A stretch of 64,000 bases of DNA, taken from Aequorivita sp. GTDB taxonomy: Bacteria > Bacteroidota > Bacteroidia > Flavobacteriales > Flavobacteriaceae. Shown here piece by piece: positions 1 through 64,000 of this stretch (its first letter is position 1; every line of letters starts with the position of its first letter). The position numbers and the translations under genes are program-made. Below the pieces are notes generated by a model. It made no database searches. It was not told where the DNA came from and worked only from the letters and a program-made list of their open reading frames with translations. The stretch is from assembly GCA_048268785.1 (NCBI GenBank), contig JBLWUV010000001.1:300962-364961 (forward strand). The letters are read 5' to 3'.

Positions 1-134
1 TCTTCTCCGCTCGAATTTTTAAGTGACAATTCTATATTAATGTCCACAAGAGCTTGTGGTTGAGGTTCGTCATCATTGCTTTTACTGCAAGAGGTTAAAA
101 TTGCTATGAATACAAATGCTACTATAGTTTTCAT
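1..134 (-). CDS. Lipoprotein, N-terminal part only (continues beyond the window start)
   Basis: Minus-strand ATG at 134 reads MKTIVAFVFIAILTSCSKSNDDEPQ..., a signal peptide with an LTSC lipobox. The ORF is open to position 1. Confidence 0.45.
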   Translation of the reverse strand, partial: MKTIVAFVFIAILTSCSKSNDDEPQPQALVDINIELSLKNSSGE

Positions 135-273
135 AATTAAAATATTAGTTAGAACTGGTTAAGTCATTATTCGGCTTATTTACTCAATAAATGAAAAAAA
201 AATATGGATCATAGGAGTTTTTTTTCGTTAAATGTTTAATACAAATTTATCCTTTTAAAATTACATAATGAAA

Positions 274-314
274 AATGAAAAAACCGCCTCTCAAATCTAA
301 ATTCGAGAGGCGGT
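274..314 (-). terminator. Rho-independent terminator after CDS 343..873
   Basis: 10-bp GC-rich stem accgcctctc/gagaggcggt (283-292 / 305-314), followed on the minus strand by a U-run (plus-strand A-run 271-283). Confidence 0.6.
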
Positions 315-342
315 TTTGTTTGTGGGGATAGTATATGGAAAA

Positions 343-873
343 TTACATTTTATCCTTTTTCATATCGCTCTTCATTTCCAACTTATAAACATCGGAAACA
401 AGGGCATCCAATTTTGGATCATAACGCTCTACCACAAAATTTCCGTCGGCATTAAAATATCCAAAAGACGATCTTCCATCTTGCGACATAATATAATACC
501 CATTTTGTGAGGTTGGCTTAATCACGGCATATTCTTCATTGGTAGCGTTGTCTTTAATGGTCATTAATCGGTAACCTTCATTATCTTTTTGGGAAACGAA
601 CTTAAACCGTCCGCCATCAAAACCATAGCTTACATCCGTATCAACCACGGTTGGTTTCATTACTACACTTTGGTTGATTTCTCCGGCTTCACTATCGTTT
701 AGTGCGACCACCTGCTTTTCGGTTTGGGTTACGGCCTTGGTAGAAACATCGGTTCCCTTGGAGGTTTTTACAGCTGTTTTGGTAACTACGGTTTCCTCTT
801 TTTTGTTTTTATTTTCCTGTGCAAATCCCACTGTAAAAGCGGCAAGAGCAACTATTAACATTGCTTTTTTCAT
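343..873 (-). CDS. Secreted hypothetical protein
   Basis: 176-aa ORF with N-terminal signal peptide MKKAMLIVALAAFTVGFAQ. A terminator lies downstream. I recognise no family. Confidence 0.6.
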   Translation of the reverse strand: MKKAMLIVALAAFTVGFAQENKNKKEETVVTKTAVKTSKGTDVSTKAVTQTEKQVVALNDSEAGEINQSVVMKPTVVDTDVSYGFDGGRFKFVSQKDNEGYRLMTIKDNATNEEYAVIKPTSQNGYYIMSQDGRSSFGYFNADGNFVVERYDPKLDALVSDVYKLEMKSDMKKDKM

Positions 874-1003
874 AATAGTTAAGTTTTTTATTTAGTTATT
901 TTCCAAAGATACAGGCGCAGGATGTTAAAAAATTATAAATCATTAATAATCATTTGCCAAACTTCAAGTTCGGTAATTTATTTCATTCTTTTTACACCCT
1001 CTA

Positions 1004-1036
1004 AATAAAAAAACCGCTCCAAAATAGAAGCGGTTT
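1004..1036 (-). terminator. Rho-independent terminator after CDS 1060..1536
   Basis: Hairpin aaaccgct/agcggttt flanked by an A-run on the plus strand (U-run on the minus strand) and a T-run. Possibly bidirectional. Confidence 0.5.
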
Positions 1037-1059
1037 TTATAACATAAAATGCGAATGGA

Positions 1060-1536
1060 TCAGTCCTTTTTAAGTTTGGACATTCCATCGGGTCTCTTCA
1101 TCAGCGCCGCGCGTCTAGCCTCCAACTCAGCCTGTTGTTGTTGCAATTTTGCTTGGCGCTCGCGCTCGGCTTCGGCAGCCGCCGCCGCTTTTTGTTCTTC
1201 AATGGCTTTTTGCAACTGGGCTTCCTGACGTTCGCGAATGGCCATTTTTTTCGCCTCGTTCGCTTCGTTTTTTACTACGTCGTCCACCACCACTTTATTG
1301 TCGGAATCCTTCCGGGTTGTTTCGCTGAATTCCTGATTGGTCTTGTTGTTGCCTTCAACCACCACCGCACCACTTTCGGTATCGGTATTTTTGATCTCCT
1401 TTATTTTAACGTCGCTACCTTCTTTTGTAACGACACGTTTTACGGTAGATTCTTCCTTTACGGTTTTGTTTACCTGTGCCTGGGCGGCAGTTAGGGTTAA
1501 GGAAACAAGGGCAATACTCATTAAAATACGTTTCAT
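1060..1536 (-). CDS. Secreted hypothetical protein with Ala/Gln/Glu-rich coiled-coil C-terminus
   Basis: 158-aa ORF with signal peptide MKRILMSIALVSLTLTAAQAQ and a C-terminal low-complexity helical region (QKAIEEQKAAAAAEAERERQAKLQQQQAELEARRAA). Confidence 0.6.
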   Translation of the reverse strand: MKRILMSIALVSLTLTAAQAQVNKTVKEESTVKRVVTKEGSDVKIKEIKNTDTESGAVVVEGNNKTNQEFSETTRKDSDNKVVVDDVVKNEANEAKKMAIRERQEAQLQKAIEEQKAAAAAEAERERQAKLQQQQAELEARRAALMKRPDGMSKLKKD

Positions 1537-1731
1537 AATTATTGGTTATTAAGGTTTGAATGGTAAACTTAAGCCCATTGTCGTTAATTTCCTGTGAATT
1601 AATAGTGAAATTAAACCCAATTTTTTCCGTTGTGCATTTTAAAAATGATGCTACAAATTCTGCTTTGAACTTGTATATTTGCACCCTCAAAAACAGGAAC
1701 CATTTTAAAACGGTTTTAAAAAGATAGCTAA

Positions 1732-2826
1732 ATGAAAGCAGGTATTGTAGGTTTGCCAAACGTGGGAAAATCCACTCTTTTCAATTGTTTGAGCAACGCA
1801 AAGGCCCAGAGCGCCAATTTTCCTTTTTGTACCATTGAGCCAAATGTGGGCGTGGTGAACGTTCCGGACAAGCGGTTGCTTAAATTGGAAGAATTGGTGA
1901 AACCCGAGCGCGTGCTTCCTGCTACGGTGGAGATTGTGGATATTGCCGGTTTGGTGAAGGGGGCCAGCAAGGGCGAAGGTTTGGGCAACCAGTTTTTGAG
2001 CAACATTCGAGAAACCGATGCCATTCTCCATGTGCTGCGTTGTTTCGACAATGAAAACATAGTTCACGTTGATGGCAGCGTAGATCCCATTCGCGATAAG
2101 GAAACCATAGATATTGAACTCCAGTTGAAAGATTTGGAAACGGTGGACAAAAAACTCGAAAAGGTGAAACGCGCCGCCCGCACCGGAAATAAGGATGCAC
2201 AAAAGGAGGAGGCAGCGCTGTTGAAAGTGAAGGCAGGTCTCGAGGCCGGGATTTCAGTTCGCGCCATTGATCTAACCGAAAGCGAGCGGGAAGATTTTAT
2301 AGTGAACGCCCAATTTATCACGGACAAACCCGTAATGTACGTCTGCAATGTGGATGAAGCCTCCGCCGCTACCGGAAATGCTTATGTTGAAAGGGTAAAG
2401 GCAGCCGTTGCCAATGAAAATGCCGAGGTTTTGGTTTTGGCAGTAGGCACGGAGGCCGACATCACCGAGCTAGAAACTTTCGAGGAACGCCAACTTTTTT
2501 TGGAAGATTTGGGCTTGGACGAGGCCGGATCCGCAAAATTGATCCGCAGCGCCTACAAGCTTTTAAATCTGCAAACCTATTTTACCGCAGGGGTAAAGGA
2601 GGTCCGCGCCTGGACCATTCCCGTGGGGGCAACCGCGCCCCAGGCCGCCGGCGTTATCCATTCTGATTTTGAGAAAGGTTTCATCCGCGCTGAAGTTATA
2701 AAATATGACGATTACGTAACCTATGGCAGTGAGGCCAAAGTGAAGGAGGCCGGGAAAATGGGCGTGGAAGGGAAGGAATATATTGTGAAGGATGGCGATG
2801 TGATGCACTTTCGCTTCAATGTATAA
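1732..2826 (+). CDS. ychF: Ribosome-binding ATPase YchF (Obg-like GTPase family)
   Basis: 364 aa. N-terminal P-loop [12 protein letters not shown], and C-terminal TGS-like end ...[18 protein letters not shown] typical of YchF. Confidence 0.95.
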
Positions 2827-2870
2827 TTCAAAAAACGATTATTTTTTAGGAAATCCGGTTTAAGGAGAAA

Positions 2871-3161
2871 TTATTCGTAAAGCCTTAATTTTTTTTGTAA
2901 CAAGGCCATTTCCTTTTCCATTTTTCGCAGGCGTGCCAGCATTTGTTTGATGGCGTCCAAGCCTTCAAAATTAATTCCCAAATCGTGGTGCAGCCTGAAC
3001 ATACGCTCAATTTCGGTTATATCTTTTTCATTGATGAAAAAATTGTCTTCCCGTTGTTCAAATTGCACCAAACCGTATTCCTGCAAGCTCCGCACGAATG
3101 AATCCTCAATATGGGCGTGTTTGCAATAGTGACTTACCAGTATGTATTTTTCGCGTGCCAT
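2871..3161 (-). CDS. cbpM: MerR-like chaperone modulator (CbpM-like)
   Basis: 96-aa ORF. Its start overlaps the stop of the upstream J-domain gene by 1 nt, giving the classic cbpA-cbpM arrangement. Small helical protein. Confidence 0.7.
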   Translation of the reverse strand: MAREKYILVSHYCKHAHIEDSFVRSLQEYGLVQFEQREDNFFINEKDITEIERMFRLHHDLGINFEGLDAIKQMLARLRKMEKEMALLQKKLRLYE

Positions 3162-4084
3162 TATCTCAATTTTGAAAGTTCAGTGAATAATTCCTTTTCC
3201 TTGGCAGACAGGTTCTGGGGGAGGCTAATTTTATAGGTAATATAAAGATCGCCTTGTTGGTCTTCCTTTTTATATTTTGGCAATCCCTTGCCTTTTAACT
3301 TCACTTTGGTATCGTTCTGGGTTCCCGGTTTCACGTTCAGTTTTACTTTTCCGGTTAAGGTTTCAATGGTAATTTCACCTCCCAAAATGGCCGTGTAGAG
3401 TGGAATTTCCTCTGTGGCATACAGGTCGCTTTCCAAATGTTTGAAACGGGTGTTGTTAAATATTTCGAAGGTAATGAACAAATCGCCCTTCGGCCCGCCG
3501 TTCATGCCTTCGCCGCCGTAGCCTTTAATTTTTATGGTCTGTCCGTCCTCCACGCCCGCAGGAATGGTGAGCCTTATTTTTTTATCCCCCAAACTGATGG
3601 TTTGTTTTTGGCTTTTTAGAATATCGGTCAGGTTCAGCCGAAGGGTGGCGTTCAAATCTTGACCTTTAAATTGTGAAGTGTGCCTTCTGCTTCCCGCACC
3701 GCGACTAAAACCGCCACCGCCGAACATCGATTCAAAAAAATCTGAAAATTCGCTTTCGTCAAAACCCTGCCCACCGGAAGTGTAGGTGCGCTGTCCGCCA
3801 AAACCGCCACCAAAACCTCGCGAGCCCTGTTGTTTTTTGGCTTCCTCAAATGCGTCCGCGTGTTGCCAATCTTTTCCGTATTGGTCATACTTTTTGCGTT
3901 TTTCCGGATCGCTCAGCACTTCGTTGGCTTCGTTCAGCTGTTGGAATTTTTGTTGCGCCTGTTTATCGTTTGGGTTAAGGTCAGGGTGCAATTTCCGGGC
4001 TAATTTTCGATAGGCCTTTTTTATTTCGGCAGCAGTTGCATCTTTGTTTACCCCGAGAATTTTGTAGTAATCTATAAATTCCAT
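3161..4084 (-). CDS. cbpA: J-domain co-chaperone / curved-DNA-binding protein CbpA (DnaJ family without zinc finger)
   Basis: 307 aa. J-domain DYYKILGV...HPD, a Gly/Phe-rich linker and a DnaJ C-terminal domain. No CxxCxGxG repeats. Confidence 0.85.
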
Positions 4085-4223
4085 CGCCTTTTTTTATTTG
4101 TGTTGAAATTATAAAAAGAATTTAAACAAGGCAATGCCCAAGCCCATTCTTTACAAAAGTTTAATATTTTTTCCGCCTTCGGAAAGCACCACTTAGAAGA
4201 CTGCATTGGGAATGGCTAAAATT

Positions 4224-4811
4224 CTATATTTCCTGGAACGAATCGGCAATTTGATGATAGGTGCGCAGGTATTTTTTTGAAAAATCATTCAATGTCCAGC
4301 TCATGATCATATACAGGTCATTGCGCCCCTCCACGAAGGTGATCAGGTATTTTATTTTTTCGTCCACCCCTTCAATCTTGCCTTCAAATTGGGTGCGTTT
4401 TGCGTTCAGCCGGCCAATTTTTTCCACCTCTAAATTTTCCACGGAAGTCATAGCAATTCCTTGCCCTAACAACGACATTTGCAGTTTTCGGTAAATTTCA
4501 ATAGTGGTGCCCAAACTGTCGGCCCATTGGCTCTCCTTGATGGCTGATAAAAATTGTTCCTTGTTTTCGTCAATCACGATCGTGTAGGTTTCCTTAAAAG
4601 GATTGTTGTACTGCAGCGATGCTTCATCGTTCAACTGATCGGTTTTCCGCATATAATTTGGAATGGAAAGCTGATATTTTCCGTCAATCCTAACTTTTTT
4701 GAAATCACTTTCCAGTGAAAGTACTTCTTCCTTATTGGGTTGCAGGTACGTGCAGGAAATGGGGATGAACAAAATGCCCAGCAGGCAAAAAATCGGAAGA
4801 ATGGCTTTCAT
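4224..4811 (-). CDS. Hypothetical lipoprotein
   Basis: The ORF track gives 4224..4868. The internal ATG at 4811 yields MKAILPIFCLLGILFIPISC with a lipobox, so I prefer it. No family recognised. Confidence 0.55.
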   Translation of the reverse strand: MKAILPIFCLLGILFIPISCTYLQPNKEEVLSLESDFKKVRIDGKYQLSIPNYMRKTDQLNDEASLQYNNPFKETYTIVIDENKEQFLSAIKESQWADSLGTTIEIYRKLQMSLLGQGIAMTSVENLEVEKIGRLNAKRTQFEGKIEGVDEKIKYLITFVEGRNDLYMIMSWTLNDFSKKYLRTYHQIADSFQEI

Positions 4812-4996
4812 TTTCAACATAAAAAATTCAAGATTAAAATATAAGTTTTTCAATTTATAAAATTTCAATTTGGCAAATTTGCCCCGCGGTGTTTGTTCTT
4901 AACAAAAGCCTGATTTTTTTTGTTAATTACTTTCCGAAGTATTGGTTTCACAAGTGCTCACGTATATTTATATTAGCAACCCTACACCCAATCTCT

Positions 4997-6847
4997 ATGT
5001 CCGAAACACAATATACCGAAGACAATATTCGCTCGCTCGACTGGAAGGAACACATCCGGATGCGCCCGGGAATGTACATCGGGAAACTGGGGGACGGTTC
5101 CTCGCCCGACGACGGAATTTACATCCTTTTAAAGGAAGTAATCGACAACTGTATTGACGAATTCGTAATGGGCGCCGGCAAGACCATCGAGGTGCGCATT
5201 AAGGATAAAGAGGTGAAAGTGCGCGATTACGGCCGCGGCATTCCTTTGGGGAAGGTAATCGATGTAGTCTCAAAAATGAACACCGGCGGAAAGTACGACA
5301 GCCGCGCGTTTAAAAAATCGGTTGGTTTAAATGGCGTTGGAACGAAGGCCGTGAATGCGCTTTCGGCGTTTTTTAAAGTGGAATCAATCCGCGATAACCA
5401 AATGAAAGCTGCCGAATTTTCCCTAGGCGAACTCACCAACGATTTGGCGGTCGAGGAAACCACCAAACGAAAAGGGACCAAAGTGGTTTTTATTCCCGAT
5501 GAAAGCATTTTTAAAAACTTCAAATTCAGAAATGAATATGTAGAGAAAATGCTGAAAAATTACGTCTATCTCAATCCGGGCCTGACCATCGATTTCAATG
5601 GCGAAAAATTCCATTCCGAAAATGGGTTGAAGGATCTATTGAGCGAAACCATTTCCGAGGAAGATTGTGCCTACCCCATAATCCATTTAAAGGGGGAGGA
5701 TATCGAGGTGGCGATGACGCACAGCAAAACGCAATACAGCGAGGAATACCACAGTTTTGTGAACGGGCAGAACACCACCCAGGGCGGAACGCATTTGGCG
5801 GCATTTCGCGAGGCGTTGGTGAAAACCATCCGCGAGTTCTACAATAAGAACTATGACGCTAGCGATGTGCGAAAGTCTATCGTTGCCGCAATCAGCATAA
5901 AAGTGATGGAGCCGGTCTTTGAAAGCCAGACCAAAACCAAATTGGGCTCCACCGACATGGGCGGCGACCATCCCACGGTGCGCACTTTTATAAACGATTT
6001 TGTAAAAACCCAGCTCGACAATTACCTCCATAAAAACCCGGATGCGGCCGAAGCCATCCAAAAGAAAATCGTACAGGCCGAACGCGAACGCAAGGAGTTG
6101 AGCGGCATCCGCAAATTGGCCCGCGACCGTGCCAAAAAAGCCAATCTGCACAATAAAAAGCTACGCGATTGCCGTGTGCATTTGCAGGACATAAAAAACG
6201 AGCGAAATCTCGAATCTACGCTGTTTATCACCGAGGGCGATTCCGCCAGCGGGAGCATCACCAAAAGTCGCGATGTGAATACACAGGCTGTTTTTTCACT
6301 GCGTGGAAAACCGTTGAACACCTACGGAATGAGCAAAAAAATTGTTTACGAAAACGAGGAATTCAACCTGTTGCAGGCCGCGTTGAATATTGAAGATTCG
6401 ATGGAAGATTTGCGGTACAACAACATCGTGATTGCCACGGATGCCGATGTGGACGGGATGCACATCCGTTTGCTGCTCATTACGTTTTTCCTCCAGTTTT
6501 TTCCGGAATTGATAAAGGAAGGGCATTTGTATATTTTGCAAACGCCGCTGTTCCGCGTGCGGAATAAAAAGGAAACCATTTATTGCTATTCCGAAGAGGA
6601 GCGCATCAACGCCATAGAAAAATTGAAGCCAAAACCTGAAATCACCCGCTTTAAAGGTTTGGGGGAAATCTCGCCCGATGAATTTGTGCATTTTATAGGG
6701 AACGACATCCGCTTAGATCCGGTGATGCTCGACAAATCGATGAGTATTGAGGAACTGCTTTCGTTTTATATGGGAAAAAACACACCCGACCGGCAGGAAT
6801 TTATTATTGATAATTTGAAGGTGGAGTTGGATAGGGTGGAGGAGTGA
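4997..6847 (+). CDS. parE: DNA topoisomerase IV subunit B (GyrB/ParE family)
   Basis: GHKL ATPase and TOPRIM motifs ([21 protein letters not shown]). About 616 aa from ATG 4997 ([16 protein letters not shown]). The 36 codons upstream in the track ORF are non-homologous. Lies next to the ParC-type A subunit. Confidence 0.9.
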
Positions 6848-6860
6848 ATTTTTTGATATT

Positions 6861-7037
6861 GGGAATATGGAAAATGGACTGAGGGAATATGGAGAAAGGA
6901 TTGATAGAAGATGGACTTATGGATTATGGAATAAGGACAAATGGAGGATGGAAGGGGTACATATTACATCCATATTGCATTCTCCGAGAGTATGACTATG
7001 GATTAAAGAGAATATGGAAAATGGAATCCGGGAATAC
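6861..7037. repeat. Purine-rich simple-sequence arm built from GGAATATGGA / AAATGGA-type motifs
   Basis: Direct reading shows gggaatatggaaaatggactgagggaatatggagaaagga...agagaatatggaaaatggaatccgggaatacg. It is complementary in motif to 7552..7625. Confidence 0.8.
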
Positions 7038-7057
7038 GATCGAAAATATCAATAATA

Positions 7058-7414
7058 ATGGCACGACATAACTTTAGAAAACTTTCGATTTGGGTTGATG
7101 GCTTAACTTTTACGGCGGAAATTTATCGGATAACCAAAAAGTTTCCAAAAGAAGAACGATTTAATCTGATTAGTCAATTAAGTAGTGCAGCAGTTTCTAT
7201 CCCTTCAAATATAGCAGAAGGTTCCGCGAAATCATCCGACAAGCATTTTAAGATTTTTCTGGAAAACAGCTTAGGTTCTGCTTATGAGTGCGAAACGCAA
7301 ATTGAAATTGCGAATAGAATTTCATATTTGTCTGATGATGACTATCAATTATTAATAAATAAATTACAATCGCTTCAAAAAAGAATAGGAAGTTTTATTG
7401 ACAAGTTGAGTTAA
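7058..7414 (+). CDS. Four-helix-bundle protein (TIGR02436 / '23S rRNA intervening-sequence protein' family, Avd-like)
   Basis: 118 aa with family hallmarks FPKEERFNLISQLSSAAVSIPSNIAEGSAK...FLENSLGSAYECETQIEIA. Confidence 0.9.
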   Translation: MARHNFRKLSIWVDGLTFTAEIYRITKKFPKEERFNLISQLSSAAVSIPSNIAEGSAKSSDKHFKIFLENSLGSAYECETQIEIANRISYLSDDDYQLLINKLQSLQKRIGSFIDKLS

Positions 7415-7551
7415 AAGTGATTTTTATGGAATGTTGAAAATAGAATATAGAAAATGGACTTCAAAAGAAAATTTCCCAAAATGAATTTCAAAAAAGTAAT
7501 ATTGAATATGCTAATTGCAATTATTAGTGGTAATTCAAATGTTTTATGGCT

Positions 7552-7625
7552 CTCCAATAATCCATATTCCATCCCATCCATATTCCATATTCCATATTCC
7601 ATCCCGTCCATATTCCATACTCCAA
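7552..7625. repeat. Pyrimidine-rich arm of TCCATATTCC motifs (reverse complement of the 6861..7037 motif)
   Basis: Reads ctccaataatccatattccatcccatccatattccatattccatattccatcccgtccatattccatactcc, and ends 8 nt before the parC start. Confidence 0.8.
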
Positions 7626-7633
7626 ATTAAAAA

Positions 7634-10282
7634 ATGAGCGAAGAACAAAATTTTAACGAAGAACCAACTGGAAATCACCCCGACTCTGGCGAAACCATCA
7701 CCAAAGTAACGGGTATGTACCGCGACTGGTTTTTGGATTATGCCAGCTACGTAATCCTGGAACGCGCCGTGCCCGCCATTGAGGACGGTTTCAAGCCCGT
7801 GCAGCGCCGCATAATGCAGTCTATGAAAGATTTGGATGATGGGCGTTACAACAAAGTTGCGAATATTGTTGGGCACACGATGCAGTACCATCCGCACGGC
7901 GATGCCAGTATTGGCGATGCGATGGTGCAGATTGGCCAAAAGGATTTATTGATAGACACCCAAGGAAACTGGGGAAATATCTTAACCGGCGACGGCGCGG
8001 CGGCCCCGCGATATATCGAGGCGCGGCTTTCAAAATTTGCGCTGGACGTTGTTTACAATCCAAAGGTTACCACGTGGCAAGCTTCGTATGACGGTCGCAA
8101 AAAAGAACCGATAAATCTGCCCGTAAAGTTTCCGTTGCTTTTAAATCAAGGGGCGGAGGGGATTGCGGTTGGACTATCCACAAAAATCCTTCCGCATAAC
8201 TTTTTGGAACTCATTGATGCTTCCATAAAACATTTGCAGGGAAAGAAATTCCAAATCTATCCCGATTTCCCAACGGGCGGCTTGATTGACATTGCCGATT
8301 ATAACGACGGACTGCGCGGCGGGAAAATCCGCAGTCGCGCGCGCATCAACCAACTCGATAAAAACACGCTCGTTATTACCGAAATTCCCTTTGGCACCAA
8401 TACTTCCTCTTTGATTGACACCATTCTGAAAGCCAACGAAAAAGGGAAGATAAAAATCAAAAAAATAGAGGACAACACCGCTGCCGAAGTGGAAATCCAA
8501 ATCCATCTGCCCAGCGGCATTTCGCCCGACAAAACCATTGACGCGCTGTATGCCTTCACGGGCTGCGAGACTTCCGTTTCGCCTTTGGGCTGTGTGATTG
8601 AGGACAATAAACCTTTGTTTATCGGGGTTTCGGAAATGCTTCGCCGCAGTACCGACCGCACGGTGGAACTGTTGAAACAGGAACTTGAAATTCAACTCGA
8701 TGAATTGGAGGAGCAGTGGCATTTTGCTTCCCTCGAACGTATTTTTATTGAAAACAGGATTTATCGCGATATTGAGGAAGAAGAAACTTGGGAAGGCGTA
8801 ATTGCCGCAATCGACAAAGGATTGCAGCCGCACATCCAGCATTTAAAAAGGCCCGTTACCGAAGAGGACATCGTTCGGTTAACGGAAATTCGCATTAAAA
8901 GAATTTCGAAATTTGATATTGACAAAGCCCAGCAAAAGATTGACGCACTGGAAGATAACATTGCGCAAACAAAGCATCACTTGGCGCATTTGATTGAATA
9001 CGCCATTGAGTATTTCAAAAGATTGAAAAAAGATTATGGCGCTGGAAAGGAACGAAAAACGGAAATCCGCACCTTTGACGATATTGAAGCCACGAAAGTG
9101 GTTATCCGCAACACAAAACTCTACGTTAACCGCGAGGAAGGTTTTGTGGGCACCAGCCTAAAGCGCGACGAATACGTTACCGACTGCAGCGATATTGATG
9201 ACATCATCGTTTTCACCGAGGATGGGAAAATGATGGTCAGCAAAGTGGACCAAAAAACCTTTGTCGGCAAGGGGATTATCCACGTTGCCGTTTTCAAAAA
9301 GAAGGACAAGCGCACCATTTATAATATGATCTATAAGGACGGCACCCGAGGCGCCAATTACGTGAAGCGTTTTGCCGTAACCTCCATTACCCGCGACAAG
9401 GAATATGACCTTACCAATGGCACGAAAGGTTCCAAAGTGCTATATTTTACGGCCAATCCCAACGGAGAGGCGGAAGTGGTAACCGTGTTCCTGCGCCAAA
9501 GCGGAAGCATCAAAAAGCTAAAGTTCGATCTCGATTTTGCCGATCAGTTGGTCAAGGGAAGAAATTCCAAAGGAAATATCGTTACCAAATATTCTATCAA
9601 AAAAATTGAATTGAAGGAGAAAGGCCTTTCGACGCTAAAACCGCGTAAAATCTGGTTTGATGACTCCGTACAACGGTTGAACGTGGACGAGCGGGGCGAG
9701 CTTTTGGGCGAATTTAGAAAGGATGACCGCCTATTGATTGTAAACCAAAAAGGAGTCGTTAAAACGGTAATTCCGGATATCCAGCTTCGGTTTGAGGACG
9801 ATATGATTATTCTGGAAAAATGGGACCCGAAAAAACCGTTGAGTGCCATTTATTGGGAAGGTGAAAAAGAACTTTTTTACGTAAAGCGTTTTTTAATTGA
9901 AAATCCCGAAAAAGAAGAAACCATTATTACCGATCATCCAAATTCATACCTCGAAAAAATATTCACCGATTATCGCCCAATGGCCGAGGTTGTTTTCGCA
10001 AAGAAAAGAGGGCAGGAGCGCGAGGAAAATTTAGAGGTCAATTTGGAGGAATTTATTGCCATAAAAGGAATTACCGCGATGGGCAACCAGTTGACCAAAG
10101 AAAAGGTTTTGGAAATAAACACCCTGGAACCGCTGCCTTACGAGCCGCCAGCACCCGTGGAACCAGAGGAAATTGATGTTGTGGATGAAGAGGATTTGAA
10201 TGAGGAAATGGAAACTTCGGAAGAGGAAAATGGGTCGGATGAGTCCATTACCGATGAGGATGGGCAAGGGAGGTTGTTTTAA
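7634..10282 (+). CDS. parC: DNA topoisomerase IV subunit A (GyrA/ParC family) with acidic C-terminal tail
   Basis: 882 aa. Bacteroidota ParC-type N-terminus (YASYVILERAVPAIEDGFKPVQRRI), an active-site region, and a C-terminal beta-pinwheel region. The last ~60 aa are very acidic. Confidence 0.9.
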   Translation: MSEEQNFNEEPTGNHPDSGETITKVTGMYRDWFLDYASYVILERAVPAIEDGFKPVQRRIMQSMKDLDDGRYNKVANIVGHTMQYHPHGDASIGDAMVQIGQKDLLIDTQGNWGNILTGDGAAAPRYIEARLSKFALDVVYNPKVTTWQASYDGRKKEPINLPVKFPLLLNQGAEGIAVGLSTKILPHNFLELIDASIKHLQGKKFQIYPDFPTGGLIDIADYNDGLRGGKIRSRARINQLDKNTLVITEIPFGTNTSSLIDTILKANEKGKIKIKKIEDNTAAEVEIQIHLPSGISPDKTIDALYAFTGCETSVSPLGCVIEDNKPLFIGVSEMLRRSTDRTVELLKQELEIQLDELEEQWHFASLERIFIENRIYRDIEEEETWEGVIAAIDKGLQPHIQHLKRPVTEEDIVRLTEIRIKRISKFDIDKAQQKIDALEDNIAQTKHHLAHLIEYAIEYFKRLKKDYGAGKERKTEIRTFDDIEATKVVIRNTKLYVNREEGFVGTSLKRDEYVTDCSDIDDIIVFTEDGKMMVSKVDQKTFVGKGIIHVAVFKKKDKRTIYNMIYKDGTRGANYVKRFAVTSITRDKEYDLTNGTKGSKVLYFTANPNGEAEVVTVFLRQSGSIKKLKFDLDFADQLVKGRNSKGNIVTKYSIKKIELKEKGLSTLKPRKIWFDDSVQRLNVDERGELLGEFRKDDRLLIVNQKGVVKTVIPDIQLRFEDDMIILEKWDPKKPLSAIYWEGEKELFYVKRFLIENPEKEETIITDHPNSYLEKIFTDYRPMAEVVFAKKRGQEREENLEVNLEEFIAIKGITAMGNQLTKEKVLEINTLEPLPYEPPAPVEPEEIDVVDEEDLNEEMETSEEENGSDESITDEDGQGRLF

Positions 10283-10311
10283 CTTTTTCATTATTCATTT
10301 GATATTTATTT

Positions 10312-10370
10312 GTCACGCTGAGCCTGTCGAAGCGCAAGTGTGAAAAAGTCTTCGACAAGCTCAGACTGAC
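10312..10370. repeat. Palindromic intergenic element (REP-like hairpin)
   Basis: gtcacgctgagcctgtcgaag-N17-cttcgacaagctcagactgac. The core is a 13-bp stem with 1 mismatch, and the outer arms also pair partly. No U-run follows. Confidence 0.6.
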
Positions 10371-10605
10371 CTTCCTGCTTAAAATAAAAATTCACAGCTT
10401 CAAACCTTTTGATTTCCAAAAGAAAAACCTTATTTTTGCGCCCCTCTTAGCGACGAGTCAAGAATAAGAGGAATTGAAACAAAACAAAACAAACCCTTCT
10501 GTGGGATAGTCGCAGCAAAATCTTGTAACAGCGCAGAATACAAAGCATTGGTTTTTTTGAGACTTCCGTCTTCGCGGAAACGACAAAAACCAATTTTACA
10601 AACAA

Positions 10606-12456
10606 ATGGCTGATAAAGCAAACAAAGAAGAAGTGCAGGTAGAAGGAACTGCCGCACAAAACGAGGTAGCTACCAAACCTCAAAGAGAAGTTTCACTTAA
10701 GGAAAGCAATCCTGAAAAATTTCTTGCAGATTTCAACTGGCACAACTACGAGGAGGGCATCGACCCCATCGATGATGGCAAGTTGGAGGAATTTGAAAAA
10801 TTAGTAAAGGAAAATTTCGTTGACACGCTGGACGATGAAGTTGTTGAAGGAAAAGTAATCCACATTACCGATCGTGACGCCATCATTGACATCAACGCTA
10901 AAAGCGAGGGTGTTGTTTCCTTAAATGAGTTCCGTTACAATCCAGATTTAAAAGTTGGTGACAAGGTTGAAGTATTGATCGACGTTCGTGAGGACAGCAC
11001 CGGTCAATTGATTCTTAGCCACCGTAAAGCAAGGACCATTAAGGCTTGGGACCGCGTAAACGCTGCCCACGACGAAGGTACTATCGTGAACGGATACGTA
11101 AAATGCCGCACCAAAGGTGGTATGATCGTAGATGTTTTTGGCATTGAGGCCTTCTTGCCAGGTTCGCAAATAGATGTGAAGCCAATCCGTGATTACGACG
11201 TTTACGTGGGTAAAACCATGGAGTTCAAAGTGGTTAAGATCAACCACGAGTTCAAAAACGTTGTTGTTTCGCACAAAGCGCTTATTGAAGCGGATATTGA
11301 AGAACAGAAAAAAGAAATCATCGGCCAACTTGAAAAAGGACAGGTATTGGAAGGTGTTGTTAAAAATATCACTTCTTATGGCGTGTTCGTTGATCTTGGC
11401 GGTGTTGATGGACTTATCCACATTACCGATCTTTCGTGGTCGCGCATCAACCACCCGAACGAAATCGTGGAACTAGACCAAAAATTGAACGTGGTAATCC
11501 TTGATTTCGACGAGGACAAAACCCGTATCCAATTAGGTCTAAAACAATTGAACCCACACCCATGGGAAGCTCTTGGAGAAGAGTTGAAAGTGGGCGACAA
11601 AGTTAAAGGAAAAGTAGTGGTTATTGCAGACTACGGTGCGTTTATTGAGGTTGCCGAAGGTGTTGAAGGGCTAATCCACGTTAGTGAAATGTCTTGGAGC
11701 ACGCACTTGCGAAGCGCCCAAGATTTCGTGAATGTGGGTGATGAGGTTGAAGCCGTAATCCTTACTATGGATAAGGAAGAGCGCAAAATGAGCTTAGGTA
11801 TCAAGCAACTTACTCCAGATCCTTGGACCGATATTACTTCAAAATATCCTGTTGGTTCACGCCACAAAGGGATTGTTCGCAACTTTACCAACTTCGGTGT
11901 TTTTGTTGAACTTGAAGAAGGTATCGACGGGCTAATCTACATCAGCGATCTTTCCTGGACCAAGAAAATCAAGCACCCAAGCGAGTTTACCAATATTGGT
12001 GATGAGCTGGAAGTGGTTGTGTTGGAATTGGATGTGGACGGACGCAAATTGAGCCTTGGCCACAAACAAACGGAAGAAAATCCTTGGGATAAATATGAAG
12101 CCGAATTTGCTGTTGGCACCAAGCACACCGCTACCATAGAGGAAGTTGTGGACAAGGGCGCTACCGTGAAATTCAATGACGATATCGTTGCTTTTGTACC
12201 AACCCGCCATCTTGAAAAAGAAGACGGATCCATGTTGAAGAAAGGTGATGAGGCTGAATTCCAGATTATTGAATTCAACAAAGAATTCAAAAAAGTGGTT
12301 GCCTCCCATATGTCCATTCACAAGGAAGAAGAAGCGAAAATAGTAAAAGCCGCTGCAAGAAAGCAGGCTCAGGAAGCGGAAGAGGCAAAACCAACTTTGG
12401 GTGATGCCAACGCAAAATTGCAGGAGCTAAAGGATAGAATGGACGGCAAAAAATAG
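10606..12456 (+). CDS. rpsA: 30S ribosomal protein S1
   Basis: 616 aa containing six S1 OB-fold repeats (recurring G.V..I..YGAFV.L..GVDGLIH.S motifs). Confidence 0.95.
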   Translation: MADKANKEEVQVEGTAAQNEVATKPQREVSLKESNPEKFLADFNWHNYEEGIDPIDDGKLEEFEKLVKENFVDTLDDEVVEGKVIHITDRDAIIDINAKSEGVVSLNEFRYNPDLKVGDKVEVLIDVREDSTGQLILSHRKARTIKAWDRVNAAHDEGTIVNGYVKCRTKGGMIVDVFGIEAFLPGSQIDVKPIRDYDVYVGKTMEFKVVKINHEFKNVVVSHKALIEADIEEQKKEIIGQLEKGQVLEGVVKNITSYGVFVDLGGVDGLIHITDLSWSRINHPNEIVELDQKLNVVILDFDEDKTRIQLGLKQLNPHPWEALGEELKVGDKVKGKVVVIADYGAFIEVAEGVEGLIHVSEMSWSTHLRSAQDFVNVGDEVEAVILTMDKEERKMSLGIKQLTPDPWTDITSKYPVGSRHKGIVRNFTNFGVFVELEEGIDGLIYISDLSWTKKIKHPSEFTNIGDELEVVVLELDVDGRKLSLGHKQTEENPWDKYEAEFAVGTKHTATIEEVVDKGATVKFNDDIVAFVPTRHLEKEDGSMLKKGDEAEFQIIEFNKEFKKVVASHMSIHKEEEAKIVKAAARKQAQEAEEAKPTLGDANAKLQELKDRMDGKK

Positions 12457-12500
12457 CCTTATTTCCACAAATGTGGGAATCCAATCCTAATAAATGCAAG

Positions 12501-12528
12501 AGCCTCCCTTTTTAGGGAGGCTTTTTTT
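12501..12528 (+). terminator. Rho-independent terminator of rpsA
   Basis: agcctccct-tttt-agggaggct followed by T7. It overlaps the track's upstream ATG (12529) for the next ORF. Confidence 0.8.
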
Positions 12529-12612
12529 ATGGAGGCAATCAACTGCAAATACTTCTCCTTTAAAAACAAAAAAAGCGTATTTTTGCCTTCTGAATACAAT
12601 TCAGAACTTCCT

Positions 12613-13152
12613 ATGAGCCAAAAAGTGTTACTGAACGCAACCGAGATAAACATTGCGCTTAACCGTTTGGCCTGTCAATTGATCGAAAAACACGACGATT
12701 TTTCAAAAACAGTACTTATCGGAATTCAGCCTCGCGGTGTCTTTTTGGCCGAAAGGTTAAAAACCTTGCTTGAGGTGGATTATAAAATCAACAATATTAG
12801 GCTTGGTTATTTGGACATTACCTTTTTTCGTGACGATTTCAGAAGGGGTGAAAAGCCGTTGGAAGCAAACCAAACGAAAATTGATTTTATTGTGGAAGGA
12901 AAGAACGTTGTTTTTATAGATGATGTGCTTTTCACCGGAAGAAGCATCCGTTCGGCTTTGACGGCTGTTCAATCCTTTGGGAGACCTTTGGAAATTGAAT
13001 TGTTAACCCTGATAGACCGCCGGTTTAGTCGCCATTTGCCCATTCAGCCTGATTATCGTGGCAGACAAGTGGATGCAATCAATGGAGAAAAAGTAAAAGT
13101 GTGTTGGAAGGAAAACGATGGGGAAGATGCGGTGTATCTCGTAAAAAACTAA
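12613..13152 (+). CDS. pyrR: Bifunctional pyrimidine regulatory protein / uracil phosphoribosyltransferase PyrR
   Basis: 179 aa from ATG 12613 (MSQKVLLNATEINIALNRLACQL). PRPP-binding loop VVFIDDVLFTGRS. The upstream extension from 12529 would start immediately after the rpsA terminator and is not PyrR-like. Confidence 0.9.
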   Translation: MSQKVLLNATEINIALNRLACQLIEKHDDFSKTVLIGIQPRGVFLAERLKTLLEVDYKINNIRLGYLDITFFRDDFRRGEKPLEANQTKIDFIVEGKNVVFIDDVLFTGRSIRSALTAVQSFGRPLEIELLTLIDRRFSRHLPIQPDYRGRQVDAINGEKVKVCWKENDGEDAVYLVKN

Positions 13153-13155
13153 CGC

Positions 13156-13240
13156 GTAAAGACGCACGGACGTGCGTCTCAAGCGTAATGACGCACGGAC
13201 GTGCGTCTAAAGAGTAAAGACCCACGAAAGTGCATCTAAC
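13156..13240. repeat. Three tandem ~29-bp units, each carrying a GACGCAC-GGAC-GTGCGTC hairpin (third unit degenerate)
   Basis: taaagacgcacggacgtgcgtctcaagcg / taatgacgcacggacgtgcgtctaaagag / taaagacccacgaaagtgcatctaacc, lying between pyrR and pyrB. Confidence 0.8.
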
Positions 13241-13262
13241 CACATAATAACAAAACCAAAAA

Positions 13263-14198
13263 ATGGAACTAAGTGTAAACCACTTACTGGGAATAAAATA
13301 CATCACCGAAGCCGATATCCAACTCATCTTCGAAACGGCAGACCATTTTAAGGAAGTCATCAACCGCCCCATCAAAAAAGTTCCCTCGCTGCGCGACATT
13401 ACCATTGCCAATCTTTTTTTTGAAAACAGTACGCGTACAAAACTTTCTTTTGAACTTGCAGAGAAAAGGCTTTCCGCAGATGTCATCAACTTTGCATCTT
13501 CCAGTTCTTCGGTTACCAAAGGGGAAACCTTGATAGACACCGTAAATAACATCCTCTCCATGAAGGTCGATATGGTGGTGATGCGGCACCCCAATCCGGG
13601 CGCTGGTGTTTTTCTTTCAAAACACGTAAAGGCAAGCATCATTAACGCGGGCGACGGTGCGCACGAACACCCTACGCAAGCCTTGCTCGACAGCTATTCC
13701 ATTCGGGAAAAATTGGGCGATGTGGCAGGAAAAAAGATAGTAATCGTTGGTGATATTCTTCATTCTCGGGTTGCGTTGTCTAATATTTTTGCGCTACAAA
13801 AACTTGGAGCTACCGTTAAGGTTTGCGGTCCCAAAACGCTAATTCCTAAATATATAGAAAAATTAAATGTAGGAGTAGAAACCAATTTGAAAAAAGCGCT
13901 GGAATGGTGTGATGTGGCCAACATGCTCCGTGTGCAAAACGAACGGATGGATATAAGCTATTTCCCCACCACCCGTGAATATACCCAGCAATTTGGCCTT
14001 AACAAAAACCTACTCGATTCGTTGAATAAAGAAATTGTGATAATGCACCCCGGACCCATAAATCGCGGGGTTGAAATCACGAGCGACGTGGCGGACAGCA
14101 AACAATCCATTATTTTGGAACAGGTCCAGAATGGCGTGGCTATTCGGATGGCCGTTATCTATTTATTGGCTTCAAAAATTAAACATCATGAAGATTGA
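13263..14198 (+). CDS. pyrB: Aspartate carbamoyltransferase catalytic subunit
   Basis: 311 aa with motifs STRTK/R, HPTQ and HPGP. Confidence 0.95.
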   Translation: MELSVNHLLGIKYITEADIQLIFETADHFKEVINRPIKKVPSLRDITIANLFFENSTRTKLSFELAEKRLSADVINFASSSSSVTKGETLIDTVNNILSMKVDMVVMRHPNPGAGVFLSKHVKASIINAGDGAHEHPTQALLDSYSIREKLGDVAGKKIVIVGDILHSRVALSNIFALQKLGATVKVCGPKTLIPKYIEKLNVGVETNLKKALEWCDVANMLRVQNERMDISYFPTTREYTQQFGLNKNLLDSLNKEIVIMHPGPINRGVEITSDVADSKQSIILEQVQNGVAIRMAVIYLLASKIKHHED

Positions 14199-14523
14199 AA
14201 ACCACCCCAATTTTGTGGTCCTTGAGGACGAAAAGGACGATATCATTGATTTTTCATCATTTATTGAAAGTCAGGTACCTTCAAAATACAAAGGACAAAA
14301 TGTTGTTCTAAATCTATTGAAATACAAAACGTTGGCGCTACCGGAGCTTCTTCAATTTTTAAAAACTTCAAATCTTCACCGAAAAACCAAACAGTCTTTT
14401 GTAATAGTCAACGACGCTATTGATATTGACGATGTCCCTTTTGAAATGATCGTGGTGCCAACCCTACAGGAAGCCGGCGATATTATTGAGATGGAAGAAA
14501 TTGAAAGGGATTTGGGATTTTAG
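14188..14523 (+). CDS. Hypothetical small acidic protein, translationally coupled to pyrB
   Basis: ATG 14188 overlaps the pyrB stop (14196-14198). 111 aa, MKIENHPNFVVLEDEKDD.... The track ORF start at 14071 lies inside pyrB in another frame. Confidence 0.6.
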   Translation: MKIENHPNFVVLEDEKDDIIDFSSFIESQVPSKYKGQNVVLNLLKYKTLALPELLQFLKTSNLHRKTKQSFVIVNDAIDIDDVPFEMIVVPTLQEAGDIIEMEEIERDLGF

Positions 14524-14570
14524 ATTTTTGTTCCAATAACTATCGGAAGCCGATTATGGTTTTTTCAATT

Positions 14571-14643
14571 CACAATATACAAGTCACAACTCACAAATAA
14601 CAAAACGCAAATCACAAAACACAAATCACAAATCACAAATTAC
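14571..14643. repeat. C/A-rich simple-sequence tract ((A)TCACAA-type microsatellite)
   Basis: cacaatatacaagtcacaactcacaaataacaaaacgcaaatcacaaaacacaaatcacaaatcacaaat. Confidence 0.75.
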
Positions 14644-14681
14644 GATTTCCAATTCGTCAATCTAAAAATCGTCCCTCGTAA

Positions 14682-15587
14682 ATGAAACTAACAATCCTCG
14701 GATGCCATTCTGCTACCCCAACAGCCTTCGCGCATCCAACGGCTCAGGTGTTGGAGCTAAAAGGGCATTTATTTTTGATTGATTGCGGCGAGGGAACCCA
14801 AATGCAGCTTCGGAAATTTAGGGTGAAATTTTCACGCATCCGTCACATTTTTATATCCCACCTGCACGGCGATCACTTTTTCGGTTTGGTTGGGCTTATT
14901 TCTACCTTTCTGTTGCTGGGTAGGGAAGCCGAGCTCCATATTTACGGGCCAAAAGGCATAAAAGAAGCCATATTGCTGTTGCTTAAACTCGGAAAGGCCT
15001 ATACCAATTATCCGCTCTATTTTCACGAATTGGAGGCCAGCACGCCCCAACTCCTTTTTGAGGATGAAAAGGTTTCGGTAGAATCCGTTCCGCTGAATCA
15101 TCGGGTCTATACCAATGGTTTTCTATTTAAGGAAAAACCCGATGACCGAAAATTAAATGTCGAAAAGGCGCGCGAACTAAATATTGATTTAAGCTATTAT
15201 CACAAAATAAAACAGGGTTTTGATGTTGAGAATAGGGAGGGCAAACTAATACCCAATAAAGAGATAACTTTTGATCCGCCGCCACCGAAAAGTTATGCCT
15301 ATTGTAGCGATACAGTATATTTTCCTGAAATCGTACCCCAAATCCAAGAGGCCACGGTGCTCTATCACGAATCCACTTTTTTGGAAGAACACCACCATCT
15401 TTGCGAAAAAACCAAACACAGTACCGCCAAGGAAGCGGGCGTCATTGCGCGTAAGGCCAGTGTAGGCACCTTGATTCTCGGCCATTATTCGGGGCGATAC
15501 GGCAATTTGGAACTTTTTCGAAAAGAAGCGCAGGAGGTTTTCGAAAACGTTGAATTAGCCGAAGATGGAAAGACATTTTCTTTTTAA
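14682..15587 (+). CDS. rnz: Ribonuclease Z (metallo-beta-lactamase fold, tRNA 3' processing)
   Basis: 301 aa with the HLHGDH motif and typical RNase Z length and N-terminus (MKLTILGCHSATP). Confidence 0.9.
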   Translation: MKLTILGCHSATPTAFAHPTAQVLELKGHLFLIDCGEGTQMQLRKFRVKFSRIRHIFISHLHGDHFFGLVGLISTFLLLGREAELHIYGPKGIKEAILLLLKLGKAYTNYPLYFHELEASTPQLLFEDEKVSVESVPLNHRVYTNGFLFKEKPDDRKLNVEKARELNIDLSYYHKIKQGFDVENREGKLIPNKEITFDPPPPKSYAYCSDTVYFPEIVPQIQEATVLYHESTFLEEHHHLCEKTKHSTAKEAGVIARKASVGTLILGHYSGRYGNLELFRKEAQEVFENVELAEDGKTFSF

Positions 15588-15624
15588 AAAAATTATTGCG
15601 TTATCAATATAGAAAAACCAAAAT

Positions 15625-15673
15625 CAGCCAGCTCCCAGCATCACTCATCCACCACCCACCTCCCACCACTTCC
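15625..15673. repeat. C/A-rich low-complexity tract
   Basis: cagccagctcccagcatcactcatccaccacccacctcccaccacttcc. Confidence 0.6.
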
Positions 15674-15748
15674 AATTTTAATACATATTTAATAAGCCAC
15701 TATTTTTTAACATCCCCAAAACGCTTAACTTGCGTTAAAACTTAAATC

Positions 15749-16393
15749 ATGGCAGAAAAACTTCACGAATACCGAAAATCCTACGAAAAGGGCGAACTTT
15801 CCGAAACATCGGTTGATGAAAACCCGATGCAGCAATTCCGAAGTTGGTTTTTTGAAGTGAAGGAAAGCGGTGGCGTGGACGAGGTGAATGCCATGACCAT
15901 TTCCACTATGGGTCCGGATGGTTTCCCCAAGGGAAGGGTGGTTCTCCTAAAAAAATATGATGAATACGGTTTTTATTTTTATACCAACTACCAAAGTGAA
16001 AAGGGCAAATCCATAGCCCACAACAATCGCGTTTCGCTTTCCTTTTTTTGGCCGAATATGGAGCGGCAGGTAATAATCAAAGGCACGGCCGAACGAACTT
16101 CCGAGGCAGATTCGACCAATTATTTTCACTCTCGACCGAAGGGAAGCCAACTGGGAGCAGCAGTTTCACACCAAAGCGAAGTGGTGGCCTCGCGCCAAGT
16201 GCTCGAGCAGGCCTTGGCCAATTTGGAGAAAAAATATGAAAATAAGGAAGTGCCCAAACCCGAAGATTGGGGCGGTTTTCTGGTAAAACCCATTTCTATA
16301 GAATTTTGGCAGGGCAGGCCCAACAGGTTGCACGACAGAATTCGCTATACCTTAAAAGGGGAGGACTGGAAAATTGAACGTTTGGCTCCATAA
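15749..16393 (+). CDS. pdxH: Pyridoxamine 5'-phosphate oxidase
   Basis: 214 aa. The C-terminal signature EFWQGRPNRLHDR...W..ERLAP is typical of PdxH. Confidence 0.95.
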   Translation: MAEKLHEYRKSYEKGELSETSVDENPMQQFRSWFFEVKESGGVDEVNAMTISTMGPDGFPKGRVVLLKKYDEYGFYFYTNYQSEKGKSIAHNNRVSLSFFWPNMERQVIIKGTAERTSEADSTNYFHSRPKGSQLGAAVSHQSEVVASRQVLEQALANLEKKYENKEVPKPEDWGGFLVKPISIEFWQGRPNRLHDRIRYTLKGEDWKIERLAP

Positions 16394-16410
16394 ATCCTTG
16401 TTTTTCAAGT

Positions 16411-16450
16411 AGCTTAAAGCTTAAAGCTTAAAGCTTACAGCCTACAACCT
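16411..16450. repeat. Simple repeat (AGCTTAA)n ending in agcttacagcctacaacc
   Basis: agcttaaagcttaaagcttaaagcttacagcctacaacct. Its reverse complement shares TAGGCTGTAAGCTTTA with 25501..25551. Confidence 0.75.
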
Positions 16451-16468
16451 ATATTCTTAAAACAATTT

Positions 16469-16954
16469 ATGAAAACCCTTTACTTAGTCCGACACGCAAA
16501 ATCATCTTGGAAACACGATGTTGACGATCATGAACGTCCATTGAAACCGCGGGGCGAGCGCGATGCAAAATTGGTTTCCAAAAAAGTGGCCCAAGAAATT
16601 GACCCGCCCCAACGCATAATTAGCAGCGATGCGGTCAGAGCCTTGTCAACCGCGCGTTTTTTTCAAGAGGCACTTCAAATTCCGGCTACCGATTTTAAAA
16701 CGGATGCCGCGCTTTATGATTTTACGGGACAGCAGGTTATGCGGGTCATTAAATCGTTGGACGCTAAGCTGGACTCCGTTCTGATCGTTGGCCATAACCA
16801 CGCTTTTACTTCCGTTGCAAATATGCTCGGAAACCGCTATATTGAAAACGTTCCCACCTGTGGATTTGTAATGTTGCAGTTTGAAGAAAAAAATTGGAGC
16901 GAAATAACCACCGGCCGAACAATTAAAACCATCTTCCCAAAGGATTTAAAATAA
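16469..16954 (+). CDS. Histidine phosphatase family protein (SixA-like phosphohistidine phosphatase)
   Basis: 161 aa with the RHAKS catalytic motif near the N-terminus and a downstream GHN. The stop overlaps the ppk1 ATG (TAATG). Confidence 0.8.
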   Translation: MKTLYLVRHAKSSWKHDVDDHERPLKPRGERDAKLVSKKVAQEIDPPQRIISSDAVRALSTARFFQEALQIPATDFKTDAALYDFTGQQVMRVIKSLDAKLDSVLIVGHNHAFTSVANMLGNRYIENVPTCGFVMLQFEEKNWSEITTGRTIKTIFPKDLK

Positions 16955-19050
16955 TGACGGAAAAAATTGCAGCACATACCCACGTTCGCAATAAATATAA
17001 CAATAGGGAATTAAGTTGGCTATTGTTCAATGCGCGCGTATTGCAGGAAGCGAACGACACCAAAATACCATTGCTGGAACGCCTTCGGTTTTTGGGGATT
17101 TTTTCAAACAATTTGGACGAATTCTTCAAGGTGCGCTATGCTACCATCAAAAGGATCTTGGAAGCCGGAAAGACCGGTCGCAGTTTTTTGGGTGGCATTT
17201 CGGCCAAGGATTTATTGGAGGAAATCACCCAAACGGTAATAGAACAACAGGCCCATAGTTTGAACATCCTGAGCGATATCCATCAAGAGCTTCGCAAGGA
17301 AAATATTTTCATTATCAATGAAAATGAAATCACGCCCAGCCAAAGCGAGTTTATTTCGGAATATTTTGTGAGGCAGGTTAGCCCGGCCATGATGACTATT
17401 ATGATCGGTGAATTGGATGAATTTCCAAGCCTGCGGGACAGCGCCGCCTATCTTGCCGTAACGATGGTAATGGGCACCGATGACGCCACTTTCGAAAAAA
17501 GGCACAATTATGCCCTAATAGAAATTCCGAGGACCATCGACCGTTTTGTGGTGTTGCCCAAAGAAGGAGAGAAACAGTTCGTCATCATTCTCGATGACCT
17601 GATCCGGCATTGTTTGCACAACATCTTCAGCATTTTTAACTACGAGTCCATTTCGGCGCATATGATTAAGATTACCCGCGATGCGGAGCTCGATATAGAC
17701 AGCGATTTAAGCCGAAGTTTTATCGATAAAATTTCAAAAAGCGTCAAAAAAAGAAGTGTGGGCGATCCGGTCCGCTTTGTTTATGATAAAAGCATCGATA
17801 AGCGAACGCTTCAATTTTTATTGCAAAAAATGGGGATCGACAAAACCGATAGCATTATTCCCGGGGGCCGCTACCACAACCGACGTGATTATATGAACTT
17901 TCCGCGTTTGGGAAGGCCCGATCTTCAATACGCGCCCACGGAACCCTTGCCCATTCCCGGCCTGAGCCTTCAAGGGAGCCTGTTCGATAAAATAATTGAA
18001 AAGGACTATCTGCTGCACGCACCCTATCAAACCTTTATGTATGTGGTTAAATTTTTAAGGGAAGCAGCGCTGGATCCAAAGGTAAAAAGTATAAAAATTA
18101 CTATTTACAGATTGGCAGAAGTCTCAAACATTGCCAGTTCGCTCATAAACGCCAAGAAAAACGGAAAGGACGTAACCGTACAAATTGAATTGCAGGCGCG
18201 TTTTGATGAAGAGGCCAATATAGAATATGCCGAGCTGCTGCAGAGCGAGGACATCAAACTGGTTTTTGGGGTAAAAGGCCTTAAAGTGCATTGCAAAGTG
18301 TGCCTGGTGGAACGGTTAGAAAATGAAAAATTGATAAAATACGGCATCATAAGCACGGGTAATTTCAACGAAACCACCGCCCGTCTTTATACGGATTATA
18401 CACTTTTCACCGCCGATCAAAGAATTTGTAAGGAATTGAACAAGGTGTTTGATTTTTTTGAGGTGAACTATCAAATCCGGAAATACAACCATTTAATAGT
18501 TTCGCCCCACTACACGCGAAAGGCCATTTATCATTTAATTGATAATGAAATAAAAAACAAAAAAGCCGGTCTGCCCAGTGGCATTAAATTGAAATTGAAT
18601 AGCCTGTCAGACTTTAAGATGATCGACAAGCTCTACGAAGCCAGCCGTGCAGGGGTGAAAATTCAAATGATCGTTCGCGGCATTTGCTGCCTCATTCCGG
18701 GAGTAGCCGGTATGAGCGAAAATATTGAGGCCATCAGTATTGTTGGAAAATTTTTGGAACATCCGCGACTTTTCATTTTTGAGAATGCTGGCGACACGAA
18801 GGTTTATATTTCCTCAGCCGATTTTATGGGGAGAAATTTGGACAATCGGGTTGAAATTTCCTGTCCCATTTATGATCCTGCCATTAAACAGGAAATTCTT
18901 GAAAATTTTGAAATTGGATGGAGCGATAATGTAAAGGCGCGCGTTATAAGCGTTAAAAATGATAACGCCTATTTAAAGAACGACAAGCCACCCGTGCGCT
19001 CGCAGTTCAAAATGTATGATTATTATTTGAATAAACTTGAAGTAAACTGA
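16954..19050 (+). CDS. ppk1: Polyphosphate kinase 1
   Basis: 698 aa. N-terminus YNNRELSWLLFNARVLQEA is typical of PPK1, followed by two PLD-like C-terminal domains. Confidence 0.95.
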   Translation: MTEKIAAHTHVRNKYNNRELSWLLFNARVLQEANDTKIPLLERLRFLGIFSNNLDEFFKVRYATIKRILEAGKTGRSFLGGISAKDLLEEITQTVIEQQAHSLNILSDIHQELRKENIFIINENEITPSQSEFISEYFVRQVSPAMMTIMIGELDEFPSLRDSAAYLAVTMVMGTDDATFEKRHNYALIEIPRTIDRFVVLPKEGEKQFVIILDDLIRHCLHNIFSIFNYESISAHMIKITRDAELDIDSDLSRSFIDKISKSVKKRSVGDPVRFVYDKSIDKRTLQFLLQKMGIDKTDSIIPGGRYHNRRDYMNFPRLGRPDLQYAPTEPLPIPGLSLQGSLFDKIIEKDYLLHAPYQTFMYVVKFLREAALDPKVKSIKITIYRLAEVSNIASSLINAKKNGKDVTVQIELQARFDEEANIEYAELLQSEDIKLVFGVKGLKVHCKVCLVERLENEKLIKYGIISTGNFNETTARLYTDYTLFTADQRICKELNKVFDFFEVNYQIRKYNHLIVSPHYTRKAIYHLIDNEIKNKKAGLPSGIKLKLNSLSDFKMIDKLYEASRAGVKIQMIVRGICCLIPGVAGMSENIEAISIVGKFLEHPRLFIFENAGDTKVYISSADFMGRNLDNRVEISCPIYDPAIKQEILENFEIGWSDNVKARVISVKNDNAYLKNDKPPVRSQFKMYDYYLNKLEVN

Positions 19051-19051
19051 T

Positions 19052-19963
19052 TTGTTGCAAATAGAAAAATACGGCGCAATCGACATTGGCAGTAACGCCA
19101 TTCGCTTGCTCGTGGTTACCGTGATTGAGCAAGAGGATAGCGACCCGATATTCAAAAAAACATCTTTGGTGCGCGTTCCCATTCGCTTGGGCGCCGAAGT
19201 TTTTTTAAGCGGAAAAATTTCAGAATCCAGCGCCCGTAGAATGATGGATAGCATGCAGGCCTTCCAACTTTTGATGAAAACCCACAACATAACCCGATTC
19301 CGTGCCTGCGCCACTTCAGCAATGCGGGAGGCCTCCAACGGTCGCCAGCTTGCCGATCGAATTTTGGAAAAAACGGGATTGCCCATTACCATTATAGATG
19401 GAAACGACGAAGCCGCGATTATAGCCTCTACCGATCTAAAAAGCCTTATTCAGGACGACAAGGTTTTTCTATATGTGGATGTTGGCGGAGGCAGCACCGA
19501 ACTTACCATTTATGCCAATGGTAATTGTGTTTCCTCAAAAAGTTTTAAAATTGGTACGGTCCGACTTTTGGAAAACTTGGTCGAGCCTTCCGTTTGGGAT
19601 CAAATGGAGGCTTGGGTAAAGGAACAGACCAAAAATTTTAAAAAGGTTTCCCTAATTGGAAGTGGCGGAAACATAAACACTATTTTTAAGAAAAGCGGTA
19701 AAAAATTGGGCAAACCTTTGAGTTACCAATATCTTTCCTCTTATTATGAATTGATAAAATCGCTCACTTTCGAGCAGCGCATTACGGAACTGGATATGAA
19801 TCCCGATCGTGCCGATGTGGTCGTGCACGCCACCCGAATCTATCTTTCCGCCATGAAATGGAGCAGGGCCAAAAATGTTTTTGTGCCCAAAATAGGGTTG
19901 AGCGACGGCATTGTGCGAAGTCTTTACAACGAAAAATTGGCGGCCGAAATGGAGGTCAATTAA
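19052..19963 (+). CDS. ppx: Exopolyphosphatase (Ppx/GppA family)
   Basis: 303 aa. TTG start 1 nt after the ppk1 stop. ASKHA-fold motifs AIDIGSNAIRL and DVGGGSTE. Confidence 0.9.
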   Translation: MLQIEKYGAIDIGSNAIRLLVVTVIEQEDSDPIFKKTSLVRVPIRLGAEVFLSGKISESSARRMMDSMQAFQLLMKTHNITRFRACATSAMREASNGRQLADRILEKTGLPITIIDGNDEAAIIASTDLKSLIQDDKVFLYVDVGGGSTELTIYANGNCVSSKSFKIGTVRLLENLVEPSVWDQMEAWVKEQTKNFKKVSLIGSGGNINTIFKKSGKKLGKPLSYQYLSSYYELIKSLTFEQRITELDMNPDRADVVVHATRIYLSAMKWSRAKNVFVPKIGLSDGIVRSLYNEKLAAEMEVN

Positions 19964-21075
19964 ACCCCAGAATTTTTGCGAAGGTGCCGGTTCGATATGA
20001 AACTGCCTTTGGAAGCACTTATTTTGCCCGAATCGAGATAGCGTTTGGTTACCGCGGCCCTGTTTTTGGCATCCGTCATTGGGCTGTTGCCATAGCTTTG
20101 CCGCACGGAAAGGTATTCGTTCAAAATGGAAGCAGCTTCTTTTTCACCGCCACTTTTCAATTGTTCGACTGAAATTTGGCTATTTTGAATGGCCTTCACT
20201 ACACACGGAAGCAAATAGGCAGGCCTATTCACGTGATTGTCCAAAAATAGCGCGGCCGCATATTCAGAGGAAAAAAGATCAAACAGCGAGTGGCCCCCAA
20301 GTTTTGGCGATTTTTCAAAATAAAATAATTCGAACCGATTGATGGCGTGTAAAATCTGCACGGCGCAGATTCTTTTATCCATCCCCGCTGCCACGAATCG
20401 ATAGGCAACACTATTGCTTCTAAAAAATTGCTTTTCGGCCGGGCTGTCCACTTTGTTGCCGCGGTGCATTAAATATCCATAGGTTGTGCCGGTATCCTCT
20501 GAAACATCCACTCCAAATTGGCCACAATATTGCTGAAAGGCGTCGGGGTATTTTTGTTTTATCAGCTTGATTAAAGCAGGCAATTCGCCCGGGTCGTTGC
20601 CCGCGCCCAAAGTCCATTGAAACATTCCAAAACTCATAAAACAATTGTCCCAGGTATTTACGGCATCCAAATTTCCCTCGTTTTCCGAAGTTGCCAACAA
20701 GGCGTTGATCTCGGAATTGCTGATTTTCAAATCGGCCAAAAGCTCGGAATTTTCGCGGATAAAGGTTTCGGTTATTTGGCTGCCGGGCCTAAATAAACCT
20801 TTTCGGAATTTTTTGCCCAAATATTTCCGGGTCGTATCTGTTTGATATTGATAATAAACGCGGGGATCTTCTTCAATAATAATAACGTCTGCCCGTTCCG
20901 TGCTTGCCATTGGGCCACTTTCAATGGGCAATTGCAGCACTTGGCCCACTTCAATTTTATTGGCATTCACGATATTATTGAGTTCAGCGATTTCGCGCCA
21001 TTTCGCGGTTGCGCCCAATTGTTTAAAAGCTATGGAACCCAAGGAATCACCCGATTTAACCGTATATGTTTTCAT
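19960..21075 (-). CDS. LysM domain protein with a C-terminal muramidase / lytic-transglycosylase-like region
   Basis: 371 aa. An N-terminal LysM domain (YTVKSGDSLGSIAFKQ...GQVLQLP). A later segment SENEGNLDAVNTW..SFGMFQW resembles the catalytic Glu plus (F/Y)G(L/M)xQ motif of SLT / DUF3380-type glycosidases (inference). No signal peptide. Confidence 0.75.
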   Translation of the reverse strand: MKTYTVKSGDSLGSIAFKQLGATAKWREIAELNNIVNANKIEVGQVLQLPIESGPMASTERADVIIIEEDPRVYYQYQTDTTRKYLGKKFRKGLFRPGSQITETFIRENSELLADLKISNSEINALLATSENEGNLDAVNTWDNCFMSFGMFQWTLGAGNDPGELPALIKLIKQKYPDAFQQYCGQFGVDVSEDTGTTYGYLMHRGNKVDSPAEKQFFRSNSVAYRFVAAGMDKRICAVQILHAINRFELFYFEKSPKLGGHSLFDLFSSEYAAALFLDNHVNRPAYLLPCVVKAIQNSQISVEQLKSGGEKEAASILNEYLSVRQSYGNSPMTDAKNRAAVTKRYLDSGKISASKGSFISNRHLRKNSGV

Positions 21076-21284
21076 AGGAATTTACAAATGGCGGGAAAGT
21101 CGTTCGCCACAAATTGTGATTAAATATACACAATATCAATGGGTTGCGATTTATCTATTTAGAAATTTTCATCTAATTTAAAAACAAAGAGGAGTGACGG
21201 TGATGAAGGAAAAAGGGAAGGAGTGCCGTCGAATATTTCTTCTTCGTAAAAAATTTTCGAGAAACCCTAATGCAAAAAATAGGC

Positions 21285-21653
21285 TTATTTCTTAAACATA
21301 AAATAAACGGCCAAAATTAACAACACAAAGGAAATAATATGGTTTACGCGAAATGTTTCCGTTTTAAAGACCAATAGGGTGAACCCTACAAAAACAACGA
21401 GCGTAATCACTTCCTGCAAGACTTTTAACTGCAAAAGGGAAAAGGGACCGCCATTGCCACTATACCCAATCCGATTGGCGGGCACCTGAAAAATATATTC
21501 AAACAGGGCGATTCCCCAACTAATAAGTATGATGGCGATCAAACCCAACTTGTTGAACCATTTCCATTCGGCGAATTTGAGATGGCCATACCAAGCCAAG
21601 GTCATAAACGAATTGGAAAGAACGAGCAGACAAACGGTGAGTATAGATTTCAT
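21285..21653 (-). CDS. DMT-superfamily small membrane protein (DUF486-like)
   Basis: 122 aa with 4 predicted TM helices. N-terminus ...LAWYGHLKF is typical of this family. Confidence 0.7.
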   Translation of the reverse strand: MKSILTVCLLVLSNSFMTLAWYGHLKFAEWKWFNKLGLIAIILISWGIALFEYIFQVPANRIGYSGNGGPFSLLQLKVLQEVITLVVFVGFTLLVFKTETFRVNHIISFVLLILAVYFMFKK

Positions 21654-21700
21654 AATAAGAAGTGGTATTAAAAGTGCCGAGGGAATGAGAAACTTTTAGT

Positions 21701-22990
21701 TTATTTCTTCAGCTTTTTTCGCTCCTTTTCCTCCATTTGTGCGCCGATGAAAGGAATTCGCGGAGCCAAAAAATAGCCTGTCAAACTTGCGAAAAGAATG
21801 GGAATAAAATAGGTAAAACCTGTGAGGGTTGCCAAAAGAATGGTCGTGCTCATCGGGGTTCGTGTAACGCAGGCGTTGATGGCCGCCATGCAACTAACAA
21901 TGGTCAACGAAAGGCTGATAGTTGGAAAGACGCTGTGGATCAAAAGGCCCAATGCCGTGCCGCAAAAAAATAGCGGAATTATAAAACCGCCGCGCCAACC
22001 GGAGGTCACTGTAATGGCAATGGCAATAATTTTAAACACTAGTACCGCCAAAAGAAATTGAAGGGTAAGGTCGTTCGTTAGTAGTTCGTTTATTTCAAAA
22101 TGGCTGAAATAGCGCGTTAGGGGAATGTAGAACGCGATGGTCCCCAGCAACAGGCCGCCAATCAATGTTTTCACGTAGATCGGCGCGTTTATTTTTCCAA
22201 AGAGGTTTTTAAAAAATTTGGTGCAAAATATAAAGCCCCAGCCCACGATGGTCGCCAAAATCGCGAAAAAGACCGCCCACGCAAAGTCAAAAACCGTGGT
22301 CATTTCATAGGCCGGGAGGTCCCAAGTAGGGCCGAGGCCCAAATGCACAATCAATGCAAAAACCACATAGCTGAATCCGCTGGCCACAAGTGCGGGAATG
22401 ATGGCCTGATAATATTCCACGGCGTGTTTGTGGTGCAAAATTTCCAAGGCGAAAAGGCTTCCGCCCAAGGGTGCGCCAAAAAGGGCCGTAAAACCTGAAG
22501 CCATACCCGCAATGCTCAATGAGCGCAGTTCTTCTCCTTTCAGTCTAAAAAGTTTGCCCATCCAACTGCCCGTGGAACCCGTGACCTGAACCAAGGGTGC
22601 TTCTGGGCCCAAACTTCCGCCCGAAGCAACGCACAGCAGCGAAGACAGAATAATGGAAGGATTGTTTTTCGGGTCCAACTTTCCTTTGTTGAACCGGATG
22701 TTGTTCACGATTAACTGCATTTCTCCGGGATCGCCAATAAAATAGATAATAAGGCCCGCCAAAAGTCCGCAGATAGCCATTACCGGAATTACGAGCCACC
22801 CTTGATAGACCGCTAAAAAATCGGTGAGATACATTAAAACTACCCAATAAAGCCCCGAAATTATGCCGCCTACAAGGCCCAACACGGCCCATAAAAGAAA
22901 CATTCTGCTGAAAACAAAAGGATTGAACCGAATGGGTTTGTCCAAAATGTCGGCATATTTAACGAGCTTTCTTCTTCGCTTAAGTTTCAT
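21701..22990 (-). CDS. ClC-family chloride channel / H+-Cl- antiporter
   Basis: 429 aa, polytopic, with ClC selectivity motifs GGSLGPEAP and GAPLGGSLFALE. Confidence 0.9.
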   Translation of the reverse strand: MKLKRRRKLVKYADILDKPIRFNPFVFSRMFLLWAVLGLVGGIISGLYWVVLMYLTDFLAVYQGWLVIPVMAICGLLAGLIIYFIGDPGEMQLIVNNIRFNKGKLDPKNNPSIILSSLLCVASGGSLGPEAPLVQVTGSTGSWMGKLFRLKGEELRSLSIAGMASGFTALFGAPLGGSLFALEILHHKHAVEYYQAIIPALVASGFSYVVFALIVHLGLGPTWDLPAYEMTTVFDFAWAVFFAILATIVGWGFIFCTKFFKNLFGKINAPIYVKTLIGGLLLGTIAFYIPLTRYFSHFEINELLTNDLTLQFLLAVLVFKIIAIAITVTSGWRGGFIIPLFFCGTALGLLIHSVFPTISLSLTIVSCMAAINACVTRTPMSTTILLATLTGFTYFIPILFASLTGYFLAPRIPFIGAQMEEKERKKLKK

Positions 22991-23007
22991 TCCGTAAAGA
23001 TTAAAGA

Positions 23008-23589
23008 TTAGCCGTGAATGGATTGGTGCTTGCCCAGATTTTTCATTATTTCGGCTTCAAATTCCAAAAGCTCGTTCCATTTTCGGTCCACTTCGGTACG
23101 GTCTCCATATTGGCGGGCAAAACCCAAGAACATCGTGTAGTGGTTGGCTTCGCTCACCATTAGTTTTCTATAAAATTCGGCCAATTCAGGATCTGCCAGT
23201 TCTTGGCTCAATAGCCGGAAGCGTTCACAACTTCGGGCTTCAATCAAGGCGGCATACAGGAGCCTGTGCACCAATTGTGACGTTCTGTTGCCGCCCTTGG
23301 GGAAAAATTGGAGCAGCTGCACCACATAGTCGTCTTTTCTGTCGCGGCCCAGGATCCAGCCCCGTTCCAGGATTTTGTCATGGACCATTTTAAAATGGCT
23401 GATTTCCTCTTTTACCAAGGCGATCATTTCTTGCACCAACTCGGTATATTCGGGAAAACTTACCATTAATGAAATTGCGGTAGAAGCTGCCTTTTGCTCG
23501 CACCACGCGTGGTCCGTTAGAATATCCTCTATGTTTTTTTCAACAATATTTACCCAGCGCGGGTCTGTGGGAAGTTTTAAGCCTAACAT
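23008..23589 (-). CDS. miaE: tRNA-(ms2io6A37)-hydroxylase MiaE (non-heme diiron)
   Basis: 193 aa. N-terminus LKLPTDPRWVNIVEKNIEDILTDHAWCEQKAA and the ExxH diiron ligands (EEISH, SEANH) are typical of MiaE. Confidence 0.85.
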   Translation of the reverse strand: MLGLKLPTDPRWVNIVEKNIEDILTDHAWCEQKAASTAISLMVSFPEYTELVQEMIALVKEEISHFKMVHDKILERGWILGRDRKDDYVVQLLQFFPKGGNRTSQLVHRLLYAALIEARSCERFRLLSQELADPELAEFYRKLMVSEANHYTMFLGFARQYGDRTEVDRKWNELLEFEAEIMKNLGKHQSIHG

Positions 23590-23666
23590 TTTTATATTAA
23601 CTATTTATGGATGCCGGTTTATTATTCGGGATAATTGAATTTATTTCGAGTTGTGGATAACATTTA

Positions 23667-25490
23667 CTATACCTCCAAATCAAATTCCCTTCGCAATGTT
23701 TCTAATATCGGATTTTTTTCCTTCATTTTTTCAAACTTTTCGCGCGCCGAGTAGGCATAGCGTTTTACGGCCGTTTCATTAACGGTTATGGCCAGATCAA
23801 TTTCATAATTCTGAAGCTTTTCCCGAAGAAATCCCAACAGTTCATACTTAGCCTGTTCCACTTCAGTCTTAATGGTTTGGTTGGGAAATTCTAATTGAAT
23901 TAATGTGCCGTCCAACTTGGGTGGAACCATGGTTAAGTGCGACAAGAGATTGTATTTTCCGTCGTTTTCGACGGTGGCGGTATATTCGTTCCAAGCCTGC
24001 AGCATGGCTTCCTCAGAAAATTCGGTAACTGGAAGGTTTTCCGAATCGGGCTGGTTGGCGACAAGCTCTTTTTTGATTTCCTGTTTTTTCTGAATACTTT
24101 TTAAGGAAAGGGCAGATATCTTCTTTGCATTGCGTTCGGCCAATAGCTGTGGTCTTTCAATCACCCTTTCCGAAGGTGCTTCGGGAGGTTGGGGATTTTC
24201 GTTTTTTTCAATATGGTTTTCTCCTGAACTAAAGTGGGCCGACGGTTCGCGGACCAATTGTTTTTCCAAATCAGTTTCAGCTTCTGTTTTCGTGGGATGG
24301 GAAGTAGTGATACTGCCTGCCGAAGTTATTTTTTCTTCCTTAACAGCCGCTGTTTCTGCCCTGTATTTTTTCGATTTAAAATAGGAGGGAGGAATTACGA
24401 AGCGCCCGTTGTTATTGGAGTTTTTTTTTTCGCCCTGAAACGTCAGGGATGCCAGTTGCATCAGGCAAAGTTCAACCAACAGACGTTGGTTTTGGCTGTT
24501 CTTATATTTTAGGTCGCAAGTGTTTGCAAGCTCGATTGCCTCCATTAAAAAGGAAACGGATGTTTTTTGCGATTGCTCAAAATACATAGTTTTTACCTGT
24601 TCGCCCACTTCCAATAGATTGATGGTTTCCTGGTTTTTGCAGACCAGCAGGTCCCGGAAATGCGAGGCAAGGCCCATAATGAAATGGTGCCCGTCAAAAC
24701 CTTTGGAAAGAATTTCGTTATAGGTAACCAAAACCTGTGGAATGTTGTTTTCCAAAAGCAGATCGGTTATTTGGAAATACCAAGTGTAGTCCAGCACGTT
24801 CAAATTTTCGGTAACGGCTTCGCGGGTAAGGTTTTTTCCGGCGAAGCTCACCACACGGTCAAAAATGGAAAGGGCATCGCGCAAAGCTCCATCGGCCTTT
24901 TGGGCAATAATGTGTAGGGCGTCATCCTCCGCCTCAATGTTTTCAGATTTGGCTACCTCGGCAAGATGCTCTTTGATATCGCGAACGCCGATTCGCCTGA
25001 AATCGAAAATTTGGCAGCGGGAAAGGATGGTTGGGATAATTTTGTGTTTTTCGGTAGTGGCCAAAATAAAAATGGCGTGCCTTGGCGGTTCCTCCAAAGT
25101 TTTTAAAAACGCATTGAACGCGGCCGAGGAAAGCATGTGTACCTCGTCTATTATATAGACTTTATATTTGCCAACCTGCGGTGGAATTCGCACTTGATCG
25201 ATCAAATTTCGGATATCATCAACCGAATTGTTGGAAGCGGCATCCAATTCAAAAATATTGAAGGCAAAATCCTCGCCTTCCTTTTCGGTGCCATCAGAAT
25301 TTATTTTTTTGGCAAGAATTCTGGCACAGGTTGTTTTTCCCACGCCACGCGGACCAGTGAAAAGCAGGGCCTGAGCGAGGTGATTGTTCTCGATGGCGTT
25401 CTCCAGAGTATTGGTAATAGCCTGTTGCCCAACAACGTCCTTAAAAACGACGGGGCGATATTTGCGGGCAGATACTATGAAGTGTTCCAT
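23667..25490 (-). CDS. dnaX: DNA polymerase III subunits gamma/tau
   Basis: 607 aa. AAA+ clamp-loader N-terminus (RKYRP..F.DVVGQ, GPRGVGKTT, DEVHML, SRC). Contains an in-frame A10 run at codons 354-357 (see findings). Confidence 0.95.
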   Translation of the reverse strand: MEHFIVSARKYRPVVFKDVVGQQAITNTLENAIENNHLAQALLFTGPRGVGKTTCARILAKKINSDGTEKEGEDFAFNIFELDAASNNSVDDIRNLIDQVRIPPQVGKYKVYIIDEVHMLSSAAFNAFLKTLEEPPRHAIFILATTEKHKIIPTILSRCQIFDFRRIGVRDIKEHLAEVAKSENIEAEDDALHIIAQKADGALRDALSIFDRVVSFAGKNLTREAVTENLNVLDYTWYFQITDLLLENNIPQVLVTYNEILSKGFDGHHFIMGLASHFRDLLVCKNQETINLLEVGEQVKTMYFEQSQKTSVSFLMEAIELANTCDLKYKNSQNQRLLVELCLMQLASLTFQGEKKNSNNNGRFVIPPSYFKSKKYRAETAAVKEEKITSAGSITTSHPTKTEAETDLEKQLVREPSAHFSSGENHIEKNENPQPPEAPSERVIERPQLLAERNAKKISALSLKSIQKKQEIKKELVANQPDSENLPVTEFSEEAMLQAWNEYTATVENDGKYNLLSHLTMVPPKLDGTLIQLEFPNQTIKTEVEQAKYELLGFLREKLQNYEIDLAITVNETAVKRYAYSAREKFEKMKEKNPILETLRREFDLEV

Positions 25491-25500
25491 GGTTCAGTGT

Positions 25501-25551
25501 GTGTGTAGGCTTTAGGCTGTAAGCTTTAGGCTGTAAACTTTATGCTTAGGG
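25501..25551. repeat. Simple repeat of TAGGCTGTAAGCTT-type motifs
   Basis: gtgtgtaggctttaggctgtaagctttaggctgtaaactttatgcttaggg. Related in inverted orientation to 16411..16450. Confidence 0.7.
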
Positions 25552-25632
25552 CAAATATAAAGATGTGTTGTGGGTTTTTAAAAAATAGCGGTTTCAATTT
25601 TCCCATATTTATTAACATTAAAGTACTTTTGC

Positions 25633-25960
25633 GCAGCAGGCCGCCCTATCGCTGCCGATCCCGATCTATCGGGATTCGGGAGAGGAAAGTCCGGACACCA
25701 AAGGGAGGCATAGCGGCTAACGGCCGTCGTCCCGAACACGTTTCGGGAAAGGACCAGTGCAACAGAAAGAATGTACAGGTAATGCTGTAGTGAAATCAGG
25801 TAAACTCTATGCGGTGAAATGCCACGTAAACCTGCGCTGGAGGGTTCCCGCCCAATGCAGGAGGGTAGGCAGATAGAGCGTTTTCGGCAACGGAACGCCT
25901 AGATAAATGATGGGGATCTTTCTATGGAAGGATACAGAATCCGGCTTATAGGCCTGCTTT
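25633..25960 (+). ncRNA. rnpB: RNase P RNA (bacterial type A)
   Basis: Universally conserved GAGGAAAGTCCGGAC at 25681-25696 and ACAGAATCCGGCTTA near the 3' end. A terminal P1 pairing agcaggcc (25635-42) / ggcctgct (25951-58) is followed by a T-run. Ends are approximate (+/-5 nt). Confidence 0.9.
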
Positions 25961-25962
25961 TT

Positions 25963-26322
25963 TTATAAAATTGTTCTTATCCATATATAGGCTTCCTCTT
26001 TATTTGCGAACACTTCGAAGGGCAGCTCCCTATAAAATTGCTTTTCAAAAAGAGCACTTTGTTCACAAATAGGCGAATAGCAAACTACCGCAAGTGCCGC
26101 CATATTTTCGTGAATGGAATTATAGATTGCGGGGGAGAGGTTTATGGAGTATGAATATTTCCTGTTGGAAATATATCCGAATTTCTTATCAGAAAAATAA
26201 AAATTGAAAACCTCAAATAATTCAGATAACTTGTTTTCGTCAAAAACCTGTCCTTCCTCGATGACAACCTCGATACTATTTTCATAAACAACAGCCGTTC
26301 CGAAGGTAAGTTTGTGATCCAT
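25963..26322 (-). CDS. Hypothetical protein (distant paralog of 44123..44488)
   Basis: 119-aa ORF. It shares a spaced motif, F..K.F.(Y/V)I..R.Y...I.L ... LA(V/I)V ... F..F....A..W, with the 121-aa ORF at 44123..44488. Confidence 0.6.
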   Translation of the reverse strand: MDHKLTFGTAVVYENSIEVVIEEGQVFDENKLSELFEVFNFYFSDKKFGYISNRKYSYSINLSPAIYNSIHENMAALAVVCYSPICEQSALFEKQFYRELPFEVFANKEEAYIWIRTIL

Positions 26323-26339
26323 GGATTTAAAAAGTAATG

Positions 26340-26873
26340 TTATTTAAAAAAGCTGAAAACGTTTCCTCCATATTTCCGCGCTTCATTGAAATGTTGCTCA
26401 CCAGAAAGATCTATCAATTTTGAATGTTCCAAAATGAGTAAGCCCTCTTCCTTTAAAAGCTGATTTTCAAAAACTGAGCTTAAAATTTGGTTCAGTTGTG
26501 AAATATCAAAATCATAGGGCGGATCGGCAAAAATGATATCAAATGTAGCGGAAGCTTTTTCCAAATATTTTAAAACATCCGATTTTATGGTCGTTATCGG
26601 AAATTCAAATTCTTCCGAAATTTTATTGATGTATTGAACGCAGCCGTGGTGCGCATCGACGGAAGTGATATTTGGAACCCCGCGCGAGGCGAACTCAAAA
26701 CTTATATTGCCCGTTCCGGAAAATAGATCCAACACATTCATTTCATCAAAATAATACCGGACCCTTAAAATGTTGAAAAGCGCCTCCTTGGCAAAATCGG
26801 TAGTGGGCCGAACGGGAAGATTTTTAGGTGCAATTAACTTTCTTCCTTTATGGGTGCCGGATATAATTCGCAT
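26340..26873 (-). CDS. rsmD: 16S rRNA (guanine966-N2)-methyltransferase RsmD
   Basis: 177 aa. N-terminus MRIISGTHKGRKLIAPKNLPVRPTTDFAKEALFNIL, SAM motif DLFSGTG, and the DPPY motif. Confidence 0.9.
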   Translation of the reverse strand: MRIISGTHKGRKLIAPKNLPVRPTTDFAKEALFNILRVRYYFDEMNVLDLFSGTGNISFEFASRGVPNITSVDAHHGCVQYINKISEEFEFPITTIKSDVLKYLEKASATFDIIFADPPYDFDISQLNQILSSVFENQLLKEEGLLILEHSKLIDLSGEQHFNEARKYGGNVFSFFK

Positions 26874-27628
26874 TACAAAATATTCTTTAAAACTATGTTT
26901 TTGTGTGTTTTATGGTCGTTTATTTGAAGCGTGCCGGAAAGAGCTCCATATGCAAACTCCAAATGTCGAATGTAGGTATAGGCAATTTCAAAATTCGCAT
27001 CTCCTTTTTCAATTTCGCCACAAAGCACCACGGGCAGCGTTTCGGGGTCTAACCGCAATTGTTCCATACAGAAGAGGGTGTAGTATAAAAAATCCTCGGG
27101 TGTTTTAAAGGTGTAGCTGTTACAAAGCTGCAGGGTTTTGTTTTTGGTAACCAAACAGTCAAAACTATTTTTTTGAAAGTGCAGATACATTTTTGGAAGG
27201 CTGTATTCTTCAGCAGCCAAAATTGTTTTTAAAAGAATGGTGACGGAATGGAAATAGTCGAAGCTACCATATTTTTCAAAGAAAAAATTATTGATGTTCA
27301 TAAAGGGAACATAAACCACCACCAGGTTTTGTGCATCCAACACGTCGTGGGCCATATAGTCATTCGCAAGTATTTTCGCGTTGAACTTTAAATATTCGCT
27401 TGCCTTTGCGGGATCGAAAAGTGAACCGGGAACCAAACTGTAAACCGGCGTTGAATAGACCACGGAAACTTCTGTAAAAGCAGCGTTAAGGATTTCATTT
27501 CTTGATAAAATGGCTTCTATCTCGAACAATACCTCGTCAGGCGTGGTGCTGTGGTCCCAGGTTTTTTCCATAAAAAAAACAGGGCTGTCCTTTTCGGGGC
27601 TTGTGACCAAAAAAGAAAGCCCGTTCAA
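26873..27628 (-). CDS. Hypothetical protein (DUF3822-like), coupled to rsmD
   Basis: 251-aa ORF. Its stop overlaps the rsmD start. From memory, Flavobacteriia usually have a DUF3822 gene at this position upstream of rsmD. Confidence 0.55.
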   Translation of the reverse strand: MNGLSFLVTSPEKDSPVFFMEKTWDHSTTPDEVLFEIEAILSRNEILNAAFTEVSVVYSTPVYSLVPGSLFDPAKASEYLKFNAKILANDYMAHDVLDAQNLVVVYVPFMNINNFFFEKYGSFDYFHSVTILLKTILAAEEYSLPKMYLHFQKNSFDCLVTKNKTLQLCNSYTFKTPEDFLYYTLFCMEQLRLDPETLPVVLCGEIEKGDANFEIAYTYIRHLEFAYGALSGTLQINDHKTHKNIVLKNIL

Positions 27629-27671
27629 AGAAACTTGAACGGACAGTCTTTTATTTTCAATATTTGATATG

Positions 27672-28334
27672 TTATTCGATTTTTGCAGAGTCGTAGATTT
27701 TTGGCCAGTTTCCGGTCGTGTTCACTTCTTCCAGCGAACCTACTTTAATATCTGGGCCGTTCACACCGTCAACGGACTGAACTTGCAATTCCTGAATAAC
27801 CAAGTCCTTGTCCAAATCTGAAAGGATTACCTTTTTAGGAACCTTCGCCTCAAAAACGGAATAAGAAGCATCGTTTTTCACAATTTTGCCAGCTTTAAGT
27901 TCGAACTTGGCATTTACGCCTTCCACGGGCACGTTCATCATGGTTTTATAGCGGTCGCTGGAACCGAAAAGCGAATCTTTTACTGGGGTAAAACCTAAGG
28001 TGTCAATAAGCGATTTTTCAATGAAATAACCTTCAGAAATACCGAAGGCCTTGTTTTTGGCCACGTCGGCAAAACTGGTGTCGCGTCTTTGGGTAATGGC
28101 GAATTTGGCGGTGTCAATAAAACGGATCAGGCTGTCCCAATCGCCGGTAAAAGTGCCGGTTATTTCCTTGTGGGCCAATTCTGCGGCTTGAATATCCTTT
28201 AAATTTTGGATCACTTTAACGTAACGTGCCTCCTTAATTTTGTTGAATTCCACCGGGCCCATAACCGAGTTCCATAATTTCCAGCCCAAAAAAATGATGA
28301 CAATCCAAAGAACGATCTGAATTACTAATTTCAT
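27672..28334 (-). CDS. Hypothetical membrane-anchored protein
   Basis: 220 aa with a single N-terminal TM helix (MKLVIQIVLWIVIIFLGWKLW). No family recognised. Confidence 0.6.
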   Translation of the reverse strand: MKLVIQIVLWIVIIFLGWKLWNSVMGPVEFNKIKEARYVKVIQNLKDIQAAELAHKEITGTFTGDWDSLIRFIDTAKFAITQRRDTSFADVAKNKAFGISEGYFIEKSLIDTLGFTPVKDSLFGSSDRYKTMMNVPVEGVNAKFELKAGKIVKNDASYSVFEAKVPKKVILSDLDKDLVIQELQVQSVDGVNGPDIKVGSLEEVNTTGNWPKIYDSAKIE

Positions 28335-28463
28335 TATTGATTTTTATTTAAGTGTTGATTTTACTAAAAGGTCTATCGCAAATCTACAATTTTTTTTTGT
28401 TCACAAAAGTATATTCCGAAAAAATCATGGCTATCTTTAAACCCATAATTACAGCTCCAAACG

Positions 28464-29888
28464 ATGCATCAATCAGAATTTTACGCTTTTTTAAAGAATG
28501 GTTTTCCACACAATACCACCCCTAAACAAGATATCGCGCTTCAATTGTTGGCCAAATTTGTTTTGGAAAGCGGTAAAAATGCCACCTTTTTATTAAAGGG
28601 ATATGCGGGAACGGGTAAAACGACCATCATTGGCGCATTGGTGCAGAATCTTGCAAAGGCGAAGACCCGTTCGGTACTTTTGGCACCTACAGGAAGGGCG
28701 GCCAAAGTGATCAGTAATTATTCCAAAAAACAGGCTTTTACCATCCACAAAAAAATATATTTTCCAAAAAGTGAAAAAGGGTCTGTTTCGTTTACGCTAC
28801 AGCAAAACAAGCATCGTGATACACTTTTTATCGTGGACGAAGCGTCGATGATTCCCGATCGCAACCTGGACGCGAAACTTTTTCAAAATGGGTCGTTGTT
28901 GGATGATTTGATGCAGTATGTGTACAGCGGGCACAATTGCAAACTTTTGCTTATTGGCGATGCCGCCCAGTTGCCGCCCGTCCATTTGGATATAAGCCCC
29001 GCTTTGGATCCGGAAATTTTGGAGAACCAATACAGTCGCGAGCTGCTAAAGATTGAATTGGACGAAGTAGTAAGGCAGCAAAAAGACAGCGGTATTTTGG
29101 CCAATGCCACAAAAATCAGGGAATGTTTGGATACTGGTGGCTATGGCGATTTTCGATTTTCGGAAATTCGATATCCGGACATCATTAGACCCGTGGATGG
29201 CCAAGAAATTATGGATGCCATCAACGATAGTTATTCCATTAATGGAAAAGAGGATACGGTGATCATTGTCCGCTCAAACAAAAGGGCAAATCTTTATAAC
29301 CAAAGCATTCGCGAGCGCATCCTGTTTCAGGAATCGGAACTTTCCGCAGGCGATTATCTAATGGTAGTCAAGAACAATTATTTTTGGGTTGCTAATTCCA
29401 GCGAGGCCGGATTTATTGCCAATGGCGATATTGTGGAAATCCTTGAAATTTTCGCCTTTAAAGAACTGTACGGTTTCCGTTTTGCCGAAGTAAAAATTAG
29501 GATGGTAGATTACCCTAATATGAAACCTTTGGAAACGGTGCTGCTTTTGGACACGCTTACCTCCGAAAACCCATCGCTTACCTATGACGAGGCAAACACC
29601 TTATACCAAGAGGTTATGAAGGATTACGCTGCAGAAAAATCGAAGTACAAGAAGTTTTTGGCAGTAAAAAACAATAAATATTTTAATGCCCTGCAGGTTA
29701 AATTCAGTTATGCCATTACCTGTCATAAATCGCAGGGCGGGCAATGGAATACGGTCTTTGTGGAACAGCCCTACCTGCCCAACGGAATGGACCGCGAGTA
29801 TCTGCGATGGCTTTACACCGCCGTAACGCGAGCCCGAGAAAAATTATATTTAATAGGTTTTAAGGATGAATATTTTGTGGAACGATAG
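28464..29888 (+). CDS. RecD-like SF1 DNA helicase (AAA_30 / UvrD_C_2 type)
   Basis: 474 aa. Walker A GYAGTGKTT, Walker B LFIVDEASM, and the C-terminal motif AITCHKSQGGQWNTVF. Confidence 0.85.
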   Translation: MHQSEFYAFLKNGFPHNTTPKQDIALQLLAKFVLESGKNATFLLKGYAGTGKTTIIGALVQNLAKAKTRSVLLAPTGRAAKVISNYSKKQAFTIHKKIYFPKSEKGSVSFTLQQNKHRDTLFIVDEASMIPDRNLDAKLFQNGSLLDDLMQYVYSGHNCKLLLIGDAAQLPPVHLDISPALDPEILENQYSRELLKIELDEVVRQQKDSGILANATKIRECLDTGGYGDFRFSEIRYPDIIRPVDGQEIMDAINDSYSINGKEDTVIIVRSNKRANLYNQSIRERILFQESELSAGDYLMVVKNNYFWVANSSEAGFIANGDIVEILEIFAFKELYGFRFAEVKIRMVDYPNMKPLETVLLLDTLTSENPSLTYDEANTLYQEVMKDYAAEKSKYKKFLAVKNNKYFNALQVKFSYAITCHKSQGGQWNTVFVEQPYLPNGMDREYLRWLYTAVTRAREKLYLIGFKDEYFVER

Positions 29889-30012
29889 CTTGCGACTGCT
29901 TTCATTGGCTATTGAACGCATAATTTTATTGACGCAAAACATGTATTTTTATGTTGCTGGCGAAAGCCAATAAAATATTTTCGTCCACCATTTTTAAGAT
30001 TGAAAATCAACA

Positions 30013-30591
30013 ATGGAAATTTTTGAAATCATATTAAGTGTTTCCTTGGGAATTGGTCTGGCAGCTGCCGTGGGGTTTCGCGTTTTTCTGCCGTTGTTGG
30101 CCTTGAGCGTCGCTGGTTATTTTGACGTGGTTCCGTTAAATGAAAATTGGCAATGGCTTGGCAGCCTTACCGCTATCATAATTCTGGGGGTGGCAACCCT
30201 GATCGAGATTTTTGGCTATTACATTCCGTGGTTGGACAATCTGTTGGACACCTTGGCCTTGCCGTTGGCCACCGTTGCCGGTACGGCCGTAATGGTGGCG
30301 ACCCTTACCGAAATAAACCCTGTAATTACTTGGGCATTGGCAATAATTGCCGGCGGAGGAACAGCGGCTGCCATTCGCGGGAATTCCGCAGCGGCCCGTT
30401 TAACTTCCAGCACCACGACTGGGGGAGTGGCAAACCCGATTATAAGCACGGTGGAAACGGGAACCTCCATAGTGATGGCGGTGGTTGCCATCTTCATTCC
30501 TTTGCTCGCAATTGGGTTGGTTTTGCTCTTGTTTTTTGGAATGTTTCGGTTTTATAAAAAGCTTCGGAAAAAACGATTGCCAAGAACTTAA
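30013..30591 (+). CDS. DUF4126-like integral membrane protein
   Basis: 192 aa with multiple Gly/Ala-rich TM helices and a basic C-terminal tail. Confidence 0.7.
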   Translation: MEIFEIILSVSLGIGLAAAVGFRVFLPLLALSVAGYFDVVPLNENWQWLGSLTAIIILGVATLIEIFGYYIPWLDNLLDTLALPLATVAGTAVMVATLTEINPVITWALAIIAGGGTAAAIRGNSAAARLTSSTTTGGVANPIISTVETGTSIVMAVVAIFIPLLAIGLVLLLFFGMFRFYKKLRKKRLPRT

Positions 30592-30627
30592 ACTTCTTAT
30601 TTTTGAATTCATTTAAATTTTTACGAC

Positions 30628-32457
30628 TTGAAAGTAATAGCTATGATTCCCGCGCGTTACGGCGCTTCACGATTTCCCGGAAAATTAATGCAGGATTTGG
30701 GCGGAAAGCCCGTAATTGTAAGGACCTATGAAGCCGCCAAAGCTACCCAGCTGTTTGATGAAGTGTATGTGGTTACCGATAGCGATATTATTTTTAAGGA
30801 AATTGAACTTTACGGCGGAAAGGCCATTATGAGCCAAAAGGACCACGACTGCGGAAGTGACCGAATTGCAGAAGCCGTAGAAAATATGGATGTGGACATT
30901 GTGGTAAACGTGCAGGGCGATGAACCCTTCACCAGTCGGGAAGGCTTGGAAAAAGTGCTTTCGGTTTTCAATGAACCGGATGCCCACAAAATTGATCTTG
31001 CATCGCTGATGACCGAAATCCACGATTGGAAGGAAATCAACGATCCAAATACGGTGAAGGTGATCGTTGATAAGGACAACTTTGCGCTTTATTTTTCACG
31101 CTCGCCCATACCGTATCCCCGCGATAAAAATGTCGCCATCCAATATTATAAACACAAAGGAATCTACGCTTTTAGAAAACAGGCGATTATGGATTTCTAC
31201 CGATTGCCCATGCGCGCGCTCGAAGCGGTGGAAAAAATTGAATGTATCCGCTATTTGGAATATGGCAAGAATATAAAAATGGCCATTTCCAACACAACGG
31301 GCGTTGAGATAGACACCCCCGAAGACCTCGTGCGGGCCAACAAATTGTTGAAGGAAAGCAAGCCTGACACCGTAAACAATAAGTTCCGAAATTTTCCAAT
31401 GGTGCCGAAGGTGGTTTTTGGCGAAGGCAGCTTTGACCAGCTTAGCTCCATTTTGGCTTCCCAAAAAAAGAAAAACGCCCCCTTTATTTTTTTGATTGAC
31501 GATATTTTTGAAAAGGATGTCGAATTTCTTGACCGGATTAATCTTCATTTTAATGATAAAATAATCTTCATTTCCGCAGATGAAGAACCCAAAACCTCCC
31601 AAGTTGATGGCTTGGTAAAGGATATTAAGGAAGAATTTACCTATTCACCCTCCGGAATTATCGGCATCGGGGGCGGAACCGTAATGGACCTTGCCAAGGC
31701 CGTTTCCATAATGTTGCTCAACCAAGGCAGCGCTGCAGATTATCAGGGTTGGGATTTGGTAAAACACAAGGCGGTCTATCACGTGGGGATTCCTACTATT
31801 TCGGGCACCGGTGCTGAAGTTTCCAGGACTACGGTCCTGACGGGACCGGTTCGAAAGTTAGGTATCAATAGTGATTTTACCCCTTTTGATCAAGTAATTT
31901 TAGACCCGGAACTTACCCGCGGCGTTCCAAAAAACCAGTGGTTCTATACCGGTATGGATTGTTTTATTCATTGTGTGGAGTCCCTCAATGGAACTTTTTT
32001 GAACGCTTTCAGCCAGAGTTATGGCGAAAAGGCCTACGATTTGTGCAAGGAAATTTTCTTGGGCGATACGCTTTCTGAAGCTGAATCGCGCGCAAAGTTA
32101 ATGATGGCCTCGTGGCACGGCGGCATGAGTATTGCCTACTCGCAGGTGGGCGTGGCCCACGCCATGAGTTATGGACTTGGTTATGTTTTGGGAACCAAAC
32201 ACGGCGTGGGCAACTGTATCGTGTTTCAACATTTGGAGGAGTTTTATCCTGAAGATGTGGCCCTGTTTAAACAAATGGTTTCAAAGCATCGCATTGAAAT
32301 TCCACACGGAATTTGTAGCAATTTGACCGAAGATCAATTGAACACGATGATAACCGTCGCCCTTGGAATGGTTCCCCTATGGGAAAATGCCCTCGGCAGT
32401 GAGTGGGAGCAAATTATTACTCCCGAAAAATTAAGGGCATTATATCTAAAGATGTAG
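30628..32457 (+). CDS. kdsB: Fusion protein: 3-deoxy-manno-octulosonate cytidylyltransferase (KdsB) N-domain plus iron-containing alcohol dehydrogenase-family C-domain
   Basis: 609 aa. Residues 1-~245 are KdsB-like ([15 protein letters not shown]...NVQGDEP...EIDTPEDL). Residues ~255-609 carry Fe-ADH motifs ([22 protein letters not shown], and the His-rich metal site DCFIHCVES / [10 protein letters not shown] / HGVGNC). TTG start at 30628; alternative ATG at 30643. Confidence 0.85.
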
Positions 32458-32472
32458 TTAATTCCAATTCAA

Positions 32473-33009
32473 ATGGGGCTTGCAAAATTTATTTTTGAAA
32501 ATGTAATGGGTTGGAAAATTGAAGGGGCTTTTGATCCTTCCATAAAAAAATCGGTGGTGATTGTGGTGCCACACACCAGTTGGCACGACTTTTACATCGG
32601 AGCCTTCGCCCGAAAAATTTTAAAGACCCAAATAAATTACATTGCAAAAAAGGAATTGTTTACCTGGCCTTTTGGATGGTATTTTCGCTGGATGGGAGGC
32701 GCGCCCTTGGACAGAAGCGCCGGGCAAAACCAAGTGGAAGCGATTGCGGAAATTTTTAAAAACAAAACCGAATTCCGATTGGCGATGTCGCCCGAAGGTA
32801 CCCGCAAAAAAGTGGAAGTTTGGAAAACCGGATTCTATTATATTTCCTTGGCAGCCAATGTCCCCATCATTCCGGTAGCGTTTGATTATGCCACAAAACG
32901 GGTAATTGTGAACCCGCCTTTTTATCCCACGGGCAATATTGAAGCAGATACCTTGAAACTCCGCTCTTTTTACAAAGGAATTAACGGAAAAAAACCCGAA
33001 TTCTCATAA
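32473..33009 (+). CDS. Lysophospholipid / 1-acyl-sn-glycerol-3-phosphate acyltransferase family protein
   Basis: 178 aa. HX4D motif (HTSWHD) and an EGTR motif (SPEGTR). Starts 16 nt after the kdsB fusion gene. Confidence 0.8.
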   Translation: MGLAKFIFENVMGWKIEGAFDPSIKKSVVIVVPHTSWHDFYIGAFARKILKTQINYIAKKELFTWPFGWYFRWMGGAPLDRSAGQNQVEAIAEIFKNKTEFRLAMSPEGTRKKVEVWKTGFYYISLAANVPIIPVAFDYATKRVIVNPPFYPTGNIEADTLKLRSFYKGINGKKPEFS

Positions 33010-33094
33010 CGGAAAACACTCGTTCGCCCGAGATTTATTTTCCTGCGTTTTTATAAATAAAAAATTTCCCAAAAATGTTTCTGAAACCCAGCAA

Positions 33095-33817
33095 TTATTC
33101 CTCGCCAGATTCTTCCATGGTGTGGTAAACATTTTGAACGTCGTCATCCTCCTCAATTTTTTCGAGCAGCTTTTCAACATCGGCCACCTGTGCTTCGGAT
33201 AGTTTTTTGGTAACCTGCGGAATCCGTTCAAAACCTGAGGAAAGAATTTCAATTTTGTTTTCTTCCAAATAGGATTGGATGGCGCCGAAACTTTCAAAGG
33301 GAGCATAAATCATGATGCCATCTTCATCCTCAAAAATTTCCTCTACGCCGTGGTCTATCAATTCCAGCTCCAACTCCTCAATGTCCAATCCGTCGGGATT
33401 TATCCTGAAATTGCAGGTGTGGTCGAACATAAAGGAAACTGAGCCAGAGGTTCCCAAACTTCCGTCGCATTTGTTGAAATAGCTGCGGATATTGGCAACG
33501 GTTCGGGTGTTGTTGTCGGTAGCGGTTTCAATCAAAATGGCAATCCCGTGCGGGGCATAGCCTTCAAAAAGAACTTCCTTATAATCGCCCAAATTTTTGT
33601 CGCTCGCACGTTTAATGGCGCGCTCCACGTTTTCCTTGGGCATGTTCACCGCTTTTGCGTTTTGGATCACGGCGCGCAGTCGGGAATTTGCATCCGGATC
33701 GGGGCCACCTTCCTTTACGGCCATTACAATATCTTTACCAATGCGCGTAAAAGCTTTGGACATAGCGGACCAGCGCTTCATTTTTCTCGCTTTTCTAAAC
33801 TCAAAAGCTCTTCCCAT
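33095..33817 (-). CDS. yebC: YebC/PmpR family transcriptional regulator
   Basis: 240 aa. N-terminus MGRAFEFRKARKMKRW...K.FTR..K.I is diagnostic. Confidence 0.95.
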   Translation of the reverse strand: MGRAFEFRKARKMKRWSAMSKAFTRIGKDIVMAVKEGGPDPDANSRLRAVIQNAKAVNMPKENVERAIKRASDKNLGDYKEVLFEGYAPHGIAILIETATDNNTRTVANIRSYFNKCDGSLGTSGSVSFMFDHTCNFRINPDGLDIEELELELIDHGVEEIFEDEDGIMIYAPFESFGAIQSYLEENKIEILSSGFERIPQVTKKLSEAQVADVEKLLEKIEEDDDVQNVYHTMEESGEE

Positions 33818-34031
33818 AAATTAGTTTCTATTGTTATTCTTAATCTTTTATTTTAAAAAAGGTTCAAATTTAAAAAATTCCAAAAACCGAGCAGCAAATC
33901 TCCTTTAAATATTAAAGCCCAAAACGAGGAACCTCAATTTAATCCAAAATTATTGCCTTCAGTTTAAAGAGTCAATCCCTTAAAAAATAATTCTTTCAGC
34001 AATTCTTTGGATTTGAAAACTATTTAGATAG

Positions 34032-34313
34032 TTAACCGATAAGTTCGTCAATAATCCTGGCAAGTTCAAAGTCCTTTTCGGTAACGCCATCGGCATCGTG
34101 GGTGGAAAGATAGATTTCCAGCGAATTGTAAACATTGCTCCATTCGGGATGGTGCTGTAATTTTTCGGCTTCAAATGCAATGCGTGTCATTGCCGAAAAA
34201 GCTTCCTTAAAATCCTCAAATTCAAAAATGGTGTGCAGGGCACCTTCGTGATAATCCCAGCCTTCAAAATTCTTTAATTTTTCGGTAATCTGTTTTTCTG
34301 ATAGTGCTTTCAT
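34032..34313 (-). CDS. phhB: 4a-hydroxytetrahydrobiopterin (pterin-4a-carbinolamine) dehydratase
   Basis: 93 aa from ATG 34313 (MKALSEKQITEKLKNFEGW...HHPEW.NVYN...L.THD). The 42 codons upstream in the track ORF translate a repeat (SLASLASLA). Confidence 0.9.
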   Translation of the reverse strand: MKALSEKQITEKLKNFEGWDYHEGALHTIFEFEDFKEAFSAMTRIAFEAEKLQHHPEWSNVYNSLEIYLSTHDADGVTEKDFELARIIDELIG

Positions 34314-34392
34314 AGTATTTGTTTTATTGGTTATGCCACTAATTTTCGCAGCTTTTTTTGGTGGGGCGCAGTACGCCTTTATGCTGTGATGA

Positions 34393-34449
34393 GCCGCAAG
34401 AGACGCAAGAGACGCAAGAGAATATAGAGACGCAAGCATTGCGTCTTTA
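34393..34449. repeat. 3 x CGCAAGAGA tandem repeat followed by an AGACGCAA-GCA-TTGCGTCT hairpin
   Basis: ccgcaagagacgcaagagacgcaagagaatatagagacgcaagcattgcgtctttacgg. The stem sequence is related to the hairpins at 13160..13208. Confidence 0.7.
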
Positions 34450-34455
34450 CGGATC

Positions 34456-35313
34456 CTACTTGATCGAGAGTATCTCCTCGTTTAGGCTACACTCCTCGAT
34501 GACTGCTGCCACTGTAATCTGGTGTTGCGCCGGCAGGCTGTTGTGCTTCGGCAGTAGCGCTTGGTATTGATCTTCATTGCTGTTGTAAACGCTTTTAAAG
34601 ATAGGCATTTTATCGCCTATTTTCGCCGTGATTTCCCGAAAAAGGTCCTCGTGGTGCACCATATCATTGCTTGCCAAATGAAAAATTCCGGAAAGCGATT
34701 GATTTAAAATAAAATGGATTTGTTGGCAAACTTTGTTGACCGTAGTGGCGGAAATAATCAAGTTTGGAAAAACCTCAAAGGCCGCTTGATGCCTAATGCA
34801 CTGGCGAAGATGCAATATTTCCGGGGAATTGATCCCCAACACCATCGGCAATCTTGCAATGGTTGTTTGCGAGGGAATGTTTTCCAAAAATAATTTTTCA
34901 ATCGCAATTTTTAATCTTCCTGTTTTGGTTTCGGAAACGGTTTGGTCAAATTCATAAGATGGGTGCGAGACTTTTCCATTAAAAACCTCAGCCGAAGAAA
35001 TATAGAAGACCCGACTGGTGGGATGGAGCAGGGCATAGGCCATCAACTCGCGATGTGCTTCCAGTTGGCTTTTAAAATCGCCGTTCAGGGTGGAGATAAT
35101 ATGGGTAGGCTGTAACGAATTCAATAACAAAAACAGCGAATCCTCCTCCACACAATAGCTATGGAACACCTGATTGTCGCCAAAATTTCCGTGCTGTCGG
35201 CAATAGGTTCCGTGTACCTCAAAATAGGGATGAAGCTCCTTGTAAAGGGCGTTGCCAATAAAACCGCTGCCGCCCAAAATCAAAATACGTTGCTTTTTCG
35301 CCTTTTTAGCCAT
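34456..35313 (-). CDS. NAD(P)-dependent sugar-nucleotide epimerase/reductase family protein (RmlD-like)
   Basis: 285 aa with Rossmann motif ILILGGSGFIGNALYKEL. The specific substrate cannot be called. Confidence 0.7.
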   Translation of the reverse strand: MAKKAKKQRILILGGSGFIGNALYKELHPYFEVHGTYCRQHGNFGDNQVFHSYCVEEDSLFLLLNSLQPTHIISTLNGDFKSQLEAHRELMAYALLHPTSRVFYISSAEVFNGKVSHPSYEFDQTVSETKTGRLKIAIEKLFLENIPSQTTIARLPMVLGINSPEILHLRQCIRHQAAFEVFPNLIISATTVNKVCQQIHFILNQSLSGIFHLASNDMVHHEDLFREITAKIGDKMPIFKSVYNSNEDQYQALLPKHNSLPAQHQITVAAVIEECSLNEEILSIK

Positions 35314-35329
35314 TAAACCGTTGCTATTT

Positions 35330-36244
35330 TTAAAAAATGGAAAGTTTGGTTTTTGTGGTAAACTGTTCCAACGCCTTCATTCCCAAATAGGAATTTCCTT
35401 TGGGGTTCAGGGCCGGTGCCCAAGTTGCAATGGTAAAACAGTGGGGCAGGAGTGCCACAATACCTCCGCCAACACCGCTTTTACCGGGCAAACCTACTTC
35501 AAAGGCAAACTCGCCCGCTTCATCATAAAAACCACAGGTTAGCATAATGGCGTTTATCCGCTTTACCTGACTGGAAGTTAAATGCTGCACCTGCTTTAAA
35601 CATTTGCCCTGGTTCGCAAAAACGAAAAAAGCATTGGTCAACTGCCTACAATCCATCATTATGGCGCATTGGTGAAAGTAGAAATCCAATACGTCGGCCA
35701 CGCTATTGTTCAAATTGCCATAGGCCTTCAATAGATTGGCGGCCGCATAGTTATTGAAACCTGTGACGCGCTCGGATTCAGCGATTTTCTCATTATAGGA
35801 AATGGTGTCGTCATGGGCCAATTCACGCACAAAATTTAAAAAGTCCAATTTGGGATTTTTTAAGTGCGAAAGCAGCACGTCTGCAACCACGATGGCCCCC
35901 GAATTGATCAAAGGGTTTCGCGGAATGCCGTCCTCCAATTCCAAAAGGGAAAGGTGATTGAAGGGGTTTCCCGAAGGTTCCACATCAACACGCTTCCATA
36001 AATCATTGCCCACCAATTGGAACGCCTTGGCCAGCGACAGTACTTTTGAAATACTTTGGATGGAAAACTTCTCCGTCGCATCGCCCACGGAATAATTTTC
36101 TCCGGTAATCAGTTGCAAATGGATGCCCAGTTTTTCTTTGGGAACCGTTGCCAATTCTGGAATATAACTCGCTACCTCACCCGTGTTTTCGGTTTTTTGG
36201 AGCGAAGCCTTTATAGCTTCCAAAATGGCTTGATAATTCAACAT
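35330..36244 (-). CDS. glsA: Glutaminase A
   Basis: 304 aa with motifs ASYIPELA and SISKV and a beta-lactamase-like fold length. The start overlaps the gcvT stop. Confidence 0.9.
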   Translation of the reverse strand: MLNYQAILEAIKASLQKTENTGEVASYIPELATVPKEKLGIHLQLITGENYSVGDATEKFSIQSISKVLSLAKAFQLVGNDLWKRVDVEPSGNPFNHLSLLELEDGIPRNPLINSGAIVVADVLLSHLKNPKLDFLNFVRELAHDDTISYNEKIAESERVTGFNNYAAANLLKAYGNLNNSVADVLDFYFHQCAIMMDCRQLTNAFFVFANQGKCLKQVQHLTSSQVKRINAIMLTCGFYDEAGEFAFEVGLPGKSGVGGGIVALLPHCFTIATWAPALNPKGNSYLGMKALEQFTTKTKLSIF

Positions 36245-37332
36245 TATCCTTTATAAAATGGAGTTTTCACTACGGTTGCCGCAACGGGTTTGTTTCGAAT
36301 CTGTATAAAAATTTGGGTACCTGGCTCACTGTTTTCCGTAGTAACGTAGCCCAAACCAATACCTTTGTTCAACGATGGCGCCATGGTTCCGCTGGTCACG
36401 ATGCCGATATTTTTTCCATCTTTGTCCACAATTTCATAATCGTGGCGAGGAATGCCGCGTTCGGTAAGTTCAAAACCAATCAACTTTCTTCTTACTCCCT
36501 CTTCCTTTTGTTTTTTTAGGTTTTCGGAATTTATAAAGTTCTTCGTAAATTTTGTAATCCACCCCAAACCTGCTTCCAAGGGCGAGGTATTGTCATTGAT
36601 ATCATTACCATAAAGACAGAATCCCATTTCTAACCGAAGCGTATCGCGGGCAGCCAAACCGATAGGTTTTATGCCGAATTCCTTTCCGGCCTCCATCACC
36701 TTGTTCCAAACCTGCTCCACTTCGTCGTTGGTGCAATAAATTTCAAAGCCGCCACTGCCGGTATAGCCCGTGGCACTGATGATCACGGAATCAATTCCGG
36801 CGAAATCCGCCACCTTAAAATGATAAAATTTTATATCGCTTAAATCTACCGAAGTCAGCGATTGCATAGCTTCCACCGCTTTTGGTCCCTGAATTGCCAA
36901 TAGCGAATAGTCATCGGAAAGATTGCGCATTTCGGCGCCCATAGTGTTGTGTTTCGAAATCCAATTCCAATCCTTCTCGATGTTGGAGGCGTTCACCACC
37001 AACAAATATTTCCCATCCTCAAATTTATAAACGATCAGGTCGTCCACGATGCCGCCTTTTTCGTTTGGCATGCAATTATATTGGGCCTGTCCGTCGGCGA
37101 TTTTTGAAATATCGTTGCTGCAAATTTTTTGGAGCAAATCGAGCGCATTGGGGCCGGTGATCAAAAATTCACCCATATGCGACACGTCGAAAACGCCCAC
37201 GGCCTTGCGCACGGTTTCGTGTTCTGCATTAACGCCTTCATAGGACACTGGCATATTGAAGCCCGCAAAGGGAACCATTTTGGCGCCCAATTTTTCGTGT
37301 AGGTGGGAGAGTGCTGTATTTTTCATAATCAT
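36244..37332 (-). CDS. gcvT: Glycine cleavage system aminomethyltransferase T
   Basis: 362 aa. [17 protein letters not shown]...VFDVSHMGE is typical of GcvT. The start may be ATG 37326 (MKNTAL). Confidence 0.95.
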
Positions 37333-37508
37333 TTCCGCGAAGGCGGCAATTTATTGGAGGTTGATAAAAATTTAAGTTTCGCAAATGTATTACAATACAA
37401 ACAAGATAGCCATTGTTTTTGCGGTTTCTTTTCAACAAAGGCGGCGTTAAAATCGTCTTAACCGGCGGCGATGTTCCCAATGTTTTCGATACTTTTAAAG
37501 AAAAAACC

Positions 37509-38870
37509 ATGGCCACAACCACTTCTGTCAATCCTTATAACGAAAAGGAATTGGAATCTTATAAAAACCATTCAAAAAAAGAAATTCTGGAAATTATCGA
37601 CCAAGCCGATGCACGTTTTTACAAATGGCGTGAAACCCCGTTTACGGAACGGAAAAAATTGATGTTGGCTGCGGCTTCCGAATTGAAAAAAAACAAAAAT
37701 GAATATGCCGAAACGATGACCTTGGAAATGGGCAAACCCATTTCCCAAGCCGTTGCAGAGATTGAAAAGTGTGCGTGGGTCTGTGAATATTACGCCGAAA
37801 ATGCTGAAAAACAACTTACAGACGAAGTAATAAAAACCGATGCGCACAAAAGTTACGTGCGCTATGAACCGCTGGGCGTGGTTTTGGCCATTATGCCGTG
37901 GAACTACCCATTTTGGCAGGTGTTCCGGTTCGCTGCCCCTGCGCTGATGGCCGGAAACATTGCTGTTTTAAAGCATGCATCCAATGTGTTCGGCAGTGCG
38001 CTGAATATTGAAAAGGTTTTTAAAAGAGCTGGCTTCCCCGATTCATGTTTTTCTACATTATTGGTGGGAAGCGAAGCCGTAGCGGGCATTATTGAAAACG
38101 AAAAAATAAGGGCCGTAACGCTAACGGGCAGCGGTCCCGCGGGAGCTTCGGTCGCTTCCATCGCCGGCAAAAACATCAAAAAAACGGTTTTGGAATTGGG
38201 TGGAAACAACGCCTTAATAGTTATGAAGGATTGCGACCTCGAAAAAACCGTCGCAACCTGCGTGCAGGCGCGGTACCAAAACACCGGACAGAGCTGCATT
38301 GCCGGAAAAAGGTTGTTGGTAGATGAAAATATTGCGGATGCATTTATTGAAAAACTATTGGTAAAAGTGCGTGAGCTTAAAAGCGGCGATCCCCTGGACC
38401 CCGAGACTTATATCGGAACCTTGGCCCGACCCGATTTGGCGGAAGATTTAGAAAAACAAATTGAAGCCTCGGTGAAAGCGGGCGCCAAAATAGAAATAGG
38501 GGGAAAGCGACAGGGAGCCTACTTTGAACCTACTGTGCTTACAAAGGTTACAAAGGAAATGCCGGTTTTTAAGGAAGAAACATTTGGTCCGGCGCTATCG
38601 GTTACCACGTTCAAAACGGTGGAAGAGGCCATAGCGCTTTCCAACTATTCCAAATTTGGACTTGGGGTTTCCATTTTTACCAAAAATATTGACGAAGCCG
38701 AAAAACTTTCGGTCCGATTTAACGAAGGAGCCGTTTTTATAAATGAATTGGTAAAAAGCGATCCCCGTTTGCCCTTTGGAGGAGTCAAGCAGAGCGGTTA
38801 TGGCCGCGAGCTGAGTGAACACGGAATTCGGGAATTTGTGAACCGAAAAACAGTGTTTATAAATTTGTAG
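37509..38870 (+). CDS. NAD(P)-dependent aldehyde dehydrogenase (succinate-semialdehyde dehydrogenase-like)
   Basis: 453 aa from ATG 37509. Motifs ELGGNNA (catalytic Glu), GQSCIAGKR (catalytic Cys) and EETFGP. Confidence 0.85.
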   Translation: MATTTSVNPYNEKELESYKNHSKKEILEIIDQADARFYKWRETPFTERKKLMLAAASELKKNKNEYAETMTLEMGKPISQAVAEIEKCAWVCEYYAENAEKQLTDEVIKTDAHKSYVRYEPLGVVLAIMPWNYPFWQVFRFAAPALMAGNIAVLKHASNVFGSALNIEKVFKRAGFPDSCFSTLLVGSEAVAGIIENEKIRAVTLTGSGPAGASVASIAGKNIKKTVLELGGNNALIVMKDCDLEKTVATCVQARYQNTGQSCIAGKRLLVDENIADAFIEKLLVKVRELKSGDPLDPETYIGTLARPDLAEDLEKQIEASVKAGAKIEIGGKRQGAYFEPTVLTKVTKEMPVFKEETFGPALSVTTFKTVEEAIALSNYSKFGLGVSIFTKNIDEAEKLSVRFNEGAVFINELVKSDPRLPFGGVKQSGYGRELSEHGIREFVNRKTVFINL

Positions 38871-38891
38871 ATTTACCTTAAAATTTGTTCT

Positions 38892-39281
38892 ATGAATTTC
38901 CACACCCGAAAATGGATCAAACCCGAAGACTTAAACCCCAATGGAACGCTATTCGGCGGTAGGCTGTTGGAATGGATCGATGAAGAAGCAGCCCTTTATG
39001 CCATAATCCAATTGGAAAACCCTCGGACGGTTACCAAATTTATGAGCGAAATAAATTTTAGAAGTTCCGCAAAAAAGGGCGATATAATTGAGATTGGACT
39101 TGAGGTAACCAATTTTGGCCGAACCTCATTGACTTTGTGTTGTGAGGTCCGCAACAAAATGACCCGCGAGGTTATTATCAGCATTGACAAAATTATTATG
39201 GTTAGCCTTGACGAAAGCGGTATTCCCGCGCCCCACGGCAAGACCCAAGTTGAATTCGTGAAAGATCGCCTCGCGAAATAA
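38892..39281 (+). CDS. Acyl-CoA thioesterase (hotdog fold, YciA-like)
   Basis: 129 aa. PEDLNPNGTLFGGRLLEWIDEEA is typical of the 4HBT/hotdog fold. Confidence 0.85.
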   Translation: MNFHTRKWIKPEDLNPNGTLFGGRLLEWIDEEAALYAIIQLENPRTVTKFMSEINFRSSAKKGDIIEIGLEVTNFGRTSLTLCCEVRNKMTREVIISIDKIIMVSLDESGIPAPHGKTQVEFVKDRLAK

Positions 39282-39282
39282 T

Positions 39283-40545
39283 TCAGGAAAGCGCTTGAAG
39301 ATCTTTCCCTGTGGGAAGTTCAAAAATTTCCAAATCGAAATAGGGGATAGCCGCCAGCAAATGGTCAAAAATATCGGCTTGGATGTGTTCATAGTTTACC
39401 CAACGCTTGTCCTTGCTAAAGCAAAATATTTCTATAGGAATGCCCTTGTCGGTGGGGGCCAAGTGCCGGACCATTAAAAATAGGTCTTTATTGATGGCGG
39501 AGTTTTCATTCAAAAAAGCGTCGGCATAATACCGAAAAACCCCGAGGTTGGTTTGATTTCTCCCATTGATCAGCAATTGCTTGTCTATTTGGTTTTTTGC
39601 GTTAAACTTGTCCACATCTTTTTGGCGATGTTCCAAATAGGGTTTTATAAGCTGGATTTTTTTCAACCGCTCTACATCTTCGGGCGACAGGAATTTGATT
39701 GACGATTGTTTGATGTAAATGGACCGTTTAATTCGTCGCCCGTCGCTTTCCTGCATTCCCCGCCAGTTTTGGAAGGAATCTGCGATTAGGCTATAAGTGG
39801 GAATGGTGGTGTAGGTATTGTCCCAGTTCTGGACTCGGACGGTGGCTAGGTTAATTTCGGTTACCAAACCATCTGCCCCAAATTTGCTAAAGGTAATCCA
39901 GTCGCCAATGCGCACGATATCGTTGACCGAAACCTGGATACTGGCCACAAAGCCCAAAATAGTGTCCTTAAAAATAAGCAGAATAACCGCCGATGCCGCC
40001 CCGAGGGTGGTCAAACTAACAATGGAATAACCGGTAAGCAATTGGATAATCCAAAAAATTCCGACTCCCCAAGCGAAAATCATCATTACCTGCACATAAC
40101 TTTCCATCGGCTTATCGCGGTAGCGCTCGTTTTCGTAAAGATAATTTCTTGTGGTGCGAAGAATGCTTCTGAAGATCAGTACACAGAGAATAATCAAATA
40201 GACCTGTGCCGCAATTTGAAGCAGGTTGGTCATAAATGGCGATTCAACAAAAACGATGGGGATTACATACCAAACGAGCCACAACGGCAGGGTATGGGCA
40301 ATAAACCGCGGAAAATTGCTTTTAACCAAATAGTCGTCAAAAGTAGTTTTGGTCTTGTCGCTAAAGGCTTTAAAGACTTCCACTATAATTTTCCTGAAAA
40401 CCGTGTCGAGGATATAAACCACCGTTAAAATAATGACACAGTTCAACAGCACATTCAAAAAAATGGCCCATTCCAAGGTCATTCCCTCATCAACCAAATA
40501 GTTTTGGAAAAGACAGCTATATTCTTGAACGATTTGACGATTCAT
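39283..40545 (-). CDS. Mechanosensitive ion channel family protein (MscS-type), paralog 1
   Basis: 420 aa from ATG 40545, where TAATG overlaps the upstream gene's stop. N-terminal TM helices, then an MscS beta-domain (VSVNDIVRIGDWITF...GLVTEINLATVRVQNWDNT). Confidence 0.85.
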   Translation of the reverse strand: MNRQIVQEYSCLFQNYLVDEGMTLEWAIFLNVLLNCVIILTVVYILDTVFRKIIVEVFKAFSDKTKTTFDDYLVKSNFPRFIAHTLPLWLVWYVIPIVFVESPFMTNLLQIAAQVYLIILCVLIFRSILRTTRNYLYENERYRDKPMESYVQVMMIFAWGVGIFWIIQLLTGYSIVSLTTLGAASAVILLIFKDTILGFVASIQVSVNDIVRIGDWITFSKFGADGLVTEINLATVRVQNWDNTYTTIPTYSLIADSFQNWRGMQESDGRRIKRSIYIKQSSIKFLSPEDVERLKKIQLIKPYLEHRQKDVDKFNAKNQIDKQLLINGRNQTNLGVFRYYADAFLNENSAINKDLFLMVRHLAPTDKGIPIEIFCFSKDKRWVNYEHIQADIFDHLLAAIPYFDLEIFELPTGKDLQALS

Positions 40546-40850
40546 TATAAATATTTTCGCTCCACGTAGAAGGGTCCAAAGGGTAGCACCGAACACATTA
40601 CCACAATAAACAGATCCAACATGGACCATTTCAATTTTTTAAACATATAAATAGCTCCACCCACGTAGAGCACGAACAAAACGCCGTGGGCCATCCCAAC
40701 AATTTGCACCATTTGGGGCAGATGCCAGATATATTTTAAGGGCATCGCGATTCCCAAAAGCACTAAAAAAGAGATGGCTTCCAAGGTACTGATGAGCCGG
40801 AATGATTTTATTGAAAGTTTCAAAATGCTAATTTTTGTGCAAAGATACAC
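40545..40850 (-). CDS. DUF3817-like small membrane protein
   Basis: 101 aa with 3 TM helices (FRLISTLEAISFLVLLGIAMPLKY....GMAHGVLFVLY). Confidence 0.65.
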   Translation of the reverse strand: MYLCTKISILKLSIKSFRLISTLEAISFLVLLGIAMPLKYIWHLPQMVQIVGMAHGVLFVLYVGGAIYMFKKLKWSMLDLFIVVMCSVLPFGPFYVERKYL

Positions 40851-40935
40851 CTTGAAGTTTGCCTTACTATTTTTTAATACATTTTTAGCGAAATTGTATT
40901 TTGGGGATAATTACTATATTTAAAAGAAAAAAGCT

Positions 40936-41859
40936 ATGCTGCCACTTGTACAATCGCCTGTCGAAACCATCCAAAATTCATTGGAAAGATATTATGAGGA
41001 ATTTTTAAAGGTGCTGCCCAGAATTGCACTCGGGGTTTTGGTGATTATTTTGGGAATCTTGCTGGCGCAACTGCTTACCAATTTTTATAAGAAAAGATTT
41101 CAGCAAAAATCCGAAGATCCTTTAATGTCGAGGTTTTTGGCCCAAGCGGTTAAAATTGTGCTCATCATTATTGCTATTATGCTGGCGCTTCAAATTGCAG
41201 GGCTTCAAGGCATCGCCACCGGACTGCTAACGGCCGTTGGGGGAGGTGCCATTATTCTGGGTTTCGCCTTTCAGGATATAGGCAAAAATTTCCTCGCTGG
41301 GATAATTCTTGCCTTCAACCGGCCCTTCAATATTAACGACACTATAAAAATCGATGCTATTTTTGGAAAGGTAAAAGAGTTGAATTTTCGCTATTCGCAC
41401 ATAAAAACTTTTGACGGCCGCGACATTTATATTCCCAATAGCGATGTGCTTACCAAACCGGTTGAAAACTATACCGCCGATGGTTTTTATCGGGTAGAAT
41501 TCACCGTGGGAATCGGGTATGAAGATGATATTGTTTCGGCAAAAAAGGTCATACAGGAAATTTTGGATTCCAACACCGATATTATTAGCGATGCAGAACA
41601 CGAAAATTTTGTGATTGAGGATGAACTGGCGGCCAGCACCGTTAATCTGAAAGTTTATTTTTGGGTAGATACTGTGGACTATAGGCGGGCCTCACGTGTG
41701 CTTCGCGGGTTGGTCATTCGCGAAGTAAAAGAAGCCTTGTTTAAGCAAGGGTTTAATCTTCCCGCAGATATTAAGGAACTTAAAATTTATGGCACCGAGG
41801 ATGCCATTCCCATTAAATTTAAAAACGCTCCCGACTTTCCGAAAGCGGAATCAAAATAG
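40936..41859 (+). CDS. Mechanosensitive ion channel family protein (MscS-type), paralog 2
   Basis: 307 aa. TM3-like GFAFQDIGKNFLAGIILAFNRPFNINDTIKI...G.V.ELNFRYSHIKTFDGRDIYIPN. Confidence 0.85.
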   Translation: MLPLVQSPVETIQNSLERYYEEFLKVLPRIALGVLVIILGILLAQLLTNFYKKRFQQKSEDPLMSRFLAQAVKIVLIIIAIMLALQIAGLQGIATGLLTAVGGGAIILGFAFQDIGKNFLAGIILAFNRPFNINDTIKIDAIFGKVKELNFRYSHIKTFDGRDIYIPNSDVLTKPVENYTADGFYRVEFTVGIGYEDDIVSAKKVIQEILDSNTDIISDAEHENFVIEDELAASTVNLKVYFWVDTVDYRRASRVLRGLVIREVKEALFKQGFNLPADIKELKIYGTEDAIPIKFKNAPDFPKAESK

Positions 41860-41908
41860 GTCGGCGGCAATTTTTTTTTAAACTACTACAGCAAAGCTTC
41901 CAAGAAAA

Positions 41909-42649
41909 CTATTGGGCCGTGTAGCCACCATCGATGGTGTAATAACTTCCGGTAACAAAACTGGCGGCGTCGCTGCACAGCCAAAAAACCAAGTTGGCTA
42001 CCTCTTCGGGCTGGCCCAATCGGCCAATGGGGTGGAGCTGCACCAACTGTTTTTTCTGCTCCTCATCAATTTGGTCGAGTAGTGGGGTTTCAATATATCC
42101 CGGGCCTACCGAATTGATACGAACCTTGTCCTTCGCATATTCAAGGGCCGCCGTTTTTGTTAAACCTACCACGCCGTGTTTAGCGGCCACATAGGCTACC
42201 GAGTTCGGGGTCCCAACGCTGCCCAATATGGAAGCCATATTAACGATGGCGCCACCGCCGGCTTTAATAATTTCGGGGATTTGATATTTGTTGCCAAAGA
42301 AAACTCCGCTTAAATTAATTCCGATTACTTTTTCCCAACTGTCCAAGGAATATTCAGCGGTAGGAGCCATTTCGCCACCGATCCCGGCGTTGTTTACCGC
42401 AAAATGAAGATTTCCAAATTTTTCAACGGTCTTTTGCACTAACTGCTCGCTGTCTTTGGGTTTGGAAGTATCGGCTTTTATGAAATGGGCAGATCCATTT
42501 TTGTCGGTTATTTCCTTTACCACTTTTTGGGCATGGTCCTCGGCAATATCAGAAACTATTACATTTGCGCCATTTTCAGCGAATTTATGGGCGATGGCCC
42601 TGCCGAGTCCCGAGCCCGCTCCGGTCACGATTATTGTTTTGTTTTTCAT
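41909..42649 (-). CDS. SDR family oxidoreductase
   Basis: 246 aa with TGAGSGLG, NNAG and YxxxK (YVAAK) motifs. Confidence 0.9.
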   Translation of the reverse strand: MKNKTIIVTGAGSGLGRAIAHKFAENGANVIVSDIAEDHAQKVVKEITDKNGSAHFIKADTSKPKDSEQLVQKTVEKFGNLHFAVNNAGIGGEMAPTAEYSLDSWEKVIGINLSGVFFGNKYQIPEIIKAGGGAIVNMASILGSVGTPNSVAYVAAKHGVVGLTKTAALEYAKDKVRINSVGPGYIETPLLDQIDEEQKKQLVQLHPIGRLGQPEEVANLVFWLCSDAASFVTGSYYTIDGGYTAQ

Positions 42650-42712
42650 TTTTAATAGTTTTCTTTAAAATTAAAAGTTAAAAACCGGAAAGTGTATTAA
42701 CAAACTATTAAA

Positions 42713-43327
42713 TCATTCGCAGGGAAGGGGTACGTTCAAGGTTTTATAGCTCCAATTTCTTTTAAAACTGAAATGCCACCACTCCGTTCGGATCGAATTG
42801 AAACCGAACTTGCGCATTCCTTCAAAAAGAAGTTTTCGGTTTGCCAGAATTTCTGCAGAAAAATTATAGTTGTCTATGTGCGCTTCCCTACCGAAGTAGT
42901 CGTAATCGCTGCCCATTTCCACATAACAACCTTCAAGGGTTTCCAAAGTAATATCCACCGCGGCTCCTTTGTTATGCACCGAACCATTGCCGTAGGGGTT
43001 GCCAACATAGGTAGGTCGCGGCACTTTTGCCCACATTTTTTTCTGGACGTCCAGCGGGCGGTAGCAATCGTAGATTTTTATACGGTACCCCTTTTCGCAG
43101 AAATACTGATTGGCATTTAAAAGCGCTTCGGCAACATCGGGCCGCAGCAAACATTTTGGGCAGTCATAAAGGGTTTCGCCAATAAAATTGTTTGGGGTGG
43201 CATAACGGATTTCATAACTGAATTCGGTGGAGAGGGACTCGAGGTCCACTAAGGGTTCCTGCGTATTTTCTTCCGAAGAAAAACTTAAAAATAAAAAGGC
43301 AGTGAGAAGGAAGGATGCTAATTTCAT
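42713..43327 (-). CDS. M15-family D-alanyl-D-alanine dipeptidase (VanX/DdpX-like), exported
   Basis: 204 aa. Signal peptide MKLASFLLTAFLFLSFSS. Zn-binding and catalytic motifs SVHNKGAAVD and EWWHF. Confidence 0.85.
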   Translation of the reverse strand: MKLASFLLTAFLFLSFSSEENTQEPLVDLESLSTEFSYEIRYATPNNFIGETLYDCPKCLLRPDVAEALLNANQYFCEKGYRIKIYDCYRPLDVQKKMWAKVPRPTYVGNPYGNGSVHNKGAAVDITLETLEGCYVEMGSDYDYFGREAHIDNYNFSAEILANRKLLFEGMRKFGFNSIRTEWWHFSFKRNWSYKTLNVPLPCE

Positions 43328-43395
43328 CCTTCAAATTTAAGCAGATTTTAATAACATTCGTTTTTGCAATCAATACCTTTGAAAAAACGAAAAAA

Positions 43396-44121
43396 ATGAA
43401 TGATTTAGGAAAAAAGACCGCATTAATCACTGGCGGCACAAAAGGAATAGGCTTTGGAATCGCCGAAGCATTGCTTAAGGAAGGCATTAACGTTTCCATA
43501 ACCGGAAGAAACAAGGCCACGGCCCAAGAAGCGGCAAAAAAACTGAACGCCCACGGAAACGATAGGGCACAGGCATTGGGTTTGGAAGCAGACGTTCGCA
43601 ATTTAGAAAGCCAGCAAAGGGCAGTAAAACAAACCTTGGATCAATTTGGCAGGTTGGATATTGTGATTGCCAATGCAGGTTTGGGTCATTTTGGTTCGGT
43701 GGAAGATTTAACTATTGACCAATGGAAGGAAACGCTTGACACCAACCTATCCGGCCCCTTTTATTCACTAAAAGCGGCCTTGGAGCCACTAAAAGAGAAT
43801 CAAGGCTATTTTATAACTATTTCCAGTTTGGCGGGAACCAATTTTTTTAAAGGCGGTAGCGCCTATAATGCGAGCAAATTCGGCCTTACTGGTTTTACAC
43901 AGGCAGCGATGCTGGATTTACGCGATCACGGCGTTAAGGTTTCAACCATTATGCCCGGCTCGGTATCAACCCATTTTAATGGAAATGAGCCAGATGAAAA
44001 GGATGCGTGGAAAATCCAAAAGGAAGATATTGGCCAACTGGTGGTGGACTTATTGCGAATGAACCCCCGAACCTTGCCCAGTAAGATTGAAGTTCGGCCG
44101 TCCATGCCCCCATCCAAATAA
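43396..44121 (+). CDS. SDR family oxidoreductase
   Basis: 241 aa from ATG 43396 (MNDLGKKTALITGGTKGIG), with NAG and YNASK motifs. The upstream extension in the track ORF overlaps the divergent gene. Confidence 0.9.
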   Translation: MNDLGKKTALITGGTKGIGFGIAEALLKEGINVSITGRNKATAQEAAKKLNAHGNDRAQALGLEADVRNLESQQRAVKQTLDQFGRLDIVIANAGLGHFGSVEDLTIDQWKETLDTNLSGPFYSLKAALEPLKENQGYFITISSLAGTNFFKGGSAYNASKFGLTGFTQAAMLDLRDHGVKVSTIMPGSVSTHFNGNEPDEKDAWKIQKEDIGQLVVDLLRMNPRTLPSKIEVRPSMPPSK

Positions 44122-44122
44122 A

Positions 44123-44488
44123 TTATTTGAAGGAAAAAGATTCGGCCCAGGCCTTTGCAGTATCGATATCATCGAAAAATGCAAAACTGTGTGGAAAAAG
44201 TTTTTGCTCCACAGTAGCCCTTTCCCGCTCTGCTTCGCTGGTAGAAACAATGGCCAGCCCAATCTTGTTTTTCATTTTCCCGTTTCTGTAAATGTCGAGA
44301 TCGATGGTGTGTGGATATCTTCTATCGGCAATTACAATAAAAGGTTTTCTGCCAAAATGCTGCTTGTAATTTTCCCGAATCCAGTCATTTTTTTTGATGT
44401 CAACGTGCTCGTTCTCAAACACACGCACCAGCGAATAGGTGTCGTAAAGATAGAGTTCACAGAAATCGGAAAGTAGTTTTTTTTCCAT
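44123..44488 (-). CDS. Hypothetical protein (distant paralog of 25963..26322)
   Basis: 121-aa ORF. See the shared motif noted for 25963..26322. Confidence 0.6.
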   Translation of the reverse strand: MEKKLLSDFCELYLYDTYSLVRVFENEHVDIKKNDWIRENYKQHFGRKPFIVIADRRYPHTIDLDIYRNGKMKNKIGLAIVSTSEAERERATVEQKLFPHSFAFFDDIDTAKAWAESFSFK

Positions 44489-44587
44489 AGCGGGTTTGGT
44501 GGTTGCTTAAACTAAAGATAAATATTTTTTTACATTTCCTACAAAGAAAATTTTCTTTTATAGAATCCCATTAAGCAGTATTTGTAA

Positions 44588-44624
44588 TAAAAAAAAGCGA
44601 CCTACGGGCAGTAAGTCGCTTTTT
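44588..44624 (-). terminator. Rho-independent terminator after the OmpA-family gene (bidirectional in appearance)
   Basis: aaaagcgac-N13-gtcgctttt, flanked by A8 (U-run on the minus strand) and T5. Confidence 0.6.
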
Positions 44625-44647
44625 CAAAATAAAAGTTACTCTCTTTT

Positions 44648-45490
44648 TTAATTGGCAGAAAGTAGTGCCAAAAATTTGTCAAGGTTCGGAAGGATCACAA
44701 TGCGCGTTCTTCTGTTGGTCGCACGGCCTTCTTTGGTTTCGTTCTCGGTAAGCGGATGAAAACTACTTCTTCCGGCTGCTATCAATTTGGCCGGATCCAC
44801 GCCATAATCGTCCTGCAACTTTCGAATAACGGCGGTTGACCGATCGACGCTCAGTTCCCAGTTGTCCTTTATATATGCTCCGGGTTTTACGGTCTGGCTA
44901 TCGGTGTGGCCTTCAACCATCACTTCAAGAGCAGGCTCGCTGTTTATTACATTTGCCAAACGCTCCAATAAAGGGTCGGCTTTTGGGTTTACCCGGGCGC
45001 TTCCCGATTTGAACAATAATTTATCCGAAATGGTAATCATAACAACAGTTTCGTCAATATCAATGGCGATGTCGTCTTCTTCACCTTCACCGGCCAAAGT
45101 GTTGTCCAGATTTTTCTTAAGGTTATAGGAAACAATAAGATTCATGGAATCTTTTAGGGTCTTTGCCTGCGCCAATTCCTGTGGGTCAACATTGGCAAGG
45201 GCTTTTTTCATTTTTTCCTTATCGTTTTGTGAAATTACCACTCCTTCAATTTGCTGAAGGCGACTGTTGTTGCTGTCGGTCAAGGATTGGATTTTCGAAT
45301 TGTAGTTCGCAACGCGTTCTTCAATTTTGGCATATTTGGCCTCAATTTCCTCCTTTTCCAGTTGGGTTTTGGCCAGCGTGGAACGGGTGTCGTTGTATTG
45401 GTTTTCCAATTCAACATACTTCTTTTTTGATACGCACGAGGTAGCAAAAATTGCTGTTGCCAGCATGGTTAGTGCAATAGCTTTTTTCAT
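44648..45490 (-). CDS. OmpA/MotB-domain lipoprotein with coiled-coil N-region
   Basis: 280 aa from ATG 45490 (MKKAIALTMLATAIFATSC lipobox). C-terminal OmpA domain (VEGHTDS...N.ELS..R...V...L....G......GRA.NRR..I). Confidence 0.85.
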   Translation of the reverse strand: MKKAIALTMLATAIFATSCVSKKKYVELENQYNDTRSTLAKTQLEKEEIEAKYAKIEERVANYNSKIQSLTDSNNSRLQQIEGVVISQNDKEKMKKALANVDPQELAQAKTLKDSMNLIVSYNLKKNLDNTLAGEGEEDDIAIDIDETVVMITISDKLLFKSGSARVNPKADPLLERLANVINSEPALEVMVEGHTDSQTVKPGAYIKDNWELSVDRSTAVIRKLQDDYGVDPAKLIAAGRSSFHPLTENETKEGRATNRRTRIVILPNLDKFLALLSAN

Positions 45491-45585
45491 AATACTAAGT
45501 TTTAAAGGTTTGTAATGCAAATATAAATGCAGCTTCCCCCAAAAAATTAGTTAAGGCATGCTATTGTTTTGTTAAAAGACAGATC

Positions 45586-45723
45586 CTAAAAAACCTTAAA
45601 AACGTAGCCCAACAACCAATACAGAATAATAAAAACTACGATGGTGCCGATACATCCACACTTGCCACCACCAATCTTTTTGGCGCCCCATCCGGCAAGT
45701 AGAATTCTAAGTAACTTTTTCAT
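45586..45723 (-). CDS. Unannotated 45-aa small membrane protein
   Basis: Read by hand: MKKLLRILLAGWGAKKIGGGKCGCIGTIVVFIILYWLLGYVFKVF*. It has one hydrophobic helix and sits between the MscS and OmpA genes on the same strand. It is below the 60-aa cutoff of the ORF track. Confidence 0.4.
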   Translation of the reverse strand: MKKLLRILLAGWGAKKIGGGKCGCIGTIVVFIILYWLLGYVFKVF

Positions 45724-45759
45724 ATTTGTTCTATTAAAACATTAAATTATAATTCCAAA

Positions 45760-46650
45760 TTATTCTTCTTTTCGTGGAGCCATCTGCAATTGGTTTTTGC
45801 CAAAATCCAGCGTCCGGATCGGGAAAGGAATATTGATTCCGGCCTCGTCAAAATGTTTTTTGATTAATTTGATGGCCTTGTGCTGCGCTTCCAATTTGGG
45901 TTTGGGCTTGGTGCTCGCAATCCAAAACCGGGTAATAAAATTGATGGAACTATCGCCAAATTCGGTAAAGAAAAACTCTACGCCCTCATTGTCCTGCTGC
46001 TCAAAATTGGCCCTCATAATCTTTAGAACCAGGTCTTCCACTTCTTGCAGATCGCTTTCATAACCCACGCCGCAGCTAACGGAAACCCGGGCGCGTTCTG
46101 TCCACGAATAGTTGGTGAAGGGGCTATCGATAAAAATTTTATTCGGGATAACCACATAATCATTGTCAGTTTGTCGGATGGACACTGCGCGAAGGTCAAT
46201 TTCCTCCACATAGCCGCTTTTTCCTTGGGCTTCAATAAAATCGCCAATGCGAACCTTGGGTTGAAAGGAAAGCATGAAACCCGAAACGGTATTGCTCAAG
46301 GTTCCCTGCAAGGCGAACCCGATGGCCAAACCCATGACCCCGGCACCGGCCAGAATGGAGGTTAAAACCTTATCGAGTTGCAACACGCCTAAAGCCACGA
46401 AGAATCCGATCAATAAAACAATGGTATAAATTAACTTGGAAAGTATCTGTTTTATGGACTCATCGCCCATCTTTTTAAAAAGTACTTTGCGGGAAAATTT
46501 CTTGATCAGCCTGGCAATTATGTAAAAAATGACCATTACCACTATGGCGACCGCAAAATTGGGCAGCTTCAATATGATGGCGTCCAACCATCCATCGAGC
46601 TTGTCCCACAAATTTGAAATTGAATCTTTAACGGAAAAATTTTCTGACAT
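45760..46650 (-). CDS. Mechanosensitive ion channel family protein (MscS-type), paralog 3
   Basis: 296 aa from ATG 46650 (MSENFSVKDS...). GFALQGTLSNTVSGFMLSFQPKVRIGDFIE...GYVEEIDLRAVSIRQTDNDYVVIPN. Confidence 0.85.
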   Translation of the reverse strand: MSENFSVKDSISNLWDKLDGWLDAIILKLPNFAVAIVVMVIFYIIARLIKKFSRKVLFKKMGDESIKQILSKLIYTIVLLIGFFVALGVLQLDKVLTSILAGAGVMGLAIGFALQGTLSNTVSGFMLSFQPKVRIGDFIEAQGKSGYVEEIDLRAVSIRQTDNDYVVIPNKIFIDSPFTNYSWTERARVSVSCGVGYESDLQEVEDLVLKIMRANFEQQDNEGVEFFFTEFGDSSINFITRFWIASTKPKPKLEAQHKAIKLIKKHFDEAGINIPFPIRTLDFGKNQLQMAPRKEE

Positions 46651-46661
46651 ATATTTAATTT

Positions 46662-48488
46662 TTAAAGTAAGGTAGCAAGCATAAAGGTACCCAAAATCCA
46701 AAGGACGATGGAAAGTATGCCTCCTATAATAAAGAAATGTTTGAATTTATAAAAGCCCATTCCATAAATAAGCGTATTGGTTTGATAGCCCATTGGCGTA
46801 AAAAAACTAAAATTGGCGCCGAACAAAACCGAAAGGATGAACGGTTTCATGGAAAGGTCGAGGCCTACCGCCACGGCGATAGCGATGGGCGTCATAATAA
46901 TTGCCGTAGCGTTATTGCTCACTACGCTGCTCATTAACATGGTAATTAAAAAGATCAATCCAATTACCGCCAAGTTGGATTGGCCGCTCAAAATCATCAA
47001 CAGCTGGTCCGAAATCCATTTGTCTGCGCCGGTGTTGTTCATCGCGATACCCAATGGAATCATTCCCGCCAGCAGAAAAATTACCTGCCAATTGATTCGG
47101 TGATACACATCGTTTAGTTCCAAACACCGCGTGAGCAATAATAAACTCACCCCCGTTAGCGCACTCACCAAAATCGGCAAAATGCCACTGGCGGCAAGTC
47201 CGATCACCAAGAGTAAAATAGCAAAGGAAAGCGTCCGTTTTTTGGTGTTTACGGGTGGTTTGGTTTTGTGTTCCCTTAACACCGCTACGTTTTCCATGTC
47301 GTCCAACTGGCCAATGTCATTTTTTGGAATTTCTACCAACAATCGGTCCCCGGGTTTAAGGGTTATTTGTTCAATATCTTTCCGAACCAGCCGTTCTTGG
47401 GTGTTGCGAATATTTTTTCTCTTTTTTATCGCAATGGGGAGCGCATTTTGGAACGTCTGTTTTCTAAGCTGTTTTAACGTTTTTCCTATTAAAACCGATC
47501 CCGGCAGAATCAGTAATTCCACAAAACCAAGATCGTTCTGTTTGGCAACGGTTTCAGTTTCGTCCCCGTTTTCGGACTTTATTTCGGTTTTGGGTTTTTC
47601 CTGCGTTTTGTGAACACTCAACCCTTCGTCCTCGTTCAATTTTGCCAAATTTTCAAGATCGCACATCAGCAGCAGCTTGTCATTGGCCTTAAGCGTAATG
47701 TATCGGCCGGGAGCGTTGGTGATCTGCTTCCTTCGCGTAAGTTTAAGAATGGAAATTTCGGGGTTTGTATATAAAAAAGTGTCCTCAATTTTTTTGCCGA
47801 TCAATTTGGAATTCTTTCCAATCACCACCGTAGTTACAAAATTTTCAAGATCATACAGGTCGTGCAGATTCTCTTTGGAATCCTTGGGAAGCCATTTGGA
47901 AGCCACGGTTACCACCAATATTCCAACCGCCAAAAAAACAAATCCGAAAAAGGAAAACTCAAAAAAACCGAACCTTTCCGCGCCCAAGTCCTTCGCTACC
48001 GAATTTACAATAAGGTTGGTAGAGGTTCCCATTAGCGTGCAACTTCCGCCCAAAATTCCCGCAAAGGAAATGGGCAACAAAAGCTTGGCCTGTGGCAACT
48101 TGAACCGTTTGGCCAGCTCCGAAATAATCTTAATGAAAACGATTACCACGGCCGTTGTATTTATAAATGCCGAAATGCCTCCGGTAATAAACATAAAAAC
48201 GGGCAATAGCAAAAACAACGGCAGTACGTGCAAATTTTTTAGAAACCGCGCCAAGGAAGCGATAACCCCATTATCTTCCAACGCCAAAGCAATAATCATC
48301 AGCGACAGTACCGTAATAGTCGCGGAATTCGAAAATCCGGCAATAGCTTCCTCGGGTTCAACCAGGCCGGTCAACGCCAAAGAGGCAATAATAAACATCG
48401 CGATTTTATCAACAGTGAAAACCTCGAATGCAAAAAGTAAAATGGTAAGGAACAGAATTGAAAAAACGAGAATTATTTCCGTGGTCAT
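46662..48488 (-). CDS. SLC13/DASS-family permease with central TrkA-C (RCK_C) domains
   Basis: 608 aa. Two polytopic halves separated by a ~200-aa soluble region with two TrkA-C-like repeats (...GKKIEDT... / ...GKTLKQL...). Confidence 0.8.
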   Translation of the reverse strand: MTTEIILVFSILFLTILLFAFEVFTVDKIAMFIIASLALTGLVEPEEAIAGFSNSATITVLSLMIIALALEDNGVIASLARFLKNLHVLPLFLLLPVFMFITGGISAFINTTAVVIVFIKIISELAKRFKLPQAKLLLPISFAGILGGSCTLMGTSTNLIVNSVAKDLGAERFGFFEFSFFGFVFLAVGILVVTVASKWLPKDSKENLHDLYDLENFVTTVVIGKNSKLIGKKIEDTFLYTNPEISILKLTRRKQITNAPGRYITLKANDKLLLMCDLENLAKLNEDEGLSVHKTQEKPKTEIKSENGDETETVAKQNDLGFVELLILPGSVLIGKTLKQLRKQTFQNALPIAIKKRKNIRNTQERLVRKDIEQITLKPGDRLLVEIPKNDIGQLDDMENVAVLREHKTKPPVNTKKRTLSFAILLLVIGLAASGILPILVSALTGVSLLLLTRCLELNDVYHRINWQVIFLLAGMIPLGIAMNNTGADKWISDQLLMILSGQSNLAVIGLIFLITMLMSSVVSNNATAIIMTPIAIAVAVGLDLSMKPFILSVLFGANFSFFTPMGYQTNTLIYGMGFYKFKHFFIIGGILSIVLWILGTFMLATLL

Positions 48489-48587
48489 TTGGATCGTTGG
48501 TTTGTTCCATAAAGATAACCGCAGAAAAAATTCTCGTTCCCAAGAAATTCATAAAATATTGAAACCTTCGTGGGGTTTTAACAAAAT

Positions 48588-49454
48588 TTATCCCAAATAT
48601 TTTTTTAGGATATGGCTCTTTGAAGTTTGTCGCAACCTTCGAATTGCCTTCTCGCGGATTTGCCGAACGCGTTCGCGGCTCAAATCGAAAGTGTCCCCAA
48701 TTTCCTGAAGCGTCATCGGGGGTTGGCCACAGAGCCCGAAATTTAATTTTACCACATCGGCCTCGCGCGGTGCAAGCGTATCCAATGCCCGGTTTATCTC
48801 AATGCGAAGCGATTCGTGGAGCAAACTCTTGTCGGGGTTGGGGCTTTCGCCCGAACTCAACACGTCGTAGAGATTGTTGTCATTTTCGCCTTCCTGAAAA
48901 GGCGCATCCATTGAAAGGCTGCGCGTGGAATTTTTAAGGGAGCTTTTAACCTTGGCTTCACTAAAATCCAATTCCTTCGCAATTTCAGCGGCTGTGGGCA
49001 CCCGTTGGAACTTCTGTTCCAAATGGATGGAAGCTTTTTTTATTTTATTGATATCGCCAATCTTATTCAACGGAAGCCGAACCACGCGCGATTGTTCCGC
49101 AATGGCTTGGAGAATCGCTTGGCGGATCCACCAAACAGCGTAGGAAATAAACTTGAATCCTCGGGTTTCGTCAAATCGCTTGGCCGCTTTCACAAGACCC
49201 ACATTTCCTTCATTGATCAAATCGGGAAGACTTAACCCCTGGTTTTGATATTGCTTTGCTACCGAAATTACAAAACGCAAATTGGCCCGGCTCAATTTGT
49301 TCAGGGCAGCTTGATCCCCTTCACGAATGCGCTGTGCCAACTCCACTTCCTCTTCCGCCGTTATAAGGTCAATCTTGCTTACATCTTGTAAATAACTGTT
49401 CAAAGATTTGGTTTCGCGGTTGGTTACTTGCTTCGTGATCTTAAGTTGTCTCAT
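48588..49454 (-). CDS. rpoD: Primary RNA polymerase sigma factor (Bacteroidota sigma-A / RpoD)
   Basis: 288 aa from ATG 49454 ([14 protein letters not shown]). Regions 2-4 are present ([41 protein letters not shown]). Confidence 0.95.
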
Positions 49455-49580
49455 ATAATAGGTATGTTTTTTTAATAACACGGCATAGTACCACATTTTG
49501 TGGGAATATCCAAAAAGTTAACAGTAGTTGTTAAAATTTGATTATTCGCCATTTTTTAACTACTTTGGAAAAAAGTGTTT

Positions 49581-49790
49581 ATGAAAACGATAAAAATCGG
49601 TGCCTTGCTTAGTTTGTTCTTAATAAGCAGTGCCTCAATTGCCCAAAAACCCACAGAGGTTCCAAAACCAAGTGAAAAACCAATAGATCTAACCAATCCG
49701 GCAGATATCATTATCTACATCGTGCTTCCATTATGCGCCATCCTTTTTTTCTTTATTTGGCGGGGAAGGAAAAAAAAACCAAAGGAATAA
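49581..49790 (+). CDS. Small hypothetical protein with signal peptide and C-terminal TM anchor
   Basis: 69 aa from ATG 49581. MKTIKIGALLSLFLISSASIAQ..., then IIIYIVLPLCAILFFFIW followed by RGRKKKPKE. Confidence 0.5.
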   Translation: MKTIKIGALLSLFLISSASIAQKPTEVPKPSEKPIDLTNPADIIIYIVLPLCAILFFFIWRGRKKKPKE

Positions 49791-49872
49791 ATTTTTCTAT
49801 TTAACATCAATTTGAAAGCTTTGATAGTACTTTTGGTGTAGTTATTGAAACATCGTTCGAAAACTTTTTAGG

Positions 49873-50523
49873 ATGCGGATAAATTTAATTGCCATTGCCT
49901 TATTCATTTTTTGTGGAAATGCTTTTTCACAAATTGATCTTCCCAATAATTCCGTTCGTTTTGATGCCTCGCAAAACAATTTGGAAAGTTCCACAGGGTT
50001 TGAAATTCCTGCGGTGAAAGCGCCCACTCTTTCCAATACCAAAAATCCGAATGTGCCCGACAACACTCTGGGAAAGGAGGAGGAAAAACCTTTGGATTTG
50101 CAAAACGGCGATGGACTTTTGGAATATACAGGGAGCAATAAAGTCCCTAAATATTTCTCGAAAGATAAAGAGGCAAAACCCGAATTCGGAAGGGACCAAT
50201 ACCTTGGTGATTTCAAGACCACTGCAAAATTTGCCACCTTTATGTACCGCGATCACGAATTTGTGGATGGCGATATGATTCGCGTTTACGTGAACGGTGA
50301 TGTGGTGATTCCCCAAGCAAGGCTCGAAGGTAGCTTCCGCGGTTTTGATGTGCCGCTAAAATCAGGTTTCAACAAAGTAGATTTTGAGGCCCTGAATCAA
50401 GGAAGTTCCGGACCCAACACTGCCCAATTGGTGATTTATGACGAAGTGGGCAACCAATTGGCTTCCTATGAATGGAATTTGCTAACGGGCAACAAAGCCA
50501 CGGCTATTTTGGTTAAGGAATAA
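49873..50523 (+). CDS. Secreted hypothetical protein
   Basis: 216 aa with signal peptide MRINLIAIALFIFCGNAFSQ. No family recognised. Confidence 0.6.
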   Translation: MRINLIAIALFIFCGNAFSQIDLPNNSVRFDASQNNLESSTGFEIPAVKAPTLSNTKNPNVPDNTLGKEEEKPLDLQNGDGLLEYTGSNKVPKYFSKDKEAKPEFGRDQYLGDFKTTAKFATFMYRDHEFVDGDMIRVYVNGDVVIPQARLEGSFRGFDVPLKSGFNKVDFEALNQGSSGPNTAQLVIYDEVGNQLASYEWNLLTGNKATAILVKE

Positions 50524-50643
50524 AAATTTTCGATTTCTTCCATCTCGTCTTTCCGTTAAACTTCCCTTAATAAAAGCGAAAAAATACAGCGTACCCTTCC
50601 CATTTCCTTTAAGGCTTACTAATTTTAAGGAAAATTCCACACT

Positions 50644-52392
50644 ATGAATGTTTCCGAACAAATCCTCCAAATCCTTAAGGAAGTTGGGGTCACCCAAATT
50701 TGGGGTGTAACGGGCGACGCCTTAAATACGTTTACTGATGCCCTTCGCGATGATGACCAAATAAAATGGATAGCCGTGCGCCACGAAGAAAATGGTGCGT
50801 TTGCCGCCGGAGCTGAGGCCCAAATGACGGAAAACCTCGCCGTTTGTGCGGGTACAGTGGGTCCCGGTACGCTTCATTTAATTAATGGACTTTACAACGC
50901 AAAAAAGGAGCGGGTGCCGGTTTTGGCAATTAGTGGGCAAGTGGCCCGCGAAAATTTGGGTACCAATTATTTTCAGGAAGTGGGGCTCACTAAAATTTTT
51001 GATGATGTTTGCGCCTACCAAGCCGTAATACGATCGGCGGAAGAAGCACCGCGGGTCGTTTTAAAGGCCATCCAAATTGCGTTGGAACAACGCGCGGTGG
51101 TTCGGGTAGAAATCCCAGTCGATATTGCGGTGGAAGAGGCAAAGGGTTCGCATTACAAACATCCGGTGTTTCGGGGCAATGCCACCCTTGTTCCGTCTGA
51201 GGAAGACGTCAATAAAATTGCAAATGCGTTGAACAAGGCCGAAAAAATAACCATTTTGGCCGGGGCAGGTTGTCGCGGCTGCCGAGAAGCAGTTTTGTCG
51301 CTTTCAGAAAAATTAAAGGCCCCCATTGTCCATACCCTTCGCTCTTCAGACGTGATCCACAATGACGATAAAAATGTGGTTGGCCTCACGGGCTTGATCG
51401 GAAATCCTTCGGGATATCACGCCGTGATGGAGGCGGAGGTCCTTTTGATGCTGGGCACCGATTTTCCGTATAGCAATTTCCTTCCGGACGATTCCACGAT
51501 TGTCCAAATCGATAAGCGTATAGAAAATATTGGCAATCGCGTTAAAGTGGACATTGGTGTGCAGGGCGATTGTTCGGCAACGCTTCAGCAGTTGGATTCA
51601 AAAATTCTTCCAAAGAATGACACCCAATTTTTGGATGGGTTGGTGGAACATTTCACCAAATGGAAAAAGCAAAAAGAGGAGAGCAGCAGTCTGAAAAATG
51701 ATGAAGAACCGTTGCATCCACAGTTGTTTATGAATGTCATCAACCGAAAAGCCGCGAACGACGCCTGTTTTACGGTTGATGTTGGCGAAAGTGCCATTTG
51801 GGTGGCCCACCATCTAACCCTAAATGGCAAACGGAGGTTGCTCGGCTCTTTTAATCACGGTTCTATGGCCGTGGGTTTTCCGGCGGCCTTGGGAATTCAA
51901 TCTGTAAACCCGGGGCGGCAGGTCTGGGCCATCGTGGGCGATGGTGCCTTTGGAATGTGCATGAACGATTTTATAACCGCCGTTCGGTATAATTGGCCCC
52001 TGAAAATATTGGTTTACAACAATAGTCAGCTGGGCTTCGTAAAAATTGAAATGGAAGAAGCGGGCTTTGCCATGGCAGACGAGGCACTGGGGCTTCAAAA
52101 TCCAAATTTCGCCGAATATGCCAAACTTTGCGGGGGCGATGGTTTTCGCGTGACGCACGCTTCTGATATTGAAAAAGCCATCGATTTGGCAATCGCCTCC
52201 CCGAAACCCTTTATTATAGATGCGGTTACCAATCCGGGCGAACTTTCGCTGCCTCCCAACATCACGTTGGAAGAGGCGTGGGGCTTTGGAAAGTCGAAAG
52301 TGAAGGAAATTTTACTTTCGGTTAAAGGCGATAAAAACCAAAAATCCAACTTGATGGATGAAATAAAAGCCTTTTTCCACAATTCAAAATAA
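50644..52392 (+). CDS. Thiamine-diphosphate-dependent enzyme, pyruvate oxidase / pyruvate:quinone dehydrogenase (PoxB)-like
   Basis: 582 aa. The N-terminal Pyr domain (IWGVTGDALN...RHEENGAFAA), a central FAD-like domain, and the TPP motif GDGAF....N are all present. Confidence 0.8.
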   Translation: MNVSEQILQILKEVGVTQIWGVTGDALNTFTDALRDDDQIKWIAVRHEENGAFAAGAEAQMTENLAVCAGTVGPGTLHLINGLYNAKKERVPVLAISGQVARENLGTNYFQEVGLTKIFDDVCAYQAVIRSAEEAPRVVLKAIQIALEQRAVVRVEIPVDIAVEEAKGSHYKHPVFRGNATLVPSEEDVNKIANALNKAEKITILAGAGCRGCREAVLSLSEKLKAPIVHTLRSSDVIHNDDKNVVGLTGLIGNPSGYHAVMEAEVLLMLGTDFPYSNFLPDDSTIVQIDKRIENIGNRVKVDIGVQGDCSATLQQLDSKILPKNDTQFLDGLVEHFTKWKKQKEESSSLKNDEEPLHPQLFMNVINRKAANDACFTVDVGESAIWVAHHLTLNGKRRLLGSFNHGSMAVGFPAALGIQSVNPGRQVWAIVGDGAFGMCMNDFITAVRYNWPLKILVYNNSQLGFVKIEMEEAGFAMADEALGLQNPNFAEYAKLCGGDGFRVTHASDIEKAIDLAIASPKPFIIDAVTNPGELSLPPNITLEEAWGFGKSKVKEILLSVKGDKNQKSNLMDEIKAFFHNSK

Positions 52393-52415
52393 TTTAATCT
52401 TAAAATAAAAATAAT

Positions 52416-53945
52416 GTGAGAGAAGCAATCCAGTTCACTTTTATAGCCTTGGGGGTTATTGCCGTAATAACCTGCACTGCCATTTGGCCGGTTTATGGTT
52501 TTTCAATCTTGGGCGCCTTCATTTTTGGAATCGGGATCTATGACCTTTTTCAGAAAAAACACTCCATTCTTCGCAACTTTCCGGTTTTGGGCCATATGCG
52601 TTTTCTGTTGGAAATGATTGGGCCCGAACTGCACCAATATTTTGTTGAAAACGATACCGACGGAAAACCCATTGACCGGAACCATAGGGCGTATGTGTAT
52701 CAAAGATCGAAATTGCAGAACGAAACCCACCCGTTTGGGACTGAACTAAACGTGGAAGCCGAAAATTACAAATGGATGAAACACAGCATCTATCCCACCA
52801 AACTTTTGGAAACGCCGCCGCGGGTGGTGGTGGGCGGACCGGACTGCAAACAGCCATATAGCGCGAGTATTTTTAATATTTCTGCAATGAGTTATGGCGC
52901 CCTGAGCAAAAACGCGGTAATGGCTTTGAATTTGGGGGCTAAGGCCGGAAATTTTTTTCACGATACCGGCGAAGGGGGCATCTCTGATTATCATTTAAAG
53001 GGCGGCGACCTGGTTTATGAGGTAGGCACGGGCTATTTTGGCTGTAGAACGGAAGACGGGAATTTTTCTCCTCAAAAATTTAAGGAAAAGGCGGCGCTTC
53101 CCACGGTAAAAATGATTGAGATCAAGATATCCCAAGGTGCGAAACCCGGTCATGGCGGGGTGTTGCCAGCTGTAAAAAACAACGAGGAAATTGCGAAAAT
53201 TCGAGGGGTAAAACCGCACACCACGGTTCTTTCACCACCCGGCCATAGCGCGTTTAACGATGCGGAAGGATTGCTGAAATTCGTAAAACAAATGCGCGAA
53301 TTGAGTAACGGTAAACCGATCGGTTTCAAACTTTGCATTGGGAGCAAACAGGAGTTTATTGACATTTGTGAAAAAATGGTCGAAACCGGCATTAAGCCCG
53401 ATTTTATAACCGTTGATGGGTCCGAGGGAGGCACAGGCGCAGCGCCCATTGATTTTTCAAACTATGTGGGGATGCCTTGGGAAAAGGCACTTGTTTTTGT
53501 GGTGGACACTTTAAATGGCTATGGTTTAAAAAAGGATATTAAGGTGGTGACGGCAACGAAAATCTTTACCGCTTTTGATATTTTTAAAGCCCTCTGCATT
53601 GGTGCCGATATTTGCAATTCAGCGCGCGGAATGATGTTGGCTCTGGGTTGTATTCAAGCGTTGCGATGCGACACGAACAAATGTCCTACCGGTGTTACCA
53701 CCAACAACCCAAGCCTAATGCGGGGGTTGGTGGTGGAAGAAAAGTGGAAGCGCGTGCGGAATTACCAAAAGGAAACGGTCAAGGAATTTCTGGAATTATT
53801 TGCTGCCGCAGGCTGTAAAACGCTTTCAGATTTAAATAGAAGTTTTATCTTTAAGCAAGTGGAAACGGAAATAAAATGTTACGAAGAACTATATCCTCCC
53901 GTGAAAGAGGGTAAATTTATAAAGGAGTCCTACGACGCATTTTGA
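52416..53945 (+). CDS. FMN-binding glutamate synthase-family protein (GltB domain-2-like), membrane anchored
   Basis: 509 aa with a GTG start and two N-terminal TM helices. The TIM-barrel region includes KISQGAKPGHGG.LP and DGSEGGTGAAP. Confidence 0.85.
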   Translation: MREAIQFTFIALGVIAVITCTAIWPVYGFSILGAFIFGIGIYDLFQKKHSILRNFPVLGHMRFLLEMIGPELHQYFVENDTDGKPIDRNHRAYVYQRSKLQNETHPFGTELNVEAENYKWMKHSIYPTKLLETPPRVVVGGPDCKQPYSASIFNISAMSYGALSKNAVMALNLGAKAGNFFHDTGEGGISDYHLKGGDLVYEVGTGYFGCRTEDGNFSPQKFKEKAALPTVKMIEIKISQGAKPGHGGVLPAVKNNEEIAKIRGVKPHTTVLSPPGHSAFNDAEGLLKFVKQMRELSNGKPIGFKLCIGSKQEFIDICEKMVETGIKPDFITVDGSEGGTGAAPIDFSNYVGMPWEKALVFVVDTLNGYGLKKDIKVVTATKIFTAFDIFKALCIGADICNSARGMMLALGCIQALRCDTNKCPTGVTTNNPSLMRGLVVEEKWKRVRNYQKETVKEFLELFAAAGCKTLSDLNRSFIFKQVETEIKCYEELYPPVKEGKFIKESYDAF

Positions 53946-53963
53946 ACCTTAAATTCTTGCTAC

Positions 53964-54422
53964 ATGAAAAAAGTTTTGATAACCTTGGACTATAATCCAA
54001 AATCTGAAAAAGTGGTTCAGATGGGCCACGAACTGGCAAAATTGATGGACGCGGAGATTTGTCTGTTCCACGTTTTGGCCGAAGTGCGCTATTATGGAAT
54101 GCAATATGAACCCTTTATGGGCTACGAGGGTTATGCCTTTCCGGTAGATTATAAAATTCAGGAAGAATTTGTGAAGGTAGCGCAGGATTATTTGGATAAA
54201 ACCGCGGTACATTTGGGCGCCGGAAATATTTCGACCCATTTGGCCGAGGGCGATACCGCCGATGCTATTTTGGAATATGCCAAGGAATGGAGGGCAGATG
54301 TTATTGTTATGGGCGCACACCGCCACGGCACTTTGGAAAAACTTTTTCTCGGAACCGTTGCCTCCAGTGTCTTGGAGCGCACAAGCATTCCGGTTTATAT
54401 GGTTCCTACTGGATCGGAATAA
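53964..54422 (+). CDS. Universal stress protein (UspA family)
   Basis: 152 aa with the C-terminal ATP-binding motif VMGAHRHGTLEKLFLGTVASSVLERTSIPV. Confidence 0.9.
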   Translation: MKKVLITLDYNPKSEKVVQMGHELAKLMDAEICLFHVLAEVRYYGMQYEPFMGYEGYAFPVDYKIQEEFVKVAQDYLDKTAVHLGAGNISTHLAEGDTADAILEYAKEWRADVIVMGAHRHGTLEKLFLGTVASSVLERTSIPVYMVPTGSE

Positions 54423-54457
54423 GAGTAAATCTTTAAGTAAAAACTATTTAGAAAATT

Positions 54458-54727
54458 ATGGCTTTAACCAATAATGATATTATGAAAAAACTTCGCGTAG
54501 CCCATAAACTCCGCGATGATGATATTGTAAAAATCTGTGCTTTGGTCGATTTCGCAGTAACCAAAAGTGAGCTCGGGGCCATATTCCGCAATGAAAACCA
54601 CGAAAAATATATGGAATGTGGCGATCAATTTCTTCGTAATTTTTTAAACGGATTGATCGTCCATCTTCGGGGACCTATGCCAGAAAGGAAAGGCAATAGT
54701 CTAAGTTCCACCAAGAAAAAAAGCTGA
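54458..54727 (+). CDS. DUF1456 (YehS-like) single-domain protein
   Basis: 89 aa. MALTNNDIMKKLRVAHKLRDDDIVKI...FLNGLIVHLRG matches my recollection of the DUF1456 repeat. Confidence 0.7.
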   Translation: MALTNNDIMKKLRVAHKLRDDDIVKICALVDFAVTKSELGAIFRNENHEKYMECGDQFLRNFLNGLIVHLRGPMPERKGNSLSSTKKKS

Positions 54728-54750
54728 ATTAAATTTCTTTAATCCAGCTT
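54712..54750 (-). terminator. Rho-independent terminator closing the minus-strand micro-ORF array
   Basis: The minus strand reads aagctggattaaa-gaaa-tttaattcagctt, a 13-bp stem with 1 mismatch, followed by T8. It overlaps the 3' end of the convergent DUF1456 gene. Confidence 0.55.
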
Positions 54751-54776
54751 TATGAGGGGAACGGCTTTTTGGTCGG

Positions 54777-54911
54777 TCAATAGGCGTGTCGGCATGTTTT
54801 TCTAATTGTGGGATCTTCAAACAAATGCTGGTTGCCGTTTAGGAAATTCAGCGTATGTTGTCTTTGCGATCCGCATTTTATTCTTTTTTGAATGTTTCGC
54901 AAGGTTTTCAT
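54777..54911 (-). CDS. Micro-ORF 1 of tandem array (44 aa, basic, Cys/His-containing)
   Basis: Hand translation: MKTLRNIQKRIKCGSQRQHTLNFLNGNQHLFEDPTIRKTCRHAY*. It shares the MxTL start and an A-rich leader (ctcaaaaacaaaaactATG) with the two upstream micro-ORFs. Confidence 0.4.
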   Translation of the reverse strand: MKTLRNIQKRIKCGSQRQHTLNFLNGNQHLFEDPTIRKTCRHAY

Positions 54912-54935
54912 AGTTTTTGTTTTTGAGTGATTGCG

Positions 54936-55022
54936 TTACTTAAAACGTCTTTTCGAATTCCAAGTATAGGATTTGGAAGTTGCTGGTCGATGCAGTCTTT
55001 CGTTGGTGTCCAATGTTCTCAT
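54936..55022 (-). CDS. Micro-ORF 2 of tandem array (28 aa, basic)
   Basis: Hand translation: MRTLDTNERLHRPATSKSYTWNSKRRFK*. Paralogous to micro-ORF 3, with synonymous differences in the conserved codons. Confidence 0.45.
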   Translation of the reverse strand: MRTLDTNERLHRPATSKSYTWNSKRRFK

Positions 55023-55054
55023 GGTTTTAATTTTTAAGGGTTATAATCTTCTTC

Positions 55055-55141
55055 TTAGCGATACCTTCTTTTTAAATTCCAGTTATACGCTTTTGTGGTC
55101 TTCATTTTTTCGGTTAAAAGATTACTATCCAAAGTTCTCAT
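55055..55141 (-). CDS. Micro-ORF 3 of tandem array (28 aa, basic)
   Basis: Hand translation: MRTLDSNLLTEKMKTTKAYNWNLKRRYR*. Leader is ctaaaaaatttaaaaATG. Confidence 0.45.
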   Translation of the reverse strand: MRTLDSNLLTEKMKTTKAYNWNLKRRYR

Positions 55142-55331
55142 TTTTAAATTTTTTAGTGGTTTATACTTAAAAGACGCGATAGATTGATATATGTTACAGT
55201 ACTATGTAATACAAAGTAATGATTTAACGAAAGATTAACTTTTAATACTTTAAAACACTGAAATAGGAGGGTTTAACAAACCATTAACCCGAAAGGCTAC
55301 TGAAAAGGTTGTGAACGAGCGAGCTTCCCGC

Positions 55332-55339
55332 TATATTTG
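55332..55339 (+). promoter_or_regulatory. Candidate Bacteroidota -7 promoter box (TAnnTTTG) for the downstream membrane-protein gene
   Basis: TATATTTG at 55332-55339, with a TTG about 20 nt upstream (55309-55311). Its position argues for ATG 55382 rather than TTG 55337 as the start codon. Confidence 0.35.
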
Positions 55340-55381
55340 CACCCGAAAACAAAGGTGTTTTTTCAGCATAAAAATTTTAGT

Positions 55382-55996
55382 ATGAATACCGTCCGAAAAT
55401 CTGAAACCAATAAATTTAAGCGCGCCCACCTTTATTATAAATATACCGGCTTTTATTCCTTTGTTGGCCAAAGTTTAAAAAAGGCCTTGCTGCCCACAAT
55501 GGTGGTTATTGCAGCGCTCATTCTCCTCGATCTTTATGTGGTGGATTTTAGCAATCTGTTCACCTATATAACCGAAACGTATGCTCCCATTAATATTTTG
55601 TTGGTGTTTTTGGCTTCCGAATCTCTTTTAGGTTTGGTGCCGCCCGAAATTTTTATTGCCTGGAGCGATAAGATGCCAGAGCCTATGCTTTATTTGACGC
55701 TTTTGGCTGCCTTGTCCTATCTTGGGGGAATAATTTCCTATTTCATCGGCAAATGGATTTTTACCATTCCGCGGGTCTATTCCTATATGGAAGGAAAAAT
55801 GAAGAAACACTTAAAGCAAATCCGCAAGTGGGGTGGCTTTTTGATTGTTGTTGGCGCCTTGTTGCCCATTCCATATTCCATAACCAGTATGGCTGCGGGA
55901 ACCATTCATTATAAATTCCGAAACTTTTTACTGTTCGGTCTTCTACGGTTTGTAAGGTTTTATTTATATGCCATTGCCATTTTCAGTTTGGTGTAG
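55382..55996 (+). CDS. VTT/DedA-YqaA-like (SNARE-associated) membrane protein
   Basis: 204 aa from ATG 55382, with 4-5 TM helices. The motif region FLASESLLGLVPPEIF...GG.ISYFIGKW resembles DedA/YqaA family proteins. Confidence 0.6.
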   Translation: MNTVRKSETNKFKRAHLYYKYTGFYSFVGQSLKKALLPTMVVIAALILLDLYVVDFSNLFTYITETYAPINILLVFLASESLLGLVPPEIFIAWSDKMPEPMLYLTLLAALSYLGGIISYFIGKWIFTIPRVYSYMEGKMKKHLKQIRKWGGFLIVVGALLPIPYSITSMAAGTIHYKFRNFLLFGLLRFVRFYLYAIAIFSLV

Positions 55997-56069
55997 TATT
56001 TTTGACACTCCGAAGGAATATTTTTGGAGCATTTTCTTTTCACCCTAAAAATCAGCTACCCTCGTCCCC

Positions 56070-57335
56070 ATGAGGAAAAATGACCCCTACGCCGCCCTAC
56101 GATTTCGGGAATTCAATATTTTTCTATTGGTGCGGTTTGCCATGGTTTTTGCTTGGAGCATGCAATTTGTGGTGATTGAATGGGAGGTTTACAGCATTAC
56201 AAAAAATCCACTATCCCTTGGAATCATTGGGCTGATGGAAGTAATTCCCGCCGTGGCCATGGCGCTGTTTGCGGGTCATATAGTGGACCAACGGGAAAAA
56301 CGAGGCCTTTTATTCAAATGTATTTTGGGATTTTCAGTGGTGAGTCTTGGTCTATTTCTTTTAACTTGGCCGCGGGTCGTCGAAGACCTTTCCACAAACA
56401 CCATTCTTTACGCGGTTTATTTTTTGGTGTTTTTGGGCGGAATTGTACGTGCCTTTTTGGGCCCTACCATTTTTTCGTTGTTTTCTTTATTGGTCCCAAA
56501 AAAAATATATCCTAACGCGGCCACTTGGAGCAGTTCGGTTTGGCAAATGGGCTCGGTGGTTGGGCCAGCTGCCGGCGGATTTTTTATACATTGGATTGGC
56601 GTGCACTGGTCCATGTGCTTCGTTTTTGCCTTTTCGCTAATGGCGTTGTTGCTTCTGTTGCAAATTCCCAAAAAACCCATTTTAAACCCCAATATTGGGG
56701 AACCCGTGATGAAAAGTTTAAAGGAAGGCATTAAATTCGTTAGGAATACGCGGGTTATCCTCGGTGCATTGACGTTGGATATGTTTGCGGTGCTGTTCGG
56801 CGGCGCCGTTGCACTATTGCCCATTTATGCACAGGATATTTTAAAGGTGGGTCCCGAGGGGTTTGGAATTCTACGTGCGGCCCCCGCTGTGGGAGCGCTA
56901 TTGATCATGTTTACCTCGGCACATTTTCCCCTAAATAAAAATGCGGGAATGAAACTGCTGGCTGCTATTTTCGGATTTGGAATTTGCATAATTGTTTTTG
57001 GTGTTTCCACTTGGTTTTGGCTTTCCGTGGTGGCGCTGTTTTTAAGTGGAGCTACCGACGGAATTTCTATGGTCATCCGTTCCACTATTTTACAACTCCG
57101 AACCCCCGATGCGATGCGCGGCCGGGTAGCCTCTGTAAATTCTATGTTCGTGGGTTCCTCAAATGAACTGGGTGCCTTTGAAAGCGGACTTACCGCCAAA
57201 CTTATGGGCACGGTGAACGCGGTGGTTTTTGGAGGAACGATGACTTTGATTACCGTTATTGGAACGGGAATGTTTTTTCCAAAACTGCGAAAACTCGATT
57301 TGCAAAAGGATTTGGACGAACACCAAAAAGATTGA
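56070..57335 (+). CDS. MFS transporter (EntS/MFS_3-like exporter family)
   Basis: 421 aa with 12 TM helices. N-terminus ALRFREFNIFLLVRF and the loop GHIVDQREKR are typical of this family. Confidence 0.85.
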   Translation: MRKNDPYAALRFREFNIFLLVRFAMVFAWSMQFVVIEWEVYSITKNPLSLGIIGLMEVIPAVAMALFAGHIVDQREKRGLLFKCILGFSVVSLGLFLLTWPRVVEDLSTNTILYAVYFLVFLGGIVRAFLGPTIFSLFSLLVPKKIYPNAATWSSSVWQMGSVVGPAAGGFFIHWIGVHWSMCFVFAFSLMALLLLLQIPKKPILNPNIGEPVMKSLKEGIKFVRNTRVILGALTLDMFAVLFGGAVALLPIYAQDILKVGPEGFGILRAAPAVGALLIMFTSAHFPLNKNAGMKLLAAIFGFGICIIVFGVSTWFWLSVVALFLSGATDGISMVIRSTILQLRTPDAMRGRVASVNSMFVGSSNELGAFESGLTAKLMGTVNAVVFGGTMTLITVIGTGMFFPKLRKLDLQKDLDEHQKD

Positions 57336-57409
57336 TTTTTTAAAAATCCTTTCTTCGTTCAATTATATATTTAATCTGTATTTTTAAGGTTACCTAATAG
57401 CCTTAAAAT

Positions 57410-58024
57410 ATGGAGCGCGACCATCGGGAATCTCCCAATTTATTTATGTTTTATCTAACGAAAACCGCCGGTTTAGAACCGCGGGAAGCACATCTGCTTT
57501 CCGACGGTTTGACGCGGCAAAAAGTTGAAAAAGGCACCCTATTGCTCCAACCCGGCGATCCGTGCAAACATTCCTTTTTTGTTGAACGGGGTTTGCTTCG
57601 ATCTTTTATGTTGGATGAAAATGGGAAGGAGCACGTAATTCAATTTGCGCCAGAAAATTGGTTTATCGTTGACCGAAGCAGCGTTTATTTTAATGATGCT
57701 TCAGAAAGTTATATCGAAGCAATTGAAGCGTCGGAGGTGGTTTTGATCGGTGAGGATTTTATGTGTCGTGCCGCCGAAATGAGTTCAGTTTTTAGACGAT
57801 ATAACGATAAATTGTTGCACAATCACATCCGCCAAATGCAGAAACGTATCAACCTATTGTTGGGGGCTTCGGCAGAAAAGCGCTATTTAAGCTTTATAGA
57901 AATGTATCCAGATTTGCTCCTTCGGGTGCCGCAATGGATGATTGCTTCCTACTTGGGAATTACGCCCGAAAGTTTGAGTCGGGTCCGGAAGGAATTGGCA
58001 CATAAAAACTTTAAGCCAAGCTAA
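57410..58024 (+). CDS. Crp/Fnr family transcriptional regulator
   Basis: 204 aa. cNMP-binding beta-roll (G..LLQPGD.....FFVERGLLR) plus a C-terminal HTH (IASYLGITPESLSRVRKEL). Confidence 0.85.
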   Translation: MERDHRESPNLFMFYLTKTAGLEPREAHLLSDGLTRQKVEKGTLLLQPGDPCKHSFFVERGLLRSFMLDENGKEHVIQFAPENWFIVDRSSVYFNDASESYIEAIEASEVVLIGEDFMCRAAEMSSVFRRYNDKLLHNHIRQMQKRINLLLGASAEKRYLSFIEMYPDLLLRVPQWMIASYLGITPESLSRVRKELAHKNFKPS

Positions 58025-58029
58025 TATTT

Positions 58030-58071
58030 AAAAAAAAAAGGCCTGTCAAATCAACGCGACAGGCCTTTTTC
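58030..58071. terminator. Bidirectional rho-independent terminator between the convergent crp-like and pirin genes
   Basis: A9-aggcctgtc-N10-gacaggcct-T5. Confidence 0.75.
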
Positions 58072-58083
58072 TGTTTAAAGACA

Positions 58084-58959
58084 TCAATCCAAATATCCAA
58101 ATTTGCCCATATTGAAATCGCTGATTGCTTGCACCAATTCACTTCGGGTGTTCATAACAAAGGGACCTTGGGCGGCGATGGGTTCATTTATGGGCTCGCC
58201 GCTCAATACCAAGACTACGGCATCATCGGTTGCTTCGAGCTGGAAGGTTTCACCGTCATTCTTAAACAATCCAAAGCTATCGGTTTTCAGGGTTTCGGCC
58301 TTATTCACTTTTACGTCGCCCTCAATAACCAATAGTGCCGTATTGAAATGTTTTGGAAAACTGAACGAGGCCGTTCCGCCGCTTTTTAGTTTCACATTCA
58401 TCATGTTTATGGGGGTAAACGTAAAGGCGGGACCTTTTATTCCGTTATATTCTCCCGCAATAACTTCTACCGTACCCGCTCCTTCGGGGAGTTCCACTTT
58501 TTTGATGTCCTCTTTGGTAATGCCTTGATATTTCGGTGGGTCCATTTTGTGTGCCGCGGGAAGGTTTACCCACAATTGCACCATTTGGAAATAGCCGCCC
58601 TTTTTGCTGAACGTTTCCTCGTGATATTCTTTATGGAGAATGCCAGCCGCCGCCGTCATCCACTGAACATCGCCCTCGCCAATAACGCCGCTGTTTCCGG
58701 CGCTGTCGTGATGGGCCACGCTGCCTTTATAGGCAATGGTAACCGTTTCGAACCCACGGTGCGGATGCACCCCAACGCCGCGTGGCTGATCGGTGGGTGG
58801 AAAGTAGAATTTGCTGTTGTAATCCATCAAGATGAATGGATCCATTCTTTCATACCCTTTGCGGATTCCGGAAGGAATATATTGGTGCACCCGAAAACCA
58901 TCGCCAACCATATGTGGAGCCGGAGGGGAGAAAATTTGTTCTATGCTTTTTGTTTTCAT
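58084..58959 (-). CDS. Pirin family protein (bicupin)
   Basis: 291 aa with a cupin metal site HPHRGFETVT...H.D..GN.G....G.VQWMTAG.G..H.E. Confidence 0.9.
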   Translation of the reverse strand: MKTKSIEQIFSPPAPHMVGDGFRVHQYIPSGIRKGYERMDPFILMDYNSKFYFPPTDQPRGVGVHPHRGFETVTIAYKGSVAHHDSAGNSGVIGEGDVQWMTAAAGILHKEYHEETFSKKGGYFQMVQLWVNLPAAHKMDPPKYQGITKEDIKKVELPEGAGTVEVIAGEYNGIKGPAFTFTPINMMNVKLKSGGTASFSFPKHFNTALLVIEGDVKVNKAETLKTDSFGLFKNDGETFQLEATDDAVVLVLSGEPINEPIAAQGPFVMNTRSELVQAISDFNMGKFGYLD

Positions 58960-59043
58960 AACGTAAGTTTTAAGAAGTTTAAAATTACTGAGTTACCTAA
59001 TTTTTTCTATTGATATATGGTAAGAATTAATAATTCCTTATGG

Positions 59044-59082
59044 AGAAAAAAAGAAGACTTCATTTTTGCAAACGAAGTCCTC
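59044..59082 (-). terminator. Possible terminator after yceI
   Basis: The minus strand reads aggacttc-N12-gaagtctt followed by cttttttt. The stem is imperfect. Confidence 0.4.
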
Positions 59083-59118
59083 AATTTTAAAAAAAAGGGA
59101 ACAGTAAATTTTATAAAC

Positions 59119-59640
59119 CTATTGCTTAATAAATTGAAGAGAAACGATCATTTTTACTTTATCGCCCACAACAACGCTGCCTGCTTCGGTGACTGCATTC
59201 CAAGTGAGTCCAAAATCCTTTCGGCTTATTTGGCCTTCAAATTCAAAACCGGCTTTTGTTTGCCCATAAGGATCTACGGCCGTTCCGTTGAATTCTGCAT
59301 CTAAGCTAATTTCTTTGGTAACGCCTTTTATGGTTAAATCGCCAACCATTTTTTCGCCATCAAACGATTTGGATTTGAAGGAAAGCTCCGGATGGGCCGC
59401 CGCGCCGAAAAATTCATCGCTTTTTAAATGCTGGTCGCGGTCTTTGTTGTTTGTGTTTATTGAATCGATTTCGGCAGAAAAGGTGAAGTTGCCATTTTTA
59501 AAATCCTGATCAGCAGTTTCAACCTGCCCATTGAATTTTTCAAAACGGCCCGTTACGGTCGAAATCATCATATGCTTTACCTTAAAATTGATTTCCGAAT
59601 GGGAAGCGTCAATTTTCCATACTGTTTTTGAAGTGTCCAT
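59119..59640 (-). CDS. yceI: YceI-like polyisoprenoid-binding protein
   Basis: 173 aa. W.IDASHSEINFKVKHMMISTVTG.F..F.G...... and RD.HLKS.(D/E)FF are typical of YceI. Confidence 0.9.
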   Translation of the reverse strand: MDTSKTVWKIDASHSEINFKVKHMMISTVTGRFEKFNGQVETADQDFKNGNFTFSAEIDSINTNNKDRDQHLKSDEFFGAAAHPELSFKSKSFDGEKMVGDLTIKGVTKEISLDAEFNGTAVDPYGQTKAGFEFEGQISRKDFGLTWNAVTEAGSVVVGDKVKMIVSLQFIKQ

Positions 59641-59731
59641 AATTATAAATTTTTAAGTTAGGTACAAAATTAAGGTTTGCACCCATCTTGGACATTGATG
59701 TATGTTAAGTAATAAAAAACAGGGCAGATGT

Positions 59732-60343
59732 TCAATGGTCCATAGCTTGGATCAATTGTTCAAAATTTTCGATGGTTACGTGAAGAACGCCGCCAAGGCT
59801 TATAATTGGGGTGGTAATGGAATCCAATGAAACCGTGGCATTGGCAAAGGCGGGCGCCAATTGCGTTTTGAGTTCGGGTTTTTCGGTGAAGCGATAAGCC
59901 GTGAAGCGGTAGCGGCTATTTTCCAAATTGGAAACAAGGCTGTCGCAAGTGGGGCAATTTTCCGGAACGTACACAATTATTTTCTTTTTTGGGTCGATTT
60001 TGATAGGTTCGGCCTCTTTCCGAAGCGCGCGGCGGGAAAGACTGTCGCTAACTTTTAGATTATAGGTGTAATTGGCTTTTTTGCCCCTGTCCACTATCAG
60101 GTTGGTAAGCATAACTTTTGAGGCGGCCGGCACCCGCACGGCACGGGGAACGCCTTTGCTTTGTCGGAAATTGGTTCCTTCAACGGTTATGGAAACGTCC
60201 AAATCCTGTTCGTTTTTGTTCAATGCATACAAAAAAAGACGGTTGGCCTTGGCTTCTTCAACAATTTCTATGGGTCTATTTTGGGAAAAGGAGGCAGTAA
60301 CGCCGGTAAAAAGAAATAGGGAAAGGAGTAATTTTTTCAACAT
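59732..60343 (-). CDS. Secreted hypothetical protein
   Basis: 203 aa with signal peptide MLKKLLLSLFLFTGVTASFSQ and one CPTC motif. No family recognised. Confidence 0.6.
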   Translation of the reverse strand: MLKKLLLSLFLFTGVTASFSQNRPIEIVEEAKANRLFLYALNKNEQDLDVSITVEGTNFRQSKGVPRAVRVPAASKVMLTNLIVDRGKKANYTYNLKVSDSLSRRALRKEAEPIKIDPKKKIIVYVPENCPTCDSLVSNLENSRYRFTAYRFTEKPELKTQLAPAFANATVSLDSITTPIISLGGVLHVTIENFEQLIQAMDH

Positions 60344-60392
60344 ATTGGTTTTTGGTTTTCGTGCTTTCGAAGATAAAAATTAAACCCACAAT

Positions 60393-60430
60393 AAAAAAAA
60401 TTCCCGCCGAATAGCGGGAATTATTTTTTT
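60393..60430. terminator. Bidirectional-looking rho-independent terminator after the YtxH-like gene
   Basis: A8-ttcccgc-cgaata-gcgggaa-ttATTTTTTT. Confidence 0.7.
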
Positions 60431-60444
60431 AACCAAAAAGACCA

Positions 60445-60678
60445 TTAATTCGAAAGGTCGTTAACTTCTCTTTTTGCGCTGTTTTTAAGCTGATCATATT
60501 TTTCTGAAATTGTGTTTTCCACCTCGCCGGCTTTTTCCTTAATCTTTCTGCCGGTTTCGTTGGCCTTGTCCTTCAATCGTTGTTTTTCCTCGGGCGTCAT
60601 GTTTTTATATTTCCAAAACGCAAAGGCACCAGCTGCTATCCCCAGCAGTGCCAATAATCCTTTTCCTTTGTTATTCAT
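60445..60678 (-). CDS. YtxH-like small stress protein (N-terminal TM helix plus Lys/Glu-rich helix)
   Basis: 77 aa: MNNKGKGLLALLGIAAGAFAFWKY...EEKQRLKDKANETGRKIKEKAGE. Confidence 0.65.
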   Translation of the reverse strand: MNNKGKGLLALLGIAAGAFAFWKYKNMTPEEKQRLKDKANETGRKIKEKAGEVENTISEKYDQLKNSAKREVNDLSN

Positions 60679-60987
60679 AGTGTTTTTCTTTTTAAGTTTT
60701 TGTGAAGATACGGCTTAAATCAATTTCCCAAGAATTCCAAATTGACTTTAGTAATTATTTAATACTCTGCTTCAATATTTTAAAAAGAATTCCCAATGTT
60801 TTTTTGAACTTTTCCCTGTTCTTGAAAAATTGAACAAAACAGGACTTTGCTTCGACCGAATCCATTAAGAAGTATTTTCAAATAAAAACTGCCCAAAATT
60901 CCTTCAGAATAAATCCTCCAAAAAATGCTGCCAAAACCTATAAAAGGACGTAATTTTGCAAAACTTCAAAAAAAAGTGGGGATTTTT

Positions 60988-62541
60988 ATGACAGAGACCA
61001 AAGCCGCCATTCAAGAAAAAAAAACCGACAAAGAACTTTATAGCTACCAAAAGGGCGCCATCAATAAAATTTTTGAGAAGTTTGAAACCGCCCCCGATGA
61101 CTATCATTTGCTGTACCAGTTGCCAACGGGAGGAGGGAAGACCGTCATTTTTTCTGAAATTGTGCGTCAATATTTAAAAATGCACGATAAAAAAGTGCTT
61201 GTAATGACACACCGGGTGGAGCTTTGCCGGCAAACTTCCGAAATGCTTACCAGTTTTGGAGTGGTAAACAAAGTAGTGAACAGCACCGCCAATCTTTCGG
61301 ATCAGGGAAAATACAGTTGCTTTGTGGCCATGGTGGAAACCCTGAACAATCGTTTGAACGATAATAAGCTGGACATTTCCGACATCGGTTTGGTAATAAT
61401 TGACGAGGCGCATTACAACTCCTTTACCAAACTGTTCAAATTTTTTGAGAAATCATTTATCCTTGGCGTAACGGCAACACCGCTCAGTTCCAACCGCGGC
61501 CTGCCGATGAAAGATAACTATCAGGAATTGATCGTGGGGGAAAGCATTCAATCGTTGATTGAAAATGAATTTTTGGCAGAAGTGGAAGTTTTCCAATATA
61601 ATATGGGCTTAACTTCACTCGAAATTGGTTCCAACGGCGACTATACCGTAAAATCTTCAGACGATTTGTATTCTGCCGTGGGGATGTTGGACCAACTGCT
61701 TCAAGCCTATCTAAACCACGCCAAAGGCAAAAAAACCCTGATTTTCAACAACGGTATCAATACCTCCATTCAAGTCTATTATCATTTGAAGGCTGAAGGT
61801 TTGCCCATTATGCACCTGGACAATACGGCCACCAAAAAACAACGCAGGCAGCTATTAAAATGGTTTCGCGAAACGCCCGATGCCATTTTAACTTCGGTGA
61901 GCATCTTGACCACCGGTTTTGATGAACCCACAATTGACACCATAATATTGAACCGCGCCACGCGATCCTTGACGCTCTATTTTCAAATGATCGGCCGTGG
62001 GTCGCGTATTCTGAACAACAAATCAAAATTTTCGGTAATCGATTTGGGGAACAATTACCAACGTTTCGGACCTTGGGACGCGCCTTTGGATTGGCAGGCC
62101 ATTTTCCGTTCACCCGACTATTATATGGACCGGCTTTTGAGCGATGAAGAACTCGAAAGCCATTTCCGATATGAAATGCCCGATGAATTGCGCGCGGAAT
62201 TCGCCAAAAGTAAAGAGGTATATTTTGACATAAAAGATACCTATCAAGAAGCAGTTTTAAAGGGCGAATCGAGCAAAGTGGTTTTGGAACGCTCCATTGC
62301 CCAACACGCCTATATTTGTGTTGAAAACAGCGAAGATGTTTATGATGCGTTGGGCCTAGCCAAAATGTTGGGCGATGACATTGACCATCGCATTGAGAAA
62401 TATTCACAATGCATCAGTAAGAGCACCCATAATTTTATATCGTGGCTTAAAGAAGATTACCGGCTTAAATTACGCACCTATTTGCGTGAAAATTTTGATG
62501 AAGTTTTCGAGCAGATCCACGGCCATCCGCCAGAAGATTAG
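60988..62541 (+). CDS. SF2 DEAD/DEAH-box helicase family protein (type III restriction Res-subunit-like core) with ~150-aa C-terminal extension
   Basis: 517 aa from ATG 60988. Motif I PTGGGKT, motif II IIDEAH, motif III TATP, and motif VI QMIGRGSR. Confidence 0.8.
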   Translation: MTETKAAIQEKKTDKELYSYQKGAINKIFEKFETAPDDYHLLYQLPTGGGKTVIFSEIVRQYLKMHDKKVLVMTHRVELCRQTSEMLTSFGVVNKVVNSTANLSDQGKYSCFVAMVETLNNRLNDNKLDISDIGLVIIDEAHYNSFTKLFKFFEKSFILGVTATPLSSNRGLPMKDNYQELIVGESIQSLIENEFLAEVEVFQYNMGLTSLEIGSNGDYTVKSSDDLYSAVGMLDQLLQAYLNHAKGKKTLIFNNGINTSIQVYYHLKAEGLPIMHLDNTATKKQRRQLLKWFRETPDAILTSVSILTTGFDEPTIDTIILNRATRSLTLYFQMIGRGSRILNNKSKFSVIDLGNNYQRFGPWDAPLDWQAIFRSPDYYMDRLLSDEELESHFRYEMPDELRAEFAKSKEVYFDIKDTYQEAVLKGESSKVVLERSIAQHAYICVENSEDVYDALGLAKMLGDDIDHRIEKYSQCISKSTHNFISWLKEDYRLKLRTYLRENFDEVFEQIHGHPPED

Positions 62542-62611
62542 CGAAACCAACTTATGGGTTCGCGCTTGGCGCTAATAGCATTCCCTTTATATTTGCACCA
62601 AATAAACAGCC

Positions 62612-63958
62612 ATGGAATCATTCAACGAGCTTTCCCTTTCGAAAAACCTGCAGCGGGCCCTAGCGGAACTTTCCCTGGAAAAACCCACGCCCATACAGGC
62701 CCAGTCCTATCCAGTAATTATGTCGGGTACCGATATGGTGGGAATCGCCCAAACCGGAACTGGGAAAACCTTTGCCTATTTGTTGCCGATTCTTCAAGAC
62801 TTGCCTTTCTCGAAAGAACCGAACCCACGGGTGTTGATTTTAGTGCCCACGCGCGAACTGGTGCTGCAAGTAGTGGAAGAAGTGGAAAAACTGGCGCAAT
62901 ATATGTCGGTGCGAGTAATTGGAGTCTTTGGAGGCACCAACATCAACCGACAAAAGGAAGCCGTGGCTGAAGGAGCCGATATTATCGTAGCTACTCCCGG
63001 CCGCCTTTACGATCTTGTCTTGGCCCGTTCCCTTCAATTAAAGGCTATTAAAAAAGTGGTAATCGATGAAGTGGACGTCATGCTCGATTTGGGGTTTCGG
63101 TTCCAGCTTACCAATATTTTGGACTTGTTGCCAAACCGCCGGCAAAATTTGATGTTCTCGGCTACTATGACCAATGAGGTACACGAATTTATCCAAACCT
63201 TTTTTATAGCGCCCACCACCATATCGGTAGCTGTAAGTGGAACGCCGCTAGATAATATTGCACAGTTTGCGTATGGCGTACCCAATTTCTACACCAAGGT
63301 CAATTTATTAAAACATTTGCTTCAAGACGAAAACGAGTTTAAAAAAGTACTGGTTTTTGTGCCTAACAAGAAAAGTGCCGATCTGCTTTTTGATTTATTG
63401 GATGATTTTTTTGGAAGCGAGGTGGCCGTCATCCACAGCAATAAAACACAGAATTACCGCCTACGTTCCATTGAAAATTTTAACGCGAGAAAAACGCGTA
63501 TTTTGGTAACCACCGACGTAATGTCGCGCGGTCTGGACCTCGATCAAATAAGCCATGTGGTAAATATTGATGTTCCCACCTTTCCTGAAAACTATATGCA
63601 CCGCATTGGCCGGACGGGAAGGGCGGCCCAAAAAGGAACGGCCTTACTGTTTTATTCCGAAAAGGAAGTGGCCGCTAAACAAACCATTGAAAATTTAATG
63701 GGCCGGGAAATCGAAGAACTCCCGTTTCCAAAAGAAGTTTCCATTTCACAACTGCAAACCGAGGACGAAAAACCCCAAATAGTCGAAATTAATAATCCAA
63801 TTAAGGTTGAAGATGCCGGACCCGCCTTTCACGAAAAAAAGGAAAAGAACAAAAAGGTAAACCAAGGCGGATCCTATAAGCGAAAAATTAAACAGAAATA
63901 CAAAAAACCAAAAACCCGAGGCGACAAGAACTTTGGAAAGAATAAACGGGGGAAGTAG
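62612..63958 (+). CDS. rhlE: DEAD-box ATP-dependent RNA helicase (RhlE-like) with basic C-terminal tail
   Basis: 448 aa. Q-motif (F.EL.L...L..A......PTPIQ), AQTGTGKT, DEVD, SAT and HRIGRTGRA. Lys-rich tail. Confidence 0.9.
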   Translation: MESFNELSLSKNLQRALAELSLEKPTPIQAQSYPVIMSGTDMVGIAQTGTGKTFAYLLPILQDLPFSKEPNPRVLILVPTRELVLQVVEEVEKLAQYMSVRVIGVFGGTNINRQKEAVAEGADIIVATPGRLYDLVLARSLQLKAIKKVVIDEVDVMLDLGFRFQLTNILDLLPNRRQNLMFSATMTNEVHEFIQTFFIAPTTISVAVSGTPLDNIAQFAYGVPNFYTKVNLLKHLLQDENEFKKVLVFVPNKKSADLLFDLLDDFFGSEVAVIHSNKTQNYRLRSIENFNARKTRILVTTDVMSRGLDLDQISHVVNIDVPTFPENYMHRIGRTGRAAQKGTALLFYSEKEVAAKQTIENLMGREIEELPFPKEVSISQLQTEDEKPQIVEINNPIKVEDAGPAFHEKKEKNKKVNQGGSYKRKIKQKYKKPKTRGDKNFGKNKRGK

Positions 63959-64000
63959 GTTTTGGTGAGTTTAGGGGATTAAATGTTTATGAGTTGAAAT

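Follow-up and report, generated by a model that had tools for sequence, protein, structure and literature searches.

A conserved array of tandem small-protein genes behind a promoter-like element in marine Flavobacteriaceae

The space between a DUF1456 gene and a VTT-domain protein gene in the 64-kb window (the whole stretch of DNA analysed here) is occupied by three consecutive small open reading frames (sORFs) on the minus strand, spaced 119 and 111 nt from start to start. Their coordinates and translations, like the identity of the flanking genes, are exactly those read from the bare sequence by an initial annotation, and its description of A-rich leaders lacking a Shine–Dalgarno (SD) motif holds as well. 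The proposal that these sORFs form an unannotated minus-strand transcription unit of their own is likewise borne out, with a conserved promoter-like block at the 5′ end and an intrinsic terminator at the 3′ end. No further copy of the array was found in the 64-kb window. Listed in the direction of the array, the features are as follows.

From 55382, plus strand: VTT-domain protein gene, then an MFS and a Crp-like protein
55224..55239, minus strand: GTTAA-N6-GTTAA direct repeat (halves 55239..55235 and 55228..55224), possible binding site of an activator or response regulator
55212..55218, minus strand: TACTTTG, a form of a TA[CT]WTTG block kept across loci
55173..55206, minus strand: ECF-sigma-type promoter-like element, CATAGTAC-TGTAAC (-35, 55198..55193), N16, CGTC (-10, 55176..55173)
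55142..55167, minus strand: region of the predicted transcription start (AGTATAA), together with the short 5′ leader of sORF1, which is A-rich and lacks an SD
55055..55141, minus strand: sORF1, 28 aa, MRTLDSNLLTEKMKTTKAYNWNLKRRYR
54936..55022, minus strand: sORF2, 28 aa, MRTLDTNERLHRPATSKSYTWNSKRRFK, the Aequorivita-type “HRP” paralogue
54777..54911, minus strand: sORF3, 44 aa, MKTLRNIQKRIKCGSQRQHTLNFLNGNQHLFEDPTIRKTCRHAY, terminal companion small protein
54713..54751, minus strand: intrinsic terminator (hairpin of 14 pairs, then a T-run), lying partly over the 3′ end of the DUF1456 gene
54458-54727, plus strand: DUF1456 gene, convergent with the array

Comparison across 20 Aequorivita-like genomes indicated that these sORFs evolve as protein-coding genes. 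Orthologues of sORF1 have exactly 28 codons and those of sORF2 also have 28, one of them with a TTG start, while sORF3 orthologues range from 42 to 44 codons; the corresponding in-frame dN/dS values are 0.14, 0.20, and 0.11, against 0.66–1.64 off frame. Third codon positions carry most of the variability, and the spacers between the sORFs gain and lose bases (20–51 nt in these genomes), which shifts the relative frames. The within-species SNPs, at 55124 in sORF1 and 54984 in sORF2, are synonymous, and the best 80 of 185 metagenomic loci gave a pS of 0.64 vs a pN of 0.24. The low in-frame dN/dS, the third-position variability, and a length fixed at 28 codons while spacers vary all support the earlier suggestion that it is the peptide, and not a repeat in RNA or DNA, that is under selection, and frame, order, and length are kept in the 20 genomes and about 80 metagenomic loci. 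On this comparative evidence, the three sORFs are very probably real, translated, and selected small-protein genes within their own transcription unit.

The family extends well beyond this window. A metagenome scan with the pattern YxWNxKRR[FY][KRH] confirmed 185 loci, and in the best 80 of these, which were analysed, the arrays hold between one and four copies of a peptide of the form MRTL[ND][SN]NQ..K.Y.WN.KRR[YF][RK]. About eight of its 28 positions are invariant (M1 R2 T3 L4 ... W21 N22 x K24 R25 R26), an invariance that is partly built in at the C-terminal motif of the seed copies because the scan used that motif as its pattern. Both termini are nearly invariant, and residues 8–15 form the variable part. 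Nucleotide identity is 81% for copies within one array and 70% between arrays, as would fit concerted evolution; ORF1 is duplicated at one locus (L026), and degenerate or truncated copies occur at two others (L042 and L077). Named genera carrying the family are Aequorivita, Altibacter, Cochleicola, Xanthomarina, and Marixanthomonas. A contig scan of genomes with a joined-peptide query retrieved 17 Aequorivita-like loci, and it says little on the distribution outside the Aequorivita-like clade because, of its two patterns, one ran across a point where peptides had been joined and the other matched ORF1 specifically. The syntenic regions of A. marina and Constantimarinum furrinae have no array, hence the genes are not universal, and none was found in a scan of viral contigs. 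Inheritance of the locus is vertical and syntenic. The initial annotation had been unable to place the peptides in any family, and protein profile searches were without informative match: Pfam and NCBIfam returned 0 families for the three peptides, PDB profile searches nothing relevant beyond a chance “RxLDSN” repeat in actinohivin, and the literature on the peptide motifs, Flavobacterial sORFs, and the promoter motif nothing describing them. The family is undescribed, and so far confined to marine Flavobacteriaceae.

The initial annotation had also treated all three ORFs as paralogues. This stands for ORF1 and ORF2, which are clear paralogues, but not for ORF3, whose resemblance to them is limited to M[KR]TL and the leader; in an hhalign profile comparison with the 28-mers, only the first 5 residues of ORF3 aligned, which leaves homology unsupported. 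In most lineages a sORF of 41–48 aa usually lies downstream of the 28-mers, although one whole sub-lineage does without this companion and yet keeps 2–4 copies of the 28-mer. The companions are basic (+6.5 on average), and this terminal gene evolves fast. Of 5.8 billion proteins, 5 matched the ORF3 profile, as did about 8 in a set of 1.84 billion representatives; each is a “hypothetical” protein of 43–47 aa. The HMM scan of the 1.84 billion representatives gave no informative domain fusions. Among the hits of that scan, P0126 was discarded as a read-through mis-call, and P0130, P0131, and P0133 as low-complexity or repeat matches. An AF2 model of ORF3 consists of generic helices (pLDDT 77).

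Upstream of the array, GTAAC-N16-CGTC was detected in 78 of 81 distinct upstream regions, with a spacer of always 16 nt, and the promoter-like motif has a single match in the window (0.08 expected). The slightly different form TGTAAC-N16/17-CGTCT occurs 105 times in 896 kb of related DNA, each time in front of an array. The promoter architecture is among the most rigidly conserved found in ~0.9 Mb of related DNA. A GTTAA-N5/6-GTTAA repeat accompanies the motif in 74 of the 78 motif-bearing upstream regions, its distance upstream of GTAAC being exactly 26 nt in 71 of them, and the ATG mostly follows CGTC at 30–32 nt. The possibility that these upstream blocks form a structured RNA was considered and rejected, as the blocks are not complementary; a spacer fixed in length and free in sequence is instead what would be expected of a promoter. 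The TGTAAC-N16-CGTC of the window (55198..55173) has the AAC at -35, the CGT(C) at -10, and a spacer within the 14–17 nt that describe an ECF promoter class (PMC5758882). It resembles the promoters of the B. subtilis sigma-X/W/M/V class in its AAC-ending -35, CGTC -10, 16-bp spacer, and close adherence to consensus, and differs from the usual ECF -35 in a conserved sequence that extends well beyond it (CATAGTACTGTAACA) and in the additional direct repeat upstream. No ECF gene bearing the same motif was seen in the array flanks. We regard ECF-type control of the operon as a plausible prediction with about even chances of being correct.

The -7 box consensus of Bacteroidota is TAnnTTTG. The TACTTTG block, a second conserved element, resembles it but is one base short, and may be part of another promoter. 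In one lineage (L108/L110), a canonical TAGATTTG -7 box is used instead.

Translation signals and the terminator complete the unit. An A is found at -3 in 100, 94, and 84% of leaders and at -12/-13 in 83–100% (for first-copy leaders, 100% and 95–100%, respectively), and a single leader of 203 has an SD-like motif. A at -3, -12, and -13 was measured as a positive determinant in F. johnsoniae (PMC6847099), and the sORF leaders, as judged from their base composition at these positions, carry this high-efficiency Flavobacterium start context without an SD. The terminator stem (54751..54720, with a loop of 4 and then a T-run) is the sole terminator-like site between 54400 and 55600; the hairpin of 13 bp followed by U8 given initially was approximately right, the stem having 14 pairs. 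A hairpin plus T-run starting 20–32 nt past the last stop was identified in 38 of 78 arrays vs 1 of 124 control windows. Taken together, the predicted architecture of the family is a dedicated promoter, one to four tandem genes for basic peptides of 28–29 aa, usually one basic companion of 41–48 aa, and an intrinsic terminator.

Although the MFS exporter and Crp-family regulator had been singled out initially as lying close by, comparison does not support the link: MFS is not adjacent in A. viscosa, no exporter is linked to the arrays, and immediate neighbours change freely across loci. Pfam matches among these neighbours include helicases, CSD, RlmF, HupE/UreJ, DUF1456, VTT, and MFS. DUF1456 is found near the array in 19, and a 216-aa hypothetical protein (“h216”) in 21, of the best 80 of 185 loci; given that the orientation, distance, and identity of immediate neighbours vary, these recurrences fit a neighbourhood inherited from a common ancestor and not an operon. 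MFS, Crp, VTT, and DUF1456 were accordingly rejected as functional partners on the grounds that such a role is unproven.

We reasoned that the arrays are best explained as polycistronic small-protein operons under ECF-type control, in which copy number sets dosage and the products bind RNA or the ribosome, and we give this overall reading a probability of roughly 0.55. The operon would be about 450 nt long and consist of translated small-protein genes, transcribed through an ECF-type alternative sigma factor acting at GTAAC-N16-CGTC, probably with the help of an activator bound at GTTAA-N5/6-GTTAA, and a specific stress signal would induce it. Tandem copies would then provide dosage, that is, several peptide molecules per mRNA. 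In the weakest step of this scheme, the peptides would remain in the cytoplasm and bind RNA or the ribosome stoichiometrically via their aromatic and arginine-rich C-terminus (Y-x-W-N-x-K-R-R-Y/F-R/K). The 28-mers have a mean net charge of about +6, a pI of 11.3, and a GRAVY of -1.5, and their longest apolar run is at most 4 residues in 155 distinct sequences; neither a signal peptide nor a GG leader is visible in them. The guess of intracellular nucleic-acid binding builds on this hydrophilicity and pI, on the missing signal peptide, and on the absence of linked maturase motifs. NCBIfam, Pfam, and PDB profile searches gave no similarity to RNA-binding or ribosomal proteins, so that composition is what the binding hypothesis rests on, and by analogy with arginine-rich RNA-binding motifs and small stress-induced ribosome-associated proteins, RNA or ribosome binding by the 28-mers can be put forward as a tentative idea only. 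The strict conservation of the N-terminal MRTL[ND][SN]NQ is a feature that simple electrostatic RNA binding does not explain.

Alternatively, the 28-mers may serve as precursors: their product would be secreted or post-translationally modified and could be a RiPP, an antimicrobial like the leaderless bacteriocins, or a signal, with maturation and export genes located elsewhere. RiPP and multi-peptide bacteriocin loci typically contain short, near-identical precursor genes in tandem, the 28-mers are cationic and contain Trp, and an MFS_3 “secretion effector” transporter lies nearby in Aequorivita. Known radical-SAM RiPP cores include WNWSKSF in darobactin and WNSNVHSYRF in dynobactin, and Y-x-W-N-x-K-R-R-Y loosely recalls the aromatic/Lys cross-link motifs of such cores. 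However, the arrays lack a linked maturase, protease, or ABC exporter. In the best 80 of 185 loci, the 515 flanking ORFs include no CxxxCxxC radical-SAM protein, one 77-aa ORF excepted, and ABC-like motifs are present in only 3 of the 80. Immediate neighbours vary widely, with MFS being non-adjacent in A. viscosa and most other lineages, and a layout of conserved termini around a variable middle is the opposite of a conserved leader followed by a variable core. The extreme hydrophilicity is also unlike that of leaderless bacteriocins, and a signal or GG leader is missing. We therefore consider a secreted or modified product unlikely. The initial view that the 28-mers resemble neither type I toxins nor GG-leader precursors is supported by their low GRAVY, short apolar runs, and lack of a hydrophobic helix.

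A toxin-like growth-arrest module appears improbable to a similar or slightly greater degree. In it, the 28-mers would do harm once induced, for example through nucleic-acid condensation or membrane perturbation, and the role of the ~44-aa protein would be to modulate or counteract them. Such a module would account for the pairing, within one transcript, of a conserved multi-copy component with a companion that diverges rapidly, for a promoter that looks tightly controlled, and for the degenerate or truncated copies at two loci. But the hydrophobic helix of type I toxins is missing, the companion is itself basic and hence unable to neutralise the 28-mers by charge, and a sub-lineage has dispensed with it while retaining the 28-mers in several copies. 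The vertical, syntenic inheritance differs from the patchy distribution of mobile toxin–antitoxin modules, and a scan limited to consensus motifs detected neither an antisense signal nor, within the array, a convincing promoter/terminator pair on the plus strand.

A cis-acting role, in which the sORFs would be regulatory or leader ORFs or the transcript mainly a regulatory RNA and the peptides themselves would be unimportant, is very unlikely. Between copies, conservation of the N-terminal codons and leader extends to the DNA, and the whole transcript folds slightly better than shuffled sequences (z = -2.0), but this fold signal largely corresponds to the terminator hairpin, and Rfam yielded no match within the array (and three sub-threshold chance hits nearby). 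Because a terminator follows the array and the next gene is convergent, there is nothing downstream to regulate. Purifying selection, moreover, extends along the entire peptide; synonymous sites are saturated (pS 0.48–0.64) and pN is low. Finally, chance ORFs in an AT-rich intergenic repeat, as the short length of the ORFs and the absence of gene calls there might suggest, are already refuted by comparative data, namely the retention of frame, length, and order in ~100 loci from at least five genera and a dN/dS well below 1.

Returning to the small-protein operon, these genes represent a deeply conserved protein family that is invisible to standard annotation. The 28-mers were called in none of the public records examined, and the 44-mer in only a handful; at 87 nt (28 codons plus stop), the 28-mer genes fall just under the 90-nt minimum gene length of Prodigal. 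Marine Flavobacteriaceae are major players in ocean carbon turnover, and the family is widespread among them with a variable copy number. It is also directly testable, offering a defined promoter for reporters, a sigma factor to hunt, and peptides small enough for synthesis. How broad the family is, how its copy number varies, and that it has a dedicated promoter could not be seen in the first reading of the letters. The translation apparatus of the phylum is known as unusual in its lack of SD use, its bL38, and its bS21 autoregulation, and peptides binding ribosomes or RNA would add a new kind of stress effector to it. A more specific and doubtful extension is that the 28-mers and their companion are new Flavobacteriaceae-specific, stress-induced micro-proteins targeting the ribosome or RNA, for example a hibernation or translation-reprogramming factor of which each mRNA yields several copies, controlled by a dedicated ECF/activator circuit with the operon as its only strong target; a cross-linked Trp–Lys peptide made by a distant maturase would be less likely.

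Several known systems share parts of this arrangement. Aureocin A70 (aurABCD) and PSM-alpha similarly consist of paralogous leaderless peptides of ~20–30 aa, cationic and with Trp, encoded head-to-tail in one transcript. However, these peptides form amphipathic or hydrophobic helices and adjoin dedicated ABC exporters and immunity genes, whereas the 28-mers combine a GRAVY of -1.5 and apolar runs of at most 4 residues with no linked exporter or immunity gene. Arginine-rich RNA-binding motifs are short basic segments with an essential aromatic residue, and those of the lambda N and HIV Rev/Tat type are alike in placing such a segment beside an aromatic, here W21 (with Y19 and Y/F27) next to K-R-R, an analogy of composition in which MRTL[ND][SN]NQ is without counterpart. 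The third comparison is with small stress-induced ribosome-associated proteins, such as E. coli RMF (55 aa) and Sra/S22 (45 aa), whose expression depends on a stress regulon, and with very small basic ribosomal proteins, i.e. bTHX (~26 aa), bS22 (~33 aa), and bL38 (5.6 kDa, in Bacteroidia). None of the three peptides had a family-model match or relevant PDB chain identifying it as bTHX, bS22, bL38, bL34, or bL36; unlike RMF, Sra, and the small ribosomal proteins, to which they show no sequence similarity, they are encoded by tandem multi-copy rather than single genes and are not universal. Nevertheless, RMF, Sra, bTHX, bS22, and bL38 are all alike to them in size, positive charge, hydrophilicity, aromatic residues within K/R runs, and the lack of a signal peptide or transmembrane segment, and bL38, according to one report, was itself a small ribosomal protein that had until recently gone unrecognised in Bacteroidia (PMC11851116).

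The initial annotation had placed three small ORFs on the minus strand between the DUF1456 and VTT genes; their coordinates and translations were recovered exactly, and the flanking genes (Usp, DUF1456, VTT, MFS and a Crp-like protein) also match its description.

Features of the small-ORF locus in the window
55141..55055, minus strand: ORF1, 28 aa, MRTLDSNLLTEKMKTTKAYNWNLKRRYR
55022..54936, minus strand: ORF2, 28 aa, MRTLDTNERLHRPATSKSYTWNSKRRFK
54911..54777, minus strand: ORF3, 44 aa, MKTLRNIQKRIKCGSQRQHTLNFLNGNQHLFEDPTIRKTCRHAY
54458-54727, plus strand: DUF1456 gene, one flank of the array
from 55382, plus strand: VTT-domain gene, the other flank
55198..55173, minus strand: TGTAAC-N16-CGTC, single occurrence in the window against 0.08 expected
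54751..54720, minus strand: 14-pair terminator hairpin, followed by a T-run; the sole terminator-like site in 54400-55600
49873-50523, plus strand: h216, a hypothetical secreted protein of 216 aa that has a signal-like segment at its N-terminus and matches nothing in Pfam

The ORFs are spaced 119 and 111 nt start to start, leader and initial codons together make up a family of 34-nt direct repeats, and no further copy exists elsewhere in the 64-kb window. The Aequorivita (formerly Vitellibacter) strain of the window is close to Vitellibacter sp. q18 (GCA_009668655.1): over a 691-nt region the two are separated by 7 SNPs, 2 of them inside the small ORFs and both synonymous. No genuine Rfam match was found in the array region; a sub-threshold S15-Flavobacteria ribosomal leader match just 5' of the VTT gene (55332-55384, plus strand; 28.6 bits vs a gathering threshold of 46.5, E = 0.57) is probably due to chance.

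Orthologous DUF1456-VTT intergenic regions were obtained from 20 Aequorivita-like genomes via the VTT protein and a peptide-based scan of species-representative genomes. In all 20, ORF1 and ORF2 are precisely 28 codons long (with a TTG start in one ORF2), ORF3 has 42-44 codons and the order ORF1-ORF2-ORF3 is constant, with ORF1 duplicated in a single genome. Spacers vary from 20 to 51 nt, so that the relative frames of the three ORFs change from genome to genome. Pooled Nei-Gojobori dN/dS was 0.14, 0.20 and 0.11 in frame for ORF1, ORF2 and ORF3, respectively, against 0.66-1.64, 0.85-1.45 and 1.25-1.27 in the two other frames of those alignments, which served as controls, and most of the variability falls on third codon positions. 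As to whether reading frame or nucleotide sequence is conserved, both measures thus point to the frame. At the syntenic position, the gap in A. marina is just 285 nt long and holds none of these ORFs.

Across metagenome contigs, a scan with the 28-mer profile and the pattern YxWNxKRR[FY][KRH] confirmed 185 loci, of which the best 80 were analysed. These carry 1-4 tandem copies, each 28 or 29 aa, on one strand and 117-150 nt apart. Among 155 distinct 28-mers, M1, W21, N22, K24, R25 and R26 are invariant, R2, T3 and L4 are conserved at 98-99%, and residues 8-15 form the variable part; the scan pattern partly pre-sets the C-terminal invariance in seed copies, and extra copies detected by HMM carry the same C-terminal residues. 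The same 155 peptides are strongly basic and hydrophilic (mean net charge +6.1, pI 11.3, GRAVY -1.51), with apolar runs of at most 4 residues. Nucleotide identity between copies is 81% within arrays vs 70% across arrays, which points to continuing duplication or conversion. Degenerate copies, namely a shortened 19-aa copy (MKTLNSTKKQEWNSKRRYR) about 37 nt past the 32-aa copy in locus L042 and one with a premature stop (MKTFDSNQLT, then stop) about 50 nt past the one copy of L077, provide evidence of birth-and-death turnover among array members.

Arrays were detected in Aequorivita, Altibacter (a single copy in Altibacter lentus, L116 6915..6829), Cochleicola (two copies plus companion in Cochleicola gelatinilyticus, L117 7951..7530), Xanthomarina and Marixanthomonas, the last two assigned by flanking proteins, and were not found in a viral contig scan. 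Public gene calls mishandle these arrays, including a call of 68 aa that overlaps the 28-mer of Altibacter (L116 6654-6860, minus strand), an N-terminal extension of the Cochleicola companion to 65 aa (L117 7530-7727, minus strand), and P0126, a 174-aa read-through "protein" antisense across DUF1456.

The description of the three ORFs as paralogous stands in part: ORF1 and ORF2 are clear paralogues, but in profile-profile comparison only the first five residues of ORF3, M[KR]TL, align with the 28-mers, and no more did so with 155 and 41 sequences than with the Aequorivita alignments. On these alignments, ORF3 is more aptly called a separate small protein, a companion of the 28-mers with which it shares the start context. 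Among the best 80 of the 185 loci, 33 have a 43-45-aa companion matching the Aequorivita ORF3 profile. About half of the other distinct arrays carry a 41-48-aa ORF 31-67 nt 3' of the last 28-mer, too diverged for this profile and sharing a C-terminal ..[KNC]R[YF][AVI][YHS] (L036, L043, L044, L046, L051, L052, L055, L061-L063, L068, L072, L073, L076, L079, L080, L082, L084, L099, L101, L103, L107). As these arrays had been scored companion-less, the companion is near-universal yet fast-evolving. One sub-lineage genuinely lacks it, a final 29-aa copy (..KRRYRK) being followed directly by the terminator (L056, L065, L066, L070, L071, L074, L081, L083, L085-L090, L102, L114). The ORF3 profile gave 5 matches among 5.8 billion proteins; in a set of 1.84 billion representatives, about 8 matches were genuine. 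All of these are 43-47 aa long, are either unnamed or labelled "hypothetical", and show no domain fusions. The AF2 model of ORF3 is a helical hairpin of moderate confidence.

Upstream of the first copy, the sequence is near-invariant over lineages despite a changing neighbour gene, and reads GTTAA-N5/6-GTTAAAt.a.TAcTTTG...CATAGTAC-TGTAAC-N16-CGTCTaT..AGTATAAC, followed by an A-rich leader and ATG; we take the TACTTTG block to resemble the Bacteroidota -7 box, one base short. GTAAC-N16-CGTC is present in 78 of 81 distinct upstream regions, with a spacer of 16 nt every time and mostly 30-32 nt from CGTC to ATG. A GTTAA direct repeat occurs in 74, exactly 26 nt 5' of GTAAC in 71. All 105 occurrences of TGTAAC-N16/17-CGTCT in 896 kb of related DNA precede an array. 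ECF sigma-factor promoters combine an AAC-containing -35, a CGT(C) -10 and a 14-17-bp spacer (PMC5758882); from the fit of the array block to this signature, we infer ECF-type, signal-dependent transcription with a putative activator site upstream. One lineage with a single 28/29-aa copy (L108, L110) lacks the whole GTAAC-N16-CGTC block. In its place, about 30 nt 5' of ATG, stands a TAGATTTG box of the canonical Bacteroidota type, preceded by a GGTTAAC-N5-GGTTAAC repeat, in what looks from the motifs like a promoter swap on the same peptide gene. A stable hairpin and T-run begins 20-32 nt past the final stop in 38 of 78 arrays vs 1 of 124 random windows, and the array is therefore a self-contained unit.

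An SD-like motif was found in 1 of 203 distinct leaders. First copies, internal copies and companions have A at -3 in 100%, 94% and 84% of cases, and at -12/-13 in 100%/95%, 95%/83% and 93%/84%, respectively; ribosome profiling and reporter assays in Flavobacterium johnsoniae showed that A at exactly these positions increases initiation (PMC6847099). Taken together, these ORFs make up a multi-copy operon of small-protein genes that is under selection, can be translated efficiently and has a conserved promoter and a terminator of its own. A CA-rich motif, (A)TCAATCAA, lies in the spacer before ORF3 (window 54912-54935), directly 3' of the last 28-mer stop in many loci and in some 5' leaders, at times in 2-4 repeats (e.g. 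L079/L080). It recurs in companion leaders, is retained even without a companion, and may enhance translation or serve in processing.

Direct neighbours differ between arrays (DUF1456, h216, SF2 helicase, DEAD-box helicase, CSD protein, RlmF, pseudouridine synthase, HupE/UreJ, META/T9SS protein, VTT, MFS) and are variously shuffled pieces of one ancestral Flavobacteriaceae neighbourhood, a pattern that points to vertical descent and not to a gene working with the array in an operon. The suggested link to MFS and Crp genes is not supported, as MFS is non-adjacent in A. viscosa, Crp is frequently absent and neighbours vary. Homologues of h216 (33-53% identity) lie divergently, about 180-440 nt 5' of the array, in several other lineages; h216 is found in 21 of the best 80 loci and is, with DUF1456, the commonest recurring neighbour. 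PoxB-like pyruvate dehydrogenase/oxidase and glutamate-synthase-domain genes separate h216 from Usp in the window (50644-53945, plus strand) and in A. antarctica, and are not at that position in Aequorivita CP122379 or A. viscosa, so that the neighbourhood is polymorphic for an insertion or deletion here. In Cochleicola, a string of genes for a CSD protein, a DEAD-box helicase and DUF1456 (L117 5618-7455, plus strand) runs convergently towards the array, similar gene sets occur in L036, L041, L048 and L049, and CSD, DEAD-box, RlmF and pseudouridine-synthase genes recur around other arrays; this RNA-metabolism or cold-shock flavour may or may not be meaningful.

Among alternative explanations, a secreted or modified peptide with a maturase distant from the array is less likely: in the best 80 of 185 loci, none of 515 flanking ORFs encodes a radical-SAM CxxxCxxC protein and ABC-like motifs lie near arrays in only 3, which argues against a RiPP or bacteriocin cluster here. 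A toxin-like module in which the 44-mer acts as modulator is also less likely. The same holds for a cis-acting or RNA-level function of the transcript, since conservation follows the reading frame and not the nucleotide sequence. Chance ORFs are excluded, the sole alternative to be ruled out.

For the small-protein operon itself, three proposals can be ordered from more to less confident: induction would go through a sigma factor of the ECF type, which an activator bound at the GTTAA repeat may assist; tandem copies would serve as a dosage device; and, least confidently, the peptides would be cytoplasmic and bind RNA or the ribosome through their aromatic/arginine-rich C-terminus. This last step is suggested by composition and by the lack of export/maturation genes and hydrophobic segments, and leaves the invariant N-terminus of the 28-mers unexplained.

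Overall, this is a real, unannotated and widely conserved 28-aa protein family with a companion small ORF, variable copy number and a dedicated promoter, on evidence stronger than a reading of the sequence alone could have known. As initially suspected, the peptides fall outside known families, without matches in Pfam, NCBIfam or PDB chains (including F. johnsoniae and P. gingivalis ribosomes with bS22 and bL38), and their motifs were not found in a literature search. For the proposed RNA or ribosome binding by the C-terminus, the analogies are arginine-rich motifs and those small ribosome-associated proteins that are basic and induced by stress. The 28-aa family itself thus fits none known, while the locus, as a polycistronic operon for small proteins controlled by an alternative sigma factor, would be of a known general kind.
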